NCBI GenBank assembly: GCA_027031765.1
Contig: JALVPN010000143.1
Span: 1-31,686, forward strand
Reading direction: 5' to 3'
Length of the DNA: 31,686 bases
DNA from: Promethearchaeota archaeon
GTDB taxonomy: Archaea > Asgardarchaeota > Thorarchaeia > Thorarchaeales > Thorarchaeaceae
The position numbers were made by a program, and so were the translations under genes. The notes under the pieces were generated by a model that had not been told where the DNA came from, did no database searches, and worked only from the letters and a program-made list of their open reading frames with translations. This document shows positions 1-31,686 of this stretch, in pieces (within the stretch, counting starts at the first letter, position 1; every line of letters starts with the position of its first letter).

Positions 1-289
1 GTGATACACCGGTCTCACCAGCCCGCCCCGTCACCAGGGCGACGAACACACTGAACACGAGTGACCCGAGCATCGGGTCAAACCACGGCGCAATGCCAGT
101 CTCTTGGAGAAAAAGGCCCAAGGCAGCACCACCCAGGGCCGCATGGGCGACGCCAGCGGTCATGAACGACAGGCCCCGGAACACCATGAACGTGCCACTG
201 CTGGCTGCCACCAGTGCTACTAGGAATGCCCCAATGAGTGCTCGCACAAGGAACGGCGAGCCCAGGACAGCAGAGAGTATATCAATCAT
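1..289 (-). CDS. znuB: Metal (Zn/Mn-type) ABC transporter permease, 5' part only (runs off window)
   Basis: Absent from the ORF track. Manual translation from ATG at 289 gives MIDILSAVLGSPFLVRALIGAFLVALVAASSGTFMVFRGLSFMTAGVAHAALGGAALG..., the ABC-3 permease pattern. The start overlaps the ATPase stop. Confidence 0.85.
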   Translation of the reverse strand, partial: MIDILSAVLGSPFLVRALIGAFLVALVAASSGTFMVFRGLSFMTAGVAHAALGGAALGLFLQETGIAPWFDPMLGSLVFSVFVALVTGRAGETGVS

Positions 290-1085
290 GACGGTCAAGC
301 CCCGAGTCCTTTGTCACACAGTACCTGTGTCCTGCATACTCGACAATTCGCGTCGACGGCCCGTACACCTGTTGCAGGATCTCTGCGTCCATCACATCGC
401 ATGGCGTGCCAATCCCGACCAGTCGGTTCTTCAGCAACAGCACACGCTCAACATACGTGTGGACTGGGTTGAGGTCGTGGGTCACCATGATGATGCTCAC
501 GTCATTCTCCTTGTGGTACTTGCCGAGGGCCCTGACAATCAGGTCCTGGCTCTCAGCATCAGTCCCCGCAAGTGGCTCGTCAAGCATCAGGAGGGAGCCC
601 TCGCTTGCCAGGGCGCGTGCTACGAGGACCCTCTGTCGCTGGCCACCAGACAGTGCCGGGAACGGGCGGTCCCACAGCTCGGCCATGTGTACCATCCGTA
701 GTGCTTCGAGGGCCACCTCGCGGTCGCGTCGCGAAACAAGACGTGGTGGCGGTTTCTTGAGCAGCCGGCCCATCAGGACGATGTCCTTGACCCTCATCGG
801 GATGTTGAGCTCAAGCCTGTCACGCTGGGGGACGTAGCGCACAAGCCTCCTGATCTTCTTGCTCTCCCTCACCGAGTCGTAGCCGAACAGGCGGACATGC
901 CCGCGTGTGGGACGTAGCAGACCGAGGGCCGTCTTCAAGAGGGTGCTCTTTCCAGACCCGTTCGGGCCAATGATTGCTATGAAGCTGGGCTGCTCAATGC
1001 GGAAGGTCAGGTCGAACAGTGCAAGCTCACCGGTAGGATAGCGTACGGTCAGGTGTTCTGCCTCGAACAGGGATGGGGCTTCCAA
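282..1085 (-). CDS. znuC: Metal ABC transporter ATP-binding protein
   Basis: Walker A GPNGSGKST, signature LSGGQRQR, Walker B LMLDEP and H-loop VTHD. TTG start preceded by GGAGGTGA. Confidence 0.9.
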   Translation of the reverse strand: MEAPSLFEAEHLTVRYPTGELALFDLTFRIEQPSFIAIIGPNGSGKSTLLKTALGLLRPTRGHVRLFGYDSVRESKKIRRLVRYVPQRDRLELNIPMRVKDIVLMGRLLKKPPPRLVSRRDREVALEALRMVHMAELWDRPFPALSGGQRQRVLVARALASEGSLLMLDEPLAGTDAESQDLIVRALGKYHKENDVSIIMVTHDLNPVHTYVERVLLLKNRLVGIGTPCDVMDAEILQQVYGPSTRIVEYAGHRYCVTKDSGLDRHD

Positions 1086-1091
1086 CCAGTG

Positions 1092-1484
1092 TCACCTCCC
1101 CACAATGTTCACGTCCACACGCAATACCTGACGCTGACTCCTCTGTGCCTTCACGAACTCACGCATGTCCTCAGCGTCACCTGACAGCAGCAGCACATCT
1201 ATGCAGCAGCCATCATGGGAGTGCGAGTGCATCACTGCACTGAGCAGGTGCGCATACCTGTGTTGCACATCGTGTGCACCACTGTGCTTCGACTCACCAG
1301 AATACGTGACCGTCACCACTGCCGTGATGGCCCCTTCCAGGTCTTCAAGGGCCTTGTGAAGACTCAGGAGGGACCGTAGTGCGTAGCGCACTACCTCAGA
1401 CCTGCTCGAAAAACCGCCCTCATCCCGGAGGAGCTCTAGGGATTCCAAGTCCGAGTCGGGCATTGACACTGCAACGATTGGCAC
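1092..1484 (-). CDS. NikR/CopG-family ribbon-helix-helix regulator with C-terminal metal-binding domain
   Basis: RHH N-terminus (PIVAVSM...FSSRSEVVRYALR) and NikR-like HDVQH...MHSHSHDGCC. GTG at 1484 follows AGGTGA, so it is preferred over 1493. Confidence 0.85.
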   Translation of the reverse strand: MPIVAVSMPDSDLESLELLRDEGGFSSRSEVVRYALRSLLSLHKALEDLEGAITAVVTVTYSGESKHSGAHDVQHRYAHLLSAVMHSHSHDGCCIDVLLLSGDAEDMREFVKAQRSQRQVLRVDVNIVGR

Positions 1485-1541
1485 ACGGGTCACCTGCTAT
1501 ATGGTGCGGCCCGGAACAGCCGGCCGACTGCTGGCAACTCC

Positions 1542-1598
1542 GGAACCCTTATACGGTCTCAACAGCCACTATTAGGATGCACAGAGAAGTTAATAACT
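1542..1598 (+). promoter_or_regulatory. BRE/TATA-like element (GGAACCCTTATA, 1542-1553) plus palindrome AGTTA-A-TAACT (1588-1598) upstream of the substrate-binding protein gene
   Basis: Lies in the divergent intergenic region. The motif resembles other GAA(A)CC-TATA elements in this window. Confidence 0.4.
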
Positions 1599-1620
1599 CC
1601 TTGTATCGGGGACTGTTGTC

Positions 1621-2682
1621 ATGCGGACTGGCACTGTGCAGGGAATACTGCTGACAGTGGTACTTGTACAGACTCTGCTCGCCCCAGTCGTCGTGGTGGG
1701 ACAGACGGGCACGGGCACGCAGGTGAGGGTGGCAGCATCCATAGCACCACTTGCGGGGATTGTGAAAGATGTAGGTGGGGACAGTGTGGACGTCTCGGTC
1801 CTGCTGCCAGAGGGTGTGGAACCACACGCAGCATCGCTCCCACCATCATCAGTGAGCGCGGCGCAGGAGGCAGACCTGCTGGTGCTGACAGGTCACTTCC
1901 CGTGGGAGGAAGAGCTCTTGGGACAGGTGGACACACCCTACGTGACATTCCATGATGAAGGGAGCAGCATCGCGGCGTACGAGACATATGGTGCATCACT
2001 GTCGCCAATGCCGGGTCGCAGGGGACACGGGACGGAGAGTGGAAACCCACACGGCTGGTGGATGCTGCCGGCAAATGCAGTCGCCATTGCCAACGCTACG
2101 AGGGTGGCCCTGACCATGCTGTTCCCCAGTGAGGACAGTACGTGGGATGCGGGTCTTGACGAGTTTGTCAGGGATGTGCAGACACTCCAACGCACAGTCC
2201 AAGCACTTGATGCGACCTACCAGTTCTCCGCGCTGCATGCTGTCGCCGTCTTTCCGGCTGAGGCATACATAGCAGAGGCCTTTGGGATCCATTGCGAGGC
2301 CGTACTACAGGAGGAGGGGGTCTTCATCGGGGGGTCTGACCTGATGGCGTTACAGGAGGGACTCTCCAATGGCAGCCTCAATGTCATTGTTGGGTCGGAC
2401 ATCGCAAGGCTACAGACCACAGGCGAGTTCGCCTACCAGCTCTCGTCAGACTATGGGGTACCACTTGTATGGTGGAAGACGGTCTTCTCAGACATTGCAG
2501 ACTATGTCGCGGTCATGACTGTTAACCTCGGAGCGCTGACATCCGCGCTTGACTCGACTTCACAGGGCACAGCAGTGTCATTTACAACAGGAATCGTACT
2601 CGTTGGTGTGGTCGTAGTGCTCGCCGTCGTGGTGGTGATAGAAACAGCGCTCATAGTACAGCGGGCCAGGTCTGACGACTGA
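1621..2682 (+). CDS. Metal ABC transporter substrate-binding protein (ZnuA/TroA-like) with N-terminal signal and C-terminal TM anchor
   Basis: VAASIAPLAGIVKDVGG, EPH and NPHGW motifs, hydrophobic N- and C-termini, and adjacency to the ATPase/permease genes. Confidence 0.85.
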   Translation: MRTGTVQGILLTVVLVQTLLAPVVVVGQTGTGTQVRVAASIAPLAGIVKDVGGDSVDVSVLLPEGVEPHAASLPPSSVSAAQEADLLVLTGHFPWEEELLGQVDTPYVTFHDEGSSIAAYETYGASLSPMPGRRGHGTESGNPHGWWMLPANAVAIANATRVALTMLFPSEDSTWDAGLDEFVRDVQTLQRTVQALDATYQFSALHAVAVFPAEAYIAEAFGIHCEAVLQEEGVFIGGSDLMALQEGLSNGSLNVIVGSDIARLQTTGEFAYQLSSDYGVPLVWWKTVFSDIADYVAVMTVNLGALTSALDSTSQGTAVSFTTGIVLVGVVVVLAVVVVIETALIVQRARSDD

Positions 2683-2711
2683 CCTCGCAGCGCAGGTATA
2701 GGTCTGGCTGG

Positions 2712-3059
2712 TCACAGTCGCACAGATGTCCCCAGACGCAGGTTGTAGACTTCGAACTCGAGCTCCGTGAGCTCGTCTTGGAGTTCTCTGTACCTGCGCT
2801 CAAACTCATCAGGCCCGATTGTACCTGCACGCTTCTGCATCACAAGTTCTTTGAGAGCCTTCTGTCGCCTGCCGATTTCCCGTTTGAGGTACTCCCAACG
2901 TTCGCGGTGTGACTGCACAGAATGCCCCCAGGAACCGCTTGACTCGTCGTCCGGCTCCAGTTTCCGTACGACGTCATCAAGGGCCTTTCGTATTTCGGAC
3001 GGGTCGCGCGTGTCGTCTTCTCCTTTGTCCAAGACCAGCACCAGCACGTGGGTACACAT
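2712..3059 (-). CDS. Hypothetical small helical protein with SHOCT-like C-terminal motif (true start may be TTG 3032)
   Basis: Fills the gap between two + genes. Charged and helical, with GTIGPDEFERRYREL. Confidence 0.65.
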   Translation of the reverse strand: MCTHVLVLVLDKGEDDTRDPSEIRKALDDVVRKLEPDDESSGSWGHSVQSHRERWEYLKREIGRRQKALKELVMQKRAGTIGPDEFERRYRELQDELTELEFEVYNLRLGTSVRL

Positions 3060-3126
3060 GTGTCGTGATTTAATCCTTCAGATAGGTAGACAAAGTGGTC
3101 AGGCCAGCGTCCCAGAGTGGCATGTC

Positions 3127-3139
3127 AGAAAGGTTATAT
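3127..3139 (+). promoter_or_regulatory. BRE/TATA-like element for the first hdrA
   Basis: AGAAAGG-TTATAT about 50 nt upstream of ATG 3188. Confidence 0.4.
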
Positions 3140-3187
3140 CACCTCTCGGCGCACAGGTCGCCCATCTCCGACAGGGTGACAGTGCAG

Positions 3188-6100
3188 ATGACGGCCGAGT
3201 CCTCTACCAGGACTGCTCGAAAGGGCAAGTCTACCGATGTCCTTGTGATTGGCGCCGGAATGGCAGGGATCAATGCGGCGCTGGGTGTTGCAGAGGCGGG
3301 CCACCACGCCCACCTGATTGAGAAGACTGTGAACATTGGTGGCAACTACGTTGCAATCTACAAGATATTCCCTGCGCTGGAGTGCTCAGCGTGCGTGATG
3401 ACGCCACTGACATCCTTCGTCGGCAAGCACCCCAATATTACAATCCATGCCCTGTCCGAGGTCGTGGCCGTCAAGGGCAGGGCTGGCGACTTCACAGTCA
3501 CAATAAGGCAGAGGGCACGCTATGTCAATGCCGACAAGTGTACGGGCTGTGGGCTCTGCGAGGCAAACTGTCCTGTCGAGGTACCAAAGGAGTACGACTT
3601 TGGACAGTCGCTACGGAAGGCAATCTACTTCAATTTCAAACAGCAGATCCCGTTGATTGCAACGATTGACCGCGAGTCATGCATAGGCTGTGGTACCTGT
3701 GCAGGTGTCTGCCCTCAGGACTGCATCATTTACGACGATGAGGACAAGGTCTATGACCTGAGGGTCGGCGCCATAATCGTAGCGACCGGGTTCCAAGAGT
3801 ACAAGCCCATCGACTACGGGGAGTACGGGTACGGTATATACCCAAACGTACTCACGTCGCTGGAATATGACAGACAGACGCATCCCACTGGGCCTACGGA
3901 TGCACACATGCTGCGGCCCTCTGACGGGCGCGAGCCCGAGCGGGTACTCTTTATCAACTGTGTCGGGAGCAGGGATGTCAGGGAGAACATTAGCGGCTAC
4001 AGTGCACACTGCAACAAGGTCTGCTGCTCGTTTGGGCTGAAGCTTGCACAGGTCACAAGGATGCACTATCCAGAGGAGCACTGTGAGATTATCTACACAT
4101 ACATGGACCTGAGGACTGCAGGGAAGGCCCTTGAAGAGTTCCTGTGGGACTCGCAACACAGTCACGGCATCAAGTTCATCCGGGGACGTGTGGCTGAGAT
4201 ACAGGAGGACCCTGACACCCACGACCTGTTCGTGAAGCTTGAAGACACCGAGACCGGCGAGATAAAGGAACTTGACAAGATATCGATGGTGGTGCTGAAC
4301 GCGAGTTTCAGACCTCACGAGGAGACCGCCAGACTCGCGAAGGTGCTGAAGATAGACCTGTCAGAAGAGGGGTGGATAAAGGAACGGCACCCCAACACAG
4401 GGGCACTTGAGACCAACCGCCCCGGGATATTCGTGGCGGGCTGCGCCCATGGGCCAAGGGATGGTACAGACACTGTGAACGAGGGCAAGGGCGCTGCAAT
4501 GGCAGCCCACTCGATACTGCCCATCCCCACACCGTCACCACCACCCGAGGTGCCACCCCTTGATGTCCCGGAGGAGCCGCGGGTGGGCGTCTTCATCTGT
4601 CACTGTGGTGGGATTATTGGCAATGTGATAGACTCACCAGGCCTTGCACGCTGGGCGGCTGACCTGCCCAATGTGGTCTACAGCACCGACTACATCTTCA
4701 TGTGCAGCGACCCGGGACAGCACCTGGTGACCGAGGCAATCAAGGAGCACAGACTGAACAGGGTTGTCATCGGCTCCTGTTCGCCGCTGCAGCACCAGGA
4801 AACCTTCAGGGGAGCCCTTGAGGCGGCCGGGCTGTCACGGTACTACTTGGTGGGCCCCGTCGGGCTCAGGGAGCAACTGGCACTGGTGAACGCACACGCA
4901 CCGCCCGAGGTGCGCCAAGAGAAGGCGCAGGACATGATCCGCAGCGCAGTGGCAAAGGCCATCAACAACGAGGTCGTACCTGTGAAGTCGGTCGAGGTGA
5001 CCCGTGTTGCGATGGTTGTCGGTGGCGGTGTGTCAGGCATGACCGCAGCCCTTGACATTGCAAGGAAAGGGTTCGATGTGGTCCTTGTGGAGAAGCAGGA
5101 CCGACTGGGCGGACGGCTCAATGACCTCTACAGGGTATTCCCAAAGATGGAGAGTGCACGGGACATAGTGGACGACCTTGTGTCGCGTGTGAAGAAGGAG
5201 AAGAGGGTTCGGGTGCTCCTCAACTCCAAGGTCGTTGGCCGGGATGGCTCATATGGCAACTATGACATCACAGTGGAAGACCTGAAGACGGGTGAGCGCT
5301 CTGTCCACCGGATTGGCACCATGGTAGTCACTGTTGGTACCGATACGTACGAGCCCAAGCATGGCGAGTATGGTTGGGGAGAGGCCCCATGTGTGATCAC
5401 GACCCTCGACCTTGAGAAGAAACTCAGGGCAGGGGAGGTCACCGAACCGCCAAAGAACCCGGTGTTCATACACTGTGTGGGCTCCCGTCAGAACCCGGGT
5501 GAGGGGAACAGGTACTGTTCTCGCGTCTGTTGCTCGGCAGTGTTGACCATGCAGCACGAGCTCCGTGAGATGTTCCCGGATATCAGGATATTCTCCGCCT
5601 ACAAGGAACACATCAGGCCGTTCGGGTCCGGCATGGAGGAGATGTGGAGGGAGAACCGTCAGAAGGGTGTTACGTACCTCCGGTGGGTCAGGGAGAGGCC
5701 CGTCACTGTGGAGAGGGCACCTGACAGTGATGAGGCTATCGTCACTGTCTACGACACGCTCTCACAACAGGAGTTCCGCATCCGCTCCAACATGGTCGTG
5801 CTGGCTGTCGGCCTTGAGGCACCCCACGATGTCGATGAGCTGGTGCGTGCACTTGGCATCAACCGTGGACAGGACGGGTTCCTTGCAGAGATGCACATGA
5901 AGTTCAGACCGGTGGAGACCACCGTGCCAGGCATCTTCCTCGGGGTCACCTATGCGAAGAACATAGCTGACTCAATCAACCAGGCCCGTGGTGCGGCCAG
6001 TGAGGCGGCGGTGCCCCTGACACTGGGGACCGTGGAAATCGAACTGCTGACAGCTGAGGTGGACCAGGAACTCTGCGTTGGGTGCGACCTGTGCAACTAC

Positions 6101-6292
6101 TCCGAGATATGTCCATATGATGCGATATCGATGGTCGAGGTCAGGCCGGGTGTCAAGAAGAGCGTCACCGATGAGATGAGGTGCGAGGGGTGTGGGGCCT
6201 GCTGTGCCATATGTCCCACTGGAGCACGCGACCTGCGCTGGTGGCGCGAGAAGAGCTTCCTCGAACAGATCGAGGAGATGCTGAGGGAGTAG
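3188..6292 (+). CDS. hdrA: Tandem (two FAD module) heterodisulfide reductase subunit A-like protein, 1034 aa
   Basis: Two Rossmann motifs (GAGMAG, GGGVSG), FPALECSAC, four CxxCxxC ferredoxin motifs, two CVGSR...CxxxCC motifs and an internal CHCG...MCS...SCSP domain. ATG 3188 lies just before the FAD motif. Confidence 0.9.
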   Translation: MTAESSTRTARKGKSTDVLVIGAGMAGINAALGVAEAGHHAHLIEKTVNIGGNYVAIYKIFPALECSACVMTPLTSFVGKHPNITIHALSEVVAVKGRAGDFTVTIRQRARYVNADKCTGCGLCEANCPVEVPKEYDFGQSLRKAIYFNFKQQIPLIATIDRESCIGCGTCAGVCPQDCIIYDDEDKVYDLRVGAIIVATGFQEYKPIDYGEYGYGIYPNVLTSLEYDRQTHPTGPTDAHMLRPSDGREPERVLFINCVGSRDVRENISGYSAHCNKVCCSFGLKLAQVTRMHYPEEHCEIIYTYMDLRTAGKALEEFLWDSQHSHGIKFIRGRVAEIQEDPDTHDLFVKLEDTETGEIKELDKISMVVLNASFRPHEETARLAKVLKIDLSEEGWIKERHPNTGALETNRPGIFVAGCAHGPRDGTDTVNEGKGAAMAAHSILPIPTPSPPPEVPPLDVPEEPRVGVFICHCGGIIGNVIDSPGLARWAADLPNVVYSTDYIFMCSDPGQHLVTEAIKEHRLNRVVIGSCSPLQHQETFRGALEAAGLSRYYLVGPVGLREQLALVNAHAPPEVRQEKAQDMIRSAVAKAINNEVVPVKSVEVTRVAMVVGGGVSGMTAALDIARKGFDVVLVEKQDRLGGRLNDLYRVFPKMESARDIVDDLVSRVKKEKRVRVLLNSKVVGRDGSYGNYDITVEDLKTGERSVHRIGTMVVTVGTDTYEPKHGEYGWGEAPCVITTLDLEKKLRAGEVTEPPKNPVFIHCVGSRQNPGEGNRYCSRVCCSAVLTMQHELREMFPDIRIFSAYKEHIRPFGSGMEEMWRENRQKGVTYLRWVRERPVTVERAPDSDEAIVTVYDTLSQQEFRIRSNMVVLAVGLEAPHDVDELVRALGINRGQDGFLAEMHMKFRPVETTVPGIFLGVTYAKNIADSINQARGAASEAAVPLTLGTVEIELLTAEVDQELCVGCDLCNYSEICPYDAISMVEVRPGVKKSVTDEMRCEGCGACCAICPTGARDLRWWREKSFLEQIEEMLRE

Positions 6293-6298
6293 ACGCCT

Positions 6299-6907
6299 AT
6301 GGTGACACTCCAGGGCCTCTATGCAGGGTGGATGGTGCTCAACGAACTGATGGGCGACCTCAGTCGGCGAGGCGTGTTCATCCCGGATCTGACATACGCG
6401 GACCTCAGGAACTCCAAGATGGTCCTTGAGTACCTCCGTGAGTTTGACAGGGACATCCATGAACTCAATGGCGCCGACGCACGGCTCCGTGATGAGATGG
6501 AAACAAAGATAATCAGCCTGCGGGACACAATGCTGGTCTGGGCTGAAGACGCCGGCGGAAGGGCCTACCGACGGGACTGGGAGCAGAGGTTCGACGACGC
6601 CGTGCACGAGCGCACTGAGATACCACACGGCGAGCCCTCACGGACGCCAATCAGCGACCTGCCCAGAGAAAAGGGTACGGGCTTCTTCAGGATCAGGCTG
6701 CCGGAAGAGATACCCGTGGAAGTCGTCGGCGAACTGGCGGAGGAGTGCCGGGTGTTGATCACGCTCGATGGCGACAGACACCTCCAGGTCAGCGGAAAGA
6801 AAGAACATGTCAGGGTGGCAATGCGGAGGCTTGGCGAGCTGTTCTATGGCAGCGAGACACAGCGTGGGTCACGGCCACATCAAGGCGCAGAGGACGAACC
6901 GCAGTAG
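6299..6907 (+). CDS. DUF2096-like archaeal protein
   Basis: N-terminus WMVLNELMGDLSRRGVFIP...DLRNSK and C-terminal RIRLP...GELAEECRV fit the DUF2096 pattern as recalled. Starts 6 nt after the hdrA stop. Confidence 0.6.
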   Translation: MVTLQGLYAGWMVLNELMGDLSRRGVFIPDLTYADLRNSKMVLEYLREFDRDIHELNGADARLRDEMETKIISLRDTMLVWAEDAGGRAYRRDWEQRFDDAVHERTEIPHGEPSRTPISDLPREKGTGFFRIRLPEEIPVEVVGELAEECRVLITLDGDRHLQVSGKKEHVRVAMRRLGELFYGSETQRGSRPHQGAEDEPQ

Positions 6908-7001
6908 TACACTCCCGACAGCACAGAAGTGTGCGCTCCGAAAGTTTGACAAGGCCATGTGCCCAATCGCCGGAATGTGTACCCAACAGGAGGGACACAT
7001 T

Positions 7002-7904
7002 ATGGACAGCGGAGAGACACGGGTCACGCGGATGATGCTGTCACTGGAGGGACTGTCAATAGGAGATGCATTTGGAGAGTGCTTCTTCGACCCGGACAGC
7101 ATCCGTGACCGGTGGGTCGAGAGGAGGCTGCTCCCGCCGGGGATGTGGACGTACACAGATGACACACAGATGGCCCTGTCAGTGGCATCGGTGCTCCTCA
7201 CAGACGGCACGATAGACCAGGACAGGCTCGCAGAGAGCTTCACCCGCAACTTTGACCCGACGCGAGGGTATGGCGCTGCGATGTACCATGCATTTCCGCG
7301 GGTCATCGGCGGGGCCCCATGGCGGGCGGTGTTCAGCTCGTTGTTCGGTGGTGAGGGTTCGTGTGGCAACGGTGCAGCCATGAGGGTGGCACCGGTCGGG
7401 GCCTACTTTGCAGACGACCTCTCACTGGTGGTAGAGAACGCCAGACGTTCGGCACAGGTGACACACTGGCACCCTGAGGCGGCGGCCGGCGCGATTGCAG
7501 TTGCCGTGGCCACTGCACTGGCATGGCAGTCGAGCGGCGAAGCAACGCCTACACCACAGGAGTTCATAGATGGCATCCTCGCCCACACGCCAGAGGGGGC
7601 CACATATGACGGACTCGTGCTGGCAGCGTCGCTGGAACCCGATACGACAGTGGAGGAGGCCGTGTCCGTCCTTGGAAATGGGGGTGACGTCATGGTACAG
7701 GACACAGTCCCATTTGCGGTCTGGTGCGCGGCCAGCAACCTCGACGACTTTGAAGGGGCACTCTGGCAGACCGTCAGTGGACGCGGAGATATCGACACCA
7801 ACTGTGCCATTGTCGGGGGCATTGTCGCGGCGCATGTGGGGTGGGAGGACATCCCGGGTGAGTGGGTGCGCCGCAGGGAGCCGCTGCCAGACCTCCCCAT
7901 CTAG
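7002..7904 (+). CDS. ADP-ribosylglycohydrolase (DraG/ARH family), 300 aa
   Basis: GDAFG, YTDDTQM, GNGAAMRVAP, THWHP and GDIDTNCAIVG motifs. AGGAGGG RBS precedes ATG 7002. Confidence 0.9.
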   Translation: MDSGETRVTRMMLSLEGLSIGDAFGECFFDPDSIRDRWVERRLLPPGMWTYTDDTQMALSVASVLLTDGTIDQDRLAESFTRNFDPTRGYGAAMYHAFPRVIGGAPWRAVFSSLFGGEGSCGNGAAMRVAPVGAYFADDLSLVVENARRSAQVTHWHPEAAAGAIAVAVATALAWQSSGEATPTPQEFIDGILAHTPEGATYDGLVLAASLEPDTTVEEAVSVLGNGGDVMVQDTVPFAVWCAASNLDDFEGALWQTVSGRGDIDTNCAIVGGIVAAHVGWEDIPGEWVRRREPLPDLPI

Positions 7905-7908
7905 ACGA

Positions 7909-8784
7909 CTAGAGGCCGAGGACTTCTGCAATCGGGTCGAGGGACACACGGTTCGTCTCAAGGGCCAGCCGGTCGTGGTCAAGGCCCATTGCAATGCCCA
8001 GCACCTGGGTCACGAACAGGGCCGGGAGCTCGAGTGACGAGCCGTCCTCGTCCTTGAGGCCCAGTACCTGTACGTCGAACTGCATGTGGCAGGCGGGACA
8101 GTTAGTCACAATACAGTCAGCACCGGCGTCTATTGCCGACCGCATCTTCTCCTGCAGAATCCGTGTCGCTACATCTTCGCTGGCAATGAGGAGTGGCGAA
8201 CCACAGCACCTCAGCTTCAGGGGCCATGGTATACTCCTTGCACCTGTGAGTTCGAGCAGCTCGTCGACCTTGTGTGGCAGTTCAGGGTCGTCAAAGCCCG
8301 CAACACTGGAGGGACGGATGAGGTGACAGCCCGGATGGAAGGCAATCTTGAGGCCATCGAGTGGCCTGACAATCCGTCTGCGGATCTCTTCGCGGAGGTC
8401 ATAGAGGACTTCGACAAAGTGGCGGATGCGCACCTTGCCGGTGTACCGGAGACCCAGAGGCGCGAGGGCCTCGTTGACCTTCTCACGGAACTCCTCACTG
8501 TCGTGGAGGACGTGGTCGACATCTTTGAGGCTGCCGAAGCACCCATTGCAAGGTGTCACGATGTCATGCCCGCGCTTCTCTGCCAGTGCAATGTTGCGTC
8601 CAGAGAGGCCGAGCCAGCTCATCTCGTCTATAGACTTGAGGACCACGGTGCCACAACAGGAGGCGCCCTCAAAGTCCAGCAGTTCAATCCCCAGGTGCTC
8701 TGCCACTGCACGCATGGACGACTCGTAGTTGTTGAAGCGGTTTGGGATTGCGCAGCCGAGGAACACTTCGTATCTCATGGTCAT
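7909..8784 (-). CDS. hdrB: Heterodisulfide reductase subunit B
   Basis: Two CCG domains: FLGC...SCCG...PCNGC and HPGCH...RCCG...NCPAC. Abuts hdrC. Confidence 0.92.
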   Translation of the reverse strand: MTMRYEVFLGCAIPNRFNNYESSMRAVAEHLGIELLDFEGASCCGTVVLKSIDEMSWLGLSGRNIALAEKRGHDIVTPCNGCFGSLKDVDHVLHDSEEFREKVNEALAPLGLRYTGKVRIRHFVEVLYDLREEIRRRIVRPLDGLKIAFHPGCHLIRPSSVAGFDDPELPHKVDELLELTGARSIPWPLKLRCCGSPLLIASEDVATRILQEKMRSAIDAGADCIVTNCPACHMQFDVQVLGLKDEDGSSLELPALFVTQVLGIAMGLDHDRLALETNRVSLDPIAEVLGL

Positions 8785-9312
8785 CTACTCGTCCTCCTGT
8801 AGACACATCAGGCCCAGTCGTTCCAACAGCCCCCTTGTCTCATCGACGTCGAGCTCAGGGACATTTTCGAGCTCCAAGTCTTCGCGTTCCCAGTCTGTAG
8901 GTTCATACAGGCGCCCCCGTTCATATAGCGTCTGTCTTGCAGCAACATAGCCCGGTGGGGCGATGCCATTCCTGAAGGCCATGTTCTTGAGGCCAAACAG
9001 GATGTCGGTGATGCTGATACCCTGTGGGCACCGCTCCTGGCATGTATAGCAGGTGGTGCACAGCCAGATCATGTCGGTCTGGAGGACATCCCGGATGCCG
9101 AGCACCAGCATCCTCATGACCTCGTGAACCTGGATGTTCACCTTATCACTGACGGGACACCCCGCACTACACTTGGCACACTGAAAACATGCTGTGAGGT
9201 CCTGGCCACCGAGCAGCTCCGTCACAGCATGTGTGAACTCGGCGTCCAGTACATCGAACTTGCGCCCTTCAAACGAGTCGAACTTACCCCACGACCCTGC
9301 CACTGTCATCAC
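8785..9312 (-). CDS. hdrC: Heterodisulfide reductase subunit C
   Basis: CFQCAKCSAGCP and WLCTTCYTCQERCP. Start overlaps the upstream hdrA stop. Confidence 0.92.
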   Translation of the reverse strand: MMTVAGSWGKFDSFEGRKFDVLDAEFTHAVTELLGGQDLTACFQCAKCSAGCPVSDKVNIQVHEVMRMLVLGIRDVLQTDMIWLCTTCYTCQERCPQGISITDILFGLKNMAFRNGIAPPGYVAARQTLYERGRLYEPTDWEREDLELENVPELDVDETRGLLERLGLMCLQEDE

Positions 9313-12300
9313 CCCATCCGCCTCAGTGGGCTTGGGCCAAGACGTTCAACAAGTTCCGTCAGCTCCTTCGTCTTCTCAGCCCAGACTGCCCCCTCACTGG
9401 CACTGATATGTGTGAACTGTAGCCGTTCGGGCTCCAGACCCGCCTTCTCGATTATCTTCTTGGCAACTGCATACCTGCGCTCAAAGGCAATGTTCCCATC
9501 GACATAGTGGCAGTCGCCCACATGACACCCTGATATCCAGACCATGTCTGCACCCATCCGGAACGCCTCAAGGATGTGCATGACGCTCACACGTCCCGTA
9601 CACATCACCCTGATGTCGCGGACTGTCGTGGGCTGCTGGAGCCTCGCAACGCCAGCCTGGTCTGCCCCTGCATAGGTACACCAGTTACAAATGATTGTGA
9701 GGATGCGCAGCTGTGCTGGTGGGATGTCCTCAAGGGCTGCGCGGATCTGTGAGAGTATCTGGTCGTCGGTGAAGTGCTTCATGGTTATTGCGCCTGCAGG
9801 ACAACCGGCAGCACACTTCCCGCAGCCCTGGCAGAGCACGGGGTTGCTCACTGCATAGTCGTGCCCGCCGTCACCCGGTACCACAGCAATCGCACTGTAG
9901 GAACAGTTGATCTCACAGGTGCCACAGCCCACACAGACCTCAGGGTCGACAACCGACACTATGGCCTCGGCACGCCTGACCCCGCTGATGAGTGGTACAA
10001 GGGCCCTGGCGGCAGCACCCTGACCCTGGGCAATGGCGTCAGCAATCGACTTGGGTGCTGTGGCAGTCCCTGCAACATACACGCCATCGGTCTGGAAGTC
10101 GACAGGACGCAGCTTTGGGTGCGCCTCCATGAAGAAGCCAGACTGATCCAGGGGCACCTTGAAGAGCTCGGAAAGGGCCTTGTTTGACTCATGGGGCACC
10201 ATCGCCGTAGCCAAGACAACATGGTCGGCATCGAAGACGAGGCCCGCACCAAGCACCTGGTCCCGTACCTCGACATGCAGTGCCTTCTTTGAGCCCTTCT
10301 TGACCACTGGTGGGGCGTCCTTATCAAAGCGGACGAAGAGCACACCCCGTTTCCGGGCCTCCCGGTACCGTGCCTCGACATCATAGGACACACGCAGGTC
10401 GCGGTACAGGTGCACAACGCGGGATGACGGGTACTTGTCAAGGAGGTGCAACGAGTGTTCAAGTGCCACTGTGCAACAGATGCTGGAGCACCATGTCCTG
10501 TGGCCGCCCTTCGTAGTGTCCTCCCGTGAGCCGGCGCAGTGGATTACGACAAAGGTCTCACCATCAGCCAGCCCCTCGCCAGTATCAAGGCGCCTGTTGA
10601 ACTCGAACTCGGTCATGACCCCGGGCAGCTCGCCTAGGCCATAGAGGCCCTTCTCCTCAAGGACAGTAGCGCCGGTGGCAATAACGACCACACCCACCTT
10701 GAGCTCACGGTCGCCCTGAGGTGTCCGGACGGTGACCTGGAAGTCCCCAATCGAGCCGCTGGCCACGGTCACTTCCGACTCCAACATGAGTTCAATGTCC
10801 GGATTCGACCTGATGCGGCCCTCAAGTCCAGCTATGACCTGTGAGGTCGGGGTGTCCTCGAAATTCACAGAGTGCAGTCGTCGCAGGAAGCCACCTACCT
10901 GCCCCTCGCGCTCCACAAGGTAGACCTTGTACCCTTTCGATGCGATGACATCAGCAGCGGCCATACCGGCTGGGCCGGCCCCAATGACCAGAGCAGAGGG
11001 CTCAATCTCCGTCATGGCCTCTTCCTGCGGCTCAAGTATGCGTGCACGGGCAACGGCCATTCTTACAAGGTCCTTTGCTTTTTCTGTTGCCTCATCTCGG
11101 GCGGTCTGGTGCACCCATGCACAGTGTTCCCGGATGTTCGCCATCTCAAAGAGGTACTTGTTGAGGCCTGCCTCATCGAGGGTAGCCCTGAACAGCGGTT
11201 CGTGCGTCCTCGGAGTACATGACGCTATGACCACACGGTTGAGCCTGTGCTCCCGGATTGCCTCCTTTATCACCTCCTGCGAGTCTGACGAACAGGAGTA
11301 GAGCAGGTTCTCAGCATACACAACATCCGGCAGGGAGGCAGCATATTCAGTGACCTCCTTCACATCGACCGTGCCAGCGATGTTGATGCCACACGAACAC
11401 ACAATCACACCAATCCGGGGCTCGTCGACCACGACCTGTAGATCCGACTCTTGGAGGGGAGGGGTTGTCGGGGTCTTCTCGACCACAATGTCAAGGGCTG
11501 CAAGGGCTGCCGCTGCACTGCCCTGCGCCACCGAGTCCGGGATGTCCTTGGGGGCCTCACAGGCACCACACATGTATACGCCGGGCACTCCGGTCTCGGT
11601 CTTCGTGAGCTGTCCACCGGCACCGTGCAGGAAACCGTACTCGTCGGCCTTGACACCGAGCTGTGCCAAGAGCCGTGCGTTCGAAGTGGGCACCATAGCA
11701 GGACAGAGGACTACAAGGTCATACCGTTCCGACAGGACTCTGTGCCCCCCCGTATCACTGTGACGGACAATCAGGTCGCAAGTGGTGGGGTCCTCGACAA
11801 TCTCACTCGGGAGCCCCTTGACGTATTGCACCCCGTACTCCCTCTCAGCACGCACTAGGAACTCCTCGAACCCTTTCCCGAATGCACGGAGGTCATTGTA
11901 CAAGACTACAATCTCGACCTCTGGCATGTGCTCTTTTGTGATGATTGCCTCCTTTGTGGCGTAAGTGCAACATATCCGTGAACAGTAGGCGCAGTGGTTC
12001 ACATCGCGCGAACCAACACACTGTACGAACGCAATCCTGTGTGGCTCACGACCATCGGAGGGGCGCATGAGGACACCACCGGTGGGCCCACTTGCAGAGA
12101 CCATCCGCTCGTACTCAAGTGCGCTCACAACATTAGAGAGGCGTCCATAGCCATACTCTGGGAGCTCGGACAGGTCGAGCAGTTCGTAGCCGGTCGCAAG
12201 GACTATCGCACCGGCACTGAGCTCGACTGTCTCGTCATGGATATCGAAGTTGACCGCACCGGCCTTGCAGGTCTTCGCGCACATCATGCACTGGATGCAG

Positions 12301-12764
12301 TTATCGATGTCAATCGTAGCCACGTTGGGCACGGCCTGGGGGAAGGGTATGTATGCGGCCTTCCGCATCTTCAGGCCAAGGTCGTACTCGTTGGGCACCT
12401 CGATTGGACAGATCCTCTGACAGTCACCGCACCCGGTGCACTTGGACGGGTCAACACGGCGCGTGTGCTTGAGCACCTTTACCTTGAAGTCACCACGCGA
12501 GCCCGAGACCTCTACAACCTCGGAGTAGGCCATGACCTCAATATTAGGTTGGCGCGAGCAGTCGACCATCCAGGGGCCCTGGATACACATGCTACAGTCA
12601 AGGGTCGGAAAAGTCTTGTCAAGCTGTGACATGTGTCCACCAATGGAGGGGTTCCGCTCGACCAAGTACACCTTTGCACCCATTTCTGCGAGGTCGAGAG
12701 CAGCGCGCATCCCTGCAATACCAGCACCGATGATGACGACGGGTCTTGGTGTCTTTTGCGCCAT
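9309..12764 (-). CDS. hdrA: Tandem HdrA fused to C-terminal MvhD/FlpD [2Fe-2S] domain, 1151 aa
   Basis: GAGIAG...DKTFPTLDCSMC, ferredoxin inserts, CVGSRD...CSRICC, internal CSCG domain and second FAD module GAGPAG. The C-terminus CNWCTYAGAD...RVMCTGR...GCHVGDCHY is MvhD. ATG 12764 is preferred. Confidence 0.92.
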   Translation of the reverse strand: MAQKTPRPVVIIGAGIAGMRAALDLAEMGAKVYLVERNPSIGGHMSQLDKTFPTLDCSMCIQGPWMVDCSRQPNIEVMAYSEVVEVSGSRGDFKVKVLKHTRRVDPSKCTGCGDCQRICPIEVPNEYDLGLKMRKAAYIPFPQAVPNVATIDIDNCIQCMMCAKTCKAGAVNFDIHDETVELSAGAIVLATGYELLDLSELPEYGYGRLSNVVSALEYERMVSASGPTGGVLMRPSDGREPHRIAFVQCVGSRDVNHCAYCSRICCTYATKEAIITKEHMPEVEIVVLYNDLRAFGKGFEEFLVRAEREYGVQYVKGLPSEIVEDPTTCDLIVRHSDTGGHRVLSERYDLVVLCPAMVPTSNARLLAQLGVKADEYGFLHGAGGQLTKTETGVPGVYMCGACEAPKDIPDSVAQGSAAAALAALDIVVEKTPTTPPLQESDLQVVVDEPRIGVIVCSCGINIAGTVDVKEVTEYAASLPDVVYAENLLYSCSSDSQEVIKEAIREHRLNRVVIASCTPRTHEPLFRATLDEAGLNKYLFEMANIREHCAWVHQTARDEATEKAKDLVRMAVARARILEPQEEAMTEIEPSALVIGAGPAGMAAADVIASKGYKVYLVEREGQVGGFLRRLHSVNFEDTPTSQVIAGLEGRIRSNPDIELMLESEVTVASGSIGDFQVTVRTPQGDRELKVGVVVIATGATVLEEKGLYGLGELPGVMTEFEFNRRLDTGEGLADGETFVVIHCAGSREDTTKGGHRTWCSSICCTVALEHSLHLLDKYPSSRVVHLYRDLRVSYDVEARYREARKRGVLFVRFDKDAPPVVKKGSKKALHVEVRDQVLGAGLVFDADHVVLATAMVPHESNKALSELFKVPLDQSGFFMEAHPKLRPVDFQTDGVYVAGTATAPKSIADAIAQGQGAAARALVPLISGVRRAEAIVSVVDPEVCVGCGTCEINCSYSAIAVVPGDGGHDYAVSNPVLCQGCGKCAAGCPAGAITMKHFTDDQILSQIRAALEDIPPAQLRILTIICNWCTYAGADQAGVARLQQPTTVRDIRVMCTGRVSVMHILEAFRMGADMVWISGCHVGDCHYVDGNIAFERRYAVAKKIIEKAGLEPERLQFTHISASEGAVWAEKTKELTELVERLGPSPLRRMG

Positions 12765-13000
12765 TCTTCGGTCCGCTCCGATGACGGTGCGAGCCGACTG
12801 TTTGGCGATTAATAATTGTGTGGGTGTGAAACAGGCGCGTCGAGGTCGTGACACACATGCGTGACCGGACAGAGGACATGTAACGGGCAGGTCTGAGACC
12901 ACACAGGGGTGACATGTGGTCGGACGGCCATCGCGTAAGTCTTTTAACGTGACCGTGGAGAGGACAACTAGGGCACACGGGTGCCACAGATATCAAGTGT

Positions 13001-13077
13001 GGGCCGGTAGATCAGCCTGGCAGATCGTCTGATTCGCATTCAGGAGGTCGCGAGTTCAAATCTCGCCCGGTCCACCA
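13001..13077 (+). tRNA. tRNA-Ala (CGC), CCA encoded
   Basis: Full cloverleaf: acceptor GGGCCGG/CCGGTCC with the G3-U70 Ala determinant, D stem GATC/GATC, anticodon loop TTCGCAT, T arm GCGAG-TTCAAAT-CTCGC, then ACCA. Confidence 0.95.
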
Positions 13078-13141
13078 CTCTCAACTTCTCTGCATTGCCC
13101 CTGCGGAACCTTCAGAAGGCAACGTTGGTAGACACCCACAC

Positions 13142-13927
13142 ATGGAAGACCAGTTGTACGACTACTGGGAGGCCAATGCCAGGGCCTATGCCAGCCTTAT
13201 CAACAACAGGGGCACCCCTCACCACCGACACATACTGAACCCGTGTGTTGAGCGCCTGTTGGGCGATGTCAGAGGGAAAAGACTGCTCGATGCCGGCTGT
13301 GGGGAGGGCTACCTCTCAAGGTACTACGCCCGCAGGGGTGCAGTTGTCACGGGGATTGATGTGTCGGGAGAGATGATACAGATAGGCAAGGAACGCGCTG
13401 TCGTAGAGGGACTCGATATCGACCACCGTGTAGGGGACATATGCGACTTGAGAGGCGTGCCCGACGACCATTTCGACCTGGTACTGTGCAACCTCGTGCT
13501 GCTGAATATCCCGTGCTTGGACGCAGCCGTGCAGGAGCTGGCCCGAGTCCTCAGGGGACACGGCGTCCTTGTGGCGTCCGTCGTCCACCCGGCATTCAAC
13601 CTCTATGGGCCGGGACGATGGGAGGTGGGGGAGAAGGACTACAAGACGGGGAGGAGGAGAGGGCTGTTCTTCAGGATGGACAACTACTTTGACGAGAAGG
13701 GATATGAGAGGTACTGGCGGACGCGGGCTGGTGAACAGTTCCCCCGCCCAATAGTGTTCTTCCACAGGACGGTCTCCACGTACTTTAGCGCGTTCCGGTC
13801 GTCGGGTCTTATCGTTACGGACATCGAGGAGCCCGTGCCGGACACCGACGACGAGTTTTTCGAACGCGAGAGGAGAGTGCCGGTCTTCATGGTCTTCCGG
13901 GCCTGCAAGGGCACCGGGGTGGCATGA
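13142..13927 (+). CDS. Class I SAM-dependent methyltransferase
   Basis: LLDAGCGEG motif I, GIDVS, GDICDL, FDLVLC and LARVLRGHG. Confidence 0.9.
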   Translation: MEDQLYDYWEANARAYASLINNRGTPHHRHILNPCVERLLGDVRGKRLLDAGCGEGYLSRYYARRGAVVTGIDVSGEMIQIGKERAVVEGLDIDHRVGDICDLRGVPDDHFDLVLCNLVLLNIPCLDAAVQELARVLRGHGVLVASVVHPAFNLYGPGRWEVGEKDYKTGRRRGLFFRMDNYFDEKGYERYWRTRAGEQFPRPIVFFHRTVSTYFSAFRSSGLIVTDIEEPVPDTDDEFFERERRVPVFMVFRACKGTGVA

Positions 13928-13972
13928 GGACATGAGAGGGGTGGTGAAACAGGTGTGCTGTGAGGCGGTGTC

Positions 13973-14416
13973 ATGACGGGAGAAGAGAAACGCTTCACAA
14001 CAGTGGCCCGGGCCACCGGTCAGGGACAGGCATCAGTGTCAGCAGAGGGACGACCTGAGATACACATAGCCCGGCAGGCAGAGGCAATATCAGAGAATGG
14101 GTCATACACACCTGAGGACCTGTTTGTCGCAGCAGGGACGGCCTGCTTTGTGAACTCCTTTGTCTACTTCATGAAGAAGATGCGGATTGAATTCCGGAGC
14201 ATCGAGGTGCGGGCTGTGGGAGTGTTGGGACAGGTGGACAGAAGCTTCGAGATAACACGGGTCGAGTCGCACTTCCGCGTGGTCATCGGGCCAGACACCC
14301 CGGTGGAGCGGGTGCGGCGCGCCCTCGAACTGGGTGCGAAGTATTGTTTCGTGGCAAACAGCATGAAGTGCCCGACACACTACGAACACGAGGTCGTAGT
14401 GGATAGAGGCGCATGA
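13973..14416 (+). CDS. OsmC/Ohr-family protein (copy 1)
   Basis: TPEDLFVAAGTAC...AKYCFVANSM with both conserved Cys. Confidence 0.85.
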   Translation: MTGEEKRFTTVARATGQGQASVSAEGRPEIHIARQAEAISENGSYTPEDLFVAAGTACFVNSFVYFMKKMRIEFRSIEVRAVGVLGQVDRSFEITRVESHFRVVIGPDTPVERVRRALELGAKYCFVANSMKCPTHYEHEVVVDRGA

Positions 14417-14475
14417 GATACATACCAAACTGTTTTTCGGGAGGTCTGCCAGACCGCAGGACGGTGAGAACAGAC

Positions 14476-14907
14476 ATGGAAGACAGTTACGAGTACCATG
14501 TCCGCGTTGACTGGTCCGAGGGAGCAATCGGTGAGATGAGCATCGAGGGGAAGCCAAAAGTCACAATCGGCCCACCCCCGGAGTTCAGGGGACCAGAAGG
14601 TGTGATCACGCCGGAAGACCTCTTCGTGGCTGCCGCCACGGCCTGTCACATGACCACATTCGTGGCATTTGCGAGGAAGATGCGTTTTGAGTTCAAGTCG
14701 CTGACCTGTGAGGGGACCGGCATCCTTGAACGCGTGGACAAGGGGTTCCAGTTCACAAAGCTCATCATGAGGTCCACCGTCGTTGTGGCCTCAGAGGAGC
14801 TACGTGCCAAGGCGATGCGCGCCCTTGAGTTGACCGGTAAGTACTGCCTTGTGACGAACAGCATGAAGTGCGAGACCGTTCACGAGGACAGCGTCATTGT
14901 CGAGTGA
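14476..14907 (+). CDS. OsmC/Ohr-family protein (copy 2)
   Basis: PPEFRG...TPEDLFVAAATAC...GKYCLVTNSM. ATG 14476 follows GGTGAG. Confidence 0.88.
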   Translation: MEDSYEYHVRVDWSEGAIGEMSIEGKPKVTIGPPPEFRGPEGVITPEDLFVAAATACHMTTFVAFARKMRFEFKSLTCEGTGILERVDKGFQFTKLIMRSTVVVASEELRAKAMRALELTGKYCLVTNSMKCETVHEDSVIVE

Positions 14908-15079
14908 ACAGCCCACAAGATGACATCAAGGACTCGATGGCGGGCCAGAGAGCTCACAACCCCGGGCCCGCCGTTGACCGCCCACCTGCTACCAGACCAC
15001 TGGACTGGAGTGTGAGCAAGGTGGTCAGGACAACCGCCCCCTTGGCCCCTGTCAGGACCCGTCCCAGCAGGCCATCGGC

Positions 15080-17536
15080 TCACTGGCGGACGTAGATGGC
15101 CTCGTTGGAGTCGGGGAGCGCAACCCTGACGAACCCGGCTGCGTCATCGGGTACGCCAAAGCGTAGCGACTCGACCCCATGCATTGCCTGGAGGTCTCGC
15201 GCCCACGGCTCCAGACACTGCGGTATGTATGCCTCAGCCACGCCCTGCCTGAGGGACAGGCCTGCCTCACGTTTGAACTTCCAGAAACCACTGTTGACCA
15301 TGAGGAGAAGGGCTGTGTGTTCAGTCAATGGAGATTGCCACTCCTCACGGACAGTGGGATAGGACTGACTGTGAATCCCATGGGCGTCGTATAGCTCGCG
15401 GTATATGCGGTCAGTGATGAACGGTGAGATTGGCGCCAACGCCAAGAGGACTGTCCTCAGTGTCTCATGGAGGGCGAACCACCCGGACTGCTGCTCGTGT
15501 TCGGTGAACGCATTCTCGTTGTTGAAACAGCGTCCCTTCAACATCTCAAGGACATGGTCTGCAAAGAAGTTCCACGTGAAACCGCGTATCTCAATTGCGG
15601 GCTTGTGGAAGTCGAGCTGGTCACACTCCGGGAGGATTCGTCCGACCAAGCTGTTGGTCTCCGCGAGGATCCACTGGTCCACCGCTGTCAGGTCGTCAAA
15701 GGGTATCGGGTCGGGAACCGGGAACATCGACACAAAGCGGGCGATGTTCCACAGCTTGGTCATGAACTTGGCGACTCCAGCCAGGCGTTCCTCGGAGAAA
15801 CGGATGTCACTGCCAAGGCCAGCCTCAAGGACGCCGAACAGCCGGATTGCATCTGCACCGTACTTCTTGACAAGGGGCATGGGCGGAGGAGAGTTGCCCT
15901 TGCTCTTGCTCATGGCCTCGCCCTTCTCGTCCACAACATGGCCCGAGACCCACACTTCTCTGAAGGCCGGCTTGCCAGTGAGCTGATAGGTCCTGAGCAG
16001 TGAGTAGTACAGCCAAGTGCGGACGATGTCCTTGCCCTGTGGCCGGAGGACATTGCCGAAGGCCTTCTTGAACAGCTCTTCGTCCCGGAGGTAGCCGACG
16101 ACCTGCAGGCCACTGATTGAGGAGTCCATCCATGTGTCGAAGGTGCGCTCTTCGCCCCTGAAACCCTCCTCAGCACCGCACTTGGGACACTTTGTGAACG
16201 GCGGGTCCTCGCACCAAGGACGGTAGTAGCGGAGCTCTGACCCAATCTCGGGTACCACAGCTTCCCCACACGCGTTACAGTACCAGACCGGGATCTCGGT
16301 GCCATAGTACCTGCGCCGACTGATTGGCCAGTCCACCGTCACACGGTTCAGCCAGTCGATGAGTATCTGGCGGTGGAAGGGCGGGTAAAAGGTCATTTCC
16401 TGTGCAATCTCGTGTAGGTCATCGATGAACTCCTTCTGACGGACATAGTACTCGTCCATGGCTATGAACTCGATTGGTGTGTGACTGCGCCAGCAGAGGG
16501 GCACCCGCTGCATGGTCTCCTCCTGTTTGTATAGGATGCCCTCCGCTTTCAGGTCCTCGATGATGCGTCTGCGGGCCTCCTCAATCCTCAACCCGGCATA
16601 CTTTCCAGCAGCCTCCGTCATGGTGCCGTCCGGCGACACCGCCGCAACGGGCTTGAGGCCATAGTCACGGAACGCCATCACGTCGGCCTGGTCACCGTAG
16701 CTACACACCATCAGGGCGCCCGTCCCGAACTCCATCTGGGCCGTTGGGCTCTCAATGATGGGCACCTCGAAGTCAAAGAGGGGCACACGTGCCTTCTTAC
16801 CACGGTACTCCTTGTACCGCTCGTCGTCAGGGTGTACGAACACAGCCCCACAGGCACAGAGGAGTTCTGGCCTCGTCGTGGCAATGTGTATTGGTTCCAT
16901 GCCCTCGACAGGGAAGTAGAGGTAGTTCAGCGTGGTCTTCCGCTCCGCGTACTCCACCTCGGCGTCCGCGATGGTGGTGCCACATTCGAAACACCAGTTG
17001 TTCGGACGGTAGTCGCTGTATACGAGGCCCTCGTTCCACAGATGTATGAAGGTGGCCTGTGTCACGGCCCTGTACTCTGGACTGTCAGTACGATAACTGC
17101 CCTCCCGCTCATAGGTGTTGAAACCAATCCCAAGCCTCTTGAAACCCTCGATTGCGACCTCCTCGTCCGCATCCAAGAGCTCCTTACACTTCTGGATGAA
17201 CACCTCACGTGGGGTCTCGTGCATGTTCAGACCGAGCTCCTTCTCGACACGCACCTCTACGGGGAGACCATTGCGGTCGATACCAAGTGGGAAGTTTACC
17301 ACCCAGCCCTGCATACGTCTGTACCGGGCAATCATATCAATCTGGCAGTAGTGTATCACCTGACCGACATGCATTGGTCCCGACAGATATGGGGGCGGGG
17401 TGTCGACCGTGTAGATCTCCCTGTCAGTGGAGGGGTCGAACTTGTAAGTGTCCTCGGTAACCCAGGTCTCGAGCAGGGCCTCTTCGTCCTGCGGTTTCCA
17501 CCGTTTTGATTGTATCTTTGGTTTGAATGGGGACAA
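15080..17536 (-). CDS. valS: Valyl-tRNA synthetase, archaeal type
   Basis: DTPPPYLSGPMHVGQ (HIGH), DWPISRRRYYG, FDTWMDSS, MSKSKGN (KMSKS) and RPQGKDIV. TTG start. Confidence 0.93.
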   Translation of the reverse strand: MSPFKPKIQSKRWKPQDEEALLETWVTEDTYKFDPSTDREIYTVDTPPPYLSGPMHVGQVIHYCQIDMIARYRRMQGWVVNFPLGIDRNGLPVEVRVEKELGLNMHETPREVFIQKCKELLDADEEVAIEGFKRLGIGFNTYEREGSYRTDSPEYRAVTQATFIHLWNEGLVYSDYRPNNWCFECGTTIADAEVEYAERKTTLNYLYFPVEGMEPIHIATTRPELLCACGAVFVHPDDERYKEYRGKKARVPLFDFEVPIIESPTAQMEFGTGALMVCSYGDQADVMAFRDYGLKPVAAVSPDGTMTEAAGKYAGLRIEEARRRIIEDLKAEGILYKQEETMQRVPLCWRSHTPIEFIAMDEYYVRQKEFIDDLHEIAQEMTFYPPFHRQILIDWLNRVTVDWPISRRRYYGTEIPVWYCNACGEAVVPEIGSELRYYRPWCEDPPFTKCPKCGAEEGFRGEERTFDTWMDSSISGLQVVGYLRDEELFKKAFGNVLRPQGKDIVRTWLYYSLLRTYQLTGKPAFREVWVSGHVVDEKGEAMSKSKGNSPPPMPLVKKYGADAIRLFGVLEAGLGSDIRFSEERLAGVAKFMTKLWNIARFVSMFPVPDPIPFDDLTAVDQWILAETNSLVGRILPECDQLDFHKPAIEIRGFTWNFFADHVLEMLKGRCFNNENAFTEHEQQSGWFALHETLRTVLLALAPISPFITDRIYRELYDAHGIHSQSYPTVREEWQSPLTEHTALLLMVNSGFWKFKREAGLSLRQGVAEAYIPQCLEPWARDLQAMHGVESLRFGVPDDAAGFVRVALPDSNEAIYVRQ

Positions 17537-17624
17537 AAGGACGCATACTCCTTGAAGTCAACAAGGGTGTCAGCGGACTGGGACAATGTGTCGGGCCTAA
17601 AAGCATTGTGGACAATAACAGTTG

Positions 17625-17672
17625 GCCAGGGAGTGGACAGTGTGGGGAGGCGGCCACACATCCCCCCCTGGC
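17625..17672 (-). terminator. Long hairpin just downstream of the 17686-18513 gene
   Basis: GCCAGGG/CCCTGGC, GGA/TCC and GTGTGG/CCACAC nested stems, 14 nt past the stop. Function unproven. Confidence 0.35.
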
Positions 17673-17685
17673 GCCGCGTGTCCCG

Positions 17686-18513
17686 CTAGTCCCACACTTT
17701 CTTACCCACTGCCAGTCCAAGGACAATGCCCACGGGTAGCGCTATGAGGGCAGGTGTCAGAGTGGTCAGCAGGGAACCCCCAAGGGCGCTCGTACCACTG
17801 GTACGTGTAAACTTTGTAGACCTCACGTAGTAGATGGTGAGGTCAGCCCGGTACAGCCGCGCGGTCGCTGTGAGTTCGTATGTGGAGAGCACGCCGTCCT
17901 CGTCGTATGATGCAGAGAAGGAGTACTCAAGGGTGCCAGTCGCATTGGTGGGCGGGTCCTCCACATCCACTATGAACCTGAATGCAAAGGTGCCCTCATC
18001 TGCAGAGAATGCCGTGTCGTGGACCATCGGGTTGTGCACCGTTTCGTTGACCGCATTGCTCCAGTCGTCATCATGAGTTGCCCATGAGGGGTTGACAAAG
18101 AAGGAACGCCCGGGATAGCGTGGCACAGATTCTGGGTAGACCCTGAGACTCGTGGCCGATGAGCGGTTGTCATGGTCAGGATCCAGTGTTGTGAGTGACC
18201 AATAGACCTTGTTGGACTGGAACCTACTTGTGCCATTGTAGTCCTCAGGCACGGGCACGCCCTGCGCATTGAAGCCACGGTAGTGATACCGGATTACGTC
18301 ATCACCGCCCGCTGTCGTCACATCCAGGACAGTGATTGAGAACTCTCCGGTCACAAGTGATTTGAAAGTGGGGGCTGTGTCCTGCTGGTAAGTCTGTTCG
18401 AGAAAGGTTCCCGTGAAATAGTATACGTTTCCAACCAGCTGTGCACCGGCGGGTGTGGGGATGAAGGCCACTACGATGATAAAGATCAGTACGGGCAAGG
18501 CACGACTCCTCAA
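17686..18513 (-). CDS. Secreted, C-terminally membrane-anchored hypothetical protein
   Basis: Signal peptide (MRSRALPVLIFIIVVAFIPTPAGA), Thr/Tyr-rich beta-type body, and C-terminal hydrophobic helix followed by KK. Confidence 0.75.
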   Translation of the reverse strand: MRSRALPVLIFIIVVAFIPTPAGAQLVGNVYYFTGTFLEQTYQQDTAPTFKSLVTGEFSITVLDVTTAGGDDVIRYHYRGFNAQGVPVPEDYNGTSRFQSNKVYWSLTTLDPDHDNRSSATSLRVYPESVPRYPGRSFFVNPSWATHDDDWSNAVNETVHNPMVHDTAFSADEGTFAFRFIVDVEDPPTNATGTLEYSFSASYDEDGVLSTYELTATARLYRADLTIYYVRSTKFTRTSGTSALGGSLLTTLTPALIALPVGIVLGLAVGKKVWD

Positions 18514-18752
18514 TAGGCATCACCTATCTGGACAGGAGTCTGCTGCTTGCAATATAAAGGAGCTGGCGGAGGACTGTCGGCTGCCACCCGGCTGGTTGGT
18601 ATCGCCACCACAGGCTGGACATCCACCCGGTCCCTACGTTTGTCCCGTGTGCCAGGCGTGCGGTCGAATTTTCGAACGGCCCGCCTATTCAGGAAAGTTT
18701 CTTTAGGAGCGCAGACTGTGGACGGGTCTGCAGAACCACAAGAGGCCACGAC

Positions 18753-19454
18753 ATGAGGACTGTCCTGAAGCTCGGCGGGTCACTCCTATACGATGAGGAC
18801 GGACGGATACGTGTTGAGAGGATACGCGAGTATGCAGACATCATAAGGGGAGCAGTGGACAGTGGGAACAACATAGTGACCGTCGTTGGTGGGGGGCGGG
18901 CTGCAAGAGAGTTCATTGCAGCGGCCCGGACACTAGGCGGCAGTGAGGCGCTATGCGACTGGCTTGGCATCAGGCTGGCACGGGACAATGCTGAGCTGCT
19001 GGTCGCAGCACTTGGTGATACTGCGTATCCGCGGGTCGTCGAGAACCTCAAGCAGTTGGGGACTGCTGTGCTGACAGGGCGGGTCGTCCTCATGGGAGGC
19101 CTGGTCCCCGGACAGTCCACAAACGCCGTTGCAGCCATGGCTGCTGAGACCATTAACGCGGATGTGCTGCTGAACGCCACAAATGTCGAGGGGGTCTACG
19201 ATAGAGACCCGGGAGAGCCCGGGGCCAGGCTGTTGGAGCGGGTGACCGTCGACGAGCTTGAGTCAATACTGGCGGGCAGCGGTGCGCGTGCAGGCGAGTA
19301 CAAGCTGTTCGACTCGGTAGCAATCAGGATAGTGGGACGGTCACGGATTAAGACCCTGATATTCGATGGACGCGACCCGGACAACGTCCGGCGTGCACTG
19401 GCAGGAGAACCGGTCGGGAGCGTTATAGTACATGACACACGACAGTGCCAGTAG
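18753..19454 (+). CDS. pyrH: Uridylate kinase (archaeal type)
   Basis: VLKLGGS, VVGGGRAAR, MGGLVPGQSTNAVAA, ATNVEGVYDRDP and FDSVA. Confidence 0.93.
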   Translation: MRTVLKLGGSLLYDEDGRIRVERIREYADIIRGAVDSGNNIVTVVGGGRAAREFIAAARTLGGSEALCDWLGIRLARDNAELLVAALGDTAYPRVVENLKQLGTAVLTGRVVLMGGLVPGQSTNAVAAMAAETINADVLLNATNVEGVYDRDPGEPGARLLERVTVDELESILAGSGARAGEYKLFDSVAIRIVGRSRIKTLIFDGRDPDNVRRALAGEPVGSVIVHDTRQCQ

Positions 19455-19758
19455 GCCCAGACCAAAGAGCACACGACTGCTCGAGAAGATATTCGCCTCT
19501 CGGGCACAGACTCGGGTCGTACAGCACTTTCTCGACCGGCCGAAGGACTTTTTCAACCTGAGCAGGATAGCGAAAGAAACAGGGCTTGCCCACTCAACCG
19601 TGCACAGGGTCCTCCAGCCACTGGTGGAAATCGGTATCGTCAAGGAGATCAGGGTCGGAAAGCAGATACGGCTCTTCGTGTTGGAGTCGGAACTTGAGAT
19701 GACAAAGATACTGATGGAGTTTTACACAGCCGTCAGGCCATTCTTAGAGAGGCTGTAG
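19432..19758 (+). CDS. Winged helix-turn-helix transcriptional regulator
   Basis: LSRIAKETGLAHSTVHRVLQPLVEIGIV HTH followed by the wing KEIRVGKQIRLFVL. Confidence 0.8.
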   Translation: MTHDSASRPRPKSTRLLEKIFASRAQTRVVQHFLDRPKDFFNLSRIAKETGLAHSTVHRVLQPLVEIGIVKEIRVGKQIRLFVLESELEMTKILMEFYTAVRPFLERL

Positions 19759-19905
19759 TGACTGGCCGCAGCCAGTGGTGTCGGGTGGGCTACTGATGGT
19801 TGACACACCACATGTTTCGCAGTCCGGGGAAACGTAGGTTGCCCGGCAGAGTATTAAGTCTGGATGCGGTGATGAGCTCAATTGTTGTCCCGGAGATGCG
19901 TTCAA

Positions 19906-22900
19906 ATGTCTGAGGAAGTAGAGGAAGTACTGGATGTGGTGCAGCTATCTGAGGAGGAGCTGCAGTCTTACTCACTGGTACTGGCCCTTGGAAACGTGAC
20001 TCTCGGCGACCTGGTCCTGCTACAGGGCTTTAGTGTCGAACAGGCGGAGGAAATCATCTCGAAGCTCGAAGAACGACGTATGGTTGTCAAGCTACCGGGT
20101 ATTGTTACGAGGTACCAGGCGGTGCCGCCGTTCGAGGGACTTGCAGAAGAGATTGGTACCGTTGTCAAGAAGATTGACGAAGTGCGGGAGCAGCTACGCA
20201 AGAGCATCGAGACGTCTGCACGCAGTGTAAGGGACGCCCTCTTGGAGCTGGCCAAGGGACACCATGCAGACCTCAAGCAACAGGGCTCGGCCCTCGATGC
20301 AGCCCGTTCGGAGGCCACAGGGGCAGTGAGTGAGCTGGCTGACAGGGCGAAGAAGGAGTACGGGGATGCACTGATGCATGAGGCTGCTGAGTTGGAAACG
20401 ACCCTCCAGAAGTGGAGCGACGAGGCGGGTACACTGGTGGAGACCGAGATAGGGCAGACCCAAGAGGCCGTGTCGAGCACATGGAGTGACATCAGGGCGC
20501 GAGTGGAGGAGCTGAGGGGCAGTGCCAAGGAGTCTGCTGGACGGGTCCGTGAAGACCTGAGCAGTGCAGTGATGCGGTTCAGGGATGGTGCTGCAGCTGG
20601 GCTCAAGGCCCAAGGGGACAGCGCTAAGGAGGGCATCCAGCGAGAGATTGACACGCTCAAGGCGGCTCTGGAAGAGCAGAGGGCAGCAACAGATACCACG
20701 TTGCAGGAACTCGGCAGCAATGCGGAGAACACCGGGCGGCAACTCGCCAGGGAGGCCACGGGAGCGATGGACACGGCACTCCAAGACATAGAGCAGGCGA
20801 TGAGCAGACTCACGACGGAGGTACAGGAGGGACTAGACAGCGTTGCTGCGGACATTGGGACAGTGATGGAAGAAGCGGGGACACGAGAAACACAGATGCT
20901 CGACGAACACAGGGGTGCAGTGAAGGCGGATGTGGAGGCATTCGTCCAACGCCAGTCCGAGGCTGCGGAGTCGTTCAAGCTGACGACCGGACAGGCGCTG
21001 GATCACCTCGTAGAAGTCAGTAATAGCAGCATCACGTCAATCCGAGAACAGCTAGACAGCGCAGCAGGACACAGTGAAGCGGCCCTGAACAGTGCGATGC
21101 AGTCCATGAAGGACAACTCTGTGGCAGCTGTACAGGGTATGTATGACAGCACTGTCGAGATGACACAGCTGTTCTCCGAAGAAACACGGGGGCTGCTGAA
21201 CACCAAGAAGACCGAACTTGAGAACACTGTCCACCAGATACGGGACTCGTTCATCACGCTCAACGACCGGATGCTGGAGAGCAGCAGGGGACTGCTTGAC
21301 ACGACGAGGACCACAGTGGTCGAACAGATGGCCGCAATCGTGCAGCAGACCAGACAGGAAATGGAGAAGCTCACGAGAGAAACGCAGCAGCAGCTGGCCC
21401 GTCTTGCGGATACGCTGAAACAGTCAATCGACACTACGGTTGCAAGTACAACGCAGGAAATCCATGCCATCAACACGGCGGTCGTGGCCATGCTTGAACA
21501 GCAACACGAGGCCCTTCGGAATGAGTTTGAGGAGAAGGTCAACGACCTCAGCTCAAAGGTGCAGGAGGGACATGACACACTTGCCGGGACAATTGCAGAG
21601 GAGACCGACAGACAGGTCACACTCCATGACGAGGCGATTGGTTCGGTCCTCTCAAAAGTGGACGAGCTGAAGGGACACGTTGACAGGAAGGCAGACAGTG
21701 TACGCCGCGAAACGGTGGGACGTGTCGAGACCGTGCTCTCAGGGACTACAGCAGACACGATCCAGACGATTAAGACGATGAGAGAGGAAACGACGGAGGT
21801 CGTGACCAGCCTAGCGACTGCAATCCAAGATGCTGTTGACAACACTCGGAACAAGGCGGCTGTTGTCGTCGAACAGTTCAAGCGGACAGCTGGCGAGGCT
21901 GGGAGCACGCTCCAAGGCCGTGTGGACGAGCTCGTGCAGACGCTGACTGAGAAGACCAAGGCAGACCGGGACAGGGTCCAGGAGGATGTCAACCGGGTCT
22001 TGCATGGTGCATCGGAACACATGGGCAAGGCCGTACCCGATGTGGTAGCACGCCTGCGTACTGAGGGCTCCTCGGTCCAGGAGAGGGTCGGGGGAGCACT
22101 GAGTGGTGCAGGGGAGCAGGCCAGAATGGCCATTGCAGGTGCTGCACAGGGCACGGCAGAGGCCATAGACGGAGCCATACAGGGACTCGATGAAACACGT
22201 GGCACCATCAGCAGCAACATTGCCACAGCCCTGGAACAGGTCGGGTCAAGACTCGCAGACCACTGTGACTCCATGGTAAAGAGCATCGACTCTGCAGTGT
22301 CGGTGTTCCAGGACAAGGTCGAGGCGGACACGGGACAGAGCACGACACAGATGGAGGCTGCCGTAAAGACTGCAACGACACGCCTCGAAAAGGTCAAGAC
22401 CGACCTGAAGGGTGCCGTGACGACGGCTGGCAGCGAGTGCAAGGAGATAGTTACAAGGATCAGTACAGCCACCTCCAAGAAGGTCCTGGGCGCACTGGAG
22501 AAGTTCGCGAATGATGCACGAGGACGCATTGGCAGTACATATGACTCCATCAGGCAGACTCTCGACTCGTTGACCAGCAGTCTGGAAGAGCACATCAGCG
22601 ACCTTGAGGGCACCCCGATGCTCGGTGTCACCGAGGAGACTGTCAAGACGGCCCTCAAGGAGACCGAGGTGGGCGAGCTGGCGGGCATGGATGTAGCAAC
22701 AGTCCTCTCGAAAGTGTGGGACAGACTTGCGGCCACCGACTTCCCCGGCGCAAAGCACACATGGACTGTCGTCACGCGCAAGGCCGTACTGTCACACATC
22801 GAGGACATGGTCAGACGTGCCAAGTCCAAGGTCACACTGATAGTCCCAGACCCGCGGGACGTGCCCACACAGACGCTTGCTGAGTTGAAGTCGAGCATCG

Positions 22901-23175
22901 GCGTGGAGCTCGTAGTCACCGAGGGCGGCAACCTTGAGACAGCCGTGAAGCCACTGGTAGGCCGGGGCAACATCAGGGTGAGGGTCAGGGCCGAGAAGGA
23001 TGTGTATGCCTGCGTACGTGACAGCGAGGAAGTACTGCTCGCGCCGGCTGCGACCAGGGACTCTGATGTCATCGGGATGACCTCGGAGTATGAGGGGATG
23101 GTGCGCTTTGTCATGGGCATAGTGGGGCCCATATTCCAGGCCAGGACGAGGATGCTACGGCCCGGGGACATCTGA
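19906..23175 (+). CDS. TrmB-family protein: N-terminal wHTH, ~820-aa hendecad helical rod, C-terminal TrmB effector-binding-like domain (1089 aa)
   Basis: N-terminus LSEEELQSYSLVLALG...RYQAVPP and C-terminus WTVVTRKAVLSHIEDMVRRAK...RDSEEVLLA. The centre has 11-residue hydrophobic periodicity. TATTAAG lies at 19852. Confidence 0.8.
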   Translation: MSEEVEEVLDVVQLSEEELQSYSLVLALGNVTLGDLVLLQGFSVEQAEEIISKLEERRMVVKLPGIVTRYQAVPPFEGLAEEIGTVVKKIDEVREQLRKSIETSARSVRDALLELAKGHHADLKQQGSALDAARSEATGAVSELADRAKKEYGDALMHEAAELETTLQKWSDEAGTLVETEIGQTQEAVSSTWSDIRARVEELRGSAKESAGRVREDLSSAVMRFRDGAAAGLKAQGDSAKEGIQREIDTLKAALEEQRAATDTTLQELGSNAENTGRQLAREATGAMDTALQDIEQAMSRLTTEVQEGLDSVAADIGTVMEEAGTRETQMLDEHRGAVKADVEAFVQRQSEAAESFKLTTGQALDHLVEVSNSSITSIREQLDSAAGHSEAALNSAMQSMKDNSVAAVQGMYDSTVEMTQLFSEETRGLLNTKKTELENTVHQIRDSFITLNDRMLESSRGLLDTTRTTVVEQMAAIVQQTRQEMEKLTRETQQQLARLADTLKQSIDTTVASTTQEIHAINTAVVAMLEQQHEALRNEFEEKVNDLSSKVQEGHDTLAGTIAEETDRQVTLHDEAIGSVLSKVDELKGHVDRKADSVRRETVGRVETVLSGTTADTIQTIKTMREETTEVVTSLATAIQDAVDNTRNKAAVVVEQFKRTAGEAGSTLQGRVDELVQTLTEKTKADRDRVQEDVNRVLHGASEHMGKAVPDVVARLRTEGSSVQERVGGALSGAGEQARMAIAGAAQGTAEAIDGAIQGLDETRGTISSNIATALEQVGSRLADHCDSMVKSIDSAVSVFQDKVEADTGQSTTQMEAAVKTATTRLEKVKTDLKGAVTTAGSECKEIVTRISTATSKKVLGALEKFANDARGRIGSTYDSIRQTLDSLTSSLEEHISDLEGTPMLGVTEETVKTALKETEVGELAGMDVATVLSKVWDRLAATDFPGAKHTWTVVTRKAVLSHIEDMVRRAKSKVTLIVPDPRDVPTQTLAELKSSIGVELVVTEGGNLETAVKPLVGRGNIRVRVRAEKDVYACVRDSEEVLLAPAATRDSDVIGMTSEYEGMVRFVMGIVGPIFQARTRMLRPGDI

Positions 23176-23207
23176 AATGGCGGCCCGGGCAGGATTAGCG
23201 GGACATA

Positions 23208-23220
23208 GAAACCCCTATAT
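23208..23220 (+). promoter_or_regulatory. BRE/TATA for tRNA-Leu
   Basis: GAAACCCCTATAT about 30 nt upstream of the tRNA 5' end. Confidence 0.5.
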
Positions 23221-23247
23221 GTCATGGGCATGACGGAAACGGTGGAT

Positions 23248-23356
23248 GCCGAGGTAGCCAAGCGGTCAACGGCGGCGGACTCAAGATCCAAAGAGGACTC
23301 CATGAGACATCCGCTCTCGTAGGAGTTCGGGAGTTCAAATCTCCCCCTCGGCACCA
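23248..23356 (+). tRNA. tRNA-Leu (CAA) with a 23-nt intron (23286-23308) at 37/38, CCA encoded
   Basis: Acceptor GCCGAGG/CCTCGGC, anticodon stem GCGGA/TCCGC, long variable arm CTC-GTAG-GAG and T arm GGGAG/CTCCC. BHB helix CTCA/TGAG has 3-nt bulges. Confidence 0.93.
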
Positions 23357-23408
23357 CCCACTTGTTGGAGGCGGGGACAATGGTGAGAAAGAAGAGGAGA
23401 CTAGATGC

Positions 23409-23439
23409 AAGAAAAGGACGGGAGGTAGGGAGCGACCTC
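23409..23439 (-). terminator. Hairpin plus pyrimidine tract ending a minus-strand transcript
   Basis: On the - strand, GAGGT-cgctccct-ACCTC is followed by CCGTCCTTTTCTT. Confidence 0.35.
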
Positions 23440-23562
23440 ACATCCCCACCCCAAAACAAGCGGCGAGACGGGCAGCATGACCACCCTGTGCTTGTGACCG
23501 GGGCTCCGACTGACTGGGCTCGGCTCAAGGATGGTATTACCCTGCGCCAGTACAAGGCTGCC

Positions 23563-23658
23563 TCACCTGCCAAAGTATGCAGGTGCAATCGCATCGATGA
23601 CAATCCTGCGGGACCGGGTCTTCCGCTTGTCACGACGAGCGTTCTTCATCAGTGCCAT
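23563..23658 (-). CDS. Candidate 31-aa basic small protein MALMKNARRDKRKTRSRRIVIDAIAPAYFGR
   Basis: Below the ORF-track cutoff. Strong AGGTGA Shine-Dalgarno 7 nt upstream, TATA palindrome at 23811-23822, and location in an otherwise empty 540-bp gap. Confidence 0.45.
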   Translation of the reverse strand: MALMKNARRDKRKTRSRRIVIDAIAPAYFGR

Positions 23659-23896
23659 GTCTTCTTCACCTTTCGAACAGTTTCTGTGGACAGGCCCGCA
23701 CAGGCCGGAGTGCGACACCGCGGTCCACAGGGGCCTCATTTCGGTCTGCGACCGCGGTCAGCAGTTCATTGCCAGACGACATCTGTCTACAGGGGGAGTG
23801 CTCAGACTGGCACTATATAGTGGAACCACAGTGTGGGGTCGCAGGACAGAAACACGACATGGAGTCACAAGTTGTGACTACCATGACACTCACACC

Positions 23897-25609
23897 TCAC
23901 TTGTGCAGCACACGGAGGAGCTCGTCCAGTGGAAGGGTGTTGAGTACATCACCACACGTGAGCCAGCCGCGCCGGGCCTGGAAGACGCCGAACCGCATGT
24001 TGTCGAGCTCGGATGTGCGGTGTGCATCTGTGTTGACGGCGATGCGGAGGCCGGCCCTCACCGCCGCACGCAGATTGCCAGCGTTAAGGTCGAGGCGACG
24101 CGGGAGAGCATTGAGTTCCATGGCCACGTTGTTCTCACGTGCGGTCTCGAACACTGCATCGAGGTCGACATCATAGGCTGGCCGTCGCAGCAGGAGCCGA
24201 CCTGTGGGATGTCCGAGCACATCCACATGTCTGTTCTGGAGGGCACTGCATATCCGTCCGGTCATTGTTTCCCGGTCGTCCTTCAGGCGCGAGTGGACAG
24301 AGGCTATCACGACATCAAGCTGTGCAAGGACATCGTCTGAGAGGTCGAGCTCCCCATTGGGCAGGATGTCCACTTCAATGCCGGTCAGGATGCGGACGCG
24401 CCACCTGCCAGAACTGTTGATCTCACGGATGGCGTCCACCTGTTGGAGGAGGCGCTCTTCGTCGAGGCCATTTGCAATCGAGAGGCTCTTGGAATGGTCA
24501 GAAATACACAGGTACTCATAACCACGGGCATCAGCCGCGGCAACCATTGCCTCCAGCGAGTCCACACCATCAGAAGCATCGGTGTGACTGTGGAGGTCGC
24601 CACGGATATCATCAGTTGTGACGAGAGGGGGGAGAGAGCCCTTCAGGGCCGCTTCCACCTCACCCTGGTCCTCTCGCAGTTCGGGCGGGATGAGTGGCAT
24701 GCCCAGCGCCTCATAGACTCCCGACTCCTCAGCACCGGCCAGTCGCTCCCCGTTCCGGAACAGGCCGTACTCGTTGAGGCGCAGCCCACGCCTCTTAGCA
24801 ATGTCGCGGAGGCGGATATTGTGACTGCGACTCCCGGTGAAGTACTGAGTGCCAGCCCCAAAGCTCTCGCTAGGGATGAACCGTACGTCCACCTGCATAC
24901 CATTGGTGAGCCGGACAGATGTCTTTGTAGGGCCACGTGCAATCACCGCCTCAATGTCATCACGGGCCACAAGTGCTGCGGAGACCTGTCCCGGCTCCTC
25001 CGCATCGACAATGATGTCGATGTCACGTACGGTCTCGCGCCGACGGCGGATGGAGCCGGCAAGGGTCACCTGGCGGACTCCGGGTATTGAGGCCAGCCAG
25101 TCACGCAGGGGCTCCGCGGTAGCGAGTGCGTCCGACAGCAGCACCCGCTCCATGCCTGCACGGACAAGTGAAATCCCCTCAATGATTGCCTGCTCGGTCT
25201 TCTTACCAAGGCCATGCAGTGCTGCAAGCTTGCCCGAACGGGCAGCCCGTTCCAATGACTCGAGGTCAGTGACTCCAAGTTCCTTGTATACCAGCCGTAT
25301 GGTCTTGGGACCGACACCAGGGATTGCTTCCAGTTCCATGACCTTCACAGGAATGCGTGCACGGAGCCGGTCTAGCAACTCTATGTGACCGGTCTCAAGA
25401 TAGGCCTTAATCTTCTCCGCAATCGACTTGCCAATGCCCGGGATTTCTGTGAGGGCATCCCTTGCCGCAATCGACTCGACGTCTTCTCCGAGGCCCTCGA
25501 TGGCGCGGGCAGCACGGCGGTATGCCTGGGGCTTGAACCTGTCCTTGCCCTCAATGTCGAGGAGTGTCGCAATCTCCCTGAACGCGGCTGCGACCTCGTG
25601 GTTCTTCAA
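23897..25609 (-). CDS. polX: Family X DNA polymerase with PHP (3'-5' exonuclease) domain, 570 aa
   Basis: AYRRAA, HhH IPGIG/IPGVG, GSIRRRRETVRDIDI, QVDVR, YFTGS and PHP motifs DLHSHT, SDHS, GHPTGR, NTDAH. TTG 25609 overlaps the upstream TGA and follows GGGAGG. Confidence 0.93.
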   Translation of the reverse strand: MKNHEVAAAFREIATLLDIEGKDRFKPQAYRRAARAIEGLGEDVESIAARDALTEIPGIGKSIAEKIKAYLETGHIELLDRLRARIPVKVMELEAIPGVGPKTIRLVYKELGVTDLESLERAARSGKLAALHGLGKKTEQAIIEGISLVRAGMERVLLSDALATAEPLRDWLASIPGVRQVTLAGSIRRRRETVRDIDIIVDAEEPGQVSAALVARDDIEAVIARGPTKTSVRLTNGMQVDVRFIPSESFGAGTQYFTGSRSHNIRLRDIAKRRGLRLNEYGLFRNGERLAGAEESGVYEALGMPLIPPELREDQGEVEAALKGSLPPLVTTDDIRGDLHSHTDASDGVDSLEAMVAAADARGYEYLCISDHSKSLSIANGLDEERLLQQVDAIREINSSGRWRVRILTGIEVDILPNGELDLSDDVLAQLDVVIASVHSRLKDDRETMTGRICSALQNRHVDVLGHPTGRLLLRRPAYDVDLDAVFETARENNVAMELNALPRRLDLNAGNLRAAVRAGLRIAVNTDAHRTSELDNMRFGVFQARRGWLTCGDVLNTLPLDELLRVLHK

Positions 25610-26634
25610 GCGTATGCCTCCCACTCTCTGTCCCAAGGTGAGATGCTGTGCACCGCCTCCACTGCAGCCCTGATGTTGTCCATAGGGGTGTCAGTGGTAA
25701 TGACACAGCCGGGCCCAACAATCAGGCGACGCAGGCCTGCCATACGGACTGCCTCCAGCACCTGCTCCCTGACAGCATCAGGGTCACCAGTCCGCAGTGT
25801 GCCGGAGTGGTCAATCCCACCGAGAACCGCTTTCCGTGAGATGCGCTTTCCGTCTTTGAGCGATGGCGTCGTGTCATGGGCCTCCCAGTTCAGGACATCA
25901 ATACCGGGTGTGTGTGCAATCCTGTTGAACCTGACCTCGTCCCCCGGTGCATTTGCATGCAGGTGCATCACGATGAAGTCTGCTTTCCCGCGCAGGGCGG
26001 ACACAAGCTTCAGGTCGTGGGGGAGTACGAACCGGTCGTACTGTTCGTCCGACACGGAGGACATGGTCGAGTGCTGTGAGGCAATGAACAGCCCATCAGC
26101 GCCAGCCTCAAGGACTGCCCGTGCAAAGTCAATCATCACGCTGTTAATCATCATGAGAACCGAGCCCATGACATCAGGACACTGGTCGAGGTGTTCTGTG
26201 AGTGGCACATCGCAGAGCTTGTCTGCCACCATTGGAGCATCAAAGATTGTGGCCATCACCGGTATGTGACCTTCTGCGTACTCGTGTACAAGGCGCACTG
26301 CATCGACCTGCCGTCCAAACTCTCCAGCGCTGACATCAATGGGCTCAAGCACTTCCCAGTCATGCGCACACTGGACGGCACAGGTCTTGCACTTGGTGGA
26401 ACCCGTTATCGAACCGTCATAGTAAACTGTACAGCCCCAGTCAACAACAGGGTACCTCCCGTGGAACGACACCTTGATGAGGTCATGACCTAGCAGTCGG
26501 TGGAAAGCGGTCTCAGCGGCGGCCAGACCATGGGGCGTGCGGTCCTTCTCGGGGTGGTGCCGCCAGACCGAGACCGGCACGGTCTCTTCGAGGTTGCCGA
26601 GGAGGACTGACCGGAGCAGTTCGAAGTGCGACAT
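25606..26634 (-). CDS. Uroporphyrinogen decarboxylase (URO-D/MtaA) superfamily protein, 342 aa
   Basis: PVSVWRH, GADGLFIASQ, VMHLH, VLGGIDH and IVGPGCVI TIM-barrel motifs. The substrate cannot be assigned. Confidence 0.8.
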   Translation of the reverse strand: MSHFELLRSVLLGNLEETVPVSVWRHHPEKDRTPHGLAAAETAFHRLLGHDLIKVSFHGRYPVVDWGCTVYYDGSITGSTKCKTCAVQCAHDWEVLEPIDVSAGEFGRQVDAVRLVHEYAEGHIPVMATIFDAPMVADKLCDVPLTEHLDQCPDVMGSVLMMINSVMIDFARAVLEAGADGLFIASQHSTMSSVSDEQYDRFVLPHDLKLVSALRGKADFIVMHLHANAPGDEVRFNRIAHTPGIDVLNWEAHDTTPSLKDGKRISRKAVLGGIDHSGTLRTGDPDAVREQVLEAVRMAGLRRLIVGPGCVITTDTPMDNIRAAVEAVHSISPWDREWEAYA

Positions 26635-26863
26635 GGTGGGTACAGAGGGCGCTCGCGGATAATGAGGGTTTCGACGTGACCGCAGGGAGTGGAGTATCTC
26701 AAGTACGACCAGCTGCACGACTGGGGGAACACATGTCATACTACAGGCCACATGATGACAGGTGCACCACAACCACAACTGTGAGTATTCGGTCATGGAC
26801 ACCGCGGAACCCTTTTATCGGCAGGAGAGGAAGGTACAGTCAGTACTGGGAGGCGCGCCAAAG

Positions 26864-27088
26864 ATGGTTGCCATTACGATGCTGATTCGTGTGAGGCCAG
26901 GCAGTGTCTGGGAGGCATGCGACGCTATCAAGAAGATAGAGGGGGTACAGAGGGCTCAGGTCGTGACGGGACCGTATGACATAGTCGTGTATGCCGAGCT
27001 CGACTCGACAGAGGAGCTGCGGAGGATAACGGAGGCGGTGCATGCGGTCGAAGGTATAGCACGTACTGAGACCTGCGTCGCGATCTAG
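26864..27088 (+). CDS. Stand-alone Lrp/AsnC ligand-binding (RAM) domain protein, 74 aa
   Basis: IEGVQRAQVVTGPYDIVVYAE...VEGIARTETCV, with no HTH. GGAACCCTTTTAT promoter-like motif at 26806-26818. Confidence 0.85.
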   Translation: MVAITMLIRVRPGSVWEACDAIKKIEGVQRAQVVTGPYDIVVYAELDSTEELRRITEAVHAVEGIARTETCVAI

Positions 27089-27220
27089 AACAGTATGTAC
27101 GCGGGCCGGATTTGCCCGCCCCATCTGCGGCGACCCGAGAAGACGGTGGAAGAGGAGAAGGATGACCAGAGGGCCACGCCGACTGCGTGCAGGTACGGTC
27201 TCTTGAGGTGGTATTACAAG

Positions 27221-27736
27221 GTGCCATTCACACGCCCTACCACCTCGGCCCAGCACGATCCATCGCCATGTTGCTGTCCCCCCATGTGGACATTGCAGCA
27301 GTGATGCTCGCAAGTGTAGTTGTGGATGTCGAGCCGCTACGGACAATCATGTCGGGCTTCAGCGCACCCCTCCACGGACCACTTCATACGTATCTTGGGG
27401 CGACTCTGATGACGCTCGTGTGCACACTGCGCATCATTGCAAGCGGGCCGGTGCCAACACCACTCATGGAGCTGTTCAGTATGCGGCAGTGTACATCTCG
27501 AAGGCGGACGTTCGTCTTGTCCCTGCTGGGCAGTTACTCGCATGTGTTCCTCGACTCGTTCCCCTACCCAGACACGATGCCATTCTATACACGGCTGTCG
27601 GACCCGATGCTGGGGCCCTTGACTGTCCCCGTCGTGTGAAACATGCATACTGACAGGGATGACCGGGGCTCTCATCTACGTCCTGCGTCTGGGCCTCTCG
27701 CACGGACACATGCTCGGAGAAGAGGAGCGGCAGTAG
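27221..27736 (+). pseudogene. Membrane metal-dependent hydrolase-like (YdjM/DUF4184-like) gene broken by two frameshifts
   Basis: GAGGTG RBS + GTG 27221. Removing a CA duplication near 27229 restores MPFTPYHLGP. The body has VDVEP, LHGPLHT and SHVFLDS. The family-like tail ETCILTGMTGALIYVL continues in another frame after 27637. Confidence 0.65.
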
Positions 27737-27833
27737 AAAGACGGGACAAAAGCAGCCGAACAGTTGCATGCCCCCATGACATCGGCCATGATCCGATAGG
27801 CCCGGTTCGACAGACGAGAGGTGAACAGTCTAT

Positions 27834-28012
27834 TGGCAATGTTGTGGTGGCAGCAATCCGGCAACGCGTACCTGTGCCCCGTGATGTACCGGACGGGGTA
27901 TGCCACAATGCATATCTTGGCACGGTCACACTGGCTCTAGTGTGGAATGTCAGATGGGAGCCGCCTGACAGACCAGTGATATGCTGGAATGCGTCCCCAG
28001 ACAACATTGCCA
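27834..28012 (+). repeat. 179-bp element bounded by ~30-bp imperfect inverted repeats (MITE-like or structured RNA)
   Basis: Perfect 12-bp TGGCAATGTTGT/ACAACATTGCCA, then 10/11 pairing GCAATCCGGCA/TGCTGGAATGC, with four internal hairpins. Confidence 0.5.
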
Positions 28013-28038
28013 CATCTCAGACGTTGGCAGTGGTGCTC

Positions 28039-30156
28039 ATGATACATCTCATTGGTGTCCTGTCAACGGGGGGCGTAGCAGTGGAGTGCAGGGGGGACAA
28101 GGGGGGAGGTGTGGCACTGTTGGGGGCACTCATAGAGGCGGCGCGCGCACTCAGTACGGTCGTCGTTGCAGAGGAGATCCTGAAGCTCGACTTTCGTAAC
28201 AAGAAGCTGCTCGTATCAGAGTGCAAGAAGGGCTACTGTGTTGCCGCCCTCGTTGACAGGGCAGAGGACTATGTTGACACACTACTACGGGTCATAGCTG
28301 AGAGGATTGACGCATCGCCAATTGCAGTAGCGGATGGCTGTGTTTCTGACGAACACAAGGCCATCGTCGGACAGATATTGGACACATACGTGGTCTACGA
28401 GATTGACAGCACCCTGGAGAGCGTGATGCGCGAGGTATATGAGCCACTCGTGTCGGCGCTGCAGCACCACCCCACGTACTCGGCGCATCTGAGTGGGCAT
28501 GACAATACACAGGAGGAGAGTACTGAGCACTGGGAACAGGTAGTGCATGACTGTGTTGCCTCAATAGAACACGCTGTCGCATATGCGCGGACGGGGCAGT
28601 TCGAGAAGACATGCGCAGCCTGTATGTCCTTGGGAGGACGATGGGTCAGGGCGGCAATAGGAGCCGGACTGCTGGCCCGCAACATGACAAAGACTGCCAC
28701 ACCCCCAGTCGAGGTACTGGACGGACTGCTCGACTCGCTGGACGACGATAGCCCACTTGATGACCTGGCACGTGCGGCAGTCGGACGCCTGACAGGGAAG
28801 ACCGCCCCGATTGACTATGCACATTCATACCGGTATGCTGCGGAGAACTTCCAGTTCCACAGTGAGGGGGGGAATGTCCTCGATGCCCTCCTGCTTGCAA
28901 GTACGTATGCTGCCAGAGTCCCGGAGTTCGCCTCACGACTGGTTGAGTTCTTCAGGACACACAACATGGAGATTGTTGCCGAGTCCATCACGGCTGCGGT
29001 GGACAGGAATAGGCTCTTCAATGAGATTGTGTACTCGATTACGAGCTATGACGGGTTCAGGGAGGAGCTTGAACGTCGCCGTGCCCAAGTCACAACAGCC
29101 ATCGGACGCATTGAGAGCGCCCTTGATGTCGTCGCCTCAGGTGACACGTCGGGTCGGGCACGGGTGCCAGCACTCATGGGGACACTGCATCTGCAGAACT
29201 ACATCACACTGATGACTGCAATGGCAGAGTCACCTGTGTTGTCGGCAGCTGAGAGGAAACGGACGCTTGCCAATGTCATCAAGACCTACAGGCAGTACTT
29301 CAGGCCGCTGCTAGACGTTGACCTGCCGCTGTTCACTTTCACGGTCAACAGCGTCTTCCAGAGCATGGCGGTGGCAATGGCAGAGTACTACCACCTGACA
29401 ACAGGCGAGGGACGTGACTTGATACTGGCGGACATGGCCGACTTCCTCCAGAGCATATACTCGCTTGTGAAACATGGAGCACCACACATTGGAGAGCAGC
29501 TGTCGCTCGGTGTCATCACCACTGCTGTGAGCCCCGTCCTGACGATGGCTGGAGAACTCCACCATGCCGAAGTGCGACTGGTCCTCACAGCCATCGGGCA
29601 CCAGAGCGTAAGAGACATTGATGCCCAACGCCTCCTCGACCCACGTTCGTTCGCCACGAACTTTGCAAACACGCTCGTTACCACGGCATCACTCTCAGCA
29701 AAAGTGTTGAGGGGTGACACACGCGACCGTGTGCTCAGCAGGGCAGTATGGGACATCCTGAAGACGCACTGTTTCTTCGTCACCATAGGCATTGTAATCC
29801 GTGACGACATTATGAGTGCGACGTACCTTGCAGCCGAGGCCGTTGACGGCTTCGAGGAATCCAGGCTGCGGGAGGTTGTGGACATTGTGTGCATGCTGAA
29901 CCGGGTGGCTGTGCAGAATCCCGCCAAGTATGACTACGAAGTGGCCGTGATGGCATACCCATACCTGCACTTCCTGGTAAATGCATGGAAACGACTTGGT
30001 GACGAGGACATCCTCAATGAAGCACAGGGAGTCATGACGACAGCGGTGTGTGCATGGCGCAAGTACGGGTTTGAGGAGAAGGCCGCGGAGCTTGAAGGTG
30101 AGTTCGGGCGGGCCATCACACCATATGGAGGTGGGACACAGTCGCATGTCTACTGA
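28039..30156 (+). CDS. Hypothetical protein, N-terminal longin-like domain plus long alpha-helical (solenoid-like) region, 705 aa
   Basis: ATG 28039 gives MIHLIGVLSTGGVAV...LLGALIEAARAL...LDFRNKKLLV...VAALVD, a longin-like pattern. The upstream in-frame extension to 27643 reads as non-coding. Confidence 0.7.
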   Translation: MIHLIGVLSTGGVAVECRGDKGGGVALLGALIEAARALSTVVVAEEILKLDFRNKKLLVSECKKGYCVAALVDRAEDYVDTLLRVIAERIDASPIAVADGCVSDEHKAIVGQILDTYVVYEIDSTLESVMREVYEPLVSALQHHPTYSAHLSGHDNTQEESTEHWEQVVHDCVASIEHAVAYARTGQFEKTCAACMSLGGRWVRAAIGAGLLARNMTKTATPPVEVLDGLLDSLDDDSPLDDLARAAVGRLTGKTAPIDYAHSYRYAAENFQFHSEGGNVLDALLLASTYAARVPEFASRLVEFFRTHNMEIVAESITAAVDRNRLFNEIVYSITSYDGFREELERRRAQVTTAIGRIESALDVVASGDTSGRARVPALMGTLHLQNYITLMTAMAESPVLSAAERKRTLANVIKTYRQYFRPLLDVDLPLFTFTVNSVFQSMAVAMAEYYHLTTGEGRDLILADMADFLQSIYSLVKHGAPHIGEQLSLGVITTAVSPVLTMAGELHHAEVRLVLTAIGHQSVRDIDAQRLLDPRSFATNFANTLVTTASLSAKVLRGDTRDRVLSRAVWDILKTHCFFVTIGIVIRDDIMSATYLAAEAVDGFEESRLREVVDIVCMLNRVAVQNPAKYDYEVAVMAYPYLHFLVNAWKRLGDEDILNEAQGVMTTAVCAWRKYGFEEKAAELEGEFGRAITPYGGGTQSHVY

Positions 30157-30535
30157 CTGGACGCGTCCAGCAGCCACGATACCAATGACTGTAGGGAGGC
30201 CATTGTTGCAGGAGCCGAGGATGTTTCAGGGTCGCGGCGAACATCAGTGACCTGTTTGACAGATGTGTTGACGCTGGTCGTACATTATCAGGTGGCCCCG
30301 TGAAGCATCGCACCACGAGTCTACGCAAGATTGACTTCAATACACTAAAGAGGGTGCTTCACAAGAGGGCTCAAGCGCATCTATGCCCAATGCTTCGCGG
30401 AGCATTGCACAACAGAAAACCCATGAGTTGCCACGGCTTGTTGTGACACGACCATTGGGCCTTTGTAGTCAGGTCAATGACAGCAGGTCATCTGTCAAGG
30501 AAGATTCGCAATCATCTGTTTCCAGGTGATTGATT

Positions 30536-31126
30536 GTGGGGTCAGGCGCCGAAACCATAGTCGACGAGACCGTGGACATCGACGCTGGTGACTTCTGGGA
30601 CATTTCGTTTGAGGCACAGAAGGGGGATACTATTACGGTGGCCGTCTGGGAGCTGGACGGTTACGACTTCGATGTCTTCATCCTTCGTGATGGTGATGTG
30701 GACGACAACTGGCTCTTGGATGATCATGCGCTCCTCGCAGCGGAACGCGAAATATACTGTCGTCGCCGATATCCGTTTCCAGAAACTGGCGTGTTTCATC
30801 TAGTTGTCAGCTGTATTCGTGCCCGGGAAGTCCCCCGCGAAGTACATGTGAAGATCACAAGGGAGAGAAAAGTCGAAAAAGTCGATGATGCACATCCAGT
30901 GCCAATGTCACGGGGAGCACTGGAGATGTCAGTACAATCGTCCTCTAGCGGCTGGTCGCATAGAGGCATGGCAACCCTCCTCGCAATTGTCGTTCTACTC
31001 ATTTCCGTCACTGTAGTCGCCTATATAGTCCACCCCGGGCTTGGTGCTGCTGTTGTCCTTGTCAGCGGCCTATTGGGCGGACTCTTTCGAAAGGAAATCC
31101 GAGGAGCACTGGGACTTCACTCGTGA
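30536..31126 (+). CDS. Hypothetical membrane protein, emp24/GOLD-like beta-sandwich plus two C-terminal TM helices
   Basis: Alternating beta pattern DIDAGDFWDISFEAQKGDTITVAV...DFDVFIL and two hydrophobic helices at the end. GTG 30536 is spaced correctly from AGGTGA. Confidence 0.6.
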   Translation: MGSGAETIVDETVDIDAGDFWDISFEAQKGDTITVAVWELDGYDFDVFILRDGDVDDNWLLDDHALLAAEREIYCRRRYPFPETGVFHLVVSCIRAREVPREVHVKITRERKVEKVDDAHPVPMSRGALEMSVQSSSSGWSHRGMATLLAIVVLLISVTVVAYIVHPGLGAAVVLVSGLLGGLFRKEIRGALGLHS

Positions 31127-31284
31127 GTGACAGTCAGCAGGGCGTCGATAAGCCAACGTTTGCAACAATCCGAGTCAGAAGATACTGAATTCATCGTTTC
31201 ATAGAGGTGGTCTGCAGAGGACGATGGCACGACACGCGACTCCTTGAGCAACTCTAGGTACTGCGCGAGCCACACTTTCTGTCC

Positions 31285-31686
31285 GCACGCCTCGGGCATT
31301 AGTAGCGGTGAGCTGAACACCTCGCCCGGAGGCTTGGTGCTTACACCCCCGCCCTATTCACCTCGTCTTCTACGAGAGCCCTCGTTCACAGACTCGACGT
31401 TGCTGTCACCAACCCCGTCGTCCCTCTCGGGAACGTCTGCAAAGTGGGTGTCTATTTTCGGGTCCGGCTTCGCGCTTAGATGCATTCAGCGCTTATCCGT
31501 TACGGCTTAGCTACCCGACAGTGCCCTTCCGGACAATCGGTACACCATAGGCCGCGACGAAGCGTTCCTCTCGTACCGGCTACATCTTGCCCTCAGACAC
31601 CCGACAGCGCCAATAGATAGAAACCAACCTGTCTCGCAACGGTCTAAACCCAGCTCACGTTCGGTTTTAATCGGTGAGCACCCGCA
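31285..31686 (-). rRNA. rrl: 23S rRNA, 3'-terminal ~400 nt (continues beyond window; 3' end approximate)
   Basis: The reverse complement has GAGCTGGGTTTAGACCG, the sarcin-ricin loop GTACGAGAGGAAC, CGGATAAGCGCTGAATGCATCTAAG and an archaeal-type end GGGCGGGGGTGTAAGC...GTTCAGC. Confidence 0.97.

Follow-up and report, generated by a model that had tools for sequence, protein, structure and literature searches.

The window analyzed here, a 31,686-nucleotide stretch of DNA from a Promethearchaeota archaeon of the Thorarchaeota type, carries a gene for an unusually long protein related to TrmBL2, a chromatin protein of archaea. The protein is best explained as a 'stretched' TrmB-family member specific to Asgard archaea, wherein the short pairing helix seen in TrmBL2 would have grown to approximately 826 residues. 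It has three parts: a TrmB-type winged helix-turn-helix (wHTH), a long array of hendecads, and a C-terminal domain (Table 1). We tentatively favor a reading whose chances we place a little below even, in which this TrmBL2-like protein pairs the two halves of its rod in antiparallel fashion and serves as a nucleoid strut with a low-specificity DNA-binding head. A first-pass annotation of the DNA had singled the gene out as the strongest candidate in the window for an undescribed system, and we found no published account of the architecture in the literature. The same annotation had called the ends TrmB-type, which agrees with our finding that both termini match TrmB-family models.

Table 1. Features of the rod-protein gene and its upstream neighbors (coordinates within the window)
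Feature	Residues	Coordinates	Strand	Basis
Rod-protein gene, whole	1089 aa + stop	19906..23175	+	ORF list and translation
Acidic N-terminal tail	1-18	19906..19959	+	Net charge -8 (charge count)
TrmB-type wHTH, PPF motif at its end	11-75	19936..20130	+	PF01978, family profile, AF2
Hendecad rod, ~75 repeats of 11 residues in one register	76-901	20131..22608	+	Periodicity, AF2, PF01442
Rod midpoint, putative symmetry point (hairpin tip or antiparallel-dimer dyad)	~502-512	21409..21441	+	Indels, AF2 breaks, conservation
Junction helices with W938 and DFPGAK motif	902-949	22609..22752	+	Invariant alignment columns; AF2 helices 910-916, 926-943
PLD-like domain of TrmBL2/TrmB type	950-1089	22753..23172	+	AF2, Foldseek, PF11495
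Upstream wHTH gene (IclR-type HTH)	108 aa	19432..19758	+	PF09339, 33.6 bits
Amino-acid-kinase-family gene		18753..19454	+	PF00696, 102 bits

The ATG codon at 19906 is favored as the start over an in-frame TTG at 19882 because the orthologs likewise begin with MSE. There are 27 such orthologs, which range from 999 to 1154 amino acids, and two public contigs carry a protein identical to that of the window. Neither a signal peptide nor a membrane anchor is present in the rod protein, and searches of Pfam and NCBIfam gave no match to an ATPase family. The gene has its own upstream spacer of 147 nucleotides, and an A/T-rich TATTAAG element, read by eye, is located about 50 nucleotides upstream of the ATG.

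The PF01978 model for TrmB matches the N-termini of all 29 family members examined. Against a cut-off of 25.6 bits, the window protein scores 25.9 bits when only residues 1-110 are used and 22.2 bits at full length. A family profile of the N-terminal domain matches TrmBL2 (5bpd, E 1.4e-14) and TrmB (3qph, E 4.6e-11), and AF2 predicts three helices and a beta wing. The PPF motif that closes the wHTH is invariant, as is Arg69 of the wing among orthologs. A trait of the TrmB family, an amphipathic coiled-coil pairing helix straight after the wHTH, is also present, starting at residue 76. Judged from the sequence, DNA binding by this head is doubtful, because the DNA-contact pair Tyr50/Asp51 is not conserved and because the recognition-helix region, the wHTH core, and the tail are all acidic (net charges of -2, -1, and -8, respectively). 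An HMM alignment places Glu/Glu opposite the 'RTYD' of TrmBL2 and the 'RVYD' of TrmB, and the family consensus at this site is 'leeve'. Many orthologs carry an even longer D/E-rich N-terminal tail of roughly 30-60 amino acids.

The C-terminal domain was modeled by AF2 with a 63-sequence alignment, and the mean pLDDT of 10-residue blocks is 91-98 over residues 950-1059. Foldseek matches this model to TrmBL2 (5bpd, E 1.9e-9) and to TrmB (2f5t, rmsd of 3.0 Å over 141 columns), with further matches to Nuc, Zucchini, FAM83, and PLD. The HKD motif is absent from the domain. The corresponding Pfam model, PF11495, scores 19.1 bits, which is below its cut-off of 22.2, and it weakly matches 29 of the 63 family members, such that the PLD-like first subdomain is recognized by its fold. 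This match extends over only positions 3-121 of the 233 in the PF11495 profile, at which point the protein stops. The second, sugar-binding subdomain found in TrmB and TrmBL1 is absent from the rod protein, and TrmBL2 likewise lacks a second effector subdomain (PMC4158304). The domain had been proposed to act as a sensor, an idea that fares poorly given that it consists of the PLD-like subdomain only, as in TrmBL2.

This C-domain family is found in 197 of the 201 Asgard genomes sampled, representing 58 of 59 genera, with one to seven matches per genome. All named homologs of the C-domain subfamily are from Asgard archaea. The rods of the family span 253 to 1538 amino acids and fall into discrete length classes, several of which usually occur in one genome.

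These characteristics could also be explained if the protein were a scaffold or cytoskeletal element that does not act on DNA, with its winged helix repurposed for protein-protein contacts as in RPC82/RPC34 of RNA polymerase III and in ESCRT-II. Head-to-head or lateral contacts might then assemble the rods into struts, bundles, or a lattice that orders the cytoplasm or protrusions. The acidic recognition helix without the Tyr/Asp pair of TrmB fits such a role, as does the presence of several paralogs per genome in discrete size classes. The HTH_9 model of RPC82 also matches two family N-termini, at best with E 5e-7, and there are weak matches between the N-terminal family profile and the winged helices of RPC6/RPC39. 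In addition, Nuc and Zucchini, the single-domain PLD-fold proteins among the structural matches, form dimers. However, both ends of the rod protein are closest to a DNA-coating chromatin protein, the wing Arg69 is invariant, and MreA, a TrmB-family member that lacks the Tyr, is nevertheless a gene regulator (PMC4158304). We therefore consider this explanation unlikely, although it is the one we would turn to first if the nucleoid strut were abandoned.

The segment between the two ends is a hendecad array, in accordance with the first-pass annotation. Fourier analysis of Kyte-Doolittle hydrophobicity over residues 80-901 yields a peak at 3.67 residues with a power of 993 and a harmonic at 2.2, whereas 300 shuffled sequences gave a mean maximum power of 57, with none above 127. 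From residue 67 to about residue 900, the local phase remains within -38 to -116 degrees, which is a drift of less than one residue over about 75 repeats. Position a holds a large hydrophobic residue in 75% of repeats and position h in 55%, with d and e at 42% each, and the remaining positions are polar. The hendecads quoted earlier as examples are located at residues 255-320, and the single proline that had been noted is P711, which stands alone between P75 and P904. AF2 models the rod as helices spanning residues 76-254, 263-503, 509-749, and 757-901. The same 3.67-residue periodicity is common to all orthologs and to nearly all of approximately 100 longer homologs. No tandem repeat was found at the DNA level in the rod coding sequence, and the array is therefore old and degenerate. 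On average, rod identity to the window protein is only 17%, compared with 46% at one end and 67% at the other, and yet both deep clades of a tree based on the conserved ends keep the end-to-end spacing of 862 amino acids.

An array of amphipathic 11-mers could alternatively bind lipid or membrane in the manner of apolipoproteins, perilipins, or LEA proteins, and thereby couple the state of a membrane to the TrmB-like domains. The rod has the geometry of a 3-11 helix, Lys/Arg residues are enriched at interfacial positions 9 and 11 with Asp/Glu at the center of the polar face, and its composition is rich in Thr, Ser, Gly, and Ala. The Pfam Apolipoprotein model (PF01442) scores 105 bits against a cut-off of 90 bits in six stretches of the rod, and ApoLp-III scores 31 bits, but the Apolipoprotein match is to periodic composition, does not imply homology, and may reflect nothing more than a shared composition of this kind. 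Moreover, the hydrophobic seam is narrow: it takes up 4 of 11 positions, spans about 130 degrees of arc, and has only about 2.1 large hydrophobic residues per repeat. The rod carries a net charge of -49, its one proline leaves no room for Pro-punctuated 22-mers, the protein has no signal or anchor for a membrane, and the symmetry about the rod midpoint described below would go unexplained. Lipid binding is thus the weaker reading of the array, and we regard it as improbable.

Three lines of evidence converge on the middle of the rod. Ortholog length changes of 22, 29, 48, 52, 110, and 114 amino acids have their centers at 415-451 on the 868-position rod (midpoint 434), as located by a single-gap score scan that gives 690-900 near the midpoint versus 200-480 with the gap at the ends. 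When placed on the tree of conserved ends, these represent at least five independent changes, all at the rod midpoint (approximately residue 507). The central deletion lengths modulo 11 are 0, 7, 4, 8, 0, and 4, and helical phase is mostly preserved, which counts against the favored reading. Secondly, the conservation profile of the rod mirrors best about residues 506-509. Thirdly, the AF2 monomer has a central break at residues 504-508 along with flanking breaks near residues 258 and 753 that mirror about 506; by the same reflection, 2 x 506 - 76 = 936 is the start of the C-domain junction. Because of the midpoint indels, the mirrored conservation, and the mirrored breaks, the rod halves are most likely paired in antiparallel fashion, with residue ~507 as the center, either by folding back on themselves (~62 nm) or as a domain-swapped dimer (~124 nm). 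The best fold matches of the full-length model are MukB, condensin, Rad50, Smc5/6, PrgA, and chemoreceptors, all of which combine a head with an antiparallel arm, although the TM-scores to SMC-like proteins are low (0.07-0.19). The pTM of this model is 0.28, and a monomer prediction cannot reveal pairing between molecules.

The mirror symmetry is equally compatible with an intramolecular arm and with a domain-swapped antiparallel dimer. In several other paralog classes (P0038, P0051, P0060, P0109, P0105/P0124, and P0120), a Gly/Pro-rich or non-hendecad break falls exactly at the center as computed from domain boundaries. Averaged across 90 family members, there is no enrichment of Gly/Pro at this position. 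In the ortholog group of the window protein, the 25 residues on either side of the rod center include neither Gly nor Pro and the hendecad phase is continuous; nor is there a CxxC or a globular insert at the center, which is ordinary hendecad sequence. The swapped dimer stays in contention because a center that has no Gly or Pro and an uninterrupted phase is unusual for a hairpin tip. We lean only slightly toward the fold-back arm, with the two forms close to evenly matched.

The first-pass annotation had instead envisioned, as one possibility, a long coiled-coil tether, ~120 nm when fully extended, between DNA and a distant sensor. Such a tether would be a parallel rod in which one end carries two DNA-bound wHTH domains and the opposite end two sensor or effector domains. 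The helix is indeed continuous, nearly free of proline, unbroken in register, and without a helix breaker at its center, and its end-to-end spacing is conserved. However, a parallel tether gives no reason why length changes should be confined to the midpoint or why conservation should be mirrored, nor does it accommodate the paralog classes with a loop at the exact center. It likewise sits poorly with a C-domain that has no ligand-binding subdomain, and with the coiled-coil helix of TrmB, which pairs antiparallel (F81/I91', F84/L88') and has been described as a domain-swap hinge (PMC4158304). The proposal of a distant sensor kept 120 nm away from the wHTH by the rod is thus at odds with antiparallel halves, and we give the tether little credence.

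Under the nucleoid-strut reading, the short amphipathic helix that follows the wHTH in TrmB-type proteins, and that lies antiparallel to its partner, would have been extended to its present length. In the first option, a two-helix arm would carry a single head made from the chain's own wHTH and C-domain. In the second, a domain-swapped dimer would carry a mixed head at each end. Either topology would place the wHTH next to a PLD-like domain, as in TrmBL2. The rod itself would be a strut whose length is conserved and whose sequence is not. By homology to TrmBL2, a DNA-coating chromatin protein and transcriptional repressor (PMC4158304; PMC11894787), the head might bind DNA with little sequence specificity, and on the same grounds the rod might be a spacer, ruler, or bridging strut for nucleoid organization. 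The protein would not be expected to operate as a sugar-responsive transcription switch.

A broader proposal, which we regard as quite unlikely, is that the family provides phylum-wide sets of length-quantized rulers derived from a chromatin protein. Multiple paralogs might form double-headed antiparallel rods, or brush-like arms on DNA-coating heads, that fix the distances between chromosomal segments or from the nucleoid to the rest of the cell. Such rods would span ~20-230 nm depending on topology. If this were true, the closest prokaryotic relatives of eukaryotes would possess, in these rulers, a physical scaffold that compartmentalizes the nucleoid.

A conventional alternative to the strut is a sequence-specific TrmB-type transcription factor with a long decorative or regulatory arm that acts at a few promoters, for example by steric occlusion or partner recruitment, in keeping with the fact that most characterized TrmB-family proteins are specific regulators (PMC4158304) and that the gene has its own spacer and TATTAAG element, but this is very unlikely given that both ends are closest to the non-specific family member, the effector subdomain is missing, and the residue-exact length, free rod sequence, and up to seven matches per genome in length classes point to a structural role.

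The gene located upstream, which codes for a small wHTH protein, had been suggested to be a partner of the rod protein. Its start overlaps the amino-acid-kinase-family gene by 23 nucleotides. Of 46 genomes in the order, 44 carry it, versus 18 that carry the rod ortholog, and the two genes are adjacent in only 5 of the 17 genomes that have both. At one public locus (L007) the small wHTH gene (74% identical) also adjoins the rod gene, and the order of kinase followed by wHTH is found there as well. Thus, the small wHTH gene is a neighbor and not a conserved partner.

The TrmB family has so far comprised small sugar-responsive regulators and one chromatin protein, TrmBL2, whereas in the proteins described here the pairing helix has become a rod of tens to hundreds of nanometers. 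Even between deep lineages, its length is constant to the residue, whereas its sequence drifts. Fixed-length struts on heads of a DNA-binding type would bear on how both nucleoid and cytoplasm are organized in the archaeal relatives of eukaryotes. This conserved class of putative struts looks abundant and can be tested in cultured Asgard strains, and the choice between a fold-back arm and a double-headed swapped rod is a clean and answerable structural question.

Several known systems share individual characteristics with the rod protein. Exchangeable apolipoproteins (PF01442) and the giant amphipathic helix of perilipin-4, an 11-mer array of comparable length, have the same amphipathic 11-mer periodicity. 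However, the tandem 22-mers of apolipoproteins are punctuated by Pro and have a wide non-polar face, whereas the rod has one Pro in 826 residues, a narrow seam, a strongly acidic character, and cytoplasmic TrmB-type ends, and lipid binding of that type does not account for its mirror symmetry. The right-handed coiled coil (RHCC) of tetrabrachion and the E-G peripheral stalk of A/V-ATPases, the latter being a two-stranded right-handed hendecad coiled coil, share the 11/3 periodicity and the a/d/e/h core. These are parallel and about 50-100 residues long, in contrast to the ~75 repeats and probable antiparallel pairing of the rod.

The arms of SMC, MukB, and Rad50 proteins and the hairpins of chemoreceptors (MCP) have the topology proposed for the fold-back form, in which N- and C-terminal segments form a head on a long antiparallel coiled-coil arm. 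The SMC-like fold matches of the full-length model include 'elbow' entries, and the length classes of chemoreceptors differ by changes that are symmetric about the tip. The rod protein nonetheless differs from these systems in having a wHTH and a PLD-like domain at its ends rather than an ABC-type ATPase head, in having no hinge, zinc hook, or methylation or signaling tip, and in being built on hendecads instead of heptads. In Sso10a of Sulfolobus (PDB 4WH0 and 1R7J, the latter given as 1RJ7 in PMC4941522), an antiparallel coiled-coil rod connects winged helices, and this chromatin protein bends or bridges DNA (PMC4941522). It offers the domain-swapped reading a precedent on a small scale, although it has only ~95 amino acids, a rod of a few nanometers, and no C-terminal domain, and its homology to the rod protein is limited to the general wHTH fold.

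The closest relatives are found within the TrmB family. The sugar-sensing regulator TrmB of P. furiosus and T. litoralis (PDB 3qph, 2f5t) resembles the rod protein in its wHTH and in its first effector subdomain, and its antiparallel helix, seen as a domain-swap hinge, is like the pairing proposed for the rod. It differs in carrying a second subdomain with most of the sugar-binding residues, and the helix of the rod protein is ~40 times longer. TrmBL2 of Thermococcales (TK0471 / PF0496; PDB 5bpd, 5bpi, 5box, 5bqt) shares the entire plan of a wHTH, an amphipathic pairing helix, and a PLD-like C-domain without the sugar-binding subdomain, and it is both the best profile match for the N-terminus and the best fold match for the C-domain. 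TrmBL2 has 264 amino acids, of which a few dozen form the pairing helix, whereas the rod protein combines a far longer helix in hendecad register with an acidic N-terminal tail, a head that does not retain Tyr50/Asp51, and a C-domain subfamily found in Asgard archaea only.

The rod protein is a TrmB-family member rebuilt as a hendecad rod of fixed length. Our literature search found no description of a giant hendecad rod with TrmB-type ends, consistent with the first-pass annotation, which had named it the strongest candidate for an undescribed system in the window. In a 2026 preprint, 'TrmBL' is listed as one of the families of chromatin proteins, and giant forms are not described. Homologs are annotated at their source as hypothetical or as 'helix-turn-helix domain-containing'.

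The likely start codon is the ATG at 19906, because orthologs from other genomes likewise begin with MSE. An identical protein with the same neighbours is present on two public metagenome contigs. A look-up of sequencing runs that contain the sequence gave no RNA run, and the sole run listed is a metagenome from a hydrothermal vent, which may be where this DNA came from. An antisense ORF of 876 aa (21003-23633, minus strand) was rejected as a shadow of the strongly purine-rich coding strand (AT skew 0.26-0.32). An acidic tail precedes the winged helix (19906-19959; -8 over 18 aa), and many orthologs carry a D/E-rich N-terminal stretch of roughly 30-60 aa (N-termini of orthologs P0004-P0026). 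The tail could be autoinhibitory as a DNA mimic, or could bind basic proteins such as histones.

From P75 to P904 there is one proline, P711. In the Fourier spectrum of hydrophobicity over aa 80-901 one peak dominates, at 3.67 residues (11/3), which has a power of 993 and a harmonic at 2.2, whereas the maximum power in 300 shuffled sequences averaged 57 and never exceeded 127. Measured in 44-residue windows along aa 67 to ~900, the phase of the 3.67 component never leaves the range from -38 to -116 degrees, and therefore ~75 successive hendecads follow one another without stutter or skip. Large hydrophobic residues occupy position a in 75% of hendecads, h in 55%, and d and e in 42% each, and the other positions are polar. 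This a/d/e/h seam, which takes up 4 of 11 positions and an arc of ~130 degrees, is that of hendecad coiled coils. The net charge of the rod is -49. Thus, the ~11-residue hydrophobic repeat and the long, nearly proline-free helix that had been read from the sequence by eye both stand, and the hendecads quoted at that time lie at aa 255-320. The rod contains no tandem repeats at the DNA level and its segments resemble each other only faintly (best E ~1e-3), so the hendecad array is ancient; the possibility that the four helices modelled by AlphaFold2 are recent duplicates was rejected.

Both ends of the protein are of the TrmB type, as had been proposed. The Pfam TrmB profile scores 25.9 bits with the N-terminal 110 aa (cut-off 25.6) and 22.2 bits in the whole protein. 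A profile built from 29 family N-termini matches TrmBL2 (5bpd, E 1.4e-14) and TrmB (3qph, E 4.6e-11), with other winged helices far behind. Single-sequence phmmer searches of the PDB with the N-terminus and with the C-terminus (last 190 aa) gave no significant match. The AlphaFold2 model of the C-domain, which rests on a 63-sequence alignment, has mean pLDDT values of 91-98 in 10-residue blocks across aa 950-1059. Its top Foldseek matches are TrmBL2 (E 1.9e-9), 2f5t, the sugar-binding domain of TrmB (141 columns at an rmsd of 3.0 A), and the PLD fold of Nuc, Zucchini, FAM83 and PLDs. An ESM Atlas feature search with the C-domain gave only leads scoring below 0.9 (archaeal TrmB-regulator and PLDc_2 clusters), which are consistent with these results.

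The Pfam Regulator_TrmB profile matches the C-domain weakly (19.1 bits, cut-off 22.2) and 29 of 63 family members overall. Of the 233 profile positions the match spans 3-121 only, so the C-domain has the first, PLD-like subdomain but lacks the second, which binds sugar in TrmB; this does not support viewing the C-domain as a TrmB-type sugar sensor. TrmBL2 is in the same condition, without the second subdomain (PMC4158304). The rod protein is thus a TrmBL2-type protein in which a giant insertion replaces the short amphipathic pairing helix of the family. The HKD motif is absent from the C-domain. Where PLD-fold enzymes bear HKD there is an invariant Arg-rich strand, IRVRVR...D...RD.EE (22972-23031; aa 1023-1042), which may form a phosphate- or nucleic-acid-binding site in a degenerate active site.

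The family is widespread in Asgard archaea. A region search with the C-domain recovered 29 proteins of 858-1154 aa with 52-67% C-domain identity, all labelled Thorarchaeota at their source save one Lokiarchaeota. HMMER, run exhaustively against 1.84 billion representatives, returned 157 clusters. The roughly 100 longer homologs nearly all show a periodicity of 3.66-3.68, and most of them carry a TrmB wHTH. All named homologs are from Asgard lineages (Thor-, Loki-, Hel-, Frey-, Sigyn-, Njord-, Hod-, Heimdall-, Ran- and Atabeyarchaeia). Sampling of the phylum recovered the C-domain from 197 of 201 genomes (58 of 59 genera). Each of these genomes has 1-7 matches, nearly always within an open frame of ~450-1900 aa.

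Rod lengths fall into discrete classes of 253, 375, ~530, ~605, ~708, 748, ~860, ~1018, ~1076, 1492 and ~1537 aa. These classes are kept across orders (homologs P0032-P0170 and sampled genomes); for example, Thor-, Frey- and Helarchaeota share ~1300-aa proteins, and ~761-aa proteins occur in one family of genomes and ~1794-aa proteins in another. Among 27 orthologs, mean identity to the window protein is 46% for the wHTH and 67% for the C-domain, but only 17% for the rod. Between the PPF motif that ends the wHTH and W938, a conserved Trp in the junction helices before the C-domain, the spacing is exactly 862 aa in sequences from each of the two deep ortholog clades, 860 aa in one subclade and 748 aa in another. 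Rod length is conserved, whereas rod sequence is not.

The first-pass annotation offered, as one possibility, a tether of ~120 nm that parts the wHTH from a distant sensor. This picture is not supported by the mirror symmetry of the rod, in which length changes, conservation and predicted breaks are all arranged about aa ~507. Ortholog length differences of 22, 29, 48, 52, 110 and 114 aa all map to the rod centre, whether they are placed by MAFFT, by separate pairwise alignments or by scanning the score of a single gap. The centres of the deleted segments lie at rod positions 415-451 of 868, close to the midpoint at 434; single-gap scores are 690-900 at the centre versus 200-480 with the gap at either end, and at least five independent length changes are placed on the ortholog tree. 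In the conservation profile of the rod, a better-conserved block (aa ~370-650) lies between poorer flanks, and the best mirror axis of the profile is at aa 506-509.

The full-length AlphaFold2 monomer (pLDDT 69.6, pTM 0.28) has helices at aa 76-254, 263-503, 509-749 and 757-901, and the breaks near 258, 506 and 753 are symmetric. When aa 76 is mirrored about 506 it falls on 936, where the C-domain junction starts. This model is matched best by MukB, condensin, Rad50, Smc5/6, PrgA and chemoreceptors, 'elbow' entries among them, with the low TM-scores expected for long floppy models. These proteins consist of a head and an antiparallel arm. Antiparallel pairing of the two rod halves would explain the mirror symmetry, for which a parallel rod or a mere spacer gives no reason. 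The mirror correlation of hydrophobicity was discarded as a test of the centre: because of the hendecad repeat itself it peaks every 5.5 residues, and 506 is one of many positions on that lattice.

An intramolecular hairpin and an antiparallel homodimer whose helices are extended would predict the symmetry equally well. We lean slightly toward the hairpin. When the centres of paralog rods are computed from domain boundaries, a Gly/Pro-rich or non-hendecad segment lies exactly at the centre in P0038, P0051, P0060, P0109, P0105/P0124 and P0120, and the orthologs P0027 and P0029 have the weakest hendecad signal of the entire rod there. These central breaks shifted our view toward fold-back. In some classes the rod has a conserved motif precisely at its centre, such as RGSAWKAL(L/F) in P0105 and P0124.

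A domain-swapped antiparallel dimer comes just short of an even chance. The centre in the ortholog group lacks Gly and Pro within 25 residues on each side, is the sole 50-aa bin of the rod without either residue, and is crossed by an unbroken hendecad phase. Moreover, the lengths of all but one of the six central deletions equal 0, 4 or 7 modulo 11, and thus preserve the helical phase. The ancestral TrmB helix also pairs antiparallel between two chains, with contacts F81/I91' and F84/L88', and has been described as a domain-swap hinge (PMC4158304). The closed monomer and the swapped dimer would represent one set of contacts in two states. In either topology the wHTH would adjoin a C-domain, as in TrmBL2, and the rod would form a projecting arm of ~62 nm (fold-back) or a double-headed strut of ~124 nm (swap).

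Genes of the rod protein neighbourhood and of the paralog locus (L004, on contig C31 of the same genome)
Feature	Size	Location	Strand	Remarks
Rod protein gene	1089 aa	19906-23175	+	Single ORF
IclR-type wHTH gene	108 aa	19432-19758		Upstream of rod gene by 147 nt
Basic ORF	146 aa	23380-23820	+	Directly downstream of rod gene; no family match
ORF	275 aa	17686-18513	-	No Pfam match; conserved on both public contigs
Family-X DNA polymerase with PHP domain		23897-25636	-	URO-D gene beyond (called on public contigs L005-L007)
Class-I aminoacyl-tRNA synthetase		15080-17536	-	Other side of rod gene
Rod protein paralog	1298 aa	L004:5936-9832	-	Periodicity 3.66
Cys-rich protein	268 aa	L004:9893-10699	-	Directly upstream of paralog; Cys-rich N-terminus

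The wHTH gene upstream, once suggested as a partner, has a 23-nt overlap with the stop region of an amino-acid-kinase gene. Of 46 genomes in the order, 44 have the wHTH gene and 18 the rod ortholog; among the 17 with both genes, the two lie side by side in only 5, and they do so in the public locus L007 as well. The wHTH gene is a lineage-specific neighbour and not a conserved partner. Both public contigs have the 146-aa ORF annotated as a gene, and it is not conserved downstream of the L007 ortholog. The 275-aa ORF has a hydrophobic N-terminal segment resembling a signal peptide. Pfam searches gave no family match for the neighbouring unknown ORFs, and the polymerase, URO-D and synthetase genes look ordinary. 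The neighbourhood is syntenic with the Lokiarchaeota-labelled MAG that carries L007.

The genome holds two family copies, the rod protein and the 1298-aa paralog. The Cys-rich protein beside the paralog has a C..C motif followed by two more spaced Cys, and has no Pfam family match. Its homologs lie upstream of a 1302-aa Freyarchaeota member and a 1732-aa Helarchaeota member (BLASTP E 1e-23 to 1e-40), so that a Cys-rich protein of ~270-300 aa is kept across the paralog and these relatives. As a possible partner it is a stronger candidate than the wHTH neighbour.

In the favoured reading, by analogy with known proteins, the rod protein would be a nucleoid-associated head with a fixed-length rod that acts as a spacer, ruler or bridge. 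Less probably, it may be a scaffold whose winged helix serves protein contacts rather than DNA. The rod protein has Glu/Glu opposite the DNA-contact residues Tyr50/Asp51, positions that are not conserved family-wide, and the recognition-helix region (-2) and N-terminal tail (-8) are acidic; with these features, a scaffold role may be the right one instead. The C-domain is +3 with its invariant Arg-rich strand. Lipid binding by the rod is disfavoured by the narrow hydrophobic seam, the lack of Pro punctuation, the acidic charge and the midpoint symmetry, despite a Pfam Apolipoprotein match of 105 bits and Lys/Arg at interfacial positions.

A nucleoid-associated head with a rod would be the most economical mechanism, given two likenesses to known systems. 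TrmBL2, the nearest match for both ends of the rod protein, coats DNA in Thermococcus, forms thick fibres and represses transcription (PMC4158304; PMC11894787). Sso10a, a protein that bends and bridges DNA (PMC4941522), has the design proposed here for the rod protein, in which an antiparallel coiled coil bears the winged helix.
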